The notes below the pieces were generated by a model that saw nothing but the letters and a program-made list of their open reading frames with translations, was not told the origin of the DNA and ran no database searches. From Candidatus Geohabitans tengchongensis (GTDB taxonomy: Bacteria > Sysuimicrobiota > Sysuimicrobiia > Sysuimicrobiales > Humicultoraceae), in NCBI GenBank assembly GCA_031459625.1, contig JAVKIH010000008.1, positions 18,359 through 82,358 of the forward strand: DNA of 64,000 nt, written 5' to 3'. Made by a program: the position numbers and the translations under genes. Below, in pieces: positions 1-64,000 of this stretch (positions within the stretch are counted from its first letter, which is position 1; the number at the start of each line of letters is the position of its first letter).

Positions 1-85
1 TGAACCCGTAGACGAAGACCCCCACTGCCACCACGGAGGGGACCAGGACCAGGACGGCCGGGAGGCGGTCGCGGGCGCGGCTCAC
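1..85 (-). CDS. ABC transporter permease, N-terminal part (continues beyond position 1)
   Basis: The minus-strand frame is open to the window edge. Reverse complement of ~1-85 reads VSRARDRLPAVLVLVPSVVAVGVFVYGF, a typical first TM segment of a sugar ABC permease, directly downstream of the solute-binding gene. GTG at ~83-85 is a candidate start but the frame stays open upstream. Confidence 0.4.
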   Translation of the reverse strand, partial: MSRARDRLPAVLVLVPSVVAVGVFVYGF

Positions 86-226
86 CGCGGGCGCAGGCTC
101 GGGCAGCCGCGGCGGCTCAGGGCGAGCACCAGCGGTCGGCGGGGGCGACGCATCGGGGCCGCAGCGGTGGGGGGGCGGGAGCGGTGGCCGGCTCCCGCCC
201 TTGGCAAGGCCGGACGCCGCCAGCAG

Positions 227-1489
227 CTACCGGCACATCTTGGCCCGCACGCAGGCCTGCTGCAGGGCGCGCTGGGCCGCGGCCACGTCGCGCCGGGTGA
301 CGAAGACGTTCACGATGTCGTTGAACTCGGTGGCGAAGGTCTCCGGCGCCGCCGAGCCGTGCACTTCGCTCGGGACCAGCGCGTTGCGGGAGAAGTCCCG
401 GGCCGAGGACTGCAGGTAGGCGTCGAACTTGCTCATGTCGCAGTCGGTGCGGGCGCAGATGGAGCCCTTGAGCGGGTTGAAGGCCTCCTGCCCCTCCTTC
501 GACCCGGCCACCCGCAGCCAGTTGATGGCGTTCTGCCGGTGGGGCGCCCGCTTGGGCAGCCCGAAGGTGTCGGTGACGACGACGAAGGTGCCGGCGGTCC
601 CCGGCGCCGGGGCAAAGCCATAGTGGACGTTGGGCTTCCACCCCTTGGAGGTGAAGTAGCCCGCCGCCCAGTCCCCCATGACGTTCATGGCGGCCTTCCC
701 GTCGATGAGCAGCTGCACCGCCTGGTCCCACACCAGCGCGGCGTGGTCCGTGTTGGCGAAGGAGAGGATGCGGGCCATCGTCTCCAGCGCGCGGCGCACC
801 CCCTCCCCGGTCCAGGGGGTCTGGCCGGTCCACAGCCCGCGGTAGCCGTTGGCACCCAGGCTGGCCAGGAGGACGTCCTCGAAGAGGTGGGCGGCCTCCC
901 ACTTGTTCTTGTCGCCCAGCGCCAGCGGGGTGATCCCCTTGCTGCGCAGCGTCTGGGCCACCTGGAAGAACTGCTCCCAGGTCGTCGGCGCGCGCAGACC
1001 GTTGTCGTCGAAGAGCTTCTTGTTGTACCAGAGGACGTTGCCGCGGTGGACGTTCACCGGGACGGAGTACATCTCGCCCTGGTAGCTGACGATCTGCACC
1101 AGGTCCCTGGGCATGACCCGCTGCCAGCCCTCCTCCCGGGCGATGGCCGTGATCGGCTCCATGAACCCCGTCTTCACCCAGGTGTCGATCAGCTCCGCAC
1201 CGCCGTGCACCTGGAAGGAGTCGGGCGGATTGCCCCCTTGCATGCGGGTCTTCAGCACCGCCTTGGCGTTGGTGCCGGCACCACCGGCGACGGTGGCGTT
1301 GATGATCTCGACCCCGGGGTACTTGCGCCGGTAGATCTGGAAGAGCGCGTTGAGCCCGTCGGCCTCGCCGCCGGCGGTCCACCAGGAGAAGATCTCCAGC
1401 TGGTTGGCGCCCGCCCCCTGGACGGTCAGGGTCGGTGCCAGCAACAGGGCGATCGCGAGGAGGATGGCCACATGCCCTCGCCGTGACAT
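227..1489 (-). CDS. ABC transporter substrate-binding protein, family-1 (sugar-type) lipoprotein
   Basis: Internal Met of ORF 227..1819 followed by signal peptide MSRRGHVAILLAIALLLAPTLTVQGAGA. Body has family-1 extracellular solute-binding features (FSWWTAGGEADGL, VLWYNKKLF, GDWAAGYF). The permease gene follows on the same strand. Confidence 0.85.
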   Translation of the reverse strand: MSRRGHVAILLAIALLLAPTLTVQGAGANQLEIFSWWTAGGEADGLNALFQIYRRKYPGVEIINATVAGGAGTNAKAVLKTRMQGGNPPDSFQVHGGAELIDTWVKTGFMEPITAIAREEGWQRVMPRDLVQIVSYQGEMYSVPVNVHRGNVLWYNKKLFDDNGLRAPTTWEQFFQVAQTLRSKGITPLALGDKNKWEAAHLFEDVLLASLGANGYRGLWTGQTPWTGEGVRRALETMARILSFANTDHAALVWDQAVQLLIDGKAAMNVMGDWAAGYFTSKGWKPNVHYGFAPAPGTAGTFVVVTDTFGLPKRAPHRQNAINWLRVAGSKEGQEAFNPLKGSICARTDCDMSKFDAYLQSSARDFSRNALVPSEVHGSAAPETFATEFNDIVNVFVTRRDVAAAQRALQQACVRAKMCR

Positions 1490-1722
1490 CGCTCTCGACC
1501 TCCTTTGCCGGGCTGTCGCGCGCAGGATTCGACCCCTGCGGACCTGGCCGTGGATTGTCGCCCGGGTGGCTCCACCGCTCGGGTTCTGCGGCCCGCAGCG
1601 GATCCCCTCCTCAACAGGCGATTGCGGCGCGGCGGGAGGTCCTCGCCCTTGCTCTGGAGCGGAGGGGTCCCGATCGCGCCGGCGGGCAGGAGGGCCTCCG
1701 CCCGCACAGGAAGGGAAGGGCG

Positions 1723-2919
1723 ATGGACGACGCTGCGGGGCCCACCACACCGCGGGCCGGGGCCGAGACCCTCCTGCGGGCCCGATACGGGCTCTCCCCC
1801 GCCGTCGTCGTCCGCGCACCCGGCCGGGTCAACCTGATCGGCGAGCACACCGACTACAGCGAGGGGTTCGTCCTCCCGGCGGCCACGGACGCGGCGCTGT
1901 GGGCCGCCGCCGCTCCCCTGCCCGAGCCCCTGGTGCGCGCCGTCTCCGCCGCGGAGGCCGAGGAGACGGTCTTCCCCACGTCCGCCCCGCGCCAAGGGCC
2001 GGTGCCGTCCTGGGGGCGCTATCTCCAGGGGATGGCGGCGGTGCTGGCGGAGGCGGGGGTGTCGCTGCGCGGGCTGGCCCTGGGCCTGGACGGTGACCTG
2101 CCGGTGGGGGCAGGGCTCAGCAGTTCCGCCGCCCTGGAGATCGCCGCGGGGCTGGCCTTCCTGGCCTGCGCCGGCCACCCCCTCGACCGGCGGTCCCTGG
2201 CCCGCCTGGCCCAGCGCGCCGAGGTGGAGCACGTGGGGGTCCGCTGCGGCATCATGGACCAGCTGGCGGTGACTCTGGCCCGGGCGGGCCACCTCCTCCT
2301 CATCGACTGCCGGAGTCTCGAGGTCGAGCCCGTGCCGCTGCCGGCGGAGGCGGTCCTGGTCGTGTGTGACACCGCCGTGCCGCGCCGTCTGGAGGAGTCG
2401 GGTTACAACACCCGGCGCGAGGAGGTGGAGGCGGCCGCGCGGGCGCTGGCGGCCGCCCGGCCCGGGGTGCGGTCGCTGCGCGACCTGGCGCTGCGCGACC
2501 TGCCTCTCGTCCACGCGCTGCCGGCACCGCTGGACCGGCGGGCCCGCCACGTCGTCACCGAGAACGCGCGGGTGCTGGAGGCGGTGCAGGCGCTGCGCCG
2601 GGGGGACCTGGCGGCGGTGGGGACGCTGCTGCGGGCCTCCCACCGCAGCCTGCGCGACGACTTCGAGGTGAGCACGCCCGAGCTCGAGGCGATGGTGGCC
2701 GCCGCCCAGGAGTCCCCCGGGTGCGTGGGCGCCCGGCTCGTGGGCGCGGGCTTCGGCGGAGCCGTGCTGGCGCTGGTGGAGCGCGGGCGGGAGGCGGCGT
2801 TCGTCGCGGCGGCGGGAGCGGCCTACCGCCGGCGCACCGGCCGCAGCGGCCGGTTCCTGGTCACCGGTGCGGCGGCGGGGGCGGAGGTCCTCACAGGGAG
2901 CCAGGACGGAACGTGGTGA
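1723..2919 (+). CDS. galK: Galactokinase
   Basis: Galactokinase signature RAPGRVNLIGEHTDYSEGFVLPAA, GHMP-kinase Gly-rich motif PVGAGLSSSAALE, and C-terminal GARLVGAGFGGAVLAL. Start taken at MDDAAG inside ORF 1435..2919. Confidence 0.9.
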   Translation: MDDAAGPTTPRAGAETLLRARYGLSPAVVVRAPGRVNLIGEHTDYSEGFVLPAATDAALWAAAAPLPEPLVRAVSAAEAEETVFPTSAPRQGPVPSWGRYLQGMAAVLAEAGVSLRGLALGLDGDLPVGAGLSSSAALEIAAGLAFLACAGHPLDRRSLARLAQRAEVEHVGVRCGIMDQLAVTLARAGHLLLIDCRSLEVEPVPLPAEAVLVVCDTAVPRRLEESGYNTRREEVEAAARALAAARPGVRSLRDLALRDLPLVHALPAPLDRRARHVVTENARVLEAVQALRRGDLAAVGTLLRASHRSLRDDFEVSTPELEAMVAAAQESPGCVGARLVGAGFGGAVLALVERGREAAFVAAAGAAYRRRTGRSGRFLVTGAAAGAEVLTGSQDGTW

Positions 2920-3424
2920 GGATCTCGTCGCAACTCTTCTGGGCCTGGCGCCACTCGCCCAGCGGCCGCGCGCAGACGACGTAGCGCACGCGCTCCCGCC
3001 CCGAGACGAGCAGGCCGACGGAGGCCCACTCGCCGCCCCGGCTCGCGCCGGTCACCTCGAAGCGGTGCCAGGCCACGCCACCGTCGTTGCGGAAGCGGCG
3101 GAAGCCGGAGACGCCGTGGATAGGCAGCAGGCTCAACCCCAGGCGTCGCGCCTCGTCGTCGCTGACCGGCCCCGGGACGTCCAGGGTGAAGACCGCAAGG
3201 AAGCTGGCCGTCTCGAGATGCGGGACCTCCCCCTCGCCGACCAGCCCCGGCGGGACGAACCACACCCGGCCCTCCTCGGGGCGCTCGACGACCTCCCATC
3301 CCCGCGGGTAGGCGATGGCGAAGCCCAGCTGCGGGTGGGTGTAGGTCTCGTAGGCGGGGCCGCGCTGGCCGCACCCGGCCAGGGGCGCCAGGAGGAGCAG
3401 GAGCCCGCACAGCAGCGGGCGCAT
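2891..3424 (-). CDS. Hypothetical lipoprotein (177 aa)
   Basis: Internal start MRPLLCGLLLLLAPLAGCGQ gives a lipoprotein signal peptide with LAGC lipobox. The upstream part of the long ORF 2891..4216 is GC-rich junk. Convergent 29-nt overlap with the galK end. Confidence 0.55.
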   Translation of the reverse strand: MRPLLCGLLLLLAPLAGCGQRGPAYETYTHPQLGFAIAYPRGWEVVERPEEGRVWFVPPGLVGEGEVPHLETASFLAVFTLDVPGPVSDDEARRLGLSLLPIHGVSGFRRFRNDGGVAWHRFEVTGASRGGEWASVGLLVSGRERVRYVVCARPLGEWRQAQKSCDEILTTFRPGSL

Positions 3425-3516
3425 CGGGCTCAGGCGGCGGGGCGGTGCAGAACCGTATCGGGGCGCGGCCCGGTGCACGGCGACGCGGCGGGGATGGCGC
3501 ACGGACCGGGCCGGGT

Positions 3517-4197
3517 TCATGGCGGGAAGGCCAGCGCCTCGGGGCGGAAGCGCAGTTCGAATTCCGGAAGCGCGCCCACCTGCCGCCGCCGCTCGAAGAG
3601 CCACAGCGGCCGGACGACCAGCTGGACGTCGCGCGCCGCCGGCTCGACCCGCGGAAAGGCGTAGGCACGCAGGAAGCGGCTCCGCGGCGGGATCTGCTCG
3701 ACCTCGCGGGGAGGGAGGAGGGAGGGGGCGAGGCGGGCCAGCGCCGCATCGGCGATGGGCCGCCGCAGCACCCCCTCGACGCGCAGGCGCACGTTCACCG
3801 ACAGGTACCCCTCCAGGGTGAGCGGGCTGACGTTGTCGACCTCGACCAGCATGACGGTGTAGAGACCTGCGGCACGGGCGTGCACCGTCCGCTCCCGTTC
3901 GTCCGGGACCCACGCTGCATAGTACGGATCGGCGGCAAGTCCCGCCGTCACCCACACCGCCGTGACCGTGACGAACCCCCCGCGCGCCAGGGCGACACCC
4001 GTGCTGGCCTCGTGCCCCGCCGGGGCCGCGGGCGGGGTGACTCTGGCCGATGCGGCGGTGGCCGCGTCCTTCCCGGGGGTCGGGGTCGGGGTCACGGCCG
4101 ACCGCCCTGTGGCCGGCGCGGCAGCCGCCCGCGGGGGGACCTGCGCGGTCGCCACACTCAGCAGGGCCATCAGGACGGCGAGCCACAGCGGTGCCAT
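3517..4197 (-). CDS. Hypothetical secreted protein (226 aa)
   Basis: Start at MAPLWLAVLMALLSVATAQV (signal peptide), then a Pro/Thr/Ala-rich linker and a globular C-terminal part. No recognisable family. Confidence 0.45.
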   Translation of the reverse strand: MAPLWLAVLMALLSVATAQVPPRAAAAPATGRSAVTPTPTPGKDAATAASARVTPPAAPAGHEASTGVALARGGFVTVTAVWVTAGLAADPYYAAWVPDERERTVHARAAGLYTVMLVEVDNVSPLTLEGYLSVNVRLRVEGVLRRPIADAALARLAPSLLPPREVEQIPPRSRFLRAYAFPRVEPAARDVQLVVRPLWLFERRRQVGALPEFELRFRPEALAFPP

Positions 4198-4296
4198 GCC
4201 CGACCACGCTCCCCACCAGGGTGGTTGTACACGGGTCCGGTCACACCCTTTAATGGTGACCGTCGCGGCGGTGTTCGGAGCGGATGGCGGAGGACG

Positions 4297-4986
4297 ATGC
4301 GCGAGGTGACGATCGCCCCGGAGGTGGTCCCCCTGGTGCGGGTGGGCCTGGTCGAGGTGGACGGGGTGCAGGTGGGCCCGCGCAGTCCCGAGCTGGCCGC
4401 CGAGATCGCCGTCCTGGTCAGCGCATTGCGCCGGCGCTACGCCGGCCGGGAGCCGGCCCAGATCGAGGCGCTCGCCCCGGCGCGGGAGCTGTACCACCGC
4501 ATCGGCATCGACCCCACCAAGCTCCGTCCCTCCTCCGAAGCGCTCCTGCGCCGCGTGCTGCGTGGCCAGGACCTCCCGGAGATCAACGCCGTCGTCGACA
4601 CGAGCAACCTCTGCTCGCTGGACTTCCTCCTCCCCATCGGCCTGCACGACCTGGAGGCCGCCGTCGGCCCGCTGGTCCTGCGGCGTGGGCGCCCCGGCGA
4701 GGGGTACGAGGCGATCGGCAAGGGGTGGTATTCGGTGGAGGGGCGCCTCACCCTGGCGGATGGGGCCGGGCCCTGCGGCACCCCCACCAGCGACTCCCGC
4801 CGCACGATGGTGACCGGGCGGACCCGCCGCGTCCTCATGGTGATCTACGCGCCGTCGGCGTTCCCGCTCCGCCAGTTGGAGGATCACGTGGCGCGCGCGG
4901 CCGAGCGGATGCGGCGGTTCGCTGGCGGGGAGCCCGTCGGGGTGGCCGTCCTGCCTGCGGCGGCGGACCGCCACGCGGACGCCTGA
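4297..4986 (+). CDS. B3/4 domain-containing protein (tRNA-binding-like)
   Basis: MREVTIAPEVVPLVRVGLVEV...LPEINAVVDTSNLCSLDFLLPIGLHDL matches the B3/B4 tRNA-binding domain fold as found in free-standing B3_4 proteins. Confidence 0.65.
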   Translation: MREVTIAPEVVPLVRVGLVEVDGVQVGPRSPELAAEIAVLVSALRRRYAGREPAQIEALAPARELYHRIGIDPTKLRPSSEALLRRVLRGQDLPEINAVVDTSNLCSLDFLLPIGLHDLEAAVGPLVLRRGRPGEGYEAIGKGWYSVEGRLTLADGAGPCGTPTSDSRRTMVTGRTRRVLMVIYAPSAFPLRQLEDHVARAAERMRRFAGGEPVGVAVLPAAADRHADA

Positions 4987-5000
4987 GGGAGGACGGAGCG

Positions 5001-6017
5001 ATGCCCGCCATGGTGCTCACCCGGCCGGCCCCCGTCGAGACGGACCCCCTGGCCGCCGCCGACCCGCCGCGCCCGGACCCCGGCCCGGGCGAGGTCCTGC
5101 TGCGGGTGCGGGCCTGCGGCGTCTGCCACACCGACCTGCACATCGTGGAAGGGGAGCTCGTACCGCACCGCCTGCCGGTGATCCCCGGCCACCAGGTGGT
5201 GGGCACCGTCGAGGCGGTGGGCCCGGACGGGCCAGCTGCGGGGCTCGCCCCCGGGCAGCGGGTAGGCGTCACCTGGCTCTTCCGGGCCTGCGGGGCCTGC
5301 GCGGCCTGCCGGCGCGGGGAGGAGAACCTCTGCCCCAGCGCCCAGTTCACCGGCTACGACGTGGACGGCGGCTACAGCACCTGGATGGTCGCCGACCGTC
5401 GCTTCGTCTTCCCGCTGCCCGAGCGCTTCGACGACGTCTCCGCCGCCCCGCTGCTGTGTGCGGGGGTGATCGGCTACCGGTCGCTGCGCCGGGCGGAGGT
5501 CCTCCCGGGTTCGACGGTGGGCCTGTACGGGTTCGGCGCCTCGGCCCACCTGGCCATCCAGGTGGCCCGCCACTGGGGGTGCCGGGTCTACGTCTTCACC
5601 CGCAGCGAGGCGCACCGCCGCCTGGCCGAGGACCTCGGCGCGGTGTGGACCGGGCCGGTGGACGCCGCCCCGCCCGAGCCGCTGGACAGCGCCGTCTCCT
5701 TTGCGCCCGCCGGTCAGGTCATCCCGCGCGCGCTGGCCGCCCTGCGCCCCGGCGGCACGCTGGCCGTGAACGCCGTCCACCTGGACCGCCTGCCGGAGAT
5801 GCCCTACGCGCTGCTCTACGGCGAGCGCACCCTGCGGTCCGTGGCCAACCTGACGGCGCGCGACGCCCGCGAGTTCCTGGCCCTGGCCGCAGAGATCCCG
5901 GTGCGCACCGAGGTGGAGCGCTACCCGCTCCGCGAGGCCAACGCCGCCCTGCGCCGCCTCAAAGCCCGGGCGGTGCAGGGGGCCGCGGTGCTGGAGGTGG
6001 CCTCGACCCCGGCGTGA
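5001..6017 (+). CDS. Zinc-dependent alcohol dehydrogenase
   Basis: ACGVCHTDLH catalytic zinc motif, second zinc site CGACAACRRGEENLC, and Rossmann LYGFGASAHLAIQVA. Length is 338 aa. Confidence 0.85.
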   Translation: MPAMVLTRPAPVETDPLAAADPPRPDPGPGEVLLRVRACGVCHTDLHIVEGELVPHRLPVIPGHQVVGTVEAVGPDGPAAGLAPGQRVGVTWLFRACGACAACRRGEENLCPSAQFTGYDVDGGYSTWMVADRRFVFPLPERFDDVSAAPLLCAGVIGYRSLRRAEVLPGSTVGLYGFGASAHLAIQVARHWGCRVYVFTRSEAHRRLAEDLGAVWTGPVDAAPPEPLDSAVSFAPAGQVIPRALAALRPGGTLAVNAVHLDRLPEMPYALLYGERTLRSVANLTARDAREFLALAAEIPVRTEVERYPLREANAALRRLKARAVQGAAVLEVASTPA

Positions 6018-6056
6018 GCGCCTGCCGCTCCACCGCCGGCGGCCTGATGGAGCCTC

Positions 6057-6596
6057 CTACCGCCACTTGATGGAGCAGCCTCGCGGCGGCGTCTCCGTGG
6101 TCTCGGGACGCCGGCCCGCCAGGACCGCCTCGAGGGCCTCGCGCAGGTAGTGGTGCCGGACCGCGGTGGGGTCCTCGACGTTGTCGTCCGGCGCGCCGTG
6201 GTAGACCAGCCGGCGCTCCCCGTCGAAGAGGAAGATCTCCGGCGTGCGGGTGGCCCCGTAGCGCCGGGCCACCTCCTGCGACTCGTCGTGCAGGTAGGGG
6301 AAGGGGTACCCCTTGGCCTCGGCGCGGGCGCGCATCTGGTCGAAGGAGTCCTCCGGGTACTTGGTGGCGTCGTTGCTGTTGATGAGGACGAAGCGCACGC
6401 CGCGGTCGGCGTACTCCCGCTGCAGGGCGATGATGCGGTCCTCCCAGGCGCGGACGTAGGGGCAGTGGTTGCACCAGAAGATGACCGCCAGCGCCCGGGC
6501 GTCGGCGAAGTCCTCCGGCCCGTAGGTCCGGCCGTCGGTGGCGGGCAGACGGAAGGGGATGAGGCGCTCATCGGTGGCGATGGCCATGGCGTTCAC
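6057..6596 (-). CDS. Thioredoxin-fold thiol-disulfide oxidoreductase (TlpA/AhpC-TSA-like)
   Basis: Active-site motif WCNHCPY, LINSND, RTPEIFLFD; typical of TlpA/ResA-like redoxins. Confidence 0.7.
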   Translation of the reverse strand: MNAMAIATDERLIPFRLPATDGRTYGPEDFADARALAVIFWCNHCPYVRAWEDRIIALQREYADRGVRFVLINSNDATKYPEDSFDQMRARAEAKGYPFPYLHDESQEVARRYGATRTPEIFLFDGERRLVYHGAPDDNVEDPTAVRHHYLREALEAVLAGRRPETTETPPRGCSIKWR

Positions 6597-6617
6597 CTCC
6601 GTGGCGAGGATGTGGGA

Positions 6618-6935
6618 TCAGGACACCCCCGCCGCCGCCCGGAGGGCCCGGCGGATCATCTCCACCGAGGGGAGCGGCGAGGGGCGACCATCCTCCAGGA
6701 TATACAACCGGCAGGTGAGGGCCGGTCGTCCCGCCGTCTCCGGCTGGATGTCCCGGCCCTCGATGCGGATCGTCGGCGAGCCGGGGAAGGCCCGCGCCCG
6801 GGCCTCCGCCTCGCTGGCCACGTGGACGACCTCGACCGCGGCCAGGATCCCCTCCTCGCGCAGCGCCTGCCGCAGCCGCTCCAGCGCCTCCGGGTGGGAG
6901 GGGCACCCCTCCCAGTACAGGAACTCCACCCGCAT
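6618..6935 (-). CDS. Small thioredoxin/glutaredoxin-like protein (105 aa)
   Basis: Starts MRVEFLYWEGCPSH (CPxH redox-like motif) inside ORF 6618..7709. The rest of that long ORF is not credible. Confidence 0.5.
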   Translation of the reverse strand: MRVEFLYWEGCPSHPEALERLRQALREEGILAAVEVVHVASEAEARARAFPGSPTIRIEGRDIQPETAGRPALTCRLYILEDGRPSPLPSVEMIRRALRAAAGVS

Positions 6936-7040
6936 CACGTCCAGTATAGCCAGCGAGGAGCGGTGGCCCGCCCGGCGCGCCCGGGGAGCGCGGAGGGAAC
7001 CTTGCGGCCGTCCGGGTATTATGGAGGTAGTACGGGCGTT

Positions 7041-7859
7041 ATGCTGACCGACGCCGACTATCGCTTCATCGTCGAGACGCTCGCCGCCACGCCCACCGAG
7101 CGGTCCCGGCTCCTGGCCGACCTGCGCCGCGACCCCGAGGCCCAGGACCGCCTCCTGGAGGACGAGCGCCTGATCAACCGGCTGCGGGAGGACGAAGAGC
7201 AGATCCTGCGCATCTCCCCGCGCCTGCTCTTCGCCATCCTCCTGCGCCAGGTGCGGCGCGACTTGGAGCAGCAGCGCTACACCCTGGAGCGGCTGGGCCT
7301 GACCGAGCGCGTGCCGGTCTTCGACGCGGGGGCCGTGCGCAACGTCCTGGCCGACCGGCGGCTGCTGGACTACCTGGTGGACATGCTCGCCTCCTTCGTC
7401 CGCACCGAGACGATCACGGTCCTGCGCCGGCGGGCCGGGCGGATGGAGCGGCGGCGGCTCAGCACGCTCAGCATCGACGACATGATCGAGCTGGCCGCGC
7501 TGCTGGACGAGGAGGCGCGCTTCCCCCTGTACAAGCGCATCGCCGACATCGCCCTCTTCACCTCCGGGATCTTCGCCGACCACGTCACCCGCGGGGCGGT
7601 GCGCACCGGGGCGCAGGCGCTGGGGCTGTGGATGGACGAGCGGCGGCTGCGGGGCCTGGACGAGTACGAGGAGGAGGGGCGGCGCTTCTACCGGTTGGCC
7701 GCCGCCCACAGCGTGGCGCGCGCGCTGCGGCTGGACCGCGTCCTCGACCGCCTGGCCGAGGAGTTCCCGCTCGTCCGCAAGCCGCTGGCGGTGATGGCGG
7801 ACCGGTACATGACCTGGACGCGGTTGCGCCTCTTCGAGGGCCCGGCCGCCGCGCAGTAG
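7041..7859 (+). CDS. Hypothetical protein (272 aa)
   Basis: Clean start MLTDADYRFIVETLAATPTER inside ORF 6150..7859. Acidic/Arg-rich helical protein, no recognisable domain. Confidence 0.45.
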   Translation: MLTDADYRFIVETLAATPTERSRLLADLRRDPEAQDRLLEDERLINRLREDEEQILRISPRLLFAILLRQVRRDLEQQRYTLERLGLTERVPVFDAGAVRNVLADRRLLDYLVDMLASFVRTETITVLRRRAGRMERRRLSTLSIDDMIELAALLDEEARFPLYKRIADIALFTSGIFADHVTRGAVRTGAQALGLWMDERRLRGLDEYEEEGRRFYRLAAAHSVARALRLDRVLDRLAEEFPLVRKPLAVMADRYMTWTRLRLFEGPAAAQ

Positions 7860-7876
7860 CGCTGGCCCGCCCCGGT

Positions 7877-9259
7877 CGCGGCGTGGCGTCGGCCCGACCC
7901 GCCCGCCCCCCGGCCCCGGGCGAGGAGGTGGTGGTGCGGGTCGACCGCCTCGCCTACGGCGGCGCCGGGGTGGGGCGGCTGGACGGCTTCGTTGTCTTCG
8001 TCGAGGGGGCCGCCCCCGAGGAGACCGTGCGTGCCCGCATCCGCCGCGTGCGCCGCCGCCACGCCGAGGCCGTGGTGGCGGCGGTGGAAGCGGCCTCCCC
8101 GGTGCGGGTCGAGCCGCGCTGCCCCCACGTCCGGGACGACTGCGGCGGGTGTCGCTGGCAGCACGTGGCCTATCCCGCCCAGGCGCAGGCCAAGGCGGCC
8201 ATCGTGCGCGAGTCGCTGGCCCACCTGGGCGGCTTCGGCGACGTCCCCCTGGCGCCGATCCTCACCCCGCCCGAGCCCTGGTACTACCGCAACAAGATGG
8301 AGTTCAGCTTCCATCCGGACGGCGTCCTCGGCCTCCACCGGCACGGGGCCTGGGACCGCATCGTCGCCCTGCAGACCTGCTTCCTCCAGTCCCCGCGCGC
8401 CGTCGCCCTGGTGCACGCCGCCCGGGCCTTCGCGCTGGAGCACGGGCTGAGCCTGTACGACCCGCGCACGCGTCAGGGGTTCCTGCGCCGGCTGGTGGTC
8501 CGGGAGGGGCGGCAGACCGGGGAGACCATGGTGGTGCTGGTCACGCGCAGCGGCCCCTTCCCGCAGGCGCAGGCCTTCGCCGAGCGGATGGCGGTCACGG
8601 ACCCCAGCGTCGTCAGCGTCGTGCGGGGGACGAGCGACGCCCCCTCCGACGGCGCCCCCCTCGAGGCGGTAGAAGTCCTGCACGGCCGCGAGGCCATCGC
8701 CGAACGGGTGGGGGAGCTCACCTTCCGCATCGGTCCGGAGACCTTCTTTCAGACCAGCACGTGGGGGGCGGAGCGGCTCACCGAGCTGGTCCTGCGCTTC
8801 GCCGAGCCGGCGCGGGGCGGCCTGGTCTTCGACCTGTACTGCGGGGTGGGCACCTTCACGCTGGCGCTGGCGCGCCTGGCCCGGCACGCGGCGGGGGTGG
8901 AGGTGGCCGCCGCGGCGGTGGCGGCGGCCCGCCAGAACGCGGCCCACAACGGCATCGGCAACGCCACCTTCCACGCCGGGGACGTGCGCCTGGTCCTGCC
9001 GGCCCTGCTGGAGCAGTTCGGCACGCCCCAGGTCATCGTGCTCGACCCCCCGCGGGCGGGGGCCGGCGCCAGGGTGATGCGCAAGATCGGCCGGGCAGGA
9101 GCGTCGCGCGTTGTCTACGTCTCCTGCAACCCCACCACGCTCGCCCCCGACCTGCGGGAACTGGCCGCCTTCGGCTACCGCATCGCCGCCGTCCAGCCGG
9201 TCGACCTCTTCCCGCAGACCTACCACGTGGAGACGGTCGTCGCCCTCGACCGCACCTGA
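7877..9259 (+). CDS. 23S rRNA (uracil-C5)-methyltransferase, RumA/RlmD family (TRAM + Fe-S + SAM methyltransferase)
   Basis: TRAM-like N-terminus EEVVVRVDRLAYGGAGVGRLDGFVVFVEG, Cys cluster CPHVRDDCGGCRWQH, SAM motif VFDLYCGVGTFTLALA, and catalytic ...VVYVSCNPTTLAPDL. Start is ambiguous (GTG 7877 or GTG 7928-7934 after GAGGAGG). Confidence 0.8.
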   Translation, partial: RGVASARPARPPAPGEEVVVRVDRLAYGGAGVGRLDGFVVFVEGAAPEETVRARIRRVRRRHAEAVVAAVEAASPVRVEPRCPHVRDDCGGCRWQHVAYPAQAQAKAAIVRESLAHLGGFGDVPLAPILTPPEPWYYRNKMEFSFHPDGVLGLHRHGAWDRIVALQTCFLQSPRAVALVHAARAFALEHGLSLYDPRTRQGFLRRLVVREGRQTGETMVVLVTRSGPFPQAQAFAERMAVTDPSVVSVVRGTSDAPSDGAPLEAVEVLHGREAIAERVGELTFRIGPETFFQTSTWGAERLTELVLRFAEPARGGLVFDLYCGVGTFTLALARLARHAAGVEVAAAAVAAARQNAAHNGIGNATFHAGDVRLVLPALLEQFGTPQVIVLDPPRAGAGARVMRKIGRAGASRVVYVSCNPTTLAPDLRELAAFGYRIAAVQPVDLFPQTYHVETVVALDRT

Positions 9260-9269
9260 CCGGCCCACC

Positions 9270-11300
9270 GTGGCGTCGCGCCTGCGGCTTCCGCTCGCCT
9301 GCCTGCTCCTGCTCCAGCTTGTTTCTGCCCCTCCGCCTGCCCGCTCCGGCGCGGCCGCCGGCTCGCAGACGGATGGAGAGCCCGCCGCCACTTACGCCCG
9401 GGGCCTGGAGTCGGCGGCGCGCGGCGAGTGGCAGGTGGCCGTCGCCGCCTTTGACGGGCTCGTGCGCGCGGGCTCGATGCTGCCCTATGCGCGGTTCCAC
9501 CGCGGGAGGGCCCGGCTGGCCGTGGGCGACGTCCGCGGTGGAGCGGAGGACCTGGCGGCGGTGGCGCGGGACCAGGCTCCTCCTGCGCTCCAACGTCGCG
9601 CCCGCCTGCGCCTGGCGGAGGCTCGGCTGCGGCTGGGGCGGACCGCGGAGGCCGCCGCAGGGCTGCGGGCGGAGGTGGCGCGTCCCGAGTACTACCCGCT
9701 CGTCGTCGACACCGCGCTGGCTCGCATGCCGGAGCGGGCTGACCTGGCGGAGGCGTGGTGGCTGCTGGCCCGGGCCCTCCGGGGGCCGGACCAGCGTGCG
9801 GCGGCGCGGGCGGCGATGGTGGCCGGATGGGGGTTCCCCGAGCAGGCCCGCGCCCCTCAGGCCCGCCGGGCCGCCACTGCCTGGCTCGGGCGTCATCCAC
9901 GCCCCGCCGACCTGCCCGCGGAGGCGCACCTGGCGCGGGCGGTGTGGCTGTGGGGACGGGGGAGCTTCGCCGAGGCGCGCACGGCCATCGTCCGTGCCGT
10001 GCGCCGCCCGCCCCGCGCGCCGGCCGCAGCGGCCCAGGCGTGGTTCGTCTGGGGCGTGCAGCACCTCGGCGCGGACCCGCGCGCGGCCGCCGGGGCGATC
10101 GCCCGTGCCGTGGCGCTGGCCGGTCGCCTGGGCATGGACCCGGGCACGGCACCCTACTGGCAGGCGCGGGCGCTGCTGCGCGGCGGCGACGAGGCCGGGG
10201 CCGCGCGGGTCGCCGAAGGGCTGCAGCGTCGCGACGCACGCCAGGCCGCGCGCATCGCCCTCGACCTCGCGCTGGCGGCGGAGCGGCGCGGCGACCTCAC
10301 CACTGCCGAGCGGTGGCTGCGGGTCGCTGCGCAGGCGCGGGAGGGCCTGAACGCCGAGGAGGCGCGCTGGCGCCTGGGGTGGGTGGCGTGGCGCGCCGGG
10401 CGGTCGGAGGAGGCGCGGGCGCGCTGGGTCCAGGCCGCGCAGACCGAGCCGCGCGTGGCCCGCGCGGCGGCCGCGCTCTACTGGGCGGCGCGGGCCACAC
10501 CCGACCGCAGCGAACGCCTCCGGCTCCTCCAATCCGCCGCGCAATCCCCTCCCTGGAGCCTCTACGCGGCGCTGGCCAGGGAGCGTCTGGGACTGGGGAC
10601 GACGCTGGTGCCGCCGGGCGCGCTGTCCGACAGCTCCTCCAGCCCCCCTGCGGGCAGCGCCGCCGAGCGCACGGCGCTGGCCCGTGCTCTTCTGGAGGCG
10701 CGGGCCTCCGGTGAGGCTGCGGAAGCCGCCGCCTGGGCGGGGGACCGGGTGACGCAGGCCACCGCCCTGCACGCCGCCGGCCGTCACCCCGAGGCCATCC
10801 GCATCGCCGAGGAGCTCCTCTTCGACGACCTTGCCGCACTCCACCTGGCCTATCCCCGCCTCTTCGCGCAGGCGGTGGCGGAGGAGGCCCGGCGCGCGGG
10901 CCTGCCGGCGGCGCTCCTCTTCGCGCTCGTCCGGGAGGAGAGCCGCTTCGACGCGCAGGCGGTCTCGCCGGCGGGCGCGGTAGGCCTCACCCAGGTCACG
11001 CCGGGCACGGCGGCAGGTCTGGCCGGCCGTCCGCTCCCGGTGGACGAGCTGCTGCGCCCGGCGGTGAACCTGCGCCTGGGCGCCACCTACCTGGCCCGCC
11101 AGCTCCGCCGCTTCCGCGGGAACGAGGTGCTGGCGCTCATCGCCTACAACGCGGGGCCGGGGGTGGCGGCACGCCTGGCCCGCACCCTCCCGCTGGACGA
11201 CCTCCCCGCCGCGCTCGAGACCATCCCCATCCGGGAGACCCGCGGGTACGTCTACCGGGTCTTGCAGGGCCGGCGGATCTACGCCGCCCTGGGGCGCTGA
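9270..11300 (+). CDS. Lytic transglycosylase (SLT domain) with N-terminal TPR-like superhelical region
   Basis: GTG start gives signal peptide VASRLRLPLACLLLLQLVSA. C-terminus ALVREESRFDAQAVSPAGAVGLTQVTPGTA...ALIAYNAGPG is the SLT catalytic domain (ES...GLMQ/AYNAG motifs). Confidence 0.75.
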   Translation: MASRLRLPLACLLLLQLVSAPPPARSGAAAGSQTDGEPAATYARGLESAARGEWQVAVAAFDGLVRAGSMLPYARFHRGRARLAVGDVRGGAEDLAAVARDQAPPALQRRARLRLAEARLRLGRTAEAAAGLRAEVARPEYYPLVVDTALARMPERADLAEAWWLLARALRGPDQRAAARAAMVAGWGFPEQARAPQARRAATAWLGRHPRPADLPAEAHLARAVWLWGRGSFAEARTAIVRAVRRPPRAPAAAAQAWFVWGVQHLGADPRAAAGAIARAVALAGRLGMDPGTAPYWQARALLRGGDEAGAARVAEGLQRRDARQAARIALDLALAAERRGDLTTAERWLRVAAQAREGLNAEEARWRLGWVAWRAGRSEEARARWVQAAQTEPRVARAAAALYWAARATPDRSERLRLLQSAAQSPPWSLYAALARERLGLGTTLVPPGALSDSSSSPPAGSAAERTALARALLEARASGEAAEAAAWAGDRVTQATALHAAGRHPEAIRIAEELLFDDLAALHLAYPRLFAQAVAEEARRAGLPAALLFALVREESRFDAQAVSPAGAVGLTQVTPGTAAGLAGRPLPVDELLRPAVNLRLGATYLARQLRRFRGNEVLALIAYNAGPGVAARLARTLPLDDLPAALETIPIRETRGYVYRVLQGRRIYAALGR

Positions 11301-11410
11301 CGCTCCTGGAACCCTGACGCCCCTGGAGCGCTAACGCCCTGGCGCGGTGACGCGCCCAGGAGCGCCCGACGGGCCCCGGAGCGCCGACGGGCCCCGGAAA
11401 GCGCGGACGC
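11298..11410. repeat. Degenerate tandem array (~6 units of ~18 bp, core TGACGC/CGACGG...GGAGCGC)
   Basis: tgacgctcctggaaccc / tgacgcccctggagcgc / taacgccctggcgcgg / tgacgcgcccaggagcgcc / cgacgggccccggagcgc / cgacgggccccggaaagcg, immediately after the SLT stop. Confidence 0.35.
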
Positions 11411-11570
11411 CGCCCGGACCTGGACGCGGTGTGACCTCCAGGCGCTAGAATGCCCGAGGCGGCCCGTTCCGGCCTCGTCCAGGGTGGTGGCGGTTGCCGT
11501 GCGCGCCGCCACCGCGGGTCGGGACGCCCACATCCGCCGGACACACCCGATCCCGGCACCGGAAGGAGGG

Positions 11571-12158
11571 ATGCCCGTGGCCTCGATGTCCGTCCTGGAG
11601 GCGATCCGCACCCGCCGCAGCATCGCCCGGCTGCGCCCCGACCCCGTCCCCCGCGAGGTGGTAGAGCGGGCGCTGGACGCCGCGGTGTGGGTGCCGAACC
11701 ACCGCCTCACCGAGCCCTGGCAATTCTTCGTCCTGCAGGGCGCGGCCAAGCGCCGCTTCGCGGAGATCCGCCGCGACTTCCGGCGCGCCTCCCTGCCCAA
11801 CCCCGACGCCCCGGAGGCCCAGCCGGCGCTGGAGAAGCTCTACGCGGACACGCTGGCCACCCCGCTCGTGATCGTCGTCACCGCGCACGTGGCCGAAGAC
11901 CCCGAGGTGCGCGAGGAGGACTTCTGGGCCACCTTCGCGGCGACGTACGCGCTGATGCTGGGGCTGTGGAGCGAGGGCGTGGGCAGCTACTTCCGGACGG
12001 GGCCGCTGCGCGACTACCCGCCGCTGCGGGAGCTGCTGGGCCTGCCGGCGGACCGGCGCATCACCGGCGTGCTCTACGTCGGCTACCCCGCCGACGTCCC
12101 GCAGAAGCGGCGCACGCCGGCGACGGAGAAGACGGTCTGGCTCGACGGCCAGGGGTAG
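11571..12158 (+). CDS. Nitroreductase family protein
   Basis: MPVASMSVLEAIRTRRSIARLRPDPVP is the classic nitroreductase N-terminus. ATG preceded by GGAAGGAGGG. Confidence 0.75.
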   Translation: MPVASMSVLEAIRTRRSIARLRPDPVPREVVERALDAAVWVPNHRLTEPWQFFVLQGAAKRRFAEIRRDFRRASLPNPDAPEAQPALEKLYADTLATPLVIVVTAHVAEDPEVREEDFWATFAATYALMLGLWSEGVGSYFRTGPLRDYPPLRELLGLPADRRITGVLYVGYPADVPQKRRTPATEKTVWLDGQG

Positions 12159-12277
12159 GAGACCACCCGCCACCAGGCGGCCGGCAGGGGCGCCTGGCGG
12201 ACCCGCCGAATGTCGCGAACGGTCCCGTCGGGGCCGGACGTCGCAGCCGCCCGGCAGTGGGGCCAGGGAGGGTGCGC

Positions 12278-12706
12278 GTGAGCGACACGGCCGCCTACGT
12301 GGCGTCGCTGCGGAAGGTCCCGCTCTTCGCCGGGCTCACCGCGGAGGAGCTGAGCCTCATCGCCCGCTCGGTGAAGGAGCGGGTCTACGAGCCCGGGGCC
12401 GTCATCGTCCGCCAGGGGGACCCGGGGGTGGGGTTCTACCTCATCGTCGACGGGCGGGTCGAGGTCACCCACGACGGCCACCGCATCCGGGAGCTGGGCC
12501 CGGGGGAGTTCTTCGGGGAGATGGCCCTCATGGAGGAGCGCGCCCGCACGGCCACGGTCACGGCGCGGGAGCGCACCCGCTGCCTGCAGCTGGTCCGCTG
12601 GGACTTCCGCGCTCTGCTGAAGGAGCACCCCGACCTGGCGGTGCGCCTGCTGGAAGTGGTGGTCCGGCGCCTCCGGGAGCACCCCCTCTCGCGCGAGCAG
12701 GAGTAG
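12278..12706 (+). CDS. Cyclic nucleotide-binding domain protein
   Basis: GTG start; LRKVPLFAGLTAEELSLIA...GEFFGEMALME...RTATVTA is a cNMP-binding (Crp-type effector) domain with no HTH. Confidence 0.7.
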   Translation: MSDTAAYVASLRKVPLFAGLTAEELSLIARSVKERVYEPGAVIVRQGDPGVGFYLIVDGRVEVTHDGHRIRELGPGEFFGEMALMEERARTATVTARERTRCLQLVRWDFRALLKEHPDLAVRLLEVVVRRLREHPLSREQE

Positions 12707-12755
12707 CCCCGCCGACCCGCGCCCTCACGCCACGTCGGGTCGGCTCACGCACCAT

Positions 12756-12784
12756 TTGACGAGCTCCGCGCGGTTCGCTACCAT
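12756..12784 (+). promoter_or_regulatory. Putative sigma-70-type promoter for the IclR gene
   Basis: TTGACG, 17 nt spacer, TACCAT, ~28 nt upstream of the ATG at 12812. Confidence 0.3.
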
Positions 12785-12811
12785 ACTCCAAATTCAGAAT
12801 CCTCTTCCGCC

Positions 12812-13663
12812 ATGCGAAATGGACACCCGGCCCCGCGACTGAACGGCGCTCGCGCCCTGGAGAAGGGCGTGCGCCTCCTCCTGCTCCTGGCGTCCCGCGA
12901 CGGCCCGCAGCCCCTCTCCGCGCTGGCCCTCCGCGGCGGGCTCCCGCCCAGTACGGCCCACCGCCTGCTGGCCACCCTGGTCCGCCTGGGCGTCGTGGAG
13001 CAGGAGCCGGAGACGCGGCGCTACCGGATCGGTCCGCGCACGGTGGCCTTCGCCGCCGACGTCCTGCAGCAGACCGACCTGACGCGGGAGGCGGCGCCGG
13101 TCCTCCACGCGTACGTGCGGGAGACCGGCGAGGCGATCTCCCTGGCCACCCTGCAGGAGGGCGAGGTGGTGCTCCTGGAGCAGGTCCGCGGCGTGGACGC
13201 CCCGCGCCTCTTCCTGCACATCGGCCGCCGGGCCCCGCTCCACAGCACGGCGCTCGGCAAGGTGCTGGCCGCCGGCCTGCCCGACGAGGAGGTGCGGCGG
13301 CTCCTCGGTCAGCGCGGGATGGCCCGGCTGACCCCGCGCACGATCACCTCGCCGCGGCGCTTCCTGGAGCACCTGGCAGAGGTGCGCCACCTCGGCTACG
13401 CCCTCGACGACGAGGAGACGGTGCAGGGCGCCCGCTGCCTGGCCGTCCCCGTCCGCGACCACCGCGGGCGCGTCGTGGCCGCACTCAGCAGTTCCGGGTC
13501 GACCGGCGCCTGGAGCGCCGGGCACATGGCCGCCGTGCGCGAGGCCCTGGTACGCGCCGGCAGCCGCCTGTCCGCGCGGCTCGGCTATCGCCCTGACGGC
13601 GTCGCCGCCGCGGGCGCGCGCGTGCCGGCCGGACCGCCGGGCCCGGGAAGGGAGGGACGATAG
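12812..13663 (+). CDS. IclR family transcriptional regulator
   Basis: N-terminal HTH (LSALALRGGLPPSTAHRLLATL) and C-terminal IclR effector domain (LHSTALGKVLAAGLPDEE, GYALDDEETVQGARCLAVPV). Confidence 0.85.
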   Translation: MRNGHPAPRLNGARALEKGVRLLLLLASRDGPQPLSALALRGGLPPSTAHRLLATLVRLGVVEQEPETRRYRIGPRTVAFAADVLQQTDLTREAAPVLHAYVRETGEAISLATLQEGEVVLLEQVRGVDAPRLFLHIGRRAPLHSTALGKVLAAGLPDEEVRRLLGQRGMARLTPRTITSPRRFLEHLAEVRHLGYALDDEETVQGARCLAVPVRDHRGRVVAALSSSGSTGAWSAGHMAAVREALVRAGSRLSARLGYRPDGVAAAGARVPAGPPGPGREGR

Positions 13664-14737
13664 ATGGCTCGAGTCACATCCACCACCCTCTGGCGGGGAG
13701 CCGCCCTGTGCCTGGTCGGCGTCCTCCTCCTCGGCCTGCTGGTCCTGCCGGCGGCGGTCGCGGCGCCCCGCGTGCGGCTCACGATGTTCATCTGGGCCGG
13801 CGCCAACCAGGGCGTGGTCCCCCGCGAGGTGGTCGCCCGCTACGTGCGGACCCACCCGCACGTCGAGGTGGAGTTCTGGGAGTCCAACAACACGGTGACC
13901 TACCCGCGCATGGTGGCGGCCAAGCAGGCCAACCCCAACAACCCGCTGATCCACTTCGGCTACTTCAACGTCGACGCCAGCAGCCGCGGGGACGTGGACG
14001 ACATGTGGCTGCCGCTCGACCCGGCGCGCATCCCCAACATGCGGGCGGTGCACGCCAGCCTGCGGCGCCCCGGGAACCGGGGCATCGGCTACGGGATCAG
14101 CGCCCTCGGGCTGATGTACAACAAGGACCTGGTCAAGGACCCGCCCGACTCGTGGACCGCCCTGTGGGACCCGAAGTGGCGGGGCAAGGTCACCTTCTTC
14201 GACAACAACTTCTTCCCCCTGGTGCTGGCGGCGCGGCTCAACGGCGGCTCCGAGCGGAACATCGACCCCGGGTTCCGGATCTGGGCCGAGAACGCCAAGA
14301 ACATCCGTGCCCTGGTGACCAGCAACGACCAGCTGAAGAACATGCTGGTGAGCGGCGAGGCCCTCCTGGCCCCCTGGTTCACCAGCATCTGGGCCTTCTG
14401 GGCGGCGGAGGGGGCCCCCCTCGGCTTCGTCAACCCCAAGGAGGGTGTGATCGCCTTCCCCATCTACCTCCAGATCGTCAAGGGCAGCACCCCCGAGCAG
14501 GTGCGGGTGGCCGAGGAGATCATCAACGAGCTGCTCGCCACCGAGAACAACGCCCGCTACGCCCGGCTGACCTACAGCATCCCGGCGATCCCCGGGGCGC
14601 CGCTGTCGCCGACCGTGGAGAAGATCCTCAACCCCCGCCTGCTCGACACGGCCATCTGGCTCGACTGGGCGACCATGGCGCAGCAGGCCAGCGTGTGGCG
14701 GCAGCGCTGGGAGCGCGAGGTGAAGTCCCGGCTGTAG
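13664..14737 (+). CDS. ABC transporter substrate-binding protein, PotD/PotF-like
   Basis: Signal peptide, then PotD-family body (YPRMVAAKQANPNNPLIHFGYFNVD, GISALGLMYNKDLV, WDPKWRGKVTFFDN). Confidence 0.8.
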   Translation: MARVTSTTLWRGAALCLVGVLLLGLLVLPAAVAAPRVRLTMFIWAGANQGVVPREVVARYVRTHPHVEVEFWESNNTVTYPRMVAAKQANPNNPLIHFGYFNVDASSRGDVDDMWLPLDPARIPNMRAVHASLRRPGNRGIGYGISALGLMYNKDLVKDPPDSWTALWDPKWRGKVTFFDNNFFPLVLAARLNGGSERNIDPGFRIWAENAKNIRALVTSNDQLKNMLVSGEALLAPWFTSIWAFWAAEGAPLGFVNPKEGVIAFPIYLQIVKGSTPEQVRVAEEIINELLATENNARYARLTYSIPAIPGAPLSPTVEKILNPRLLDTAIWLDWATMAQQASVWRQRWEREVKSRL

Positions 14738-14821
14738 GCCGGCGGAGGCAGGGCGCCGCGCCCGGGGGCGCGGTGGGGAAGCAGAGCGCCGCGCCCCCGG
14801 GGGCGCGGCGGGGAGGCAGGC

Positions 14822-16021
14822 GTGGACGCACAGGGAGCGGGAGTCCCGGCCGTCGAGGTGCGGGGGGTCACCAAGCGCTTCGGCGCCCTGGTGGCCGTGT
14901 GCGAGGTCTCGTTCGCCGTGGCCGAGGGGGAGTTCTTCTCCCTGCTGGGGCCCTCCGGGTGCGGCAAGACGACCACCCTGCGCCTCATCGGCGGGTTCGA
15001 GCTGCCCGACGCCGGCGAGGTCTGCATCGGCGGCCGGCCCATGGGCCGGACCCCGCCCAACCGCCGGGAGACGAACATGGTCTTCCAGCGCCTGGCCCTC
15101 TTCCCCCACTACACGGTCTACGAGAACGTCGCCTTTGGCCTGCGGATGCGGCGGGTCCCCGAGCGGGAGGTGCGGCGGCGGGTGGGCGAGGCGCTGGAGC
15201 TCGTGCGCCTGGAGGGGCTGGGGCCCCGCCGGGTGACGGAGCTCTCCGGCGGCCAGCAGCAGCGCGTGGCGCTGGCCCGCGCCCTCGTGACCCGCCCGCG
15301 CGTCCTCCTGCTGGACGAACCCCTCAGCTCGCTCGACCTCAAGCTGCGCCTGCAGATGCAGGAGGAGCTCAAGCGCCTGCAGCGCGAGGTGGGCACGACG
15401 TTCATCTACGTCACCCACGACCAGGGCGAGGCGCTGGCGATGAGCGACCGCGTCGGGGTCATGGCCGGCGGTCGCCTCTACCAGGTGGGCGACCCCCTGG
15501 AGATCTACGAGCGCCCCCGCACGCGCTTCGTCGCCGGCTTCATCGGGGATGCCAACCTCCTGGACGGTGTCGTGGAGGCGCTGGGGCCGACGTGGGTGAC
15601 GCTGCGCGTCGACGGGGTGCGCGTCCAGGGACGCCGCGGCGGGTGGGAGGCGGTGGGGCGACGGGCGACGCTGTGCCTGCGCCCCGAGCGCGTGCGGGTG
15701 GAGTCGCGGCCGCCGGTCGGCGGTGGCGCGCTGCGCGGCCGCGTGGAGGACCGGGCGTTCAGCGGGCACGTCGTGCGGTACCGGCTGCACGTCGGGCCGC
15801 TGCGGCTGCAGGCGACCCTGCCCTACGTGGCCGGGATGCCGCTCCACGCCCCCGGCGACGAGGTGTGGGCCACGTGGGACCCGGCGCAGGCGGTGACGGT
15901 GCCGCCCGACGATGAGGCGGGGGCGACGGTGGAGGCAGCAGGCCGGGTGCCCGGGCGCGCGGCCGCCCTGACCCGGTCCGAGGTCGCGGTGCCCGCCGCC
16001 CTGAGGGAGGGAAGGGGATGA
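14822..16021 (+). CDS. ABC transporter ATP-binding protein, PotA-like (with C-terminal TOBE-like domain)
   Basis: Walker A GPSGCGKTT, ABC signature LSGGQQQRVALARAL, Walker B LLLDEPLSSLD, H-loop YVTHDQ. Confidence 0.85.
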   Translation: MDAQGAGVPAVEVRGVTKRFGALVAVCEVSFAVAEGEFFSLLGPSGCGKTTTLRLIGGFELPDAGEVCIGGRPMGRTPPNRRETNMVFQRLALFPHYTVYENVAFGLRMRRVPEREVRRRVGEALELVRLEGLGPRRVTELSGGQQQRVALARALVTRPRVLLLDEPLSSLDLKLRLQMQEELKRLQREVGTTFIYVTHDQGEALAMSDRVGVMAGGRLYQVGDPLEIYERPRTRFVAGFIGDANLLDGVVEALGPTWVTLRVDGVRVQGRRGGWEAVGRRATLCLRPERVRVESRPPVGGGALRGRVEDRAFSGHVVRYRLHVGPLRLQATLPYVAGMPLHAPGDEVWATWDPAQAVTVPPDDEAGATVEAAGRVPGRAAALTRSEVAVPAALREGRG

Positions 16022-17004
16022 GGCGCACGCTGGACGTGGGCGGCGTCGCCGCCCTGCCGGGCACGCGCGCCCTGGGGGATGTCGTGGCCGGCGAGCTGCC
16101 GGACGGCACCCCGGTGCGGTTGCCGCTCCTGGTGCTCAACGGCGCCGACGACGGGCCGATCCTCTGGCTGGGCGCGGGCCTCCACGGCACGGAGGTCCCG
16201 GGCATGGAGGTGATCCGGCGGGTCGTGCGGGAGGCGGTCGACCCCGCCCGGCTGCGGGGCGCGGTCGTGGCCGCCCCGCTGCTCAACCCCTTCAGCTTCC
16301 ACCAGCACCAGATGCTCACCCCCCAGGACGGCTACAACCTCAACCGCGTCTTCCCCGGCGACCCCGAGATGCTCCTCAGCCACCGGCTCGCCGCCCTCAT
16401 CGCCCGGCTGGCGGCGGGGTGCGACGCCTACCTGGACTTCCACGCCAACCCCACCCCGGCGATGGAGTTCAGCATCATCCGCCATCCCGGCGACGAGGCG
16501 CTCTGGCGGCGCAGCCGCGCCCTGGCGGAGGCGTTCGGGATCACCACCATCGAGATGGCCCCCGTGCACGAGCGCCACCGCACCGGGACCTTCACCGACA
16601 TGGTGCAGGGGTGGGGGAAGCCCTGCCTGGTGCTGGAGCTGCTGGCCTGGCGGCGCGTGGACCCGCGCTCGCTCCAGACCGGCGTGCGCGGCACGCTCAA
16701 CGTCATGCGCCACCTGGGGATGCTCGACGGCGCGCCGGAGCCGCAGGTGGACGTTCCGGTGATCCCCGGCCCCCTCTCCCGGATCGAGCTCACCGCCAAC
16801 CGGGGCGGGCTGGTCCACCCCCTGCGGGACCCGGGGACGGCGGTGCGCGAGGGCGAGGTCATCGGGCTGATCCGGAATCCCTGGGGGGACGTGGTGGAGG
16901 AGGTTTGCAGCCCGCGGGACGGCTGGATTCTCGCCTGGCCACTGCTGGGGACCCAGGCGGTGGCCACCGGCGACATCCTCACCTTCATCGCCTTCCGGCC
17001 GTGA
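16018..17004 (+). CDS. Succinylglutamate desuccinylase/aspartoacylase (AstE/AspA) family zinc hydrolase
   Basis: LWLGAGLHGTEVPG (H-x-x-E zinc site), YLDFHAN, and overall M14-like AstE_AspA architecture. Embedded between the ATPase and the permeases of the Pot-like operon, with a 4-nt overlap. Confidence 0.65.
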   Translation: MRRTLDVGGVAALPGTRALGDVVAGELPDGTPVRLPLLVLNGADDGPILWLGAGLHGTEVPGMEVIRRVVREAVDPARLRGAVVAAPLLNPFSFHQHQMLTPQDGYNLNRVFPGDPEMLLSHRLAALIARLAAGCDAYLDFHANPTPAMEFSIIRHPGDEALWRRSRALAEAFGITTIEMAPVHERHRTGTFTDMVQGWGKPCLVLELLAWRRVDPRSLQTGVRGTLNVMRHLGMLDGAPEPQVDVPVIPGPLSRIELTANRGGLVHPLRDPGTAVREGEVIGLIRNPWGDVVEEVCSPRDGWILAWPLLGTQAVATGDILTFIAFRP

Positions 17005-17066
17005 GGGGCTGAGGCGGTCTCCCGGCCGTGAGGGGCTGAGGCGGTGTCCGGGGTGGCAGGCGCGCG

Positions 17067-17915
17067 ATGAGGCTCCGGGGGCCCCTGGCGATGGCGTTCC
17101 TCGCCCCGGCGCTGCTCGTCATGGCCGGGCTCTACGCCGTGCCGCTGGGCGTCTACCTGGTGAACAGCTTCCATCGCTTCGAGGCCGGGCGGATCCTCCC
17201 GGGCTGGACGTGGGAGACCTACGCGGCGTTCTTCACCGACCCGTTCGCCTATCGGGTCATCGGCCAGTCCCTCCGCCTGGCCGTCCTGGTCACGGGGCTG
17301 GCTCTGCTGCTGGGCTACCCGCTCGCCTACGCGCTGCACACCCGGGTGCGCCGCCCGGGCAGCCGCGCGGCGGTGGCGCTCCTCCTCTTCTCGCCGCTGG
17401 TGGTCAGCGTCGTGGTCCGGACCTACGGGTGGTTCATCCTCCTGGCCACCCGGGGGCTGGTGAACACGGCGCTGCGGGCGTCGGGCCTGGTCGACACGCC
17501 CCTGCCGCTGCTGTTCAACCTGCGCGGCGTGGTGGTCAGCCTGACCCACATCCTGCTGCCGTTTGCCGTCTTCCCCATCTACAGCGTGCTGGTCCGGCTG
17601 GACACCACGCTGAAGGACGCCGCCCGCGACCTGGGCGCCGGCCCCTGGGCGACCTTCACGCACATCACGCTGCCCCTGACCATGCCGGGGGTCGTCGCCG
17701 CGGCGTTGATCTGCTTCACGCTGGCCCTCAGCAGCTTCGTGACGCCGCAGCTGCTGGGCGGGGGGCGCGTCCAGGTCCTGCCGCTCGTGGTCTACCAGAG
17801 CACGGTGGAGATCAACTGGCCGCTGGGAGCCGTGGCCGGCCTCACCCTGCTCGTCCTGTCCCTCGCCGCCGTCTGGACCCTCAACGGCCTGCTGCGACGG
17901 CTGCCGAGCGTGTGA
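17067..17915 (+). CDS. ABC transporter permease, PotB-like
   Basis: 6-TM permease with EAA-like loop DAARDLGAGPWATFTHITLP. Confidence 0.85.
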   Translation: MRLRGPLAMAFLAPALLVMAGLYAVPLGVYLVNSFHRFEAGRILPGWTWETYAAFFTDPFAYRVIGQSLRLAVLVTGLALLLGYPLAYALHTRVRRPGSRAAVALLLFSPLVVSVVVRTYGWFILLATRGLVNTALRASGLVDTPLPLLFNLRGVVVSLTHILLPFAVFPIYSVLVRLDTTLKDAARDLGAGPWATFTHITLPLTMPGVVAAALICFTLALSSFVTPQLLGGGRVQVLPLVVYQSTVEINWPLGAVAGLTLLVLSLAAVWTLNGLLRRLPSV

Positions 17916-17934
17916 GGGCCGGGAGGTACCGGGG

Positions 17935-18783
17935 ATGAGCGTGCTGGCGCAGGACCTGCGGGCGGCGTCCCGGGAGGAGCGCGCCGAGGCGGTGCGCACG
18001 CTGGTGCTCCGGGCGGGCCTGGCCCTGGGCGTCGGGTTCGTCCTCCTGCCGCTGGCGATCGTGGTCGTCTACTCCTTCAGCAGCGTCGCCTACGGGGTCT
18101 TCCCGCCGCCGGGGCTGTCGCTCCGCTGGTACGGCCACCTCCTCGCCCAGGAGGCGTTCCGGGGCGCTTTCCTGCGCAGCGTGGGGATCGGGGTGTGCGC
18201 CACCGCGCTCGCCCTGGCCGTGGGGCTGCCCGCCGCCGTCGTGCTGGTGCGGGCGCGCTTCCCCGGCCGCGACCTGCTGCGTGCCTTCCTCCTCTCGCCC
18301 ATCGTCATGCCGAAGATCGTGCTCGGGGTGGGGTGGTTCATCTTCTTCGCCCGTCTGGGGCTGGAGGGGGGCGTGGGCCCCCTCGTCCTCGCCCACACCG
18401 TCGTCGTGCTGCCCTTCGTGGTGACGATCCTAGCGGCGAACCTGGTGGGGTTGGACCCCTCGGTGGAGGAGGCGGCCCAGGACCTGGGGGCGGGGGTGGC
18501 GACGGTGCTGTGGCGCATCGTCCTCCCGCAGATCCGCCCGGGGGTGGCGGTGAGCGCCGTGCTCGCCTTCATCGTCTCCTTCGATCAGGTGGAGAGCTCG
18601 ATCTTCTTGACCCGCGGCGCCAACAACACGCTGCCGGTCGAGATGTTCCTCTACATGGAGAAGTGGCAGGACCCGACCATCGCTGCGCTCTCCACGGTGC
18701 TGATCGGGTTCGCTGCGGCCCTGGTGGCGGCGGGCCTGGTCCTGGCGCGAGGCGCCGACCTGCGCCGGCTGCTGGGGCGCTGA
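17935..18783 (+). CDS. ABC transporter permease, PotC-like
   Basis: 6-TM permease with EAA loop EEAAQDLGAGVATVLWRIVLPQIRPG. Confidence 0.85.
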   Translation: MSVLAQDLRAASREERAEAVRTLVLRAGLALGVGFVLLPLAIVVVYSFSSVAYGVFPPPGLSLRWYGHLLAQEAFRGAFLRSVGIGVCATALALAVGLPAAVVLVRARFPGRDLLRAFLLSPIVMPKIVLGVGWFIFFARLGLEGGVGPLVLAHTVVVLPFVVTILAANLVGLDPSVEEAAQDLGAGVATVLWRIVLPQIRPGVAVSAVLAFIVSFDQVESSIFLTRGANNTLPVEMFLYMEKWQDPTIAALSTVLIGFAAALVAAGLVLARGADLRRLLGR

Positions 18784-18798
18784 CGGGGCACGCGGGCG

Positions 18799-19152
18799 GT
18801 GGGCGCGAACGAGGGGACGATGCCCGGGCGCACGGTGGAGTGGTTGGAGGTGAGCCGGCTCGCCAGTGGGATGCTCCTGCGCGTCCCGGTCTGGACGGTC
18901 CGGGGCACGGGCGCCGGGCCCGCCCTGGGCGTAACGGCGGCCATCCATGGCGATGAGATCGTCGGCATCGAGGTGGTCCGCCGCCTGCTCGACCGCCTGG
19001 AGCGGACGCCCTTCCGGGGGATGGTCCGGGCGGTGCCGGTGGCAACCCGCTGGCCCCCATCCTCTTCGTCTTTGCCTATGCCTTCAGCAGCGTCTCCTAC
19101 GCCGTCTTCCCGCCGCCGGGGTTCTCCCTGCGCTGGTTCGAGCGCCTCCTGA
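18799..19152 (+). pseudogene. Remnant: N-terminal ~82 codons of a second AstE/AspA-family gene
   Basis: VPVWTVRGTGAGPALGVTAAIHGDEIVGIEVVRRLLDRLER...VRAVPVA parallels residues ~35-90 of the intact copy at 16018. Similarity stops at ~19045 and the frame runs into unrelated sequence. Confidence 0.5.
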
Positions 19153-19799
19153 CCCAGCACGACCTGCTGCGGGCGGCGCTGAACTCCCTGCTCGTGGCGG
19201 CGGCGGCCACGGCCGGGAGTCTGGGGCTGGGGACCCTGGCCGCCCTGGGACTGGTGCGCTACCGCTTCGCCGGCCGGGAGGTGCTGCGCGCGGTCTTCCT
19301 GGCGCCGCTCATCGTGCCGCGGATCGCCTTCGGCGTAGCCATCATGGTCTACATGATCCTCCTGCGCCGCTTCGGCGGGCTGGACAGCCTCGTCCTGGCC
19401 CACCTGATGGTGACGCTGCCGTTCGCCATCTCGATCCTCTCGGCCAGCCTGGTGAGCGCGGAGCGGGTCCTGGAGGAAGCGGCCATGGACCTGGGAGTGA
19501 CGCCGCTGCAGACCTTCCTGCGGGTGACGCTGCCGCAGATCCGCACGGGGCTGGCCGTCAGCGCCTTCTTCGCCTTCATCATCTCCTGGGACCAGGTGGA
19601 GACCTCGCTCTTCCTCGTGAAGACCGACAACGTCACGCTGCCGGTGGCCATGTTCTACTACATCCAGCGCCACCAGGACCCGGTGATCGCCGCCCTCTCC
19701 ACCGTGCTGATCGCCGCGGCGGCCGTGGCCGGCGCGGCGGCGGTGGCCGCCACCGACCCCCGCGACCTCTCCCGCCTGCTGGGCGCCCGCGGGCGGTGA
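19046..19799 (+). pseudogene. Remnant: PotC-like permease paralog lacking its N-terminus and start codon
   Basis: From ~19046 the frame reads LAPILFVFAYAFSSVSYAVFPPPGFSLRW... through EAAMDLGVTPLQTFLRVTLPQIR, colinear with the intact PotC-like protein from its residue ~37. The frame opens at 18957 with no ATG/GTG/TTG before the GTG at 19194. Confidence 0.55.
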
Positions 19800-19979
19800 G
19801 CCGACCCACACCGGGACCAGCAGCCGGTCCAGATCGTCCCGGTGGATCCGCACCGGCCGGCCCAGCCGGATGGCCGGAAGCCGTCCCTGCCGGACGTAGG
19901 CGTACACCGTGAGGCGGTGGAGCTGCAGGTAGGCGGCCGCCTGCCGGACCGTGAGGAGCTCGGGCAGCTCGCGACGCAT
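19800..19979 (-). CDS. Excisionase/MerR-type helix-turn-helix DNA-binding ORF (probably 3' truncated)
   Basis: MRRELPELLTVRQAAAYLQLHRLTVYAYVRQGRLPAIRLGRPVRIHRDDLDRLL is an excisionase-family HTH. The frame has no stop and continues antisense through the potC-like remnant (ORF 18651..20051), so only the first ~60 codons are credible. Confidence 0.4.
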
Positions 19980-20176
19980 GCCGCCATGGTGGCAGAGCCC
20001 GCGGCGAGGATGGAGTGATGCGGCGCATCCCCGGCCGGTGACTGCGGTCACAGCCTTCCGCGGCCGCCGCCGGGAGCGTGTTTGGCGGCGAGGGGGAGGT
20101 GGCGGCGTGGAGGGTGAAAACCCCCTTCGAGGGCGGTCTGCCCCCAGACCGCGTCCGGCATCACGGAGGAGGTCCC

Positions 20177-21163
20177 ATGGCCCGACCCAAGGTCTACGTC
20201 ACGCGGCCGCTCCCCGAGCCCGCCCTGGCCCTCATCCGGGAGCGGACGGAGATGCGCCTGTGGGAGCAGGACGAGATCCCCCCGCCCCGCGACGTCCTGC
20301 TGCGCGAGGTCGCCGACGTCGACGGGCTGCTCGCCCTGCTCACCGACCGCATCGACGAGGAGCTGCTCGCGCGCGCCCCCCGCCTGCGTGTGGTGGCCAA
20401 CTATGCCGTCGGCTTCGACAACGTGGACGTGGCGGCGGCCACGCGGCGCGGCGTCGTCGTCACGAACACCCCGGGGGTCCTCACCGAGACCGTGGCGGAC
20501 TTCGCCATGGCCATGATCCTGGCGGCGGCGCGGCGCCTGGTCGAGGCCGACCGCTACACCCGCAGCAACCTGTGGCGCTCCTGGCAGCCGATGCTCTTCC
20601 TGGGGCAGGACGTGCACGGCGCCACCCTGGGGCTCGTCGGGCTGGGGCGGATCGGCAGCGCCGTGGCCCGGCGTGCCCGCGGCTTCGACATGCGCGTCCT
20701 CTACTACGACGTGGTGCGCCGGGAGGACCTGGAGCGGGAGATGGGCATCGTCTTCCGCCCCCTGGAGGAGGTGCTGCGCGAGAGCGACTTCATCAGCATC
20801 CACACGCCGCTGACTCCCGAGACCCGCCACCTCATCGGCCGCCAGCAGCTGCGGATGATGAAGCCGACGGCGGTGCTGGTGAACACGGCCCGCGGGCCCA
20901 TCGTCGACACCATGGCGCTGTACGAGGCCCTGCGCGACGGCGTCATCTGGGCGGCGGCCCTGGACGTCTTCGAGGTGGAGCCGGTCCCCCCGGACCACCC
21001 GCTGCTCACGCTCGACAACGTCACCGTCGCCCCGCACATCGCCAGCGCCTCGGTGCGGACGCGCACGCAGATGGCGCTCATGGCCGCGGAGAACCTGCTG
21101 GCGGTGCTGGAGGGGCGGCGGCCCCCCAATCCCGTCAACCCTGAGGTCCTGGAAGGACGGTAG
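20177..21163 (+). CDS. D-2-hydroxyacid dehydrogenase (glyoxylate/hydroxypyruvate reductase-like)
   Basis: NAD motif [16 protein letters not shown], catalytic region TARGPIVD and HIASAS. RBS GGAGGAGG before the ATG. Confidence 0.85.
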
Positions 21164-21167
21164 GGGG

Positions 21168-22175
21168 ATGGCCCTCCTCTACCTGGGGATGGAGGACGCC
21201 GTGGTGGTCGTCCGGGAGGGGAGGTCTGGGTGGGCCGTCGAGGAGCGCCTCACCGGCCAGCCGGTCCAGGGCGTGGCGGCGGACCCGCAGGATCCTGTGC
21301 GGGTCTACGCAGCCACCGCCGAGGGGCTGTGGCGCAGCGCCGACGGCGGCCGCACCTGGGAACGCGCGGCGGCCCCGGGACTGGACGACGTCACCGCGGT
21401 GGCGGTGGCTCCGGCCCACGACGGCGGTCCCGGCCCCGTGTACGCCGGCACCGAGCCGAGCCGCCTCTTCCGCTCCGACGACGGCGGGGTCACCTGGCGG
21501 GAGCTGCGCGGGCTTGTGGCCCTGCCCTCGGCCCGGACCTGGAGCTTCCCGCCTCGTCCGAAGACCCACCACGTCCGCTGGATCGCCCCCGACCCGGCGC
21601 GGCCGGGGCGCCTCTACGTGGCCATCGAGGCCGGGGCCCTGGTGCACTCCGCCGACGGCGGGGAGACCTGGCACGACCGCGTCCCCGGCGGGCCCTACGA
21701 CACCCACACGCTGGCCGTCCACCCCCACGCGCCCGACCGCCTCTACTCCGCGGCGGGGGACGGCTACTTCGAGAGCCTGGACGGCGGCGCGTCGTGGCGT
21801 TCACCCGAGGAGGGCCTGCGCCACGGCTACCTCTTCGGCGTCGCCGCGGATCCGGGCGATCCCGAGACCGTGGTGGTCTCGGCGGCGGCGGGACCGGGGA
21901 GTGCGTACGTGGCCGGGCGGGCGACCACCTACCTCTACCGGTGGCAGGGCCAGGGCCCGTGGGCGCTCCTCCGGGAGGGGCTGCCGGAGGCGCGCCGCAC
22001 CACGATCACGGTGCTGGCCACCCACCCGCAGGCACCCGGGGTGGTCTACGCCGCCAACAACCGGGGGATCTTCCGCTCGCGCGACGGGGGAGCGCGGTGG
22101 ACGGCGCTCGAGCTCCCCTGGCCGGCGCGCTTCCAGGACCACGCCGTCCAGGGGGTGGTGGTGATCGAGCCCTAG
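21168..22175 (+). CDS. BNR/Asp-box repeat beta-propeller protein (sialidase-like / Ycf48-like)
   Basis: Multiple S-x-D-G-G-x-T-W Asp-box repeats (SADGGRTWE, SDDGGVTWR, SADGGETWH, SLDGGASWR, SRDGGARWT). Confidence 0.6.
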   Translation: MALLYLGMEDAVVVVREGRSGWAVEERLTGQPVQGVAADPQDPVRVYAATAEGLWRSADGGRTWERAAAPGLDDVTAVAVAPAHDGGPGPVYAGTEPSRLFRSDDGGVTWRELRGLVALPSARTWSFPPRPKTHHVRWIAPDPARPGRLYVAIEAGALVHSADGGETWHDRVPGGPYDTHTLAVHPHAPDRLYSAAGDGYFESLDGGASWRSPEEGLRHGYLFGVAADPGDPETVVVSAAAGPGSAYVAGRATTYLYRWQGQGPWALLREGLPEARRTTITVLATHPQAPGVVYAANNRGIFRSRDGGARWTALELPWPARFQDHAVQGVVVIEP

Positions 22176-22270
22176 TGCGGGTGCTCCGTCTCGCCGCGGC
22201 GCGTCGCGGACCTCCCGCCGGGGGCCGGGGCCGCGGGCCCGCCGGGCGCGGCTCGCGACGGCCAGAGAGA

Positions 22271-22304
22271 GCGCAGGGCGCCGGAAGCTCCCGGCGCCCT
22301 GCGC
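22271..22304. terminator. Bidirectional hairpin between convergent genes
   Basis: gcgcagggcgccgg-aagctc-ccggcgccctgcgc: perfect 14-bp stem, 6-nt loop, between the BNR gene (+) and the family-5 binding-protein gene (-). No clear U-tract. Confidence 0.4.
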
Positions 22305-22324
22305 GAGTCGACGGGCGACGTCCC

Positions 22325-23908
22325 CTACTGCTTGCCGATCGTCCAGGTGCGGAACTGCATGTCCGGGCTCAGCTGGATGCCGGTGACGTTCTTCTGCGCG
22401 ACCGCGAAGGCCTGCAGGTTGTTCGTCCACATCGGCACCAGGATGGCCGACTCGGCCAGCAGCCGCTGGGTCTGCTGGTAGAGCTGGGTGCGCCGAGCCC
22501 GGTCGGTGGTCTGCTTGGCCTCGGTGAGGAGCTGGCGGAACTGCTGCGCGTACTGCTTGTCCCGCGCGCTGGTGGCCTTGTTGAGGAAGGTGCCCAGGCT
22601 CTCCGGCGACTCGATGAGCCAGGGGGCCAGGAAGTTGTCGGGGTCGACGAAGTCCGGGAACCACCCCAGGAAGAACATGCCGAACTGCCCGGCGGCCATC
22701 GACTTCGTGTAGGTGGCCCACTCCTGCGTCTTGATCTCCACCGTGGCCAGGCCCGTCTCCTCGATGGCCCGCTTCACCACCGCGCCCGCGTCCGGCTCGG
22801 TGTTACCGTAGCGGACCGGGGTGAGCCACAGGGTGAGGGCGAGCTTGCGGCCGGAGCTGTAGCCGGCCTCGCGCAGCAGCGCCCGGGCCTGCTCCAGGTT
22901 GCGGCGCGGGAAGGCCTCCACGTGGCTCCACAGCCCTGGCGGCACCATGCTGTAGAGCGCAGTGTTGAGGCCGCCGAAGACGTTGCGCACGATGCGGTCG
23001 CGGTCCAGCGCCAGCGCCACGGCGCGGCGGACGCGGACGTCGTCGAAGGGTTTCACCGTGACGTTGAAGACGATGTAGCGCACCGAGAGGCTGGGGCCGC
23101 GGATGACGGTCACCCGGGGGCTCTGCTGCAGCCGCCGCAGGTCCTCCGGGTTGAAGGTGCGGAACCCGACGTCCACCTGCCCCGACTCGACGGCGGCGGC
23201 CAGGGCCGAGGCGTCGGCCAGGAAGACGGTGATGACCCGACGGCTCTTGGGGGCGGGGCCCCAGTAGCCGCGGTAGGCCTCGTAGACCGTCCGCTGGTCC
23301 GGCACGTACTGGGCCAGCCGGTACGGTCCGGTGCCGGCGAAGCGCCCCTTGGCGAACTCGTTGGCCGGGGTGGAGCGGGGGCTGAAGACGTGGGCGGGCG
23401 CCACCCCGTGGGTCATGCGCGCCAGGAAGGTGGCGTCCCGCTCGCGCAGCCGGATGCGCACCGTCGTGGCGTCGACGACCTCGACGGGCAAGCGGATGTT
23501 CTTGATCAGCCCGACGCCGCCCTCGGGGCCGTCCAGCTTGAGGGCGCGCTCCAGCGAGAACTTCACGGCCGCGGCGTCGAAGGGTGTCCCGTCGGTGAAC
23601 GTCACCCCGCGGCGCAGCTTGAAGGTGTAGGTGAGCCCGTCATCGGAGACCTGCCAGGACTCCGCCAGCTGCCCCACGATGTCCGTGGTCCCGGGTTTGA
23701 ACTGCACGAGCGCCTCCGAGACCTGCGCGAAGACGTGCCAGGTCCAGTAGTCGTAGGAGTTCTCCGGAGAGAGCTCGGTGATCTTGTCGGTGGTTCCCAG
23801 GACCAGCGTGTCGCGCGGCGTGGCTGCGGGCGCCCGGGACGCCGGCGCCCCCAGGACGACCACGAGCCCCGCCACCAGCAGGACGGCACACAGGCGTGAT
23901 GCGGTCAT
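22325..23908 (-). CDS. ABC transporter substrate-binding protein, family 5 (peptide/nickel, DppA/OppA-like)
   Basis: Signal peptide MTASRLCAVLLVAGLVVVLGAPASRA; family-5 SBP length (527 aa) and motifs (TFKLRRGVTFTDGTPFDAAAVKFSLER). Confidence 0.85.
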   Translation of the reverse strand: MTASRLCAVLLVAGLVVVLGAPASRAPAATPRDTLVLGTTDKITELSPENSYDYWTWHVFAQVSEALVQFKPGTTDIVGQLAESWQVSDDGLTYTFKLRRGVTFTDGTPFDAAAVKFSLERALKLDGPEGGVGLIKNIRLPVEVVDATTVRIRLRERDATFLARMTHGVAPAHVFSPRSTPANEFAKGRFAGTGPYRLAQYVPDQRTVYEAYRGYWGPAPKSRRVITVFLADASALAAAVESGQVDVGFRTFNPEDLRRLQQSPRVTVIRGPSLSVRYIVFNVTVKPFDDVRVRRAVALALDRDRIVRNVFGGLNTALYSMVPPGLWSHVEAFPRRNLEQARALLREAGYSSGRKLALTLWLTPVRYGNTEPDAGAVVKRAIEETGLATVEIKTQEWATYTKSMAAGQFGMFFLGWFPDFVDPDNFLAPWLIESPESLGTFLNKATSARDKQYAQQFRQLLTEAKQTTDRARRTQLYQQTQRLLAESAILVPMWTNNLQAFAVAQKNVTGIQLSPDMQFRTWTIGKQ

Positions 23909-23988
23909 GCCTCACCCCCCGTGGTTGGGATCGCTTCTCCCGGTAGCGATTTCAGTGTAGCGCAGGGGGCATCCTGCCGCGCAGCGAC

Positions 23989-24864
23989 CTACTCGACGGC
24001 GCGGCGCCGGCGGGGGCTGAGCCGGTCGGCCAGCCCTTCCCCCAGCATCCCGAACCCCAGGGAGAGGAGGATGATCATCAGGCCGGGGAAGGTAATGAGC
24101 CACCAGTAGCCCGCCTGCAGGAACTTCTGGCCGTTCTGGATGTCGAAGCCCCAGTCCGGCGTGGGAGGCGGCAGCCCGAAGCCCAGGAAGGCCAGCGCCG
24201 CTTCGGTGAGGATGGCGTCGGCGATGTTGAAGGAAGGGACGGTCATCACCGCGCTCAGGGTGTTGGGGGCGATGTGCCGCAGGAGCACGCGGCTGCCGGA
24301 GGCCCCCACCGCCCGCGCCGCCTCGACGAACTCCTGCTCCCGCACCACCAGCACCTGCGCCCGCGCCACCCGGAAGTAGGCCGGGACGTAGACGAAGGCG
24401 ATGGCCGCCGTCATGTTGGTCAGCCCCGGGCCCAGCATGGCCACGATGGCGATGGCCAGGATGAGGGCGGGGAAGGAGTAGATCGCGTCCATCACCAGGG
24501 AGAGGACCCGATCCAGCCCGCCGCCGGCGGCCCCGGCCACCCACCCGAGCGCCGTCCCCGCGCTCAGCGAGATGGCCACCGAGAGCGCCGCCACCAGGAG
24601 CGGGACGCGCCCCCCGTACAGCACCCGGCTCAGCACGTCGCGCTGCAGCTGGTCCGTCCCCATGGGGTGGGCCGGCGACGGGGGCTGGAGGCGGTCCGCG
24701 CCCGTCGGGGCCGTGGGGTCGTAGGGGGCCAGGACGGGGGCGGCCAGCGTCACCAGCACCACCAGGGCGACGATGGCCGCGCCGCCCACGAGCAGGTACC
24801 CGCGGCGGACCGGGTGGCGCACGCGGCGGCCCGGGGGCACCGGCGCGCGGCGGACCCGGCGCAT
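23989..24864 (-). CDS. ABC transporter permease, DppC-like
   Basis: C-terminal 291 codons of ORF 23989..26610; EAA loop VEAARAVGASGSRVLLRHIAPN. ATG overlaps the dppB-like stop. Confidence 0.85.
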   Translation of the reverse strand: MRRVRRAPVPPGRRVRHPVRRGYLLVGGAAIVALVVLVTLAAPVLAPYDPTAPTGADRLQPPSPAHPMGTDQLQRDVLSRVLYGGRVPLLVAALSVAISLSAGTALGWVAGAAGGGLDRVLSLVMDAIYSFPALILAIAIVAMLGPGLTNMTAAIAFVYVPAYFRVARAQVLVVREQEFVEAARAVGASGSRVLLRHIAPNTLSAVMTVPSFNIADAILTEAALAFLGFGLPPPTPDWGFDIQNGQKFLQAGYWWLITFPGLMIILLSLGFGMLGEGLADRLSPRRRRAVE

Positions 24865-25874
24865 CAGAAGCGGATGCGCGGGTCCACCCGGGCGTAGAGG
24901 ACGTCCACCGCCAGGTTGACCGCCGAGATGAACAGCGCGATGAAGACCACGGCGCCCTGGATGGCGGCGAAGTCTCGCGAGGAGATCGCCTCCAGCAGGT
25001 AGCGGGCCACCCCGGGCCAGGAGTAGACCGTCTCGGTGAGGATGGCCCCGGCCATCAGCAGGGCGAACTGGAGCCCCACCACCGTGACGATGGGGATGAG
25101 GGCGTTGCGCAGGGCGTGGCGGCGGACCACCACCGGCTCGGGCAACCCCTTGGCCCGGGCCACGGTGACGTACTCGCGCTCCAGCACCTCCAGCATGCTC
25201 GTGCGGGTCATCCGCCCGATGAACCCCGACACGACCAGCCCGAGCGTGAGCGTCGGGAGCACCAGGTGGCGCAGGGCGCCGAGAAACAGGCGCAGGTCCC
25301 CGCGCAGCAGCGTGTCCACCGTGTAGAGGTGGGTGATCGGCTCGAAGAAGGCGGCGGCCACCGGGTCCAGGCGGCCCCCCGCCGGCAGCACCCGCCAGCG
25401 CACCGCGAAGAGCATCAGCAGCATGAGCCCGATCCAGAAGACGGGCATGGCGAAGGAGGCGATGTTGAACAGGCGGACCAGGTGGTCGGCGGGGCGGTCG
25501 CGGCGGACCGCGGCCACGAGGCCCGTCCCCACCCCGATGGCGGTGGCGGCGAGCATGCCGAAGACCGCCAGCTCCAGCGTGGCCGGAAGGCGCAGCAGCA
25601 GCTCCTGGGTCACCGGGAGCCCGGTGCGGACGGAGGTGCCGAAGTCCAGTCGGGCCACGTCGCCGAGGTAGTCCAGGTACTGCACCGGCAGGGGGCGGTC
25701 GAGCCCGAGCTGGGCGCGGCACCGTGCCAGGGTCTCCAGGGTGACGTTGCGCCCGCCCAGCAGCGCCAGGCACGGGTCGCCCGGCAACACCCGCAGGATG
25801 ACGAAGACGACCGTGAGCAGCACCAGCAGCATAGGCAGGGTGAGGGCCAGGCGGGTGAGGATGTAGCGCAGCAC
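24864..25874 (-). CDS. ABC transporter permease, DppB-like
   Basis: MLRYILTRLALTLPMLLVLLTVVFVILRVLPGDP is the canonical DppB/OppB N-terminus; EAA loop present. Confidence 0.85.
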   Translation of the reverse strand: MLRYILTRLALTLPMLLVLLTVVFVILRVLPGDPCLALLGGRNVTLETLARCRAQLGLDRPLPVQYLDYLGDVARLDFGTSVRTGLPVTQELLLRLPATLELAVFGMLAATAIGVGTGLVAAVRRDRPADHLVRLFNIASFAMPVFWIGLMLLMLFAVRWRVLPAGGRLDPVAAAFFEPITHLYTVDTLLRGDLRLFLGALRHLVLPTLTLGLVVSGFIGRMTRTSMLEVLEREYVTVARAKGLPEPVVVRRHALRNALIPIVTVVGLQFALLMAGAILTETVYSWPGVARYLLEAISSRDFAAIQGAVVFIALFISAVNLAVDVLYARVDPRIRF

Positions 25875-25877
25875 CGC

Positions 25878-26696
25878 TCAGGGGTGGGGGCGCACGCCCC
25901 GGCCGGCCCAGCGCTCCAGCGCCCGCACGCCGGCCGAGCCCACGAGCGTCATGAGCAGGTAGAGCAGCGCCACCATGTTGTAGGTCTCGAAGGCCCGGAA
26001 GGTCCGCGCGTTGAGCAGGTTGCCCGAGTAGGTGAGCTCCTGCACGGAGATCACCGAGGCCAGCGACGAGTCCTTCAGCATGGCCACGAAGTCGTTGCCC
26101 AGTGGCGGCAGGATGATGCGCAGCGCCTGCGGCAGGACGACGTAGCGCATCGTCTGCCCGTAGCTGAGCCCCAGCGAGCGGGCCGCCTCCACCTGGCCCC
26201 GCGGGATGGCCTCGATGCCCGCCCGGTAGATCTCCGCCAGGTAGGCCCCGTAGCCGATCCCCAGCGCCAGCACCGCCCGCACCACCGGGTCGCGCCACCA
26301 GCGCATCCCCGTGGCGTCGGCGATGGCCGGGGTGGCCACGAAGGCGACGTAGAGGAGGAAGACCAGCAGCGGGACCCCGCGCACCACCTCGATGTAGAGG
26401 ATCGCCGGCGTGTGCAGCCAGGGGTTGCGCGAGACCCGCGCCAGCCCGGCTACGAGCCCGACCACCAGCGCCAGCGCGTAGGAAGCCAGGGAGAGGTAGA
26501 GCGTCAGGAGGACGCCCTCGGCCAGGAAGGCGAGGGTCTCGCGGTAGACCGGGGAGCCGGCGACGCGCAGTGCCACCAGGATCCCCCCGATGGCCAGCAC
26601 CAGGGCCCACCAGGGGAGGCGCTCGAGCGGGAGGGGGAGGAGCCGCCCGGTCCCCGCCCGGCGGGCCTCGCTGGTCCCGACCGGGCCCAGGCTCAC
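25878..26696 (-). CDS. Polar amino acid ABC transporter permease (HisM/GlnP family)
   Basis: EAA loop GQVEAARSLGLSYGQTMRYVVLPQALRIILPPLGN typical of the polar amino-acid permease family. Confidence 0.8.
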   Translation of the reverse strand: MSLGPVGTSEARRAGTGRLLPLPLERLPWWALVLAIGGILVALRVAGSPVYRETLAFLAEGVLLTLYLSLASYALALVVGLVAGLARVSRNPWLHTPAILYIEVVRGVPLLVFLLYVAFVATPAIADATGMRWWRDPVVRAVLALGIGYGAYLAEIYRAGIEAIPRGQVEAARSLGLSYGQTMRYVVLPQALRIILPPLGNDFVAMLKDSSLASVISVQELTYSGNLLNARTFRAFETYNMVALLYLLMTLVGSAGVRALERWAGRGVRPHP

Positions 26697-26757
26697 CAGG
26701 AGCGGCGAGGGGACCGGGAGGGCGCTGCCCCCGGTCCCCTGGCGCCGCCGTCCTCCC

Positions 26758-27588
26758 CTACTGCGTGGGCTTCCACTCCTCGAACCACTTCTTCTGGAGC
26801 TGGGCCAGGGTGCCGTTGGCCTTGAGCTGGTCCAGCGCGGCGTTGAAGGCGTTGCGCAGCTCCGTGTTGCCCTCGCGCACCACGATCCCCAGCTGGTCCC
26901 GCGTCAGCTTCTCCCCGACGGTCTTCAGCTTCCCGGGGTTGGTCCCCATGTACCCGAGCGCGGCCACGCTGTCGATGATCACCGCGTCCACGTCCCGGTT
27001 GAGCAGGGCCTGCACCGCCAGGTCGAAGGTGCGGTAGCGCTTGACCTCCTTGACCTTCCCCTCCTTCTGCATCTGGGTGGCCAGCTCGTCGTTGGTGGTG
27101 CCGATCTGGACGGCCACCGTCTTGTCGGCCAGGTCCTCGGCCCCGCGGATGCGCGTCTCGTCCTGGCGCACCAGGACCTGCTGCCCCACCTCGATGTAGG
27201 GCTGGGTGAAGTCGACGGTCTTGTCCCGCTCCGCGGTGATGGTGATGCCGGAGATGGCCACGTCGAAGTCGCCCTTCTGGACGCCGGCCAGCACGCCCTC
27301 CCAGGCCACGCTCTGGATCTGGGGCTTGCAGTTGGCCAGCTTGCAGATCTCGGTGATCAGGTCGACGTCGAAGCCGATGATGTTCTTGTTCGGGTCGAGC
27401 ATCTCGAAGGGCGGGTAGGTAGCGTCGGTGGCGACGCGAAGCGTCCGGCCGCCCAGGTCGGGGACCTGCCCTGCCGCCGGCGAGGCCTGGCCGGGCGGAG
27501 CCTGCTGCGCTTGCCGCTGGCAGCCGGCCGCGACCAGCACGGCCACCAGCAGGGCCACCAGCACGATGCCTCGCGGAGTTCTCCTCAT
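26758..27588 (-). CDS. Amino acid ABC transporter substrate-binding lipoprotein (family 3)
   Basis: Lipobox LVAAGCQ, family-3 SBP body (TLRVATDATYPPFEM, GFDVDL, DVAISGITIT). ATG at 27586-27588 preferred over the GTG at 27594 because of the GGAGGGGGGAGGG RBS. Confidence 0.8.
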   Translation of the reverse strand: MRRTPRGIVLVALLVAVLVAAGCQRQAQQAPPGQASPAAGQVPDLGGRTLRVATDATYPPFEMLDPNKNIIGFDVDLITEICKLANCKPQIQSVAWEGVLAGVQKGDFDVAISGITITAERDKTVDFTQPYIEVGQQVLVRQDETRIRGAEDLADKTVAVQIGTTNDELATQMQKEGKVKEVKRYRTFDLAVQALLNRDVDAVIIDSVAALGYMGTNPGKLKTVGEKLTRDQLGIVVREGNTELRNAFNAALDQLKANGTLAQLQKKWFEEWKPTQ

Positions 27589-27638
27589 GGGCACCCTCCC
27601 CCCTCCGGGGCGTTCATCCTGCGCCGTCTACCAGGGAC

Positions 27639-27644
27639 TATAAT
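27639..27644 (+). promoter_or_regulatory. TATAAT -10-like hexamer in the divergent intergenic region
   Basis: Exact TATAAT in an otherwise >70% GC context, ~105 nt upstream of the ECF S-component start. No convincing -35. Confidence 0.3.
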
Positions 27645-27749
27645 CTAGTTTGCACGTCACCGCCGGTTTTCCTGGCGTGGGGGCGGCGCGGTCGTCCGCC
27701 GGCGAGGCCGGCCGCCGTGACACCCGCTCCTGGCAGGAGGGAGGGACCT

Positions 27750-28265
27750 GTGAGGACGCGTGACCTGGCTGCCGCCGGGATCTTCATCGCCCTGGTCTTC
27801 GTCATCACCCGGTACACGGTGATGCCCATCCCGGCGACGAAGGGCTACTTCAACCTGGGCGAGGTGGCCATCTACATCGCGGCCATCGCCTTCGGCCCGC
27901 TGGTGGGGCTGCTCGCCGGAGGCCTGGGGTCGGCGCTGGCGGACCTGCACGCCGGGTACCAGCACTACGCCCTCTTCACGCTGATCATCAAGGGGGTGGA
28001 AGGGTACCTGGTGGGCCGCCTGGCTGGCGCCACGCTGGGGAGCCGCCTGCGGGGGCTCGTCGTGGGCGGGGCGTGGATGGTGCTGGGCTACTTCCTGGCC
28101 CAGACTGTCTTCTTCCGGTTCCTGGGCTTCGCGGACACGCGCAGCGCGGCCCTGACGGCGGCCCTCACCGAGCTGCCCTTCAACGTGGTGCAGGCGGTGG
28201 TGGGGATCGTCGTGGCCCTGCCGGTGACGCTGCGCCTGCGGGCGCTGGCGGGGCAGGCGTCCTAG
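27750..28265 (+). CDS. ECF transporter S component (substrate-capture subunit)
   Basis: GTG start after GGAGGGAGGGA. Small 5-6 TM protein RDLAAAGIFIALVFVITRYTVMPIP...GEVAIYIAAIAFGPLVGLLAGGLGSALADL typical of ECF S components. Substrate class not assignable. Confidence 0.65.
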   Translation: MRTRDLAAAGIFIALVFVITRYTVMPIPATKGYFNLGEVAIYIAAIAFGPLVGLLAGGLGSALADLHAGYQHYALFTLIIKGVEGYLVGRLAGATLGSRLRGLVVGGAWMVLGYFLAQTVFFRFLGFADTRSAALTAALTELPFNVVQAVVGIVVALPVTLRLRALAGQAS

Positions 28266-28322
28266 GACGCCGGGCGGCCGACCCGCCGGCCGCGCTCGGT
28301 TCCCTCCCCGGTGTAGCTCCGG

Positions 28323-28328
28323 TATACT
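28323..28328 (+). promoter_or_regulatory. Putative -10 (TATACT) for tRNA-Val
   Basis: TATACT 15 nt upstream of the tRNA 5' end. Confidence 0.3.
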
Positions 28329-28343
28329 GAGGGTGTCTGCCGC

Positions 28344-28418
28344 GGGCGCTTAGCTCAGAGGTAGAGCGCCTCTCTGACGCAGAGGAGGTCGGAGGTTCAA
28401 GTCCTCCAGCGCCCACCA
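28344..28418 (+). tRNA. tRNA-Val (anticodon GAC)
   Basis: Hand-folded cloverleaf: acceptor GGGCGCT/AGCGCCC, D arm GCTC-AGAGGTA-GAGC, anticodon arm CCTCT-CTGACGC-AGAGG (U33, anticodon GAC), variable loop AGGTC, T arm GGAGG-TTCAAGT-CCTCC, discriminator A, encoded CCA. 75 nt. Confidence 0.9.
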
Positions 28419-28431
28419 CTCGAAAATGTAG

Positions 28432-28462
28432 ACGGGACGCGGGGTTTCGCACCGCGTCCCGT
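28432..28462 (+). terminator. Hairpin immediately downstream of tRNA-Val
   Basis: acgggacgcgg-ggtttcgca-ccgcgtcccgt: perfect 11-bp stem followed by GTTACGCTT (weak U tract). Confidence 0.45.
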
Positions 28463-28602
28463 TACGCTTCCTTCCCGCCGGAGGCCCTGACTACAGCTTA
28501 ATTACAGCCATTCTAAGGGAATCACCGAGTGCACGCGGCGCAGCCAGTCTTCTGCGAACTCCCCGAACCGCGCCGTCCGCGAGGCGGCAGGTTCGAGATC
28601 CC

Positions 28603-28754
28603 TAGGCGCGTTTGGCCTCGCGCTGCGCGAGCACCTTCCGGGCCAGGCGCCGGCCCTCGTCCCCTTCCCCGATGGTCTGTCGGATCCGCTGGCCGCTCGC
28701 CGCGATGTTGTCGATGAAGAACACGACACGGCTCCGCCACGTACGCTTGTGCAT
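28603..28754 (-). CDS. Small hypothetical ORF (50 aa) in a lower-GC stretch
   Basis: MHKRTWRSRVVFFIDNIAASGQRIRQTIGEGDEGRRLARKVLAQREAKRA; basic C-terminus. Could be a small DNA-binding or antitoxin-like protein, but no family match by eye. Confidence 0.25.
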
Positions 28755-28884
28755 AAATCCCCCTCCCCGGGGTACGTCGCAGGTTCTGAGAGCGGGCCCC
28801 AGGGAGCTGAGGTACCCGCTCCGAGAAGGACAGCGATCCCCAGTCCTGTGAAGATCGCGACCAGCAGCCATACAGCGAAAACGC

Positions 28885-29343
28885 CTAGCGCGGGATCTTC
28901 CGGCGCAGCGTCAGCTCGCTGCGCCCACTGTCCTTGTCGAGGACGACCTCGTCGACGAAGGTGCGGATGAGGAAGAAGCCCAGTCCCGGGCGGCTGAGGC
29001 TGCTCGGCCGGCCCGGCGGGGGCAGCTCCCAGGCCAGGTGGCGGCTCGTGGTGCGGCACTCGAAGACGCCGCGGCGCACGCGGTGCTGCACCCGCACCAG
29101 GTCCTCCTGGCGGCTGGGGGAGCCGTGGGTGGCGGCATTCGCGACCGCCTCGTGGACGGCCATCGCCAGGTCCCAGGCGGCCTGCTCGGCGAAGCCGGCC
29201 TCCCGCGCCCGTCGGTAGATCTCGGCCCGGATGGCCTGAAAGGGGACCTGCCCGGCCACGTCCTCGAAGATGGTCGTCCATTCGTTGTCGGAGCCAACGG
29301 AGGGGTGGGAGTGCGTCGGCGTGCCGTTGGCGGGACCTTCCAC
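28885..29343 (-). CDS. Anti-sigma regulatory factor Ser/Thr kinase (RsbW/SpoIIAB-like, HATPase_c)
   Basis: N-box-like AVHEAVANAATHG and G-box-like RPGLGFFLIRTFVDEV, plus ~150 aa size, typical of partner-switching anti-sigma kinases. Confidence 0.7.
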   Translation of the reverse strand: MEGPANGTPTHSHPSVGSDNEWTTIFEDVAGQVPFQAIRAEIYRRAREAGFAEQAAWDLAMAVHEAVANAATHGSPSRQEDLVRVQHRVRRGVFECRTTSRHLAWELPPPGRPSSLSRPGLGFFLIRTFVDEVVLDKDSGRSELTLRRKIPR

Positions 29344-29367
29344 CAGCGCCTCCTCCTGGCCCGGGGG

Positions 29368-29730
29368 TCAGTTCCCGCGCGGGTCCTCCATCAGGAAGGC
29401 CGTCGCCGCGGCCACGCTGTCACAGACCTGAATGCGCTCGTCGAGCCGGACGATGTTCAGCAGTCGCCGAATGGACGACCGCTCCGGCGCCACCAGCGCC
29501 AGGCGGGTGCCGTGCTCGCTGGCCAGCACGGCGATCTGGTCCAGCACGCGCAAACCGCTGGCATCGAAGAACTCCGCCTCCGACAGATACACCACGAGAT
29601 CCCGCCCCCGCCGCGCGGCCTCGGCCAGCCTGGTGCGGAGCGCCGGCGCGGTCAGGATGTCCACCTCACCCCGCACGCGGACGATCGTGACTGCATTCCC
29701 TTCCACGATGACCTCCAACGTGTCCGGCAT
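29368..29730 (-). CDS. Anti-sigma factor antagonist (STAS domain, RsbV/SpoIIAA-like)
   Basis: MPDTLEVIVEGNAVTIVRVRGEVDILTAPALR...LSEAEFFDASGLRVL is the STAS-domain pattern including the phosphorylatable Ser in DASGL. Strong RBS GGGGGAGGG. Confidence 0.8.
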   Translation of the reverse strand: MPDTLEVIVEGNAVTIVRVRGEVDILTAPALRTRLAEAARRGRDLVVYLSEAEFFDASGLRVLDQIAVLASEHGTRLALVAPERSSIRRLLNIVRLDERIQVCDSVAAATAFLMEDPRGN

Positions 29731-30012
29731 GGCCCTCCCCCTTGCCAGGCCGACACTCCGACCACCAGGTGCCCTCGGCCAGTGGTGGGAAGGCTTCACC
29801 GTGGCTGCCCTGTCCCCTGCCCTGCAGGCCGCCGTCACCGGCAGGGCGCGCATGCGCATCCGCCAGGCGGGACATTTCCCCTCGAGACCGTACATTCTGT
29901 GGTAGACGTCGCCGGGTGGGTCGCTGCTCGGCTACCGGCAGCAGCCCCCCGGGGAGGGATGCCTCGTCCCTGTCCCGGAGCGGGGCGCCCCCTGCGCTGT
30001 TCGGGAACGGGC

Positions 30013-30639
30013 ATGGAGCTGGCCACCGTCATCAAGAACCGCTCGATGTGCCGGCGCTACCACGACCGTGACGTGGAACCGGAGAAGCTGGCGCGCATCC
30101 TCGACCTGGCCCGCCGCTTCCCCTCGGCCGGACACACCCAGCCCCAGGAGTTCATCGTCGTGCGGGACCAGGCGGTGAAGGACGCCCTGGCCCAGGCGGC
30201 GCTGGCACAGACCTTCCTCGCCGAGGCGCCCGTGGTGATCGCCGTCGTCGCCGACACCCGCCGCTCGGCCGCCCGCTACGGTCAACGGGGCGTCCACTTC
30301 TACAGCCTCATCGACGGGGCGTTTGCCGCCATGCTCGTCTTGCTCGCCGCGGTCGACCAGGGGCTGGGGGCCGCCTTCGTCGGGGCGTTCGACGACCGGG
30401 AGGTCCAGCGGGTCCTCGGGGTGCCGGCCCCCGTGCGGCCGATCGGCCTCATCGCGCTCGGTTACTGCCGGGAGGGCGGGCGGCGGCGGCTCCCTCGGCG
30501 CCGGCCGGACGAGATCCTCCACTACGATCGCTACGGCCGCCGGGGGGCCGCGGTGGGAGGCCGGGCTGGCGCTCCTCGGCCTGACCGGGTTCAGCGACGC
30601 ACGGGCGAGGGCGGTGCGGTCACGGCGTCAGTTCCATGA
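30013..30639 (+). CDS. Nitroreductase family protein
   Basis: MELATVIKNRSMCRRYHDRDVEPEKLARILDLARRFPSAGHTQPQEFIVV is a nitroreductase N-terminus. The C-terminal tail is probably over-extended by the lack of stops in GC-rich DNA. Confidence 0.75.
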   Translation: MELATVIKNRSMCRRYHDRDVEPEKLARILDLARRFPSAGHTQPQEFIVVRDQAVKDALAQAALAQTFLAEAPVVIAVVADTRRSAARYGQRGVHFYSLIDGAFAAMLVLLAAVDQGLGAAFVGAFDDREVQRVLGVPAPVRPIGLIALGYCREGGRRRLPRRRPDEILHYDRYGRRGAAVGGRAGAPRPDRVQRRTGEGGAVTASVP

Positions 30640-31645
30640 CCTGCTGCTCCGGGTCCCAGCGGGTGCGCGTGCCGAAGGGGTGGCACAGCCTGGCCAGCAG
30701 CCCGGCGATCGCCTCCGCCTCCGCCGGGTCGGCCCGGGAGGCCTGCATGGCCCGGATCACCGTCGGGTAGAGCCGCACCCGCCGCACCGCCCCCGCCGCC
30801 CACTCGACGATGCAGATCACCGACTGGTCGTTCCGCTCGACCTCGTCGACCGCGTAGTCGTCGACGAAGTCCCCCAGGCAGTAGAGGATCGGGCGACCGC
30901 GGTAGAACTCGACGCCGCGGACCACGTGGCCGGAGTGGCCGAAGATGATGTCCGCGCCCGCGTCGACCAGCGCCCGGGCGAAGGGCGGGTGCTCGGGCGG
31001 CGGGCGGTAGCCCCAGTTCGGTCCCCAGTGGGCGGAGACGACGAGCACGTCCACCTCGGCCTTCGTCCGGGCGACCACCTCCAGGAGGTGCACCGCCCGC
31101 GGGTCCTCGAGGGTGACGGGGACGTACCACACCCCCGGACGGTCGTCCCCGGCCTCCCAGTCGGGCTCGTTGTCCGTGAAGGCGAGCACCCCGACGCGCA
31201 GCCCGCCGCGGACGACCACCGCCGGGCGCGTCGCCTCGGCGAGGGTGCGCCCCGCCCCGGCGTGGGCGATCCCCGCGCGGTCGAGCCGGTCGAGCATCTC
31301 CAGGAGGGCGTCCGCCTCGAAGTCGAAGGTGTGGTTGTTGGCCAGGGCGACGACGTCGATCCCGGCGACCTGGAGCACCTGTACGTTCTTCCCGTCGGAC
31401 CGGAAGTGGAAGACCTTGGGCGTGGCGCTCCACGGCCGGCCGCGGTCGGCGATGACGCACTCCAGGTTGCAGCAGCGGACGTCGGCGGTGCGCACGAGGT
31501 CGAGGGTGTCGCCCCACGGGTAGTCCGGGGGGACCCGCCGCAACAGGTCGTTCACCAGGCGGCCCAGCATGACGTCGCCGACGAAGAGGAGCTGGATCCC
31601 ACCCACGCTTCTATTGTCGACCACCCTGAGCCGCCCGCGGGCCAT
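30620..31645 (-). CDS. CapA family protein (poly-gamma-glutamate biosynthesis-type metallophosphoesterase)
   Basis: [43 protein letters not shown]: CapA/YwtB metallophosphatase signature. Confidence 0.8.
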
Positions 31646-31769
31646 GAGGGATCCCGGAGGAATCCCGGCGGTCGCCGCCGACGTTGTTCCTTATGAGCCC
31701 CGGGAACCGGTCTGGCCGGACCGAGGGTGCACGGAGGCCGTCCGGCCGCAGCGGCGAGAGGAGGCCGAG

Positions 31770-32942
31770 ATGCTTCACAACCGTCCTACCGCCCACCTGG
31801 CGCACATCATCGTCCTGACCGTGGTGACCTGGGCGCTGGGCGTCCTCGTCGCCACGGTGCCGGTGGCCGGGCAGGCGCCGCGCTCACCCACGCCCGAGCC
31901 CACCGACGCTCCCGTCCGCGTCGAGACCGTCGCGCGCGGCCTGGAGCACCCGTGGGGGCTGGCCTTCCTGCCGGACGGGCGAATGCTGGTCACGGAGCGG
32001 CCGGGCCGGCTACGCCTGGTGGAGCGGGACGGACGGCTCTCGGAGCCGCTGTCCGGCGTCCCCCCGGTGTACGCCCGGGGCCAGGGCGGGCTGCTGGACG
32101 TGGCCCTCAGCCCGACCTTCGCGCAGGACCGCCTCGTCTACCTCTCGTTCGCGGAGCCGGGGGCCGGGGGTGCCGGAACCGCCGTCGCCCGCGGCCGGCT
32201 CGGGGAACGGGGCCTGGACGGGACCCAGGTGATCTGGCGGCAGCAGCCCAAGGTCGAAGGCCCCAACCACTGGGGGTCCCGCCTGGTCTTCCGGCGCGAC
32301 GGGACGCTCTTCGTCACGCTGGGCGACCGCTTCGCCTACCGGGAGCGGGCCCAGGACCTCTCCACCACCATCGGCAAGATCGTGCGCCTCAACGCCGACG
32401 GATCGGTGCCGCGCGACAACCCCTTCGTGGGCCGCCCGGGCGCGCGTCCCGAGATCTGGTCCTACGGGCACCGGAACGTCCAGGCCGCCGCCCTCCACCC
32501 GCAGACGGGACAGCTGTGGACCGCAGAGCACGGCCCGCGCGGGGGCGACGAGCTGAACCACCCGGAGGCCGGCAAGAACTACGGCTGGCCGGTGATCACC
32601 TACGGGGTCGACTACTCCGGCGCCCGCATCGGCGAGGGGACGGCGAAGCCGGGCATGGAGCAGCCGGTCTACTACTGGGATCCGGTCATCGCGCCGTCAG
32701 GGATGACCTTCTACACCGGCCAGGTCTTCCCCGACTGGCGGGGGAGCCTCTTCATCGGCTCGCTGCGTCCGGGGCTGCTGGTGCGGTTGACGCTGGCCGA
32801 CGGCCGCGTGACCCGGGAGGAGCGCTACCTGGCGCACCTACGGGAGCGCATCCGCGACGTCCGGCAAGGGCCGGACGGCCTGCTCTACCTGCTCACGGAC
32901 AGCCCCGAGGGGCGCATCCTGCGGGTGGCCCCGGCGCGCTAG
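31770..32942 (+). CDS. PQQ-dependent sugar dehydrogenase (soluble glucose/sorbosone dehydrogenase family)
   Basis: Signal/TM N-terminus, then GSDH-family motifs ([48 protein letters not shown]). Confidence 0.8.
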
Positions 32943-32991
32943 CGCCGGGCGCCGCCATCGCACACCAGACGACGGGGAAGGGGGTGGTCTC

Positions 32992-33411
32992 ATGACTCCA
33001 GTGGATTGGGGGTTGCTGGTCCTGCGCGTCGGGCTGGGGGTGACGTTCCTGCCTCACGGCTGGAACAAGATCACCCCCCGGGGCCCGATGAGGGGGCCGG
33101 CGGGGTTTGCTGGCTGGCTGCGGCAGCTGGGGGTGCCGGCGCCGCTCTTCTTCGCCTGGGTCGTGGCGCTGATGGAGTCGGTGGGGGCGGTGCTGCTCAT
33201 CCTGGGGCTGCTCACGCGCCTGATCGCGCTGGGCCTGGCCATCAACATGCTCGTGGCCATCACGCTGGTCAAGCGGGGGATGGCCAAGAAGCGCTTCATA
33301 GAGGCGGACGGGACCGGATGGGAGTTGGAGTTCGCCCTGCTGGTGGCGGCGCTGGCGCTGGTGCTGGCGGGGGCTGGGCGGATCGCCCTCGACCCGATGG
33401 TCGGGCTGTAG
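32992..33411 (+). CDS. DoxX family membrane protein
   Basis: MTPVDWGLLVLRVGLGVTFLPHGWNKI is the DoxX N-terminal signature; 139 aa, 4 TM. Confidence 0.75.
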   Translation: MTPVDWGLLVLRVGLGVTFLPHGWNKITPRGPMRGPAGFAGWLRQLGVPAPLFFAWVVALMESVGAVLLILGLLTRLIALGLAINMLVAITLVKRGMAKKRFIEADGTGWELEFALLVAALALVLAGAGRIALDPMVGL

Positions 33412-33636
33412 CATGAAGGGTACGGCACTCCCTCTTCCAGTCCTTTCTTCCAGTGAAGGGGAATCCCCCGACCGCCAGATTGCCAGCTCCATGGATCCAC
33501 CCGCCATCGTCACTGAGGGGGGAGTGTCCGTGCGCGGCATCGAGATCCGGGACCGGGGAGCGTACCTGACCAGGCGTCACGCCGATGCTCCGTCGGCGCG
33601 GCAGGCCTTTCAGGTTCGGGAGTAGAACACCCCCTC

Positions 33637-34290
33637 GTGTTCCTGGGTCACTACGGGGCGGCCTTCGCCGTCAGGCCTGCCGCGCCGCGTCTCCCGTTGG
33701 GGACCTGCGTGCTGGCGGCGCAGTGGGCCGACCTGCTGTGGCCCGCGCTGCTGCTGGCGGGGGTCGAGCGGGTGCGCATCACCCCGGGCACGACCGTCCT
33801 GAACCCCCTCGAGTTCATCCACTACCCCGTGAGTCACAGCCTCCTGGCCCTGGTCGGTTGGGGAGTCGCGCTGGGCGGGCTCACCTGGTGGCGCCGGCGG
33901 GCCCTGGCGGACGGGGTCGTGATTGCCGCCCTGGTAGTCAGCCACTGGGTTCTCGACCTGTTCGTCCACCGGCCCGACCTGCCGGTCTGGCCCGGCAGTC
34001 CGCCAGCAGGCCTGGGCCTATGGAACTCCCCACTCGCCACGTACCTGCTCGAGGCCGGCACCCTGCTCGTGGGGCTGGTGCTCTACCTGCGCGCCACCGT
34101 CCCCCGTGACCGCGTGGGGGCTCTGGCGCTGTGGGGGGTCGTCCTGGTGCTCGCGGCGGCGTACCTCGCGGGCGTCCTGGGCCCGCCCCCGGCTTCCGTC
34201 CAGGGGGTGGCGGTGACCGCGCTGGTGGGCGGCTGGGCGCTCGTGGCCTGGGCCTACTGGATCGACCGGCACCGCAGGGCGGCCTCGTAG
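33637..34290 (+). CDS. Membrane-bound metal-dependent hydrolase (YdjM/DUF457-like)
   Basis: His-rich membrane protein (GHYGAAF, HYPVSHS, SHWVLDLFVH) with 5-6 TM segments. Confidence 0.5.
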   Translation: MFLGHYGAAFAVRPAAPRLPLGTCVLAAQWADLLWPALLLAGVERVRITPGTTVLNPLEFIHYPVSHSLLALVGWGVALGGLTWWRRRALADGVVIAALVVSHWVLDLFVHRPDLPVWPGSPPAGLGLWNSPLATYLLEAGTLLVGLVLYLRATVPRDRVGALALWGVVLVLAAAYLAGVLGPPPASVQGVAVTALVGGWALVAWAYWIDRHRRAAS

Positions 34291-34400
34291 CACCGACCCA
34301 CCTTCGCTCGGGTGGCTACACTCGGGGACAGGCGGCCACCCAGGACGACCAGGAGCACGGTTACGGCCAGCGGGCCGGGAGGCGCAGCACCAGACCGCGG

Positions 34401-34434
34401 GCGCCCTCGACCCGCACGCGCCCTCGACTCGCAC
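34401..34434. repeat. 17-bp tandem direct repeat x2 upstream of the efflux operon promoter
   Basis: gcgccctcgacccgcac / gcgccctcgactcgcac (one mismatch). Confidence 0.35.
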
Positions 34435-34451
34435 GCGCATACCGTCGCTAC

Positions 34452-34497
34452 TTGACAGTGGACCCCGACCCCGACTATTGATTGATCGATCAATCAA
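34452..34497 (+). promoter_or_regulatory. Promoter (-35 TTGACA) overlapped by a 20-bp perfectly palindromic operator
   Basis: TTGACA at 34452-34457. TTGATTGATCGATCAATCAA (34478-34497) is a perfect 20-bp palindrome positioned over the -10/TSS region. A TetR-family repressor gene lies inside the downstream operon. Confidence 0.5.
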
Positions 34498-34547
34498 TTT
34501 CTTCCCCGTCGATGGTCGTTCGGCGTGTGGGACTGCGGGGTGGCAGG

Positions 34548-35963
34548 ATGCGCGTGGGGGGCAGGGGGTCGACGTCGGGCAGGGGGTGGGACGGCGGCCG
34601 GCGGCACGGACGTCGTCCGCAAGGGCGACCGGGCTCCCTGGCGGTCTCCCTGGTCCTGGGCCTCGTGCTCGTGAGCCAGCCCATGCCGGCGGCGGCCCAG
34701 CCGGCACCGGCGGAGCGGTCGCTGACCTTCGCCGAGGTGGCGACGGTGGCGCTGCGGGACAGCCTGCAGCTGCGCGCGGCTGCCTTCGAGGTGGCCGTGG
34801 CGCAGGCGCAGCTCGCCCAGGCCCGCGCCGGGCGCGGGCCTCAGCTCACCGTGACGGGCAGCTACACCCGCATCCAGGAGCGCCCCGGCCAGCAGATGAC
34901 CATCCCCAACCCGTTTGGCGATCCGCCCACCGTGACCATCACCCTGCCGCCGCCCGACCCCAACGTCCTGGCGGTGCGGGTGGCCCTGCAGTACCCGCTC
35001 TACACGGGAGGACGGCTGGAGGCGCAGGTGGCCCTGGCGGAGGCCAACCTGCGCGGGGCGGAAGCCGTCTTCGCCCGCGTCCAGCAGCAGGTCGTCTCCG
35101 CGGCCCAGCAGCTCTACCTGCGCGGCCTGGCCGCCCAGGCCAACCTGCGGGCGGCGGCGAACGCGCTGGCGCAGGCGGAGGAGGGCCTGCGCGTGGCGCG
35201 TGCGCGCGAGCGGGCGGGGGTCGCGGCGCGCGTCGACGTCGTGCAGGCGGAGGTGGCGGTGGCGGGCGCGCGCCAGGGCGTGGCGCGCGCAGACGCCACG
35301 GTGCGCAGCGTGGAGGCCGAACTGAACGCTGCCCTCAACCTCCCCCTGAGCACCCCGCTTCGCCTGACGGAGGCCCTCGTCCCCCGCCCGGTCTCTATCA
35401 CATTGGAGGCCGCCGTGCCGCGGGCCCTGGAGGCCCGGCCCGAGCTGCGCGAACTGCGCGCCCGCCAGGACGCCGCCCGGGCGGCCATCGAGCTGGCGCG
35501 GAGCGGGGCGCGACCCAACGTCACCGCCGCCGTGAACTACGACGTGGGCGGGGGCGGGCTGACGAACCTGAGCGGCGCCTGGTCGGTGACGTTCGCGGTG
35601 ACGCTGCTCCTCTCCGACGGGGGCGTTACTCGCGAGCGCGTCCGGGAAGCCGAACTGCGGCTGGAGCAACTCGGCGTCCAGGAGGCGCAGGTGCGCCAGC
35701 GGATCGAGCTGGAGGTGCGGCAGGCCTTCCTGGCGCTGCGGCAGGCGGCGGTGCAGATCGAGGCCGCACAGCAGGGGGTGGAGCAGGCGCGCGAAGCGCT
35801 CCGGCTGGCCCGGGTGCGCTACGAGGCCGGCGTGGGGACGGTGCTGGAGGTCCTGGCGGCTCAGACGGCGCTGGCGCAGGCGGAGGCACAGCACGCGGCG
35901 GCGCTCTTCGAGCAGAACCAGGCGCGGCTGGCGCTCCTCCTGGCCATGGGCGGCGCGTTCTGA
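34548..35963 (+). CDS. TolC-family outer membrane efflux protein
   Basis: Signal peptide ...LAVSLVLGLVLVSQPMPAAA; two repeats of the outer-membrane-factor helical/beta pattern (LYTGGRLEAQV, ...RYEAGVGTVLEVLAAQTAL). Start ambiguous (34512 or 34548). Confidence 0.7.
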   Translation: MRVGGRGSTSGRGWDGGRRHGRRPQGRPGSLAVSLVLGLVLVSQPMPAAAQPAPAERSLTFAEVATVALRDSLQLRAAAFEVAVAQAQLAQARAGRGPQLTVTGSYTRIQERPGQQMTIPNPFGDPPTVTITLPPPDPNVLAVRVALQYPLYTGGRLEAQVALAEANLRGAEAVFARVQQQVVSAAQQLYLRGLAAQANLRAAANALAQAEEGLRVARARERAGVAARVDVVQAEVAVAGARQGVARADATVRSVEAELNAALNLPLSTPLRLTEALVPRPVSITLEAAVPRALEARPELRELRARQDAARAAIELARSGARPNVTAAVNYDVGGGGLTNLSGAWSVTFAVTLLLSDGGVTRERVREAELRLEQLGVQEAQVRQRIELEVRQAFLALRQAAVQIEAAQQGVEQAREALRLARVRYEAGVGTVLEVLAAQTALAQAEAQHAAALFEQNQARLALLLAMGGAF

Positions 35964-36007
35964 GGGCGGGATGCGGAGGTGGCGGCGGTGCGCCACGGGG
36001 GTGAGCG

Positions 36008-36697
36008 GTGAGCCGGGGAGGGCGGACGCAGGAGCGACGGGCCGGAGGGACGGGACGGGGAAGGAAGGCGTCGGGAGACCGGCGCGAGCAGATCCTGGAA
36101 GCCGCCTTCCGCGTCTTCAGCCGCAAGGGCTTCACCGGCGCCACCAACCGGGAGATCGCCGAAGCCGCCGGGATCACACCGGGCCTGATCTACTGGTACT
36201 TCCCCACCAAGGAGGCCCTCTTCCTGGAGACCGTGTACGCGAAGTCCCCGGTCCTGGCCGTCGTGCGCCTGACGGACGAGCTGCTGGAGGCCCCGCCGCG
36301 GGCGTTCTTCTCCCGGGTGGCGTCGATGATCTTCGAGCACATCTACGAGCAGCCGCGGATGATCGCGACGCTGCGGTTCCTCCTGGCCGAGGCCCTCCGC
36401 ACGCCGGCCGTGCGACGGCTGTTCCGGGAGCACGCCCTCCGGCGTGGGCTGGAGGCCCTGGCCCGGTACATCGCCCACCAGGTCGAACGCGGGACGCTGC
36501 GTCCCGTGGATCCCCAGATGGCCGGACGGCTCTTCCTGGGGATGGTGATGTCCCAGGTGCTGCTGGGCCGCCTGCTCGAGTTCCCCCCACCCGGGCCGAC
36601 GCGGGTGCTGGTGGACGAGCTGGTGGAGACCTACCTGCGCGGCGTGCTGCGGATGCCGGAAAGGCCTGGAGCGGGAGGAGGGCGGGGGAGCTCATGA
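36008..36697 (+). CDS. TetR/AcrR family transcriptional regulator
   Basis: HTH EQILEAAFRVFSRKGFTGATNREIAEAAGITPGLIYWYFPTKEALF. Confidence 0.85.
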   Translation: MSRGGRTQERRAGGTGRGRKASGDRREQILEAAFRVFSRKGFTGATNREIAEAAGITPGLIYWYFPTKEALFLETVYAKSPVLAVVRLTDELLEAPPRAFFSRVASMIFEHIYEQPRMIATLRFLLAEALRTPAVRRLFREHALRRGLEALARYIAHQVERGTLRPVDPQMAGRLFLGMVMSQVLLGRLLEFPPPGPTRVLVDELVETYLRGVLRMPERPGAGGGRGSS

Positions 36698-38034
36698 GGC
36701 GCGTGCGGATCGCCGTCGTGCTGGTCGGGCTGGTCGGCGCGGCCGTCGCCTACGTGGTCTGGCCGCGGGCGCGCCCCGACCCCACCCGGCTGGAGGCCTC
36801 GGGGACGATCGAGGTCGCGCACGTGGACGTGGCCCCCAAGGTGGCCGGCCGTGTGGCAGCGCTCCACGTCCGCGAAGGGGACCAGGTGGCGGCAGGTCAG
36901 GTGGTGGCCGAGTTGGAGCGCGAGGAGCTGGAGGCGCAGGTCCGTCAGGCCGAGGCCAGCCTGGCGGCGGCCCGCGCGCGGTTGCGCCTGGCCGAGGCCG
37001 GGGTGGCGCTCGCCCGAGCGCAGACCGAAGCGTCGGTGGCACAGGCCCGGGCCGCCGAGCAGGGCGCGCGCACCCGCGTGCCCCAGGCCGCGGAGGCGGC
37101 GGCGTTGCAAGGCGAGGCCGTGGCGGCGCAGGTGGGCCAGGCCCGGGCGCAGGTGACCGCTGCCGGGGCGGTGTTGCGGGCGGCCGAGGCCGCCCTGCGC
37201 GGGGCCGAGGCCCGCGTGCGGGCCGCGCAGGCCGCGCTCGATGGGGCCAGGGACGAGGCCCGCCGGGCAGAGCTCCTGTTCCGGGAGGGGGCCATGGCGG
37301 CCCAGCAGGCGGAGGCGGCGCAGACGGCGGCCCTCGCCGCCGCGGCGCAGCTCGACGCCGCACGGGCCGAGCGGGACGCCCTCCGCCAGCAGCGCGTGGC
37401 GGCGGATGCGGCCCTGCGCCAGGCCCGGGCAGCGTTGGCGGCCGCGGAGGCCAACCAGCGCACGGTGAGCGTGCGCCGCCTCGACGTGGCGGCGGCGCAG
37501 GCGCAGGTCCGGCAGGCTGAGGCCGCCACCATGGGCGCCCGCGCCGGCCTGGTGGCCCTCCGGCAGCGGGAGCAGGAGGTGGCGGCGGCTCGGGCCGCCG
37601 TGGCGCAAACCGAGGCCGCCCTGGCCCTGGCCCTGGCTGTCCGTGACCAGACCGTGCTGCGCGCGCCGCTCCCCGGCACGATCATCTCGCGCCAGCTCGA
37701 GGTCGGCGACTTCGCCGCACCCGGCACCCCCGTCCTGACAATCGCGGATCTGACCCGGGCCTACCTGCGCGTCTTCGTCCCCGAGACGGCCATCGCGCGG
37801 GTGCGGCTGGGGCAGCCCGTGGAGGTGCGGGTCGACGCCTTCCCCGACCGCGTCTTCCGGGGACGGGTCCAGGAGGTGGCCAGCCGGGCCGAGTTCACCC
37901 CCGGCAACGTGCAGACCCGGGAGGAACGCACGAAGCTGGTCTTCGCCGTCCGCGTCGAGGTCCCCAACTCCCACGGCCTGCTCAAGCCGGGCCTGCCGGC
38001 CGACGCCGTGATCCTGACCGCCGTCGAGCCCTGA
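36694..38034 (+). CDS. HlyD-family membrane fusion / periplasmic adaptor protein
   Basis: N-terminal TM (IAVVLVGLVGAAVAYVVW), long Ala/Gln-rich coiled coil, C-terminal beta-barrel (GQPVEVRVDAFPDRVFRGRVQEVASRAE). ATGA overlap with the tetR stop. Confidence 0.8.
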   Translation: MRRVRIAVVLVGLVGAAVAYVVWPRARPDPTRLEASGTIEVAHVDVAPKVAGRVAALHVREGDQVAAGQVVAELEREELEAQVRQAEASLAAARARLRLAEAGVALARAQTEASVAQARAAEQGARTRVPQAAEAAALQGEAVAAQVGQARAQVTAAGAVLRAAEAALRGAEARVRAAQAALDGARDEARRAELLFREGAMAAQQAEAAQTAALAAAAQLDAARAERDALRQQRVAADAALRQARAALAAAEANQRTVSVRRLDVAAAQAQVRQAEAATMGARAGLVALRQREQEVAAARAAVAQTEAALALALAVRDQTVLRAPLPGTIISRQLEVGDFAAPGTPVLTIADLTRAYLRVFVPETAIARVRLGQPVEVRVDAFPDRVFRGRVQEVASRAEFTPGNVQTREERTKLVFAVRVEVPNSHGLLKPGLPADAVILTAVEP

Positions 38035-38037
38035 GCC

Positions 38038-39009
38038 GTGCAGTCCCCCGAGCTCGCCGTCACCTGCGCGGCCCTCACCCGACGCTTCGGGCCGGTCGTG
38101 GCCGTGGACGGCGTAGACCTGCAGGTCCCCCGGGGCGAGATCTTCGCGCTGGTGGGCCCCGACGGGGCAGGGAAGACGACGCTCATGCGACTGCTGTGCG
38201 GCCTCCTCCGCCCCGACGGCGGCACGGCCGCGGTGGCCGGGATCGACGTCCTCGCCGACCCCGAAGCCGCAAGACGGCGCCTCGGGTACATGCCGCAGCG
38301 CTTCAGCCTCTACGGCGACCTCACCGCGGTGGAGAACCTGCGCCTCTACGCCGGCCTCTACCAGGTCCCTGCGGCGGTCTTCCGGGAGCGCGCCGAGCGC
38401 CTGCTCGGGGAGTTCCGCCTCCTCCCCGTTGCCGACCGGCTCGCCCAGCACCTCTCCGGCGGCATGCGGCAGAAGCTGGCCCTGGCCTGCACGCTGGTCC
38501 ACGCCCCCGAGGTCCTGCTCCTCGACGAGCCGACGACGGGCGTGGACCCGGTCTCCCGGCGGCTGTTCTGGCGCATCCTCTACGACCTCAACCGCGCCGG
38601 CCTCACTGTGTGCGTGAGCACGCCCTACATGGACGAGGCGGAGCGGTGCTCCCGCGTGGGCCTGATGGACCGGGGGCGGCTCATCGCCTGCGACGCGCCG
38701 GGGGCGCTGCGGGCGGCCATGGGCGGCGAGATCCTCGAGGTGGTGGCCGAGCCCCGCGCGCAGGCCAGGCGCCACCTCCGCCACCACCCGCTCGTGCGCA
38801 GCCTGGAGGTGTTCGGGGATCGCCTGCACGTGCTCGTCGACTCGGCCCGGGCGGCGGCCCCCGTCTTGCGGGCCGCGCTGGAGGCGGAGGGTGTCGCGGT
38901 GCGGGGCCTCCACCCCGTGCGGCCGACGCTGGAGGACGTCTTCGTGGCCCGCCTCACGGCCCCGGGCGCAGGCGGCGCCCGGGGCGCCCCATGCCGCTGG
39001 GAGGCGTAA
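38038..39009 (+). CDS. ABC transporter ATP-binding protein (efflux, first of two)
   Basis: Walker A GPDGAGKTT, signature LSGGMRQKLALA, Walker B LLLDEPTTGVD. Confidence 0.85.
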   Translation: MQSPELAVTCAALTRRFGPVVAVDGVDLQVPRGEIFALVGPDGAGKTTLMRLLCGLLRPDGGTAAVAGIDVLADPEAARRRLGYMPQRFSLYGDLTAVENLRLYAGLYQVPAAVFRERAERLLGEFRLLPVADRLAQHLSGGMRQKLALACTLVHAPEVLLLDEPTTGVDPVSRRLFWRILYDLNRAGLTVCVSTPYMDEAERCSRVGLMDRGRLIACDAPGALRAAMGGEILEVVAEPRAQARRHLRHHPLVRSLEVFGDRLHVLVDSARAAAPVLRAALEAEGVAVRGLHPVRPTLEDVFVARLTAPGAGGARGAPCRWEA

Positions 39010-39010
39010 C

Positions 39011-39949
39011 GTGGCGGTTTCGGTCCGCGCCGAGGGCCTGACGAGACGCTTCGGCGCGTTCGTCGCCGTCGACCACGTCTCGTTCGAGATCGCGCCGGGG
39101 GAGATCTGGGGATTCCTCGGGCCCAACGGCGCGGGGAAGTCGACGACCATCCGCATGCTGTGCGGCGTCCTGGCGCCCTCAGGGGGCCGGGCGGAGGTCC
39201 TCGGCTACGACGTCCGACGCCACCCCGAGGCGGTCAAGGCGCGCATCGGCTACATGTCGCAGCGCTTCGCCCTCTGGTCCGACCTGACCGTGCGTGAGAA
39301 CCTGGCGTTCTACGCCGGGGTCTACGGGCTGCGCGGGCGGGAGGCGCACGAGCGCATCGCCCTCTGGCTGGCGCGGGTCGGGCTGCTCGACCGGCAGCAT
39401 GCGCTGGCGGGGACGTTGTCCGGCGGGTCCCGCCAGCGCCTGGCGCTGGCGGCCGCCGCGCTCCACCGGCCGCCGGTGGTCTTCCTGGACGAGCCCACCG
39501 CGGGCATGGACCCGCTCTCGCGCCGGCAGTTCTGGGAGCTGATCGGCGGGTTCGCCGAGGACGGGACGACCGTCATGGTCACCACGCACTACATGGACGA
39601 GGCCGAGCACTGCGACCGCCTGGCCTTCATCCACCAAGGGCGGATCATCGCTCAGGGCCCCCCGGTGGAGATCAAGGCGCGCCAGATGGTGGGGCAGGTG
39701 CTGGAGGTGCGGGTGGAGCCCCTCATCGAGGCCCTGGGGGTGGTGGAGGGGCACCCTGCCGTGCGGGAGGCCGCGCTCTACGGGGCGGCGATCCACGCCA
39801 CGGTGGACCAGCGCGAGGCCGGGCCGGCGCTGGCCGCGGCGCTGGCGGCCCGCGGCTTCGCGGTGGAGGGCGTGGAGCCGATCCTGCCGTCGCTGGAGGA
39901 CGTCTTCGTCGCGCTGGTGGAGGCGCGGGAGCGGGAGGCGGCCGCGTGA
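39011..39949 (+). CDS. ABC transporter ATP-binding protein (efflux, second of two)
   Basis: GTG directly after the preceding TAA. Walker A GPNGAGKST, signature LSGGSRQRLALA, Walker B VFLDEPTAGMD. Confidence 0.85.
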   Translation: MAVSVRAEGLTRRFGAFVAVDHVSFEIAPGEIWGFLGPNGAGKSTTIRMLCGVLAPSGGRAEVLGYDVRRHPEAVKARIGYMSQRFALWSDLTVRENLAFYAGVYGLRGREAHERIALWLARVGLLDRQHALAGTLSGGSRQRLALAAAALHRPPVVFLDEPTAGMDPLSRRQFWELIGGFAEDGTTVMVTTHYMDEAEHCDRLAFIHQGRIIAQGPPVEIKARQMVGQVLEVRVEPLIEALGVVEGHPAVREAALYGAAIHATVDQREAGPALAAALAARGFAVEGVEPILPSLEDVFVALVEAREREAAA

Positions 39950-41073
39950 GCTGGCAGCGGCTGGTGAGCATCGTCCGCAAGGAGGTGGCCCAGCTCCTCC
40001 GCGACCGCCGCACCCTGGGGAGCATGATCAGCCTCCCCGTCATCCAGCTGGTGCTCTTCGGCTACCTGAGCAGCCAGGTGCTGCACCAGCCGACGGTGGT
40101 GTGGGACCAGTCGACCTCGGCGGAGAGCCGCGCGCTCATCCAGGCCTTCGAGAACACGCGCTACTTCACGGTGCGCTACGCTGCCCGCACCCTCCCCGAG
40201 GTCGAGCGGCGCCTGGACGCCGGCCAGGCCCGGGTGGGGGTGGTGATCCCGCCCGACTACGCCCGGCGCGTGCGGGCGGGGGAGCCGGCGCAGGTGATGG
40301 TGGTGGTGGACGCCTCCGACGCCACCAGCGCCCAGGTCCTGATGTCCGTGGCCGCGGGCGTCGGGGCGCGTCTTGCCCAGGATCTCACCGCGCGGGCCCT
40401 GGCCCGCCGCGGCCAGCGCCCGCCGGCACCGCCCGTGGAGGTGCGCACGCGCGCCTGGTACAACCCGAACCTGGAGAGCCGGGTCTTCATCGTCCCCGGG
40501 GTGCTGGGGTTGATCATGATGTTCACGACCACCTTCATGACGATGGGGACCATCGTGCGGGAGCGCGAGCTGGGGACGCTGGAGCAGATCGTCGTCACGC
40601 CGCTGCGCCCCGCCGAGCTGATGCTGGGCAAGATCCTCCCGCTGGTCGCTCTCGGCTACCTGAACCTGACCTTCATCCTGGTGCTGGCCTGGCTCTGGTT
40701 CGGCGTGGCCGTGCGGGGCAGCCTCGTCCTGCTCTACGCGGTCACCCTGGCGTTCTTCTTCTCGTCGCTGGGGGTGGGCGTCCTCATCTCCACCGTCTCC
40801 CGGACGTTCAACCAGGCGACCCAGCTGGCCCAGCTCGTCCTGCTGCCCAGCATCCTCCTCTCGGGCTTCCTCTTCCCGCGCGAGTCGCTCCCTCTGCTGC
40901 TGCAGTGGATCGGCTACGGCGTCCCGCTCACCTACTTCATCACCGTGCTGCGGGGGATCATCGTGAAGGGAGCGGGGCTCGCCGACCTCTGGCCGCAGAT
41001 CCTGGCCCTGGTGGGGCTCGGGAGCCTCGTCTTCACCCTGGCCATCGTACGCTTCCAGAAGCGGGTCGACTGA
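39946..41073 (+). CDS. ABC-2 type transporter permease
   Basis: N-terminal cytoplasmic/TM1 (VRKEVAQLLRDRRTLGSMISLPVIQLVLFGY), large extracytoplasmic loop, and C-terminal ABC-2 TM bundle. Confidence 0.85.
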   Translation: MSWQRLVSIVRKEVAQLLRDRRTLGSMISLPVIQLVLFGYLSSQVLHQPTVVWDQSTSAESRALIQAFENTRYFTVRYAARTLPEVERRLDAGQARVGVVIPPDYARRVRAGEPAQVMVVVDASDATSAQVLMSVAAGVGARLAQDLTARALARRGQRPPAPPVEVRTRAWYNPNLESRVFIVPGVLGLIMMFTTTFMTMGTIVRERELGTLEQIVVTPLRPAELMLGKILPLVALGYLNLTFILVLAWLWFGVAVRGSLVLLYAVTLAFFFSSLGVGVLISTVSRTFNQATQLAQLVLLPSILLSGFLFPRESLPLLLQWIGYGVPLTYFITVLRGIIVKGAGLADLWPQILALVGLGSLVFTLAIVRFQKRVD

Positions 41074-41460
41074 CGATTCACCTTCATCGAGCTGTGCACC
41101 GCAGGTTGAGCCCAGCTGGACGTCGGCCTGATCCGGGGGGCGCAGCGGACGGGCCGGGGAATCCCCTCCCTCGTCATCCCCGGACGCTCCTCCGGCCACC
41201 GGAGGGCGGCATGGCTCTCCACGGCGCGCTGGGGGCCGGCCCGGGAGGACACGGAGACAATGGGCGGGCGTCCCACCCGACCCCGCAGTAGGCGCTCCCG
41301 GACGGCTCCGGCGCTCCAGAATGGTCAGGTGCTGGCGGAGCGCGGACCTGGAGGGGGGAAGGGTTGACGATCGGTTCCCTCTCCCCGGGGAGAAGGACCA
41401 TGGAAGAGGGGCAGGCCATCCGGCGTTGAGACAGGGGAAGTGAGGGAGGAGGGGAGAGAC

Positions 41461-42438
41461 ATGGAGACGGGCCCGGCACGGCACCTCGGCGGGATCCACC
41501 ACGTCACCGCCATCGCGGGGCACCCGCAGGAGAACGTGGACTTCTACATGGGGCTCCTGGGGATGCGCCTCGTGAAGCGCTCGGTGAACCAGGACGACCC
41601 GCAGACCTACCACCTCTTCTACGCCGATGGGGTGGGCAGCCCGGGCACCGACCTGACCTTCTTCGCCTGGCCCGGCGGGCCGGTGGGGCGCCGCGGCGCG
41701 GGGCAGGCCATCAGCGTGGCGCTGGCGATCCCACAGGGGGCGGTGGCCTTCTGGCTGCGCCGGTTGACCGAGGCCGGGATCACCGTGGAAGGGCCGACGC
41801 CGCGCGGGGCAGAAGAAGCCCTCGCCTTTGCCGACCCGCACGGCCTGGCGCTCGAGCTAGTGGCCGGGCCCGACACGGGCGAGCGCGATCCCTGGGTGCC
41901 CTGGACCGCCGGTCCCGTCCCGGTGGAGTACGCCATCCGCGGCATCCACCGCGTCACCCTGGCGGTGGCGCGGTTGGAGCCGACGCGCGCCTTCCTGGAG
42001 TCGCCGCTGCGCTTCCGTCTCCTGGAAGAAGGGGACGGCCGCCTGCGCTTCGCCACCGGGCCCGGCGGTTCAGGAGCGCAGGTGGAGGTGGTGCGCGCCA
42101 CGGGATGGGGACGCATCGCCGTCGGCACCGTGCACCACGTGGCCTGGCGCACGCCCGACGACGCTGCGCACCAGGCCTGGCAGCGGGAGCTGCACGGACT
42201 GGGGGTGGGCGTGACCCCCATCATCGACCGCTTCTGGTTCCGCTCGATCTACTTCCGCGAGCCCGGTGGGGTGCTCTTCGAAATCGCCACCGACGGTCCG
42301 GGGTTTGCGGTGGACGAGGCGGTGGAGCGCCTCGGCGAGCACCTGGTCCTGCCCCCCTGGCTCGAACCCGAGCGGGCGCAGATCGAGCAGGCTCTCCTCC
42401 CGATCCGGCTGCCGGTGCCGGCGCCGGGGCGCGCATGA
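41461..42438 (+). CDS. Ring-cleaving dioxygenase / VOC (glyoxalase) family protein, two-domain
   Basis: GIHHVTAIAGHPQENVDFY and GIHRVTLAV...GTVHHVAW: duplicated VOC modules. RBS GGGAGGAGGGGAGAG. Confidence 0.75.
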   Translation: METGPARHLGGIHHVTAIAGHPQENVDFYMGLLGMRLVKRSVNQDDPQTYHLFYADGVGSPGTDLTFFAWPGGPVGRRGAGQAISVALAIPQGAVAFWLRRLTEAGITVEGPTPRGAEEALAFADPHGLALELVAGPDTGERDPWVPWTAGPVPVEYAIRGIHRVTLAVARLEPTRAFLESPLRFRLLEEGDGRLRFATGPGGSGAQVEVVRATGWGRIAVGTVHHVAWRTPDDAAHQAWQRELHGLGVGVTPIIDRFWFRSIYFREPGGVLFEIATDGPGFAVDEAVERLGEHLVLPPWLEPERAQIEQALLPIRLPVPAPGRA

Positions 42439-42740
42439 GGGAATCGACAAAGGGCAAAGACGTCGGTCCCACGACGGCCCCGTCGGAGGCGTTGGGATTC
42501 GTCCTGCCCCTGGGCTTTGACCCGCGCCGCGTGGTGGCGGCCAGCTACCCGAACGGCGCCAACATCTGCGCCGGCCGGCACGATCCCCTGGTCCCTATCG
42601 AGCTGGCCGAGCGCCTGGCCGACCTCCTGCGCCACGCCGGCGCCCACCTCACGCTCCTCTGGAACGAGGTGGGCCACGGGCTGACCGCGGCAGAGATCGC
42701 CGCCGCGCGTGCGTGGCCGGCGGAGGCGGTGCCTTCGTGA
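42435..42740 (+). pseudogene. C-terminal fragment of a phospholipase/carboxylesterase-family hydrolase (101 codons)
   Basis: ANICAGRHDPLVPIELAERLADLLRHAGAHLTLLWNEVGHGLT resembles the C-terminal Asp/His region of PF02230-type esterases. There is no room upstream for the Ser-nucleophile half, because the dioxygenase ends at 42438. Confidence 0.4.
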
Positions 42741-43606
42741 GCGGGCGCCGGGCCCCTGCTCCAGCTCCCGCGCCAGCCGCGCTGCGGCCCTTCGGGCCGA
42801 CCGGCCGCGACGTTCCGGTCATCGGCCAGGGGACATGGATGATGGAGCGCACGCCGCGCGCCTCCGTCACCGCGCTGCGGCGCGGCCTCGACCTGGGGCT
42901 CACCCACATCGACACGGCGGAGTCCTACGGGCGCGGCGCGGTGGAGGAGCTGGTGGGCCGGGCCATCGCCGGGCGGCGCGCCGAGGTCTTCCTGGTCTCG
43001 AAGGTCCACCCCCGCCACGCCTCGCGCGCGGGGACCGTGGCCGCCTGCGAGCGCAGTCTGCGCCGGCTGGGGACCGACTACCTGGACGTCTACCTGCTGC
43101 ACTGGCCCAGCGACCACCCGCTGGAGGAGACCGTCGCCGGGTTCGAGCACCTGGTGCGGGCGGGGAAGATCCGGGCCTGGGGGGTCTCCAACTTCGACGA
43201 GGAGCTGCTGGAGGAGGTGGTGCACCTGGCCGGGCCGGGGCGCGTCGCCTGCAACCAGGTGTACTACGCCCTGGAGGAACGGGCGGTGGAGCACTTCGTC
43301 CTGCCGGCCTGCGCGCGCCACGGGATCGCGCTGGTGGGCTACAGCCCCTTCGGGCAGGGCCGCTTCCGCTCCCACCCGGTGCTGGAGGCGGTGGCCCGCG
43401 CCCGGGGCGCCACGCCCCGGCAGGTGGCGCTGGCCTTCCTCACGCGCCACCCGCACGCCTTCACGATTCCGAAGGCGGCACAGGTGGCGCACGTGGAGGA
43501 GAACGCCGGCGCGCTGGGGCTGCGCCTCACCGACGAGGAGGTGGCGCGCATCGACGCCACCTTCCCGGTGGGTCCGCCCCGCCCCGGCGACGTGCCGGTT
43601 CTGTGA
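42737..43606 (+). CDS. Aldo/keto reductase
   Basis: IGQGTWMM, HIDTAESYG, DYLDVYLLHWP, NQVYYAL: AKR family signatures. GTG start overlapping the preceding stop. Confidence 0.85.
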   Translation: MSGRRAPAPAPAPAALRPFGPTGRDVPVIGQGTWMMERTPRASVTALRRGLDLGLTHIDTAESYGRGAVEELVGRAIAGRRAEVFLVSKVHPRHASRAGTVAACERSLRRLGTDYLDVYLLHWPSDHPLEETVAGFEHLVRAGKIRAWGVSNFDEELLEEVVHLAGPGRVACNQVYYALEERAVEHFVLPACARHGIALVGYSPFGQGRFRSHPVLEAVARARGATPRQVALAFLTRHPHAFTIPKAAQVAHVEENAGALGLRLTDEEVARIDATFPVGPPRPGDVPVL

Positions 43607-43643
43607 CGCGAAGCGCGGTGACCGGTCTCGAGGGTGGACAGCG

Positions 43644-44354
43644 ATGGTCCGCAGCAGGACGGAGCCAGCCAGGCGAGCCTTCACCAGGGTGTCATACCTG
43701 AGGAGTAGGGTCGGGCTCGTACGGGCGGCACTCCTGCTCCTCCTCGGCGCCCTCCTGGCGACCGGACCGGGGAGCGTGGTCCCCGCCTCCGCTGCGGCGC
43801 CGACCGTCCAGCGCTACGTCATCGTCCCGGAGGAGTCCGAGGTGCTCTACCGGGTCGGCGAAGTGCTCTTCCGGGAGGGCAACCGCTTCAACGTGGCTGT
43901 GGGGCGGACGAACGCCGTGCGCGGCGAGGTGCTCATCGACCGGGCGAGGCCGCGCAACAGCCGCATCGGGCCCATTACGGTGGACATCAGCACCTTCCGC
44001 TCCGACCGGGAGCGGCGCGACCAGGCGATCCGCGAGCGCTGGCTGGAGTCGGCACGCTTCCCCACCGCGACTTTCACCTCGACCGCCATCGAGGGGCTCC
44101 CCCAGACCTACGAGGAGGGACAGGAGCTGACCGTGCAAGTCACCGGTGACCTGCGCGTGCGCGACGTCACGCGGCGGACCACCTTCGCCACGGTCGTGAC
44201 GCTCTCCCGGGGTGTCCTGCGCGGCACCGCCACCACCACGGTGCGGATGACCGACTTCGGCTTCGACCCCCCCGTGATCCTGGGGATCCTCCGCGCCGAG
44301 AACGAGGTGCGGCTGGAGTTCCGGTTCACGGCGCGACCGGCAAATGGTAACTGA
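43644..44354 (+). CDS. YceI family periplasmic protein
   Basis: Signal peptide, then the YceI-like pattern (YVIVPEESEVLYRV, FPTATFTSTAIEG, GDLRVRDVTRRTTF). Confidence 0.8.
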   Translation: MVRSRTEPARRAFTRVSYLRSRVGLVRAALLLLLGALLATGPGSVVPASAAAPTVQRYVIVPEESEVLYRVGEVLFREGNRFNVAVGRTNAVRGEVLIDRARPRNSRIGPITVDISTFRSDRERRDQAIRERWLESARFPTATFTSTAIEGLPQTYEEGQELTVQVTGDLRVRDVTRRTTFATVVTLSRGVLRGTATTTVRMTDFGFDPPVILGILRAENEVRLEFRFTARPANGN

Positions 44355-44881
44355 GGTGCCGGGAGGGGTGAGGGGCATGGGCGCGGTCTGCTTCCTCCGG
44401 TGGGTGACGACGCTCCTCGTCGCCCTCGCCCTCGGCCTCTCCCCCTCGCTGGCACCGGCCGCCTCCGCCCCCACCCTCGACGAGCGCGCCGTCTACGAGC
44501 GGGCCGCGCCCGCCGTGGTCGTAGTGCGCGCCGTCGCCGACGGGCGCAGCGGGGTCGGCACCGGTTTTCTCGTCGACCCCGGAGCGCAGCGCGCCGGCCG
44601 GGCTCCCGCCGGGACGGAGGCGCTGGTCCTGACCGCCGCACACGTGGTGCGGGGCGCAGAACGGCTGCTCGTGGAGTTCCCGGAGGACCGTGCGCTGCCG
44701 GCGGAGCTGGTGGGCTACGACGCCCGGCGCGACGTGGCGCTCCTGCGCATCTACACCCGAGCGGCCGCTCCCGGCGCTCCCCCTGGCCTCGACGGCGGGG
44801 CTGCGGCCGGGTGAGCCGGTGCTCGTCATCGGCACGCCGCGCGGCCGCCCCGGTGTCCCCGGGACCACCAGTCCCTGCTGA
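44344..44881 (+). pseudogene. HtrA/DegP-family (S1C) serine protease remnant, frameshifted and 3' truncated
   Basis: Frame 1 (ORF 44344..44814) carries the signal peptide and catalytic-His region (GTGFLV, LVLTAAHVV, RDVALLRI). After a +1 shift near ~44755, frame 2 (ORF 44690..44881) continues RPLPALPLASTAGLRPGEPVLVIGTPRG and then stops. The Ser-containing half and PDZ domains are absent. Confidence 0.6.
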
Positions 44882-44966
44882 CGTGGACCACGAAGATATG
44901 TCCTTGTCATCACCTTGCTCGTTGTCGTCGCGCCGCAGGCGAAGACGTGACGAAAGGAGGGAGGCC

Positions 44967-45905
44967 ATGACCGACCTGGAACGGTACATCCTCGAGGAGT
45001 GGCGGGAAGACTACCAGGCGGGGCGCCTGCCGCGCCGGGAGTTCCTGCGCCGCGTGGCGGTCTTCAGCGGCGGGACGGCGCTCGCCGCCACGGTGCTGGC
45101 CCAGCTCGGCATCGTCTTCACCCCCGGCGAGCTGGCCGAGGCGGCCGCCGCGCCCTCGCCAGCCGAACCGGCGGCGCCCGGGGGCACGGTGCCGCCCACC
45201 GACCCGGCCATCACCGTCCGCAACGTCTCCTTCCCGTCGGGGACGGTCACCGTCCTGGGCTACCTGGCCCTGCCGCGCACCGGGACGCCGGCGCCCGGCG
45301 TGGTCGTCGTCCACGAGAACCGCGGCCTCGTCGAGCACATCAAGGACGTCGCCCGCCGCCTGGCCAAGGCCGGGTACGTCGCCCTGGCGCCGGACCTGGC
45401 CTCGGCGGAGGGCGGCACGGAGCGCTATACCGACCCGGCCCAGGTGACGGCGATCCTCGGGCGCACCCCGCCGGACCAGCTCGTGGCCATGCTCAACGCG
45501 GCGGTGCGCCACCTGCAGGGACTGCCCGAGGTGCGACGCGACCGCATCGGGGCGATCGGCTTCTGCTTCGGCGGCGGGATGGTGTGGCGGCTCATCACCC
45601 AGAACCCCGACGTGCGCGCCGCGGCGCCCTTCTACGGTCCATCACCCGACCTGGATGCCGTGCCCCGCATCCGCGCGGCGGTGCTGGCCATCTACGGCGA
45701 GCGGGACGAGCGCATCAACGCCGGCATCCCGGCGCTGCGCGAGCGGCTCCAGCGGGCCAACGTCGTCCACGAGATCGTCATCTACCCCAACGCTGACCAC
45801 GCCTTCTTCAACGACACCGGCCAGCGCTACAACGCCGAGGCCGCGCGGGATGCGTGGAGCCGGGTGCTGGTGTGGTTCGAGCGGTACCTCAAGGCCGGCG
45901 GATGA
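44967..45905 (+). CDS. Dienelactone hydrolase family protein (Tat-type signal)
   Basis: RREFLRRVAVFSGGTALAA twin-arginine-like signal; DLH motifs (VVVVHENRGL, GAIGFCFGGG, IYPNADHAF). RBS GAAAGGAGGGAGG. Confidence 0.85.
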   Translation: MTDLERYILEEWREDYQAGRLPRREFLRRVAVFSGGTALAATVLAQLGIVFTPGELAEAAAAPSPAEPAAPGGTVPPTDPAITVRNVSFPSGTVTVLGYLALPRTGTPAPGVVVVHENRGLVEHIKDVARRLAKAGYVALAPDLASAEGGTERYTDPAQVTAILGRTPPDQLVAMLNAAVRHLQGLPEVRRDRIGAIGFCFGGGMVWRLITQNPDVRAAAPFYGPSPDLDAVPRIRAAVLAIYGERDERINAGIPALRERLQRANVVHEIVIYPNADHAFFNDTGQRYNAEAARDAWSRVLVWFERYLKAGG

Positions 45906-45967
45906 TCGCCCGGCGGTGAACGTCCTCGTCGTCGAGGACGCGCGGGAGATCGCCGACCTCCACGCTT

Positions 45968-45997
45968 TTGACACCCGTCACACCCCGCGCCTATAAT
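45968..45997 (+). promoter_or_regulatory. Near-consensus sigma-70 promoter for the thrS leader
   Basis: TTGACA, 18 nt spacer, TATAAT. Confidence 0.55.
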
Positions 45998-46004
45998 CGC
46001 CCCA

Positions 46005-46276
46005 CGGGCGAAGACGAGGACGAGTAGGCCGGTCCGGCTGCGCAGAGAGGGAGCGCCCGATTCGGGCTGCGAGCGCTCCTGCAGTGTGGACGGCTGAAGA
46101 CCCCCTCGGAGCCCGCCGCCGAGACCCTGCCGGGCAGCCGTCCCGCCAGGGAGAAGGCGGCCGGTCCCGCCGCCGAGACCGGCGGGGACGAGCGCCGGGC
46201 CGAGGAGGCCCGGAAGCCGGGTGGAACCACGGAGGCAACCCTCCGTCCCGCAAGGGGGCGGAGGGTTTGCGATTTC
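46005..46276 (+). promoter_or_regulatory. T-box riboswitch leader (threonine-type) of thrS
   Basis: ~290-nt leader with an AGAGAG element in the stem I region, candidate ACC specifier codons, and the T-box sequence GGGTGGAACCACGG (46219-46232; consensus GGGUGGNACCGCGG). It is followed by a terminator: ccctccg-t-ccc-GCAA-ggg-g-cggaggg plus TTTGCGATTT. Confidence 0.6.
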
Positions 46277-46301
46277 ATCGGCCGATGTCGGGAGGGACGC
46301 C

Positions 46302-48230
46302 ATGAGGGAGGCACGGACGGGCGAGGTGGAGGTGCGGCTCCCGGAGGGCGAGGTGCGCCGGGTCCCGCGGGGCACGACGCTCTTGAGCCTGGCGGAGGCG
46401 CTGGGGCGGAGCGACGCCCTGGTGGCCCGGGTGAACGGCCGGCTCACCGACCTGCGCGCGCCGCTCACCGAGGACGCCGCGGTCGAGTTCCTCACCTTCG
46501 CCGACGCGGAGGGGCGCGAGGTCTACTGGCACTCCTCGGCGCACCTGCTGGCCCAGGCGGTGAAGGAGCTCTTCCCCCACGCCAGGCTGGCCATCGGGCC
46601 CCCCATCGCCGAGGGGTTCTACTACGACATCGACATCGGGCGGCCATTCACGCCCGAGGACCTGGAGCGCATCGAGGCGCGCATGCGCGAGCTGGCCGCG
46701 CGCGACCAGCCCATCGAGCGGATCGAGCTGCCCCGCGACGAGGCCATCGCCCTCTACACCCGGGCGGGGGAACGCTACAAGCTCGAGCTGCTGGACGACA
46801 TCCCCGACGCCCGTGTCTCCTTCTACCGGCAGGACGGCTTCCTGGACATGTGCCGCGGCCCCCACCTGCCCAGCACCGGGCGGATCAAGGCCATCAAGCT
46901 CCTCTCCACCTCGGGGGCGTACTGGCGGGGCGACGAACGGCGGCCCCAGCTCGCCCGCATCTACGGGGTCACCTTCCCGGATGAGGCGCAGCTCGAGGCG
47001 CACCTGCGCCTGCTCGAAGAGGCCAAGCGGCGGGACCACCGGCGCCTGGGCCCGCAGCTCGAGCTCTTCCTCTTCCACGAGACGGCCCCCGGGATCCCCT
47101 ACTGGCTCCCCCGCGGCCTCAAGGTGCTGCACACGCTGATCGACTTCTGGCGCGCCGAGCACGAGGCCCGCGGCTACCAGGAGATCCGGGCCCCGCTGAT
47201 CAACCGCCGCGAGCTCTACGAGATCTCGGGGCACTGGGAGCACTACCGGGAGCACATGTTCATCGCCGACATGGGCGAAGGCGAGGTCTACGCCCTCAAG
47301 CCGATGAACTGCCCCAACGCCATGGTGGTCTTCCAGAGCCGCACCCGCAGCTACCGCGACCTGCCGCTGCGGCTGGCCGACACCGACATCCTGCACCGCT
47401 ACGAGCGCTCCGGCACCCTCACCGGGCTTTTGCGCGTGCGCGGATTCGTGCAGGACGACGCCCACATCTTCCTCACCGAGGAGCAGATCGCCGACGAGTT
47501 CCGGGAGCTGTTCGCGCTGACGGAGCGGTTCTACGCCATCTTCGGCCTGGCATACCACTTCCGGCTGAGCACGCGACCGCCGGACTTCATCGGCGACCCG
47601 GCGGTGTGGGACCGGGCCGAGGCGGAGCTGCGGCAGATCCTGGAGGCGAGCGGCCGCCCGTTCACCGTCGCCCCCGAGGGCGTCTTCTACGGCCCCAAGA
47701 TCGACATCCTCATGCGGGACTCGCTGAACCGCGAGTGGCAGATGGGGACGCTGCAGCTCGACTTCCAGCTCCCGCGCCGCTTCGGCCTGCGCTACAGCGC
47801 GCCGGACGGCAGCGAGCGCACGCCAGTGGTCATCCACCGCGTCATCTACGGGTCGCTGGAGCGGTTCGTGGGGATTCTCATCGAGCACTTCGCCGGGGCG
47901 CTCCCGCTGTGGCTGGCGCCGGAGCAGGTGCGCGTCCTCTCCATCGCCGACCGCCACGCCCCTTACGCCCGCGAGGTGGCCCAGCGCCTGCGGGCGCAGG
48001 GGCTGCGCGTCCAGGTGGACGACACGAACGAGCGCATCGCCTACAAGATCCGCCAGGCGCAGGTGATGAAGGTCCCGTACATGCTCGTGGTGGGCGACCG
48101 GGAGGTGGAGACGGGGCAGGTGGCCGTGCGCCACCGCGAGACGGGCGACCTGGGCCCGATGGACGTGGACGCCTTCGCCCGGCGCGCCCTGGAGGAGGCC
48201 TCGGCTCCCCTCCGCGGCACCTCCTCCTAA
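46302..48230 (+). CDS. thrS: Threonine--tRNA ligase
   Basis: TGS N-domain, editing-domain motifs (HSSAHLLAQAV, GRPFTPEDLERIE), class II core (FHETAPGIPYWLPRG, RVRGFVQDDAHIF) and anticodon-binding domain. Confidence 0.95.
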   Translation: MREARTGEVEVRLPEGEVRRVPRGTTLLSLAEALGRSDALVARVNGRLTDLRAPLTEDAAVEFLTFADAEGREVYWHSSAHLLAQAVKELFPHARLAIGPPIAEGFYYDIDIGRPFTPEDLERIEARMRELAARDQPIERIELPRDEAIALYTRAGERYKLELLDDIPDARVSFYRQDGFLDMCRGPHLPSTGRIKAIKLLSTSGAYWRGDERRPQLARIYGVTFPDEAQLEAHLRLLEEAKRRDHRRLGPQLELFLFHETAPGIPYWLPRGLKVLHTLIDFWRAEHEARGYQEIRAPLINRRELYEISGHWEHYREHMFIADMGEGEVYALKPMNCPNAMVVFQSRTRSYRDLPLRLADTDILHRYERSGTLTGLLRVRGFVQDDAHIFLTEEQIADEFRELFALTERFYAIFGLAYHFRLSTRPPDFIGDPAVWDRAEAELRQILEASGRPFTVAPEGVFYGPKIDILMRDSLNREWQMGTLQLDFQLPRRFGLRYSAPDGSERTPVVIHRVIYGSLERFVGILIEHFAGALPLWLAPEQVRVLSIADRHAPYAREVAQRLRAQGLRVQVDDTNERIAYKIRQAQVMKVPYMLVVGDREVETGQVAVRHRETGDLGPMDVDAFARRALEEASAPLRGTSS

Positions 48231-48438
48231 CTGGTCGCGCGTCCCGCCGACCGTTCCCTGGCCCTCAGACGAAGCGGCGGGCCTCCGTCGCGCTGGCGAG
48301 GATCCCCAGGTCTTCCAGACAGGGGATGACGGCCAGACCGAGGATGACGGCCGCGGCCAGCGGACGGGCGTCCACGCTGCCTCTCTCCCACCACGCCGGC
48401 GTCCCCCCGAAAAACCACGAACCGTGCCGATTCCTTGA

Positions 48439-50988
48439 GTGTGGGAGATCCTGTGGAACCGTCCGCTCGTCTGGGCCGCCGTCACCTTTGCTGCCGGCGT
48501 CCTCTGGGCCGAGCACCGCCCGTTGCCGGGCCCCCTCCTCGTCCTCAGTGCGCTCGCTGCCGGTACGGCGTGGGGGGTGCTCCTCTGGCAGCAGCGGGGT
48601 GACTCCACCTCGCGATCGCCGCCCGCAGGGCCCTTCGGCCTGGCTGCGGTCGTCTTCGCCCTCCTCGGCCACCTGACAGCGCTCACCGACCCCGTCCGCA
48701 CTGAGGCCAAGGCGGTCGCACCCTGGCTCGGTCGCCGCGTCCAGGTCGAGGCCCTCGTCGCCGCCGCCCCGGAGTGGCACGGCCGCCGCCAGTCCGTTCA
48801 CCTGCGGCTGCGACGGCTGGCTGGTCGGCCGATGGCGGCCACGGTGGTGGCAACCCTGCCCGCCGGCGCACCTGCGGTCGCCTACGGGGACGTGGTGGCC
48901 CTCCATGGGCGGCTGGAGCTGCCGCCGGACGGCGGGAATCCGGGAGAACCCAACCGGCGGCTGGCTCTCCGGCGCCGCGGGGTCGTGGCGGTGCTCCGTG
49001 CTTCGGGCGGGACGGCGCTCCGCATCGTCCGGCGAAGCGAGGGCCGTGCGCCCGTCCGCTGGATCCTGGCCTGGCGCGACCGCATCGTGCGCCCTCTCCT
49101 GGCGCTCCCCGAGCCCTACGGGCGCGTGCTCGCCGGGCTGCTGCTGGGGGCTTCGGTCGGCATTCCCCCGGAGGTCGAGGAGGCCTTTCAGCGTGCCGGC
49201 CTGCTGCACGTGCTGGTCGTCTCGGGGACGCAGGTGGGCCTCGTCGGCGCGGCGGCGCTGGCCGTGGCGGGCGCGATGCGTCTGGGTGTGACGGCGCGTG
49301 TTGCGGTGGCGGCGCTGGCGGTCCTGGTCTTCGCCACCATGGTCGGCTGGAGCGCTTCGGTCGGGCGGGCGGCGGTCATGGCGTGGCTCGCCCTCGCCGC
49401 GCTGGCCCTGCGGCGGCAGACCGACTGGCCGAGCGCGCTGGCGGCTGCGGCCCTGATCTGGCTGGCGGCCTCGCCGCAGGCGCTCTTCAGCCTGAGCTTC
49501 CAGCTCTCGTTCGCGGCCACGTGGGGGTTGCTGGCGCTGGCGCCGCTCCTGACCCTTCCCCTGCGGCCCCGCTGGCTGGCCCACCTGGCGGCCGCCACGC
49601 TGGGGGCCCAGGTGGCGGTGCTCCCGCTGCTGGCGGCGGCCTTCCAGTGGGTGTCGTTGGCGGCGTTCCCCGCCAACCTGCTGGTCCTACCAATGGTCAC
49701 CGTGCTCGTCCCGGCGGGGTTTGCGCTCACGGTGCTGGCCGGCCTCCTGCCGCCGCTTGCCGCCCTGCTCGTGCCGGCCTTCCTGCCGCCGGTCTGGCTG
49801 GTCGTCCACCTGGCCCGGTTCTTCGCTCGGGCCCCGGGCAGTGAGGTGTGGTTGCCGCCGGTGGCCTGGTGGCAGGCCGCGCTGGCCTATGCGGTGCTGC
49901 TCGCCGTGCCCGCGCTCCACCGGGCAAGGCCCCTTCGCCCGATCGTCGCGGTCGCCGGTGCGGCCGCGCTCCTGCTCGGGGCGGTGCCGGTCCCGGCGGC
50001 CGGCCCCCCGACCATGCTCCTGGCGGTGCTGGACGTGGGGCAGGGCGACGCCATCCTGCTGCGCGGGCCCGGGGGGCGGTCGGTGCTGGTGGACGGCGGG
50101 GGAGAGGTGGAGTACGGCGACGCCCAGCGCGGTGCCGACGCCCCGCCGGGGTTGATGGACCGGGTGGCAGCGAACGCCGTGCCGGTGACCGCCTCGCGCT
50201 TCGACGTCGGGCGGCGCCGCGTCATCCCTGCGCTGCGGCACCTGGGCGTGCGCCGGCTCGACGCCGTCGTCCTCACCCATGCGCACGAGGACCACGTGGG
50301 CGGTCTGCCGGCCGTGCTGGCGCACTTCCCCGTCGGCGTCTTCCTCGACCCCGGAGTGCCGCACCCGAGCCCCTCCTACGTGCGCGTCCTCGACCTGGTC
50401 CGCGAGCGGCGCGTCGCCTATGTGACGGCGCGGCGCGGGCACCGGCTCCTCCTCGGGGAGGGGGCGGAGGCCGAGGTCCTGTGGCCGCCCGCGGGGTTCG
50501 TGGAGCAGCACCGCAGCGCCACCGGCGCCGGGCCAGGCGCGGACGAGGACCTGACCAATGCGGCGTCGGTGGTGCTGCAGGTGCGGTTCGCCGCCTTCAC
50601 GGCCCTGCTCACCGGGGATATCGAGGCGGAGACCGAGGAGGCGCTGGTGCGCCTGGGGCTGGTCCCCAGCCTCGTGTTGAAGGTGGCCCACCACGGCAGC
50701 CGCACCTCCACGACCCCCGGGCTGCTCACCGCCGTGCGCCCCCGCGTGGCCGTGATCTCCGTGGGCGCGGACAACCTCTTCGGCCACCCGCACCCCTCGG
50801 TGGTGCGCCGCCTGGAGGACGCCGGCGTGGCCACCTATCGCACCGACCTGGACGGGGCGGTGCTGCTGCGCAGCGACGGCGCCCGGGTGTGGGTGGGGAC
50901 GGTGCGGCGTCGGGCGGGGTGCGTGCGCTACACTGGGCGGGGCGTATGCGCGGGCTCGTCGACCGGATCGAGGATGGGGTCGCCGTGA
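48439..50988 (+). CDS. comEC: DNA internalization competence protein ComEC/Rec2 (with metallo-beta-lactamase domain)
   Basis: N-terminal DUF4131-like TM region, competence domain (HVLVVSGTQVGL), C-terminal MBL fold (LDVGQGDAILL, VLTHAHEDHVGGL, KVAHHGS). The 3' end may be over-extended. Confidence 0.8.
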   Translation: MWEILWNRPLVWAAVTFAAGVLWAEHRPLPGPLLVLSALAAGTAWGVLLWQQRGDSTSRSPPAGPFGLAAVVFALLGHLTALTDPVRTEAKAVAPWLGRRVQVEALVAAAPEWHGRRQSVHLRLRRLAGRPMAATVVATLPAGAPAVAYGDVVALHGRLELPPDGGNPGEPNRRLALRRRGVVAVLRASGGTALRIVRRSEGRAPVRWILAWRDRIVRPLLALPEPYGRVLAGLLLGASVGIPPEVEEAFQRAGLLHVLVVSGTQVGLVGAAALAVAGAMRLGVTARVAVAALAVLVFATMVGWSASVGRAAVMAWLALAALALRRQTDWPSALAAAALIWLAASPQALFSLSFQLSFAATWGLLALAPLLTLPLRPRWLAHLAAATLGAQVAVLPLLAAAFQWVSLAAFPANLLVLPMVTVLVPAGFALTVLAGLLPPLAALLVPAFLPPVWLVVHLARFFARAPGSEVWLPPVAWWQAALAYAVLLAVPALHRARPLRPIVAVAGAAALLLGAVPVPAAGPPTMLLAVLDVGQGDAILLRGPGGRSVLVDGGGEVEYGDAQRGADAPPGLMDRVAANAVPVTASRFDVGRRRVIPALRHLGVRRLDAVVLTHAHEDHVGGLPAVLAHFPVGVFLDPGVPHPSPSYVRVLDLVRERRVAYVTARRGHRLLLGEGAEAEVLWPPAGFVEQHRSATGAGPGADEDLTNAASVVLQVRFAAFTALLTGDIEAETEEALVRLGLVPSLVLKVAHHGSRTSTTPGLLTAVRPRVAVISVGADNLFGHPHPSVVRRLEDAGVATYRTDLDGAVLLRSDGARVWVGTVRRRAGCVRYTGRGVCAGSSTGSRMGSP

Positions 50989-51152
50989 TCCTCCTGGAGG
51001 GCGGGGGACGGGCCTACGTCCCCGCCACGCACCTCCCCGCCGGCGCGGGTGTCGGGACGGTCCTGCGGCTGCACTGGGAGGTCGAGGGGGTCGCGGACGC
51101 CGCGGAGGTGGCGGCACGCATCGAGGCGCTGCGCCGGGAGGAGCACTGGTGA
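50946..51152 (+). CDS. DUF3006-like small protein (68 aa)
   Basis: MRGLVDRIEDGVAVILLEGGGRAYVPATHLPAGAGVGTVL fits the DUF3006 pattern. Overlaps the annotated comEC 3' end. Confidence 0.5.
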   Translation: MRGLVDRIEDGVAVILLEGGGRAYVPATHLPAGAGVGTVLRLHWEVEGVADAAEVAARIEALRREEHW

Positions 51153-52162
51153 CCGGCTCGGGCACGCCCCCGACCGGCCGGGCGGCACCGTCGCCCGCCC
51201 CGGGGGTGCACCTCTTCGTGGGCGAGGAGGACCTGCTCGTCGAGGAGGGGGTGCGGGCGCTGGTGGACGCGGCGCTCCCCCCCGACGAGCGCGCGCTCAA
51301 CCTCGACGTCCTCGAGGCCGCGGAGACCCCCCTGCCCGACCTCCTGGCCCGGCTCGACACCCTGCCGTTCTTCGGCGCCCTGCGCGTGGTCGTGGTCCGC
51401 GACCTCGACGCCATGCCGCTCGACGCGCAGCGGACGCTGGCCGACTACCTGGAGCGCGGCACCCCGCCGGTGCTCGCCATCTTCACGGCCCGCGCCCTGG
51501 ACCGGGGCGGCCGGCTCTTCAGGGCGCTGCAGGCGGTCGGGCGGATCCATGCCTGCGATCCGCTCACCTGGCGGGAGCTCCCCGCCTGGCTCAGGAGCGA
51601 GGCCGCACGGTTGGGGAAGCGGCTCACGCCCGGGGCCGTGGAAGCGCTGGCGGCGGGCGCCGGCGCCGGGCTGCGGGCCCTGCGGCTGGAGCTGGAAAAG
51701 CTGGCGGCGTACGTCGATGCCCGGGCCCAGATCACCGAGGAGGACGTGCGGGCGGTGGGGGCGCTGGAGAGCGACCCGCGGCTGTTCGCCCTCGCCGACG
51801 CCATCGGGGAACGGCACGTCGGGCGGGCCACCCAGCTGCTGCAGAGCATCCTGGCGCGCGAGCACCCGCTGCCGGTCCTGGGGATGATCGCCCGCCAGTT
51901 CCGCCTGCTGGTGCGCGCCCGGGAGGCGGGGCGCAGCCAGGCGGCCGTAGCCAGGGCGGCGGGCGTCACGCCGTATGTCGCCGGCAAGTTGCTGCGGCAG
52001 GTGACCCGCTATCGAGCCGAAGACTTCCCCGCGATCTTCGCCCTGCTGGAAGAGGCCGACCGGGCTATCAAGTCGACGGGCCAGCCGGAGCTGGCCCTGG
52101 AGACGCTGGTCGTGCAGCTGTGCGCCGGCCCCGGGCGCCGGGGCGACACGGGCGCAGGTTGA
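51149..52162 (+). CDS. holA: DNA polymerase III subunit delta
   Basis: VHLFVGEEDLLVEE...LNLDVLEAAE...LPFFGALRVVVVRD is the HolA N-terminus. Conserved position downstream of comEC and facing rpsT. Confidence 0.8.
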   Translation: MTGSGTPPTGRAAPSPAPGVHLFVGEEDLLVEEGVRALVDAALPPDERALNLDVLEAAETPLPDLLARLDTLPFFGALRVVVVRDLDAMPLDAQRTLADYLERGTPPVLAIFTARALDRGGRLFRALQAVGRIHACDPLTWRELPAWLRSEAARLGKRLTPGAVEALAAGAGAGLRALRLELEKLAAYVDARAQITEEDVRAVGALESDPRLFALADAIGERHVGRATQLLQSILAREHPLPVLGMIARQFRLLVRAREAGRSQAAVARAAGVTPYVAGKLLRQVTRYRAEDFPAIFALLEEADRAIKSTGQPELALETLVVQLCAGPGRRGDTGAG

Positions 52163-52210
52163 GCGGCCGGGATCCGGAGCGGCCGGCCTCCGCGGGTCGG
52201 CAGCGCGGGG

Positions 52211-52498
52211 TCAGGACGCAGAGGCGGCGGTGGCGGCGGCCAGGGCCTCGCGGTGGCGCCGCACCAGTCGGGCCTTGCGGCGGGCGGCGGTGTTCTTGTG
52301 GATGATCCCGCGCGCCGCCGCCTTGTCGATGGCCTTGATCGCCAGCAAGAGCGCCTCCGTATCCCCGGCGCGCGCCCTGCGGGAGAGCGTCTTGATGCGC
52401 GAGCGGACGGCGCGGTTGTGCTCGGCGCGCCGCAGCGACTGCCGGAGCCGCTTGAGACCTGACTTGATGCGCTTGGCCACCGTACACCTCACTGCCAT
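52211..52498 (-). CDS. rpsT: 30S ribosomal protein S20
   Basis: VAKRIKSGLKRLRQSLRRAEHNRAVRSRIKTL...AIDKAAARGIIHKNTAARRKARL; 95 aa. Confidence 0.9.
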   Translation of the reverse strand: MAVRCTVAKRIKSGLKRLRQSLRRAEHNRAVRSRIKTLSRRARAGDTEALLLAIKAIDKAAARGIIHKNTAARRKARLVRRHREALAAATAASAS

Positions 52499-52591
52499 GT
52501 CGGGGTTGCGTTCAGCGCATTGTACCATCGCCCCCGCCCGAGTAGCCACCGCCCCCGCCCGTGCAGCCACCTGGGGGCGGCGGACGCCGCG

Positions 52592-54238
52592 GTGACCCCC
52601 GTCCCCGCCCCACCGGCCAGGGCCCCGTCGGCCACCGGGCACCGCCTGGCCCGGGCCGCCGTCCTCCTGGCCGTGGCCACGGTGTTGAGCCGCCTGCTCG
52701 GGCTCGTCCGCGAGATCGTCACCGCCGCCCTGTTCGGGGCCTCCAACGCCAAGGCCGCCTACGTCATCGGCTACTACCTCCCGTTCTTCATCCAGCGGCT
52801 GCTCCTGGGCGGCACGCTGAGCATCGTCTTCATCCCGACCATCACCGAGTACCTGGCCCGCGGCGACCGGCGGGAGACGGTGCGGGTAACCGCCATCCTC
52901 TTCAACCTGGTCCTCCTCCTGGGCGTGGGGATGGTGCTGGCGGGCCAGGTCCTCGCTCCGCTCCTGGTGCCGGTGGCGGCCCCGGGCTTCCACGCCCAGC
53001 CGGGGCTCGTGCCGCTGGCGGTGGCGCTGATGCGCATCATCTTCGTGGCCATGCTCTTCCTGGCGCTGGCGGTCTTCGCCACCGGCTTCCTGCAGGCGCA
53101 CCAGCGCTTCACCGTGCCGGCGCTGGCGCCGCTCCTCTTCAACGTGGTGATCATCCTGGGGACGCTGTGGCTGGGGCCGCGCGTGGGCATCCACGGCCTG
53201 GCCGTGGCCTGGGTGCTCGGGACGGCGGCGCAGTTCCTCGTCCAGCTGCCGGCCATGGCGCGGAGCGGCTTTCGCTGGCTGCCGCTCCTGGACCTGCGCC
53301 ACCCGGCGGTGCGCCAGCTGGGGCGGCTGGCCGCCCCGGCGATGCTGGGGCTGGCCATCGTGGAGATCAACGCCTACGTGGCCCGCTTCTTCGCCTCCTT
53401 CCTGCCGGTGCAACCCGGCGTGAACGCCGTGGCCGTCCTCGACTACGCCTACGAGGTGATGCAGGCGCCGGTGGGTATCATCGCCATCTCCATCGCCACC
53501 GCCCTCTTCCCCACGCTGGCCCGCCAGGCGGCGGCCCGGGACCGCGGGGCCCTGGCCGCCACCACGGCGCTGGGGCTGCGGATGACGCTCCTCCTCATGC
53601 TCCCGGTGGCCGCGCTCCTCCTGGCGCTGGCGCCCCAGGTGGTGCGGGTGCTCTTCGAGCGCGGCGAGTTCACCCCGGCGGCTACCGCGGCGGTGGCGGC
53701 GGCCCTGCGCGGCTACGCCGTCGGCATGAGCGCCGTCGGCGCCTACTACGTCGTCACGCGCGCCTTCTACGCCCTGCACGACATGGCCACCCCGGTGCGG
53801 GTGGGCGCGCTGGCCGTCCTCCTCAACGCCGTCCTGAACGCGGGGCTCATGCGGGTGCTGGGCGCCACGGGGATCGCGCTAGCGGCGTCCCTGGTGAACC
53901 TGACCAACGTGGGGCTGCTGCTGTGGCTGCTGCGCGCGCGCCTGGGGGCGCTGGAGGGGCGGCGCACCGCCTCGAGCCTGCTGCGCGGCGCGGGGGCGGC
54001 GGCGGCGGCGGCCCTGCTGGCCGCGGCGGTGGCGGTCGCGGCGGACGGCCCGGCGGGAGAGGGCCCGGCCGGAGCGCTGCTGGTCCTGGCGGCCTCCGGT
54101 GGGGTGGGGGTGGTCGCCTACCTCGGGGCGGCCTGGCTGCTGCGCCTAGAGGAGCTGCGCCAGGTGCCCGCGCTGCTGCGGGGCGCGCGCCCGGGCCGTC
54201 TGGAGGCGCGTTTGACAGGGAATTCGGACGTTTGCTAG
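52592..54238 (+). CDS. murJ: Lipid II flippase MurJ
   Basis: VLSRLLGLVREIVTAALFGAS, FLPFFIQRLLLGGTLSIVFIP, and 14-TM MVF architecture. Start ambiguous (TTG 52520 or GTG 52592). Confidence 0.8.
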   Translation: MTPVPAPPARAPSATGHRLARAAVLLAVATVLSRLLGLVREIVTAALFGASNAKAAYVIGYYLPFFIQRLLLGGTLSIVFIPTITEYLARGDRRETVRVTAILFNLVLLLGVGMVLAGQVLAPLLVPVAAPGFHAQPGLVPLAVALMRIIFVAMLFLALAVFATGFLQAHQRFTVPALAPLLFNVVIILGTLWLGPRVGIHGLAVAWVLGTAAQFLVQLPAMARSGFRWLPLLDLRHPAVRQLGRLAAPAMLGLAIVEINAYVARFFASFLPVQPGVNAVAVLDYAYEVMQAPVGIIAISIATALFPTLARQAAARDRGALAATTALGLRMTLLLMLPVAALLLALAPQVVRVLFERGEFTPAATAAVAAALRGYAVGMSAVGAYYVVTRAFYALHDMATPVRVGALAVLLNAVLNAGLMRVLGATGIALAASLVNLTNVGLLLWLLRARLGALEGRRTASSLLRGAGAAAAAALLAAAVAVAADGPAGEGPAGALLVLAASGGVGVVAYLGAAWLLRLEELRQVPALLRGARPGRLEARLTGNSDVC

Positions 54239-54250
54239 GGTGGGAGCGGG

Positions 54251-54277
54251 TTAGCACTCAACAAGGGAGAGTGCTAA
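54251..54277 (+). promoter_or_regulatory. CIRCE operator (HrcA binding site)
   Basis: TTAGCACTC-aacaaggga-GAGTGCTAA: exact consensus inverted repeat with 9-nt spacer, ending 3 nt before the hrcA ATG. Confidence 0.85.
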
Positions 54278-54279
54278 CG

Positions 54280-55314
54280 ATGATGCCGGCGCTCGACGAC
54301 CGCAAGCGGCGCATCCTCCAGGCCGTGGTCCGCGAGTACATCCACTCCGCCGAGCCGGTCTCGTCCGAGGTAGTGTTGCGCCGTACCAACCTGCCGGTGA
54401 GCCCGGCCACGGTCCGCAACGAGATGGCTGCGCTGGAAGAGCTGGGGTACCTGCAGCAGCCCCACACCTCCGCCGGCCGCATCCCCACCGACCGGGCCTA
54501 CCGCCTCTACATCGAGGCCCTCCTGGAGGAGGCGGAGCTGCGGCCGGAGGAGCGGCAGCGGCTGCGCCGGCAGCTGCGGGCGCTGGCCGAGGAGGCTGAC
54601 CGGTTGATCCAGCGCGCCGCGCGGGCGCTGGCCGAGGAAGCCCACTACGCCTCCCTGGCCGCCACTCCGCGGCGGGGTGAGCAGGTCTTCCGTCACCTGC
54701 ACCTGGTGCCGCTGGAGCGCGCGCGGGTCCTGCCCGTCCTGATCACCGACGCCGGCACCTACCAGGGCTACCCGGTGGACCTGGGGGAGCCGGTCGACCC
54801 CGACCAGGTCGAGCAGTTCTCCCGCTGGCTGAGTGCCCGCCTGGCCGGGCTGACGCTCGGAGAGCTCACCCGCGACCGGCTGTGGGCGACCATCGGTGCG
54901 GTGGCGCACTTCCAGCGCCTGCTCGAGCAGCTGCGCCGGTGGCTCGACCGGGGGGTGCGCCGCCGGGTCGGACGAGTGATCGTGGAGGGGGCCCCGCACC
55001 TGCTGGAGCAGCCGGAGTTCCGGCAGATCGACGCGGCTTCGGCGGTGCTGGCGGCCCTCGAGCGGGAGGAGGTGCTGCTGGAGCTGCTGCGTCCCGCGGC
55101 CGGTCACCGGGTGTGGGTGGCCATCGGCAGCGAGCTCCCCTTCCCGGCGATGCGGGAGTGCAGCATCGTGGCCGCCACCTACTCGGTGGGAGACCGGGTG
55201 GCGGGGACGCTGGCCCTGCTCGGCCCGCGCCGCATGCACTACGACCGGACCCTGCCGCTGGTGCGCTTCCTCGCGGACTCCCTCAGCGAGGCCTTGACGG
55301 ACCTGGGGGGCTGA
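54280..55314 (+). CDS. hrcA: Heat-inducible transcription repressor HrcA
   Basis: MMPALDDRKRRILQAVVREYIHSAEPVSSEVVLRRTNLPVSPATVRNEMAALEELGYL is the canonical HrcA N-terminus. Confidence 0.9.
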   Translation: MMPALDDRKRRILQAVVREYIHSAEPVSSEVVLRRTNLPVSPATVRNEMAALEELGYLQQPHTSAGRIPTDRAYRLYIEALLEEAELRPEERQRLRRQLRALAEEADRLIQRAARALAEEAHYASLAATPRRGEQVFRHLHLVPLERARVLPVLITDAGTYQGYPVDLGEPVDPDQVEQFSRWLSARLAGLTLGELTRDRLWATIGAVAHFQRLLEQLRRWLDRGVRRRVGRVIVEGAPHLLEQPEFRQIDAASAVLAALEREEVLLELLRPAAGHRVWVAIGSELPFPAMRECSIVAATYSVGDRVAGTLALLGPRRMHYDRTLPLVRFLADSLSEALTDLGG

Positions 55315-55366
55315 CGTACTCAGAGGGCCGAAGCGCGGGGCCCCGTCCCGCGCCCCGCCCACGGCC

Positions 55367-56491
55367 ATGGCGAAGGACTACTACGCGACCCTGGGCATCC
55401 GCCGCGACGCCTCGCAGGAGGAGATCAAGCAGGCCTACCGCCGCCTGGCGCGCGAGTACCACCCCGACGTGCGCCGGGACGACCCCCAGGCCAACGAGCG
55501 CTTCAAGGAGATCAACGAAGCCTACGCCGTCCTCAGCGACCCGGCGCGGCGGGCGCAGTACGACCGCTTCGGCCGGGTGGACGAGGTGCCGGCCGTCGAC
55601 CCCACCGACCTCTTCGGCTCCTTCGACGACCTCTTCGACATGTTCTTCGGCGGCGGGCCGCGGCGGACCCGGACGCGCGTGCGCCCGGTCGAGGAGGAGG
55701 AGGCGGTCGCCGGCGCGGACCTGCGGGCGGAGGTGGAGGTCACCCTCGAGGAGGCCGCCAGCGGGGTGGAGAGAACCCTCACCCTCACCCGCCTGGAGAC
55801 CTGCCCCGTCTGCTTCGGCACCGGCCGCGAGCCCAACACCAGCGTGGAGACCTGTCCCACCTGCGCGGGGACGGGACAGGTGCGCTACCACCACCAGACG
55901 GTCTTCGGCTACCTGACCCAGGTCGTCACCTGCCGGCAGTGCGGCGGGCGGGGCCGGGTGGTGCGGCACCCCTGCCGCGCCTGCGGCGGCGCCGGGCGGC
56001 GCGAGGCGGAGCGCCAGGTGACCGTCCGCATCCCGCCGGGAGTGGAGACGGGCACCCGCCTGCGCGTCCCGGAGGAGGGGGAGGCGGGCGTGCGCGGGGG
56101 CCCGCGCGGGGACCTCTACGTGGTGGTCCGCGTGCTGCCGCACCCGCGCTTCACCCGGCAGGGGCGCGACCTGATCTGTGAGGTCCCGGTCTCCATGCTG
56201 CAGGCGGCCCTGGGGGACGAGATCGAGATCCCGGCGCTGGGCGAGACGCTACGCATCGCCATCCCGCCGGGGACGCAGCCCGGCGCCGCGCTGCGCCTGC
56301 GGGGGCAGGGGATGCCCGACCTGCAGGGCGGCCGGGGGGACCTGTACGTGCGCCTGCGCGTGGAGATCCCGCGGGACCTCACGCCGGAGCAGCGCCGGCT
56401 GCTGAAGCAGGTGGCGGACCTGCGCGGCGAGCGGGTCCAGCCCCAGCGCCCCTCTCTATGGAAGAAAATGAAGGACCTCTTCACGGCCTGA
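55367..56491 (+). CDS. dnaJ: Molecular chaperone DnaJ
   Basis: J domain (DYYATLGIRRDASQEEIKQAYRRLAREYHPD), G/F region, four CxxCxGxG zinc-finger repeats, and C-terminal domains. Confidence 0.9.
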   Translation: MAKDYYATLGIRRDASQEEIKQAYRRLAREYHPDVRRDDPQANERFKEINEAYAVLSDPARRAQYDRFGRVDEVPAVDPTDLFGSFDDLFDMFFGGGPRRTRTRVRPVEEEEAVAGADLRAEVEVTLEEAASGVERTLTLTRLETCPVCFGTGREPNTSVETCPTCAGTGQVRYHHQTVFGYLTQVVTCRQCGGRGRVVRHPCRACGGAGRREAERQVTVRIPPGVETGTRLRVPEEGEAGVRGGPRGDLYVVVRVLPHPRFTRQGRDLICEVPVSMLQAALGDEIEIPALGETLRIAIPPGTQPGAALRLRGQGMPDLQGGRGDLYVRLRVEIPRDLTPEQRRLLKQVADLRGERVQPQRPSLWKKMKDLFTA

Positions 56492-57465
56492 CCGCGGGCG
56501 CAGCGCCGGCAGAGCCGGCGTCTGTCCTCCCCCGCTTCGTGGTGGTACGGGTGCGGGCGGCGCCGGCGGCGGCCGAGGCGGCGGCGGCTCTCCTGCACGA
56601 GGCGGCCCCTCCGGGCGTGGAGGAGCGGCGCCAGGGGGACGACGTGGTCCTGGTCGCCTATCTGCCCGCAGAGCTCGCGCCCCGCCTGGTGTCCGGCCTG
56701 CGCGCGCGCCTCGAGGCCCTCCCGCGCTACGGGCTCGGGGAGGCGCCCACCGTGGCGGTGGAGCCGCTGGCCGAGGAGGAGTGGGCCACGGCCTGGCGCC
56801 GCCACTTCCACCCCTTCCCGGTCGGCCGGCGCCTCTGGATCGCGCCCTCGTGGGCGCCCGGGGACCCGCCCGACGGACGGCTGGCCGTCCGCATCGACGC
56901 CGGATTGGCCTTCGGCAGCGGCCTGCACGCCTCGACGCGTCTGTGCCTGGAGCTCCTCGAGGACCTGGTCCGGCCCGGCGTCACCGTAGTGGATGTGGGC
57001 ACCGGCTCCGGCATCCTGGCGGTGGCGGCGGCGAGGCTGGGAGCGGCGCGGGTGGTGGCCACCGACCTCGACCCGGTGGCGGCCCAGGCCGCGGCGCAGG
57101 CGGTCCGGGCGAACGACCTGCGCGGTGTCGTCGCCGTCGTGGTGGCCGACCTGCTCGCTCCGGTACGTCGCCCCATGGACCTGATCGTGGCCAACCTCAC
57201 CGCGGACCTGCTCGAGCGCCTGGCGCTGCACGTGCCCGCGGCGCTCTCCCCGGAGGGCCGGTTCATCGCCTCGGGGATCGCCGCCGCGCAGGCCGCGCGG
57301 GTCCGGGAGGCGCTCGCCGCGGCGGGGCTGGCAGTGGTGCGCGAGCGCGTGCGAGAAGGGTGGCACGCGCTGGTGGCGCAGCTGTTGCCCGAGGGGCGGG
57401 CGTCGATGGCGCAGCCGCAGTCGGACGGATCAGCGTGGGCAGAGTCGTCGTCCGTCGCGCGGTGA
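56458..57465 (+). CDS. prmA: Ribosomal protein L11 methyltransferase
   Basis: WRRHFHPFPVGRRLWIAPSW, LAFGSGLHASTRLCLELLE, VVDVGTGSGILAVAAARLGA, ANLTADLL. Only ATG available, overlapping the dnaJ end. Confidence 0.85.
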   Translation: MEENEGPLHGLTAGAAPAEPASVLPRFVVVRVRAAPAAAEAAAALLHEAAPPGVEERRQGDDVVLVAYLPAELAPRLVSGLRARLEALPRYGLGEAPTVAVEPLAEEEWATAWRRHFHPFPVGRRLWIAPSWAPGDPPDGRLAVRIDAGLAFGSGLHASTRLCLELLEDLVRPGVTVVDVGTGSGILAVAAARLGAARVVATDLDPVAAQAAAQAVRANDLRGVVAVVVADLLAPVRRPMDLIVANLTADLLERLALHVPAALSPEGRFIASGIAAAQAARVREALAAAGLAVVRERVREGWHALVAQLLPEGRASMAQPQSDGSAWAESSSVAR

Positions 57466-58208
57466 CCGTGACCCGGCGCTTCCTCGTGCCGTCCGAAGCC
57501 CTCGAGGCCGACGAGGTGCGGCTGCCGCCCGAGGAGTCGCACCACGCCGCCGTGGTGCTGCGGCTGCGGCGGGGGGAGCGCGTCGTCCTCTTCGACGGGC
57601 GCGGGGTAGAGGCGCTGGTGGAGCTCACCCGGGTCGAGCCCCGCGAGGTGCGCGCGCGGGTGGTCGCCCGGTCGGCGGCGTCGGCGCGCGGACCGACGGT
57701 GCAGGTAACGCTGGCGCAGGGGATCCCCAAGGGCGGCAAGATGGACGACGTGATCCGCATGGGGACCGAGGTGGGCGTGGCCCGCTTCGTCCCGCTCCTC
57801 ACGCGCCGCGCGCTGGCCCGGCCCTCGGCGGCGCGCCTGGCCCGGTGGCGGCGCATCGCGGCCGAGGCGGCCAAGCAGTCGCGTCGGCTCACCGTCCCGG
57901 AGGTGACCGACCCGCTGCCGCTGCCGGCCCTGTGGGCCGGGGAGCGGGCGGGTCCCCTGCTCATGCCCTGGGAGGAGGAACGGGCCGGGATCGGCGAGGT
58001 GCTGCCGCGCCTGGGACCGGTGCGCGCGGTGACGGTGGCGGTGGGGCCGGAGGGGGGCTTCGCCCCCGAGGAGGTGGCGGAGGCGCGCGCGCACGGGGCG
58101 GTGACGGTCTCGTTGGGGCCGACGATCCTGCGGACTGAGACGGCGGGGGTAGTGACGGTGGCCATGGTGCTCTACGAGTTGAGCCTGCGCCGGATCGAGG
58201 AGCGCTGA
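57462..58208 (+). CDS. rsmE: 16S rRNA (uracil1498-N3)-methyltransferase
   Basis: TRRFLVPSEALEADEVRLPPEESHHAAVVLRLRRGERVVLFDGRG and C-terminal SPOUT fold (VAVGPEGGFAPEEV, SLGPTILRTETA). GTG overlapping the prmA stop (alternative GTG at 57468). Confidence 0.85.
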   Translation: MTVTRRFLVPSEALEADEVRLPPEESHHAAVVLRLRRGERVVLFDGRGVEALVELTRVEPREVRARVVARSAASARGPTVQVTLAQGIPKGGKMDDVIRMGTEVGVARFVPLLTRRALARPSAARLARWRRIAAEAAKQSRRLTVPEVTDPLPLPALWAGERAGPLLMPWEEERAGIGEVLPRLGPVRAVTVAVGPEGGFAPEEVAEARAHGAVTVSLGPTILRTETAGVVTVAMVLYELSLRRIEER

Positions 58209-58287
58209 TGCGTGCGGGGCGGCCGGGTTCCCGTTACACCGGTGTGACGGCGGCCGTCGTATAGTGAGGGGTGGAGGTGAGGACCCG

Positions 58288-58743
58288 ATGCGCTTCGTCA
58301 CCGTGCTCGGTGTGGTCGGCCTGCTGCTCCTGGGGCTGGCCGGCGTGGGCTATCCGGAATACAACTACCAGCAGCAGACCCCCGCCGCGCCTGCCGCGGG
58401 GGTGAAGCAGCAGATCCAGACGGCGGCCACCCACTCCGGGTTCGCCGCCGGCGGGCAGTCGCTGGCCTACGTGCAGCAGCACCTGGGCCATGCCCTCAAC
58501 TGCATCGAGGGCAAGGGCGGGCGGAACTTCAACGCGGCCTGGGGGCACGTCTGCGAGGGGCAGGGGAACGGCATCCTCAACGACCTCCGGGGGGTCTCCG
58601 GCGGTGCGGCCGTGCGCCCGCTGGTGGAGCACGCCGACGGCCTGGCTGTCACCGGGGTCAAGACCCGCGACCTGGCCACGGCGCGGGCCGCAGCGGCGGG
58701 CGTCAGCGCTCTGCTCAAGGTGGCCGCGGAGTACCTGAAGTAA
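58288..58743 (+). CDS. Hypothetical secreted protein (151 aa, two Cys)
   Basis: MRFVTVLGVVGLLLLGLAGVG signal/anchor; mature part Gln/Ala/Gly-rich with CIEGKGGRNFNAAWGHVCEGQGNG. No family recognisable. Convergent overlap with the nucleotidyltransferase gene. Confidence 0.4.
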   Translation: MRFVTVLGVVGLLLLGLAGVGYPEYNYQQQTPAAPAAGVKQQIQTAATHSGFAAGGQSLAYVQQHLGHALNCIEGKGGRNFNAAWGHVCEGQGNGILNDLRGVSGGAAVRPLVEHADGLAVTGVKTRDLATARAAAAGVSALLKVAAEYLK

Positions 58744-59827
58744 CGGCCCCCCACAGCCGACGGAGCCAGCGGCGGCGTCCTGCGGCGAGCGGCTGGGGGA
58801 TCCACACCAGCCGGCCCACCCACCGCAGGAAGTCCGCAGGGGCCTCTCCTCCCAGCCACCGCAGGAGCCCCACCTGCACGATAGCGCTGAGGGCAGCCTC
58901 CTCCCGCAGGAGGCGGGCCTGCAGGCGGGCGGTCAGGCGGCGCGCCAGATAGGGCCACCGTCCCCCCTCCAGCACCGCCAGGGCCTCTGCCGGCACCGGT
59001 GCGCCGAACAGGTCGGCCGCCAGCGCCACCGCCACCTGGACGGTGCGGCGCGCCTCCACGCAGACGGCACCGGCGAAGGTCCAGTCCACGCCGCCGCGCG
59101 CCGCCACTTCGGCGATGTCGCGGATGTAGCGGGCGCGGGGGCGGCCGTACCACAGCTCGCGCATCCAGAAGACGGCCAGCCCCACGATCAGGTCGGCGGG
59201 CGCGGGGAGGAGGGCCTGGGCGCCGGCCACGTCTACCGGTCTCGCCCGGCAGGCCACGGCGTCGTGGTCGAGCGGCAGGAGGTGCGGGTAGCCGGCATAG
59301 CGCCAGTGCAGGTCCACCGGCAGGGTCAGGCCTGACGGCGGCATGTACCCGCGGGCGCTACGCCAAGTGCGGTCGGCCGCGCTGGGGGCTCCGCCGGCGA
59401 TGCGGTAGCCCAGCGCGCAGAGCGCCCGGTGCGCGGCGTTGACCGTCTCCGGGGCGACGAGGAGGTCCAGGTCGTGCATGGGGCGCAGCGCGGGATCGGG
59501 GTAGGTTGCCCGCGCCAGCGCCGCGCCCTTCAGCAGGAGCGGGCGGACCCCTTCACGGTTCAGGGCCGAGAGCACCGCGGCCAGCTCCATCTCCACCCGG
59601 ACCGCCCGCTGCGCGGCCCGCTCGGACGCGGAGGCCAGCTCGCGCGCCACCGGCCCGGGCACGGTCACCCCGGCCCGCCGGATGCCGTCCCAGAGCAGCG
59701 GGATGACCTGTTCCCGCCTCGCCAGGCGATGCACGGCGTCCCAGTCGGTGGGGAGGTCCGGCGGGAGGGGCTCGAGGTGCAGCAGCCGGAGGAAGGTCCG
59801 CTCGAACGGGTAGAGGCGCGGCGGCAT
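58715..59827 (-). CDS. Nucleotidyltransferase family protein (PF14907-like, as found in kinase-containing lasso-peptide-type clusters)
   Basis: MPPRLYPFERTFLRLLHLEP...LLKGAALARATYPDPALRPMHDLDLLVAPETVNAAHRALCALGY; the hG..R...DLDLLV nucleotidyltransferase core and ~370-aa size match the 'uncharacterised nucleotidyltransferase' family. Confidence 0.6.
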   Translation of the reverse strand: MPPRLYPFERTFLRLLHLEPLPPDLPTDWDAVHRLARREQVIPLLWDGIRRAGVTVPGPVARELASASERAAQRAVRVEMELAAVLSALNREGVRPLLLKGAALARATYPDPALRPMHDLDLLVAPETVNAAHRALCALGYRIAGGAPSAADRTWRSARGYMPPSGLTLPVDLHWRYAGYPHLLPLDHDAVACRARPVDVAGAQALLPAPADLIVGLAVFWMRELWYGRPRARYIRDIAEVAARGGVDWTFAGAVCVEARRTVQVAVALAADLFGAPVPAEALAVLEGGRWPYLARRLTARLQARLLREEAALSAIVQVGLLRWLGGEAPADFLRWVGRLVWIPQPLAAGRRRWLRRLWGAVTSGTPRPP

Positions 59828-59856
59828 CAGGGCCGGACGCGGCCACGGCGCCGTGC

Positions 59857-60663
59857 TCAATAGGCGCTGAGCGTGCCGGACCGCCGGGCCTCCGCAAAGC
59901 TCCAGTGCAGGGCGAGCAAGCCCAGCGGGACGAGCGCGGCGGCAAAGGCGGCCAGGACGAGCACCTCGCCGCGCAGGCCGGCCGCCCCTGTCCCCTCCAG
60001 CAGGACGAGCCGCATGGCGCGCAGCGCGTGGGTCATCGGCAGCCACTCCCCCAGCCGCTGCAGGGGTGCCGGGAGGACGGTGGTGGGATAGAAGAGGCCG
60101 CCCACCAACGCCGAGGCGGCGGCGATCGGCGCGGTCAGCGGATCGGGCTGGCGGGTGAGGAGGACGTAGGCTGCGGCGAGCCAGCCCACGGCCAGGAAGG
60201 TCGCCCCCGAGAGCCCCAGGACCACGAGGGCGGCGGCCAGGTTGGCTCGAGCGATCGGCAGGCCGAAGAAGACCTCCCCCACCCACAGGGAGAGGGCCGC
60301 CTGCCCGAGGCCCAGCAGGACCGGCCACAGCGACAGGCCCAGCGCCAGCGTCCCCACTGCACAGGGCGTGGCGGCCAGGCTCTCCAGCGTGCCGGCCACC
60401 TGCTCCTGGCGCAGCGCGGCCGGGCAGGCGCGCATCACCGCGGTGAGGAAGCCGAAGAAGGCCACGCCGACGAGCGCGAAGGCGAAGTAGCCCGCCGGGC
60501 GCCCCGATGCCGGATCCGGTGCGGGGACCAGGCGTCCCAGGTAGTAGAGGGTGGCGGCGGTGAACCCCACGCCCGCGGCCTGCCAGGCCGGCGCCAGGCG
60601 CGCCGTCCCCGCGGCGATGCTGTCACGCCGGAGAAACGCCCACAACTGGAAGAGCAGGGCCAC
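59857..60663 (-). CDS. ABC-2 type transporter permease (exporter membrane subunit)
   Basis: 268-aa 6-TM ABC-2 permease starting VALLFQLWAFLRRDS (GTG) inside ORF 59857..61053. Downstream of, and overlapping, its ATPase partner. Confidence 0.75.
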   Translation of the reverse strand: MALLFQLWAFLRRDSIAAGTARLAPAWQAAGVGFTAATLYYLGRLVPAPDPASGRPAGYFAFALVGVAFFGFLTAVMRACPAALRQEQVAGTLESLAATPCAVGTLALGLSLWPVLLGLGQAALSLWVGEVFFGLPIARANLAAALVVLGLSGATFLAVGWLAAAYVLLTRQPDPLTAPIAAASALVGGLFYPTTVLPAPLQRLGEWLPMTHALRAMRLVLLEGTGAAGLRGEVLVLAAFAAALVPLGLLALHWSFAEARRSGTLSAY

Positions 60664-61408
60664 GCGTCTCCTCCACGGCCGCCTCGTAGCACGCCCGCAC
60701 GCGCGCCGCTCCACCCTCCCCGACGGCCACCACCTCGCGCAGGCGCCCGCCTGCGAGGATGCCCACACGGTCGCACACGCCGGCCGCCTCCTCGAAGTCG
60801 TGCGTCGCCAGCAGAACGGTGCGGCCCTCTGTGCTGGCCAGGTGGCGTACCAGCGCCCGGAAGGCGTCAGCCGCCTGGGGGTCGAGGCTGCGCGTCGGCT
60901 CGTCGAGGCAGAGGACGGGCTGGCCGCCCACGAGCGCCCGGGCGAGCAGGAGCCGCTGGCGCATCCCCGTCGAGTACCGGGCCACGACCTGGTCGGCCGC
61001 CTCGGTGAGTCCCACCTGCCCGAGCGCCGCTTCGGCCCGCCGGCGCGCTTCACCCGGCGCGCAGCCGAGCAGGCCCGCGAAGAAGATCAGGTTGTCCCGC
61101 CCGGAGAGCCGCCAGTAACAGGCGCGCTCGTCCCCCGTGACCAGCGCCACGCGCCGCCGCACCAGCGTCGGCTCCCGCACCACGTCCGCGCCCAGGATGC
61201 GGGCCGTGCCGCCGGACGGGAGGAGGAGGGTGGTCAGGATCTTGAGCAGAGTGGTCTTGCCGGCGCCGTTCGGACCCAGCAGGCCGAAGATCTCTCCCGC
61301 CTCGACCTGCAGGGTCACGTCCCACAGGGCGTCCACCGGGCGATGGGCCCCGAGCGGCCAGCGCCCGCGGAAGCGCTTGGTCAGGGAGGAGGTCTCGACC
61401 GCCGCCAC
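60623..61408 (-). CDS. ABC transporter ATP-binding protein (exporter)
   Basis: Walker A GPNGAGKTT, Q-loop, signature YSTGMRQRLLLARAL, Walker B LCLDEPTRSLD, H-loop LATHD. Start taken at GTG (VAAVETSSLTKRF); further in-frame GTGs lie upstream within a tandem repeat. Confidence 0.8.
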   Translation of the reverse strand: MAAVETSSLTKRFRGRWPLGAHRPVDALWDVTLQVEAGEIFGLLGPNGAGKTTLLKILTTLLLPSGGTARILGADVVREPTLVRRRVALVTGDERACYWRLSGRDNLIFFAGLLGCAPGEARRRAEAALGQVGLTEAADQVVARYSTGMRQRLLLARALVGGQPVLCLDEPTRSLDPQAADAFRALVRHLASTEGRTVLLATHDFEEAAGVCDRVGILAGGRLREVVAVGEGGAARVRACYEAAVEETRGPALPVVGVSPA

Positions 61409-61473
61409 GACCCATTCAGTACCGGGGAGGACCGGAGACTTCCTGTCTACGGTGCGTGCCGTCGGCCGCCGCT

Positions 61474-61560
61474 GTTCCCCGCCGGTCTTGCGCCCTCGGG
61501 CCGCCACCGTTCCCGCGCCGGTCTTGCGCGCCCTCGGCCGCCACCACCCTCGGCCGCCAC
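61474..61560. repeat. Tandem direct repeat (~36 bp x 2.4) in the 5' region of the exporter ATPase gene
   Basis: gttccccgccggtcttgcgccctcgggccgccacc / gttcccgcgccggtcttgcgcgccctcggccgccacc / accctcggccgccac. On the coding strand each unit supplies an in-frame GTG-GCG-GCC (VAA) codon run. Confidence 0.45.
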
Positions 61561-61666
61561 GGCTCCTGTGTCGTTTGCACGATGGTACTCCTGCATTCGA
61601 CGGATAGGCGGTGCGTGCTGCCGTCCATACACTGGAAAGGCGCCAGGAACACCCAGGGGGTCATCA

Positions 61667-62311
61667 ATGTGGTGGCGAGGGGGGATTCGCTCGGCAAGCA
61701 TCCCACTCGCGGGAGGGGTCGAGTCGATCTCTCCTCGCGTCCCTCCACCGCCACCACCTCCACCGCCAGCACCGCCCCCCGGCGGCGGGCCTCCCGGCGC
61801 CATCCTGATCCCCCTCATCCCGCTGATCCTGCTGATCATCGGCGCTCCACCGGTGGTGGAGCAGCCACCTCCGCCGGTGGTCCAGGTCACCCCGACGCCT
61901 CCCCCTGAGGCCGCCCCGACACCGTCACCCGCGGCCGAAGCGCCCCCGTCGCCTCCTCCGCCTTCCCCGGCGCCGACTCCAGGTGTCCTCCCGCCCACCG
62001 TGGCGCCCACAGCGCCGCCGGCGCCGCCCGCTGCCGCTGTGACGCCCGGCCCGCCCGCGCGCCCCCGGCCCACGCCGATCGTCCTCGGCCCCCCCGCACC
62101 GGCGCCCGCACCTGCCGCGCCTGCACCGCCTGCTCCTGCGGCTGCAGCGCCGCCACCGGTCCGGGCGGTGGCCACGCCACCCCCCGCCGCCCCGCCGCCC
62201 GGGGCGGTGCTTCCCTTCGGAGGCGCCCGCCTGTGGATCCCGGTGGCGCTGGGCCTGGGCCTGGTGGGCACGGGGTACCTCCTCCTCCGCCGGAACGCCA
62301 GGGCGGGGTGA
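61667..62311 (+). CDS. Pro/Ser/Thr-rich membrane protein with C-terminal sorting-signal-like tail
   Basis: MWWRGG..., poly-Pro tract, TM (AILIPLIPLILLIIGA), ~120-aa Pro/Ala/Thr/Ser-rich extended region, then ...GAVLPFGGARLWIPVALGLGLVGTGYLLLRRNARAG (motif, hydrophobic segment, basic tail). Stop overlaps the sortase GTG (GTGA). Confidence 0.5.
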   Translation: MWWRGGIRSASIPLAGGVESISPRVPPPPPPPPPAPPPGGGPPGAILIPLIPLILLIIGAPPVVEQPPPPVVQVTPTPPPEAAPTPSPAAEAPPSPPPPSPAPTPGVLPPTVAPTAPPAPPAAAVTPGPPARPRPTPIVLGPPAPAPAPAAPAPPAPAAAAPPPVRAVATPPPAAPPPGAVLPFGGARLWIPVALGLGLVGTGYLLLRRNARAG

Positions 62312-62937
62312 GCGCCCTGCGGACGCTGGGTCTTGTCCTGATGGTGGTGGGCGGGCTGCTACTGGCGGCACCCGCCTTCTGGTCGGTCTACACGGGGCGG
62401 GGGGCCGAAGCGGCGCAGACCGCGGCCCTGGCCGAGTGGGAGCGCGCCCTGACCGACGGCCAGACGGTAGCGGAGGAACGGACGACCCAGGTGGATCGCA
62501 GGGCGGCTGCCGGCACCCTGCGCCCGGCCGAAGGGCTCGTCCTCACCATCCCGCGTCTGGGGTTGCGCCGCTTCGTCCCAGAAGGGGCCCGGCCCGAACA
62601 CCTGCGCCGCTTCGGCCTGGGACGCATCTCCTGGACGGCCCGGCCCGGCCAGGCCGGTGTGGTCGGCATCGCCGGTCACCGCACCACGCATGGGGCGCCC
62701 TTCTTCCGCCTGCCCGCCCTGCGGCCCGGCGACGAGGTGCTGCTCGAGGACGGGCGGCAGCGCTATCTCTACCGCGTGGCGGAGCAGCGCACCGTCCGCC
62801 CGACCGCGGTGGAGGTCCTGCGCGGTGAGGCCGGCCGCCGTCGCCTCGCCCTGGTCACCTGTACCCCGGCCTACAGCGCCGCCTACCGCCTCGTGGTGCT
62901 GGCCGACCTGCAGCGCGTCCAGGTGGCGGCCCCGTGA
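62308..62937 (+). CDS. Sortase (class E-like transpeptidase)
   Basis: N-terminal TM anchor, catalytic His (VVGIAGHRTTHGAPFFRL), and active-site Cys in LALVTCTP (TLxTC motif). Confidence 0.8.
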   Translation: MSALRTLGLVLMVVGGLLLAAPAFWSVYTGRGAEAAQTAALAEWERALTDGQTVAEERTTQVDRRAAAGTLRPAEGLVLTIPRLGLRRFVPEGARPEHLRRFGLGRISWTARPGQAGVVGIAGHRTTHGAPFFRLPALRPGDEVLLEDGRQRYLYRVAEQRTVRPTAVEVLRGEAGRRRLALVTCTPAYSAAYRLVVLADLQRVQVAAP

Positions 62938-62947
62938 CCGCGGTCGC

Positions 62948-63280
62948 GTGACTGGCCCCGTGACCGGCGGTCCCGTAACCGCTCCGTCCAGTGCGCCGGG
63001 CGACTCGGGCCCCAGGCTGGCCGCCCGCTTTGCCACGGAGGCCGCCCGCTTTGCCGCGGAAGTCGTCCTCTTCGACCCGGAAGACGGCCGGCTGGTCGTC
63101 CTCTCGGGCGCTGCCGCCAGCGTCTGGACCGCGTGCGACGGCCGGGCCACCGACGAGGTGGCCCGGGCGGCGGGCCTGGGGGTGGGCCGCGTGCGCCGGA
63201 TCCTGCGCGACCTCGAGCGCGCAGGTGCCGTGGCCCGCGAGGGCGCAGGGTGGCGCCGGCGGGTGTGCGTGGAGGTCTGA
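62948..63280 (+). CDS. PqqD-family protein (RiPP recognition element-type peptide-binding chaperone)
   Basis: EVVLFDPEDGRLVVLSGAAASVWTACDGRATDEVARAAGLGVGRVRRILRDLERAGAV is a textbook PqqD/RRE domain. ~35-aa Gly/Pro/Thr-rich N-terminal extension; GTG start (62948 or 62960) just after the sortase stop. Confidence 0.7.
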   Translation: MTGPVTGGPVTAPSSAPGDSGPRLAARFATEAARFAAEVVLFDPEDGRLVVLSGAAASVWTACDGRATDEVARAAGLGVGRVRRILRDLERAGAVAREGAGWRRRVCVEV

Positions 63281-63282
63281 GC

Positions 63283-64000
63283 GTGAGCGCGCATGCGGGC
63301 CTGCGTGTGGCGCAGCACGAGGCCCGGGGCTCCGAGGGCGAGCGGGAGGGCGTGGCCGCTCTTTCGGGCGCGCCCGGTCTTGCGGGCGCGCCTGCGGAGG
63401 CCGGGTCTCGCAGCGGGTGGCGCAAAACCGGCTGGACCGTACGGGTGCACGCGGCGCCGGGCTCACCGCAGGGCTTGAGGGGAGCCCGGCTGCAGACACT
63501 GCTCGCCGCGCTGGACCTCTGCGGGCTCCGCCTGCCTGCCCTCGAGGTGGAGCTGGGCGCTGACGGGTGGGCCGTCGGCCGCGTCGGGGGAGAGGCCCTG
63601 TGGCGCATCCGCCTGCCGGAGACGCGAGCGCTCTCGGTGCTGCTCGGGCAGTGCACCGCCACCGCCCTCCACTTGGCCGACCGTCTCTTCCTGCACGCCG
63701 GCGTGGTGGCGGTGCGCGGACGGGCGGTGGTGCTGGCCGGCCCGAGCGGGGCGGGGAAGACCAGCCTGGTGGCCGCGCTGCTGGCGCAGGGGGCGACCTA
63801 CCTCTCCGACGAGGTGGCCTGGCTCCCCCTGCCGGACAGTGTGCCGACCAGTGTGCAGGTGCCGGACGGCGTGCGGGCGCCGGACCGTGTACAGAGCCGG
63901 CACGACGGTGGCCCGTTCAAGGGAGCGCCGTGCGCCTTCCCCTTCGCCCTGCCGCTCGCCATCAAACCGTGGACGTTGCGCGCTCTCGGGACCCTGCCCT
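63283..64000 (+). CDS. HprK-related P-loop Ser kinase (3' partial; continues beyond window end)
   Basis: Hand translation of + frame from GTG 63283 is stop-free to the window edge and contains LFLHAGVVAVRGRAVVLAGPSGAGKTSLVAALLAQGATYLSDEVAW. This is the HPr kinase/phosphorylase C-terminal P-loop domain, as in the HprK-like kinases of lasso-peptide-type clusters. It is not in the ORF track because no stop lies in the window. Confidence 0.6.
   Translation, partial: MSAHAGLRVAQHEARGSEGEREGVAALSGAPGLAGAPAEAGSRSGWRKTGWTVRVHAAPGSPQGLRGARLQTLLAALDLCGLRLPALEVELGADGWAVGRVGGEALWRIRLPETRALSVLLGQCTATALHLADRLFLHAGVVAVRGRAVVLAGPSGAGKTSLVAALLAQGATYLSDEVAWLPLPDSVPTSVQVPDGVRAPDRVQSRHDGGPFKGAPCAFPFALPLAIKPWTLRALGTLP

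What the first reader, a model, noticed from the sequence alone, without database searches (positions are those of the whole stretch)
62934..63285. PqqD-family gene with a low-complexity N-terminal extension, tightly coupled to the sortase (upstream) and the kinase (downstream)
The PqqD domain proper is ~75 aa. The reading frame from the first GTG adds ~35 residues (VTGPVTGGPVTAPSSAPGDSGPRLAARFATEAARF) before it. The gene starts 11 nt after the sortase stop, and its own stop is 2 nt before the kinase GTG. Stand-alone RRE proteins normally sit beside the enzyme they recruit a peptide to, so the spacing argues that the kinase is the RRE-dependent enzyme. The N-terminal extension could be a linker, or a mis-called start (GTG at 62960 is an alternative).
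Basis: partly seen in the sequence, partly recalled or inferred. Interest (0 to 1): 0.5.

Follow-up and report, generated by a model that had tools for sequence, protein, structure and literature searches.

The report
Sortase-linked peptide-recognition protein and kinase
The gene encodes a small peptide-recognition (RRE/PqqD-like) protein that always sits between a sortase and an HPr-kinase-like enzyme in an undescribed conserved cassette, which also encodes its own proline-rich surface protein. The odd N-terminal tail is only a lineage-specific by-product of a short DNA duplication.

Summary
An in-frame PqqD-family ORF ends at 63280. Its first GTG (62948) lies 11 nt after the sortase stop, and its stop lies 2 nt before the kinase GTG (63283), which has a GGAGG 7 nt upstream.

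The likely start is GTG 62960 (106 aa). It is conserved in all relatives, whereas 62948 is not. No ATG/GTG/TTG lies further downstream before the domain, so a tail must be translated. That tail is low-confidence in AlphaFold2, varies in length and is absent from most of the family (83-88 aa). It arose from a 26-nt tandem duplication of the ancestral sortase-stop/PqqD-start GTGA overlap, plus a 21-nt internal duplication.

The larger result is the context. In 41 distinct loci the order is sortase, then PqqD-like, then HprK-like kinase (34/34 and 28/28 where sequence allows). A Pro-rich LPxTG-type protein precedes them, and an ABC-2 exporter, an NTP_transf_5 gene and a CAP-domain gene usually accompany them. 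One lineage fuses the PqqD-like domain to the kinase. The nearest solved relative is the lasso RRE TbiB1, and a lasso HprK-like kinase is known to be RRE-accelerated. No lasso cyclase is present here.

I infer RRE-guided phosphorylation of the sortase substrate's conserved N-terminal motif.

The parts
58715..59860 (-). NTP_transf_5 (PF14907) nucleotidyltransferase-like gene, an optional cassette member
   Evidence: Pfam PF14907 scores 151 bits on the identical L002 protein. A custom HMM hit covers window 58724-59860. The gene is present in 9 of 16 loci that have at least 5 kb of upstream sequence.
59857..60663 (-). ABC-2 type permease
   Evidence: Pfam ABC2_membrane was recorded for this gene. 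Custom HMM hit. Present in 13 of 16 loci.
60623..61408 (-). ABC transporter ATPase (DrrA-like)
   Evidence: NCBIfam TIGR01188 scores 217 bits. Custom HMM hit.
61667..62311 (+). Pro/Ala-rich 214-aa protein, the dedicated sortase substrate and the proposed RRE/kinase substrate. Public gene calls miss it or replace it with an antisense ORF.
   Evidence: It has an ATG start with AGGGGG upstream. Its stop overlaps the sortase GTG as GTGA. Homologous proteins lie upstream of the sortase in all lineages where the sequence is available. It has no Pfam or NCBIfam hit.
61667..61744 (+). Conserved N-terminal leader-like motif (MWWRGGIRSASIPLAGGVESISPRVP) with an invariant Ser. It lies before a G/P linker and a hydrophobic segment.
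   Evidence: Alignment A5 has invariant G6, I12, G17, S22 and P23. An HMM built from 5 sequences recovers the motif in every lineage whose N-terminus is present.
62210..62311 (+). C-terminal sorting signal: LPFGG, then ARLW, a transmembrane segment and an RRNARAG tail
   Evidence: Read directly from the sequence. The family motif is LP[FY][TGA]G..LW followed by a transmembrane segment and a basic tail, seen in 24 lineages.
62308..62937 (+). Sortase (class E-like), 209 aa
   Evidence: Pfam Sortase scores 98.6 bits. NF033747 class E scores 114 bits, below its 160 cut-off. The exact protein occurs on 16 contigs.
62929..62987 (+). 26-nt tandem duplication (2.3 copies) of the sortase-stop/PqqD-start junction. 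GTG 62934 (in the GTGA overlap) is copied as GTG 62960.
   Evidence: Tandem Repeats Finder result and direct reading. Copy number varies in L009, L013 and L014.
62960..63280 (+). PqqD-like RRE gene, 106 aa. An alternative, non-conserved GTG at 62948 gives 110 aa.
   Evidence: Pfam PqqD is above its gathering score. The best solved relative by profile is TbiB1, E = 2e-6. In the AlphaFold2 model, residues 31-106 have pLDDT 88-97 and residues 1-30 are below 50. Start-codon inventory; start conservation.
63019..63060 (+). 21-nt tandem duplication (AARFATE/AARFAAE) inside the region that aligns to RRE strand beta-1. It is absent in L013 and L014.
   Evidence: Tandem Repeats Finder and alignments A1 and A2.
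63271..63275 (+). GGAGG Shine-Dalgarno sequence for the kinase, inside the 3' end of the PqqD gene and 7 nt before GTG 63283
   Evidence: Read directly from the sequence. Conserved in all five aligned sequences.
63283..64000 (+). HprK-like P-loop kinase, cut by the window end (full length 341 aa in L002). The first ~45 residues and a ~36-residue internal insert are lineage-specific.
   Evidence: TIGR04352 gives a partial hit of 46-47 bits against a cut-off of 200. The family alignment A6 has invariant H138, G153, G156, G158, K159, T160 and D176. hhalign against the kinase of a lasso gene cluster gives 97.3% probability. HPrK/P 1KO7 is the best PDB match.

Best explanation
**The gene.** The gene at 62960-63280 encodes a cytoplasmic, stand-alone RRE (PqqD-like peptide-recognition domain). 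It is the third gene of a conserved operon: Pro-rich LPxTG-type protein, sortase, RRE, HprK-like kinase. A divergent ABC-2 exporter and an NTP_transf_5 gene are optional members, and other lineages also carry a CAP-domain gene.

**What is shown.**
- Family membership by sequence.
- Invariant gene order with overlapping or near-overlapping reading frames.
- A natural RRE::kinase fusion.
- Kinase catalytic residues conserved with the same spacing as in lasso-peptide kinases.

**What is inferred.**
- The RRE binds the conserved roughly 25-residue N-terminal motif of the co-encoded surface protein. This motif sits on the cytoplasmic side, before the first hydrophobic segment.
- The RRE then presents the motif to the kinase, which phosphorylates the invariant Ser (S22 in the window protein).
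- Where NTP_transf_5 is present, it may decorate the phosphate further, as PsmN does in pseudomycoidin.
- The protein is then exported and processed by the sortase at LP[FY][TG]G.

**The N-terminal tail.** The tail (about 17 residues, plus a 7-residue duplication) has no conserved role. A 26-nt tandem duplication of the ancestral GTGA stop/start overlap moved the start 26 nt downstream. Slippage in this 74% G+C lineage keeps changing the tail's length.
For: **Identity of the protein**
- Pfam PqqD scores 28.7 bits against a gathering score of 23.4.
- The best hit of the family profile in the PDB is the lasso leader-binding RRE TbiB1 (E = 2e-6). Weaker hits go to TfuB1, PqqD and a 'PqqD family protein'.

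**Start codon and tail**
- No canonical start lies between 62960 and 63158.
- GTG 62960 is conserved and 62948 is not.
- Indels are in frame and variation is biased to third codon positions.
- In an exhaustive phmmer search, relatives are mostly 81-96 aa and their matches begin at query residues 26-36.
- The PqqD-like gene is typically 83-88 aa across loci.
- AlphaFold2 pLDDT is below 50 for residues 1-30.
- Tandem repeats are documented.

**Cassette conservation**
- Gene lists.
- 45 metagenome loci, annotated with custom HMMs.
- PqqD-like upstream of the kinase in 34/34 loci and sortase upstream in 28/28.

**RRE-kinase partnership**
- The kinase start lies at -10, -4 or -1 relative to the PqqD stop in most lineages.
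- The fusion protein P0031 is in the same context.
- BsfK phosphorylation is 'greatly accelerated' by the RRE BsfB1. Its motif H148-G163-G166-G168-K169-S170-D186-D187 (PMC10368454) has the same spacing as H138-G153-G156-G158-K159-T160-D176-E177 here.
- hhalign to the kinase of a lasso gene cluster gives 97.3% probability.

**Substrate**
- The N-motif and its Ser are conserved.
- No other conserved non-enzyme gene is present, and there is no room for a separate precursor. In L020 the ABC-substrate spacer is only 93 nt.

**PsmK/PsmN precedent:** PMC6993621.
Against: - No binding, docking or phosphorylation was tested. The structure tool returns no complex or interface data.
- The Pfam match covers only the first half of the PqqD model. 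Other family members score at or below the gathering threshold, 18-24.5 bits.
- Known RRE clients are short peptides, not 170-270-residue membrane-spanning proteins.
- The lasso kinases PadeK, ThcoK, SyanK and PsmK target a C-terminal Ser, which this substrate lacks. BsfK, however, targets Ser3 of the core.
- The N-motif only loosely resembles the lasso YxxPxL leader motif.
- The kinase N-terminus in this lineage is uncertain. Codon-position signal is weak over 63283-63430.
Confidence: 0.6

Rival explanations
1. The small protein is an ordinary winged-helix DNA-binding regulator of the operon, not a peptide-binding RRE.
Against: RREs are themselves winged-helix folds, so the fold hits do not discriminate. 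The sequence profile's best PDB hit is the RRE TbiB1, ahead of any regulator. The gene is wedged between two enzymes with overlapping frames in 34/34 loci and is fused to the kinase in one lineage. The helix-3 arginines are not conserved across the family.
Confidence: 0.07
2. The RRE serves another enzyme of the cassette rather than the kinase, or in addition to it. The candidates are the NTP_transf_5 protein and the sortase.
For: The gene is as tightly coupled to the sortase (ancestral GTGA overlap) as to the kinase. B1 RREs in lasso systems are known to serve two enzymes (PMC9266682; PMC10368454).
Against: NTP_transf_5 is absent from 7 of the 16 loci with long upstream sequence, while the RRE-kinase pair is always present. 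The PqqD-like protein has no hydrophobic or signal segment and so should be cytoplasmic, whereas a sortase acts outside the membrane (established knowledge of sortases). The only fusion seen is to the kinase.
Confidence: 0.13
3. The RRE and kinase modify a peptide encoded elsewhere, or a non-peptide target, and their linkage to the sortase substrate reflects only shared regulation.
For: No experiment links the kinase to the Pro-rich protein. Most characterised relatives phosphorylate short lasso precursors.
Against: The flanking genes differ between lineages (arg genes, groES/EL, response regulators) while the substrate-sortase-RRE-kinase block stays constant. No lasso cyclase homologue occurs in about 0.5 Mb of cassette loci. 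The substrate carries a conserved cytoplasm-facing motif with an invariant Ser, which a sorting role does not explain.
Confidence: 0.12
4. The N-terminal tail is a functional linker or docking arm selected in this lineage.
For: The tail is translated: there is no downstream start and indels are in frame. A few distant relatives also carry S/A/P-rich tails, namely P0108, P0123 and L020.
Against: The tail's length differs among relatives that are 83-99% identical (99 to 115 aa). It is absent from most of the family. AlphaFold2 confidence is low. Its composition is what G+C-rich repeat DNA encodes, and the same lineage also has low-complexity inserts in the kinase.
Confidence: 0.08

Closest known systems
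Lasso-peptide tailoring module B1 (RRE) + K (HprK-like kinase) + N (nucleotidyltransferase): BsfB1/BsfK/BsfN, PadeK, ThcoK, PsmK/PsmN
   Same: - It has the same three protein types: a PqqD-like RRE, an HprK-like P-loop kinase with the H...GxxGxGK[ST]...D[DE] motif at identical spacing, and a PF14907-type nucleotidyltransferase. An ABC exporter is also present.
- The family profile's best solved relative is the lasso B1 protein TbiB1.
- The kinase profile aligns to the kinase of a Gemmatimonas lasso gene cluster at 97.3% probability.
- RRE-accelerated Ser phosphorylation has been demonstrated for BsfK/BsfB1 (PMC10368454).
   Different: - There is no lasso cyclase, no B2 peptidase and no short precursor in any locus.
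- The module is instead fixed to a sortase and a 170-270-residue LPxTG-type membrane/surface protein.
- The ABC transporter is a two-gene ABC-2 (DrrAB-like) type. The lasso gene cluster in L017 instead has a single 637-residue permease/ATPase.
- The RRE carries an extra conserved C-terminal beta-hairpin (W...WV).
HPr-rel-A system (NCBIfam TIGR04352 HprK-related kinase A with its PqqD-family chaperone). Its description is recalled from memory and was not checked.
   Same: An HprK-related kinase is paired with a PqqD-family protein. TIGR04352 is the best NCBIfam hit for the kinase.
   Different: The kinase scores 46-50 bits against a cut-off of 200. The PqqD-like protein does not hit that system's PqqD model at E <= 1. 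The match covers only the P-loop region.
SynChlorMet cassette ScmC/ScmD
   Same: Faint or weak PF27840 ScmC hits are recorded for the kinase. The PqqD protein's best NCBIfam hit is ScmD, TIGR04248.
   Different: The scores are far below the cut-offs (16.6 against 100). No radical-SAM or SPASM genes are present in the cassette.
Dedicated sortase-substrate pairs (class E sortases with LAxTG/LPxTG proteins)
   Same: The substrate gene lies immediately upstream of the sortase gene and overlaps it. The C-terminal signal has an LPxTG-like motif, a transmembrane segment and a basic tail.
   Different: About 10 of 24 lineages, including this window, have Gly instead of Thr at the cleavage position (LPFGG/LPYGG). 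The substrate also has a conserved N-terminal cytoplasmic motif. Cytoplasmic RRE and kinase genes are embedded in the operon.

Membership tests
PqqD / RRE (PF05402) | Match to Pfam PF05402 above the gathering score | tested here: met
   28.7 bits against 23.4, E = 1.6e-6, but only profile positions 1-38 of 67 are covered. Relatives score 17.9-24.5 bits.
PqqD / RRE (PF05402) | Sequence relationship to an RRE solved with its leader peptide | tested here: met
   The profile of A8 gives TbiB1 (5v1u/5v1v) as the top PDB hit, E = 2.1e-6, over profile positions 4-70.
PqqD / RRE (PF05402) | Three-stranded beta-sheet followed by three helices (RRE topology) | tested here: inconclusive
PqqD / RRE (PF05402) | Binds a leader or recognition sequence of a precursor peptide | not testable with these tools
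   The candidate ligand is the substrate's N-motif. No complex prediction or binding assay is available.
Lasso peptide biosynthetic gene cluster (B1 protein) | Co-located lasso cyclase (Asn-synthetase-like C protein) | tested here: not met
   No such gene appears in the gene lists. A phmmer search with a true lasso cyclase against all ORFs of about 0.5 Mb of cassette loci finds only itself.
Lasso peptide biosynthetic gene cluster (B1 protein) | Co-located B2 leader peptidase and a short precursor with YxxPxL...T(-2) | tested here: not met
   No transglutaminase-like gene is in the Pfam gene lists. The only conserved non-enzyme gene is the 170-270-residue LPxTG-type protein.
Lasso-type HprK-like peptide kinase | Catalytic motif H...GxxGxGK[ST]...DD with fixed spacing | tested here: met
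   H138, G153, G156, G158, K159, T160 and D176 are invariant; E177 is conserved in at least 90% of 74 sequences. The spacing of 15/6/16 residues equals that of BsfK H148/G163/K169-S170/D186 (PMC10368454). The second acidic residue is Glu, not Asp.
HprK-related kinase A (TIGR04352) | Score above the curated cut-off (200 bits) | tested here: not met
   45.9-50.1 bits, covering the P-loop region only.
SynChlorMet cassette (ScmC/ScmD) | Scores above cut-off and accompanying radical-SAM genes | tested here: not met
   TIGR04248 scores 16.6 against 100. No radical-SAM gene is in the cassette.
Sortase (PF04203; class E NF033747) | Sortase domain, and a score above the class E cut-off | tested here: inconclusive
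   Pfam Sortase scores 98.6 bits, so the domain criterion is met. NF033747 scores 114 against 160, so the class criterion is not met. The HRTTHG, LVTCTP and YRL motifs are visible in the translation.

The most novel reading that the evidence does not exclude
The recognition logic of RiPP biosynthesis, in which an RRE plus a tailoring kinase (with or without a nucleotidyltransferase) reads a leader-like motif, has been recruited to mature a sortase-anchored, proline-rich envelope protein. The N-terminal motif of a roughly 200-residue membrane protein would act as a built-in leader, whose phosphorylation (and possibly glycosyl-phosphorylation) gates or marks export and sortase processing. This would be the first RRE-dependent modification of a cell-surface protein, and the first cytoplasmic tailoring step hard-wired to a sortase.
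Probability: 0.35. Interest if true: 0.8.

Novelty: new variant of a known kind. Interest (0 to 1): 0.58.

Why it matters
RREs and HprK-like peptide kinases are so far known as parts of RiPP pathways, mainly lasso peptide pathways. Here the same module, without any lasso enzyme, is locked to a sortase and its private LPxTG-type substrate in at least 41 distinct loci from soil, sediment and hot-spring type metagenomes. No curated family (NCBIfam, Pfam) covers the substrate or names the cassette, and no paper was found that links these components.

If the inferred mechanism holds, it would do three things:
- extend RRE-guided modification from small natural-product peptides to envelope proteins;
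- give sortase biology a cytoplasmic pre-processing step;
- supply a concrete, testable substrate (a 25-residue motif with one invariant Ser) for an uncharacterised kinase family.

The specific feature that was flagged, the N-terminal tail, is ordinary. It is a repeat-derived, non-conserved appendage. It is also a warning about start-codon calls in 74% G+C metagenome-assembled genomes.

Tried and rejected
1. **Downstream start giving a minimal PqqD.** Rejected. No ATG/GTG/TTG lies in frame between 62960 and 63158; only a CTG at 63017.
2. **GTG 62948 as the start.** Judged unlikely, because it is GTT in L009 and L014.
3. **TTG 63475 as the kinase start** (the 277-aa call in some metagenome-assembled genomes). 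Rejected. It is not conserved (CTC or TAC in relatives), whereas GTG 63283 with its GGAGG is conserved. GTG 63307 and GTG 63352 remain possible.
4. **The 227 extra bases in L001.** These are a run of N plus a duplicated segment, so an assembly artefact.
5. **The genome-contig scan with the kinase alignment.** It was swamped by Walker-A pattern matches and returned one locus, a genuine Gemmatimonas lasso gene cluster that served only as a comparison.
6. **AlphaFold2 on the 5-sequence alignment.** Too shallow (pLDDT 55.9). It was repeated with 24 sequences.
8. **A PqqD+kinase fusion model to test docking.** Not attempted, because the structure tool reports no inter-domain confidence or coordinates.
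9. **The 151-aa secreted protein at 58288-58743 as a possible cassette member.** It has no Pfam or NCBIfam hit and no similarity to the 152-aa neighbour in L067, so it is treated as unrelated.
10. **Other scans.** Rfam found nothing in 57000-64000. The sigma-70 promoter and intrinsic-terminator scan of 61300-64000 found nothing. This fits one transcription unit but is weak evidence for this phylum.
11. **Literature searches.** Searches for sortase+PqqD+kinase, RRE-Finder+sortase, 'HprK-related kinase' and PF14907 found no description of the cassette.
Full report
**1. The observation**

The window has 74% G+C. The sortase gene (62308-62937) ends with TGA at 62935-62937. The next gene starts at GTG 63283, two bases after that stop, with GGAGG at 63271-63275 seven bases upstream. 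Pfam PqqD (PF05402) matches residues 38-74 at 28.7 bits against a gathering score of 23.4. The upstream protein is a sortase (98.6 bits), and the downstream one matches HprK-related kinase A only around its P-loop (46.8 bits against a cut-off of 200). The description is therefore correct. Coordinate 62934 is a GTG that overlaps the sortase stop (GTGA) but is out of frame.

**2. Start codon and N-terminal tail**

Between 62960 and 63158 there is no in-frame ATG, GTG or TTG. Any product with an intact domain must therefore start at 62960 or 62948.

Four related lineages (83-99% protein identity; P0001-P0004, loci L002, L009, L013, L014) were aligned at the DNA level.
- GTG 62960 is invariant, while 62948 is GTT in two lineages.
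- All indels are multiples of three.
- In 62960-63016 the variable sites fall 2/1/5 on codon positions 1/2/3.

Tandem Repeats Finder reports a 26-nt unit repeated 2.3 times at 62929-62987 and a 21-nt unit repeated twice at 63019-63060. The first repeat is a duplication of the sortase-stop/PqqD-start junction, so the out-of-frame GTG(A) at 62934 reappears as the conserved, in-frame GTG 62960. Relatives carry further copies of this GTGAC-containing junction repeat, which encodes GPVTG-like peptide repeats; this gives L009 four in-frame candidate starts (100-115 aa). The second repeat duplicates seven residues (AARFATE/AARFAAE) and is absent from L013 and L014.

An exhaustive phmmer search of 1.84 billion representative proteins found 34 hits. 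Most are 81-96 aa, and their matches begin at query residues 26-36, which correspond to target residues 3-12. Across 37 non-redundant loci the gene is typically 83-88 aa, and its conserved part starts -8 to +10 nt from the sortase stop. In the window lineage that distance is 79-109 nt. With a 24-sequence alignment, AlphaFold2 gives pLDDT 88-97 for residues 31-106 and below 50 for residues 1-30.

The tail is therefore real and translated, but it is lineage-specific, unstable in length and probably disordered. The most likely product is the 106-aa protein.

**3. What the protein is**

**4. The neighbourhood is a conserved cassette**

Exact-protein look-ups placed the window's genes on Armatimonadota metagenome-assembled genomes and gave the sequence beyond the window end. 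The full kinase is 341 aa. It is followed by argC, argJ, argB and argD, and upstream lie hrcA, dnaJ, prmA and rsmE. Between these housekeeping blocks the order is:
- (-) NTP_transf_5 (PF14907, 151 bits);
- (-) ABC-2 permease;
- (-) ABC ATPase;
- (+) a Pro-rich ORF;
- (+) sortase;
- (+) PqqD;
- (+) kinase.

A profile search with the kinase found about 85 unnamed relatives, typically 271-295 aa. Look-ups of six of them and a metagenome scan (45 loci) were annotated with custom HMMs. The result is 41 distinct kinase loci.
- All 34 with at least 350 nt of upstream sequence have the PqqD-like gene directly upstream.
- All 28 with at least 1 kb upstream have the sortase.
- Of 16 with at least 5 kb upstream, 13 have the ABC pair, 9 have NTP_transf_5 and 13 have a CAP-domain gene.

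Flanking genes differ between lineages, so the block behaves as a self-contained module. No lasso cyclase homologue occurs in about 0.5 Mb of these loci.

**5. RRE and kinase as partners**

In most lineages the kinase start overlaps the PqqD stop by 1, 4 or 10 nt. The window lineage has a 2-nt spacer with a good Shine-Dalgarno sequence. One lineage encodes a single 360-aa protein, P0031, in which the PqqD-like domain runs straight into the kinase. It was found on six contigs; the four shown come from four different sequencing runs and sit in the same substrate-sortase context. A more distant HprK-like protein, P0095, also carries an N-terminal PqqD-like region (19 bits, below threshold).

The kinase family keeps H138, G153, G156, G158, K159, T160 and D176 invariant, and E177 nearly so. 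The spacing is the same as in the catalytic motif reported for lasso kinases: H148-G163-G166-G168-K169-S170-D186-D187 in BsfK. For BsfK, phosphorylation of the precursor was 'greatly accelerated' by the RRE BsfB1 (PMC10368454). The family profile aligns to the kinase of a true lasso gene cluster from Gemmatimonas (L017, which has a lasso cyclase at 161 bits) with 97.3% probability. Its best PDB match is HPr kinase/phosphorylase.

**6. The likely peptide partner**

The ORF upstream of the sortase (61667-62311, 214 aa) is missed by public gene calls. They give either a 47-aa fragment or a 274-aa antisense ORF. It ends in ...AVLPFGGARLW, a hydrophobic segment and RRNARAG, and its stop overlaps the sortase start.

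Equivalent proteins in 24 lineages end in LP[FY][TGA]G-xxLW, a transmembrane segment and a basic tail. The counts are LPFTG 9, LPFGG 5, LPYGG 5, LPYTG 4 and LPFAG 1. Their middles are unalignable Pro/Ala/Gly-rich sequence.

Their N-termini, however, share a motif of about 25 residues. In the window it is MWWRGGIRSASIPLAGGVESISPRV; elsewhere it reads for example GIKIAQIPLSGGVRGFSPPV or GVTVQPILFHFGAVTNFSPPI. A Gly/Pro linker and a hydrophobic segment follow it. One Ser is present in every lineage.

By the positive-inside rule, this motif and the C-terminal tail face the cytoplasm. The RRE and the kinase, which have no signal sequences, would be there too. This is inference. No other conserved non-enzyme gene exists in the cassette, and in some loci there is no space for one.

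I therefore propose that the RRE binds this motif and the kinase phosphorylates the invariant Ser. Where NTP_transf_5 is present, it may add to the phosphate, as PsmN does (PMC6993621). These steps are inferred, not shown.

**7. Comparison with known systems**

The closest functional analogue is the B1/K/N tailoring set of phosphorylated lasso peptides. Membership in a lasso cluster fails, because no cyclase, B2 peptidase or short precursor is present. The curated HPr-rel-A and SynChlorMet families also fail on score. The substrate, the PqqD-like proteins and the NTP_transf_5 proteins hit no NCBIfam model. Literature searches found nothing that links a sortase with a PqqD/HprK pair.

I classify the cassette as a new variant of a known kind: a known recognition-plus-kinase module in a new genomic and probably functional setting.

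**8. Caveats**

- The RRE assignment rests on sequence profiles of modest strength.
- The kinase's first ~45 residues in this lineage show weak coding signal, so its exact start could be 63283, 63307 or 63352. All three lie within 72 nt of the PqqD stop.
- The cassette census is limited to what two pattern-based scans and twelve look-ups returned.
- The description of the HPr-rel-A system is from memory.

Noticed in passing
window 62210-62224; L020, L040, L048, L051, L055, L062 substrates: In about 10 of 24 lineages the sorting motif has Gly where LPxTG has Thr (LPFGG or LPYGG), and one lineage has LPFAG. That is the residue after which sortases cut, so these sortases may accept a non-Thr P1 residue.
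   Followed up: partly
window 61447-62271 (-) and 62168-62311 (+): Public gene calls replace the Pro-rich substrate gene with a 274-aa antisense ORF or a 47-aa fragment. The real gene (61667-62311) is missed because the sense and antisense frames share third-codon positions, which have an unusually low G+C content (0.70-0.75).
   Followed up: yes
window 63283-63420 and about 63823-63936; L009:10321-11364: The kinase of this lineage carries an extra N-terminal segment of about 45 residues and an internal insert of about 36 residues (LPLPDSVPTSVQVPDGVRAPDRVQSRHDGGPFKGAPCA). Both are absent from the rest of the family, and L009 has an additional VQVPDG repeat. This 74% G+C lineage seems prone to in-frame low-complexity insertions.
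   Followed up: partly
L067:1068-2150 (also L068-L070): A natural in-frame fusion of the PqqD-like domain to the kinase (P0031, 360 aa), sitting directly after the sortase.
   Followed up: yes
L018:2394-2999, L019:3008-3601, L020:2961-3620, L021:5816-6334: A CAP/SCP-domain (PF00188) secreted protein accompanies the cassette in 13 of 16 loci with long upstream sequence. It is missing from the window lineage, where an unrelated 151-aa secreted protein (window 58288-58743) lies next to NTP_transf_5. Its role is unknown.
   Followed up: partly
L001:about 11090-11320 (GCA_031458815.1 contig JAVKJR010000016.1): A run of N and a duplicated segment interrupt the kinase gene in this public assembly. 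It is a scaffolding artefact that shifts the gene call.
   Followed up: yes
L017:5924-11581: A Gemmatimonas contig carries a genuine lasso gene cluster: a lasso cyclase (161 bits), an HprK-like kinase, an NTP_transf_5-like gene and an ABC exporter. It served as a comparison set for the cassette.
   Followed up: partly
window 61470-61560: The divergent intergenic region between the ABC ATPase gene and the substrate gene contains direct repeats of about 30 nt (CCGGTCTTGCGC(G)CCCTCGGCCGCCACC). They might be regulatory sites or further slippage products.
   Followed up: no
P0095 (388 aa): A distant HprK-like protein has an N-terminal PqqD-like region (19 bits, below the Pfam threshold). This may be a second, independent RRE-kinase fusion outside this cassette family.
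   Followed up: no
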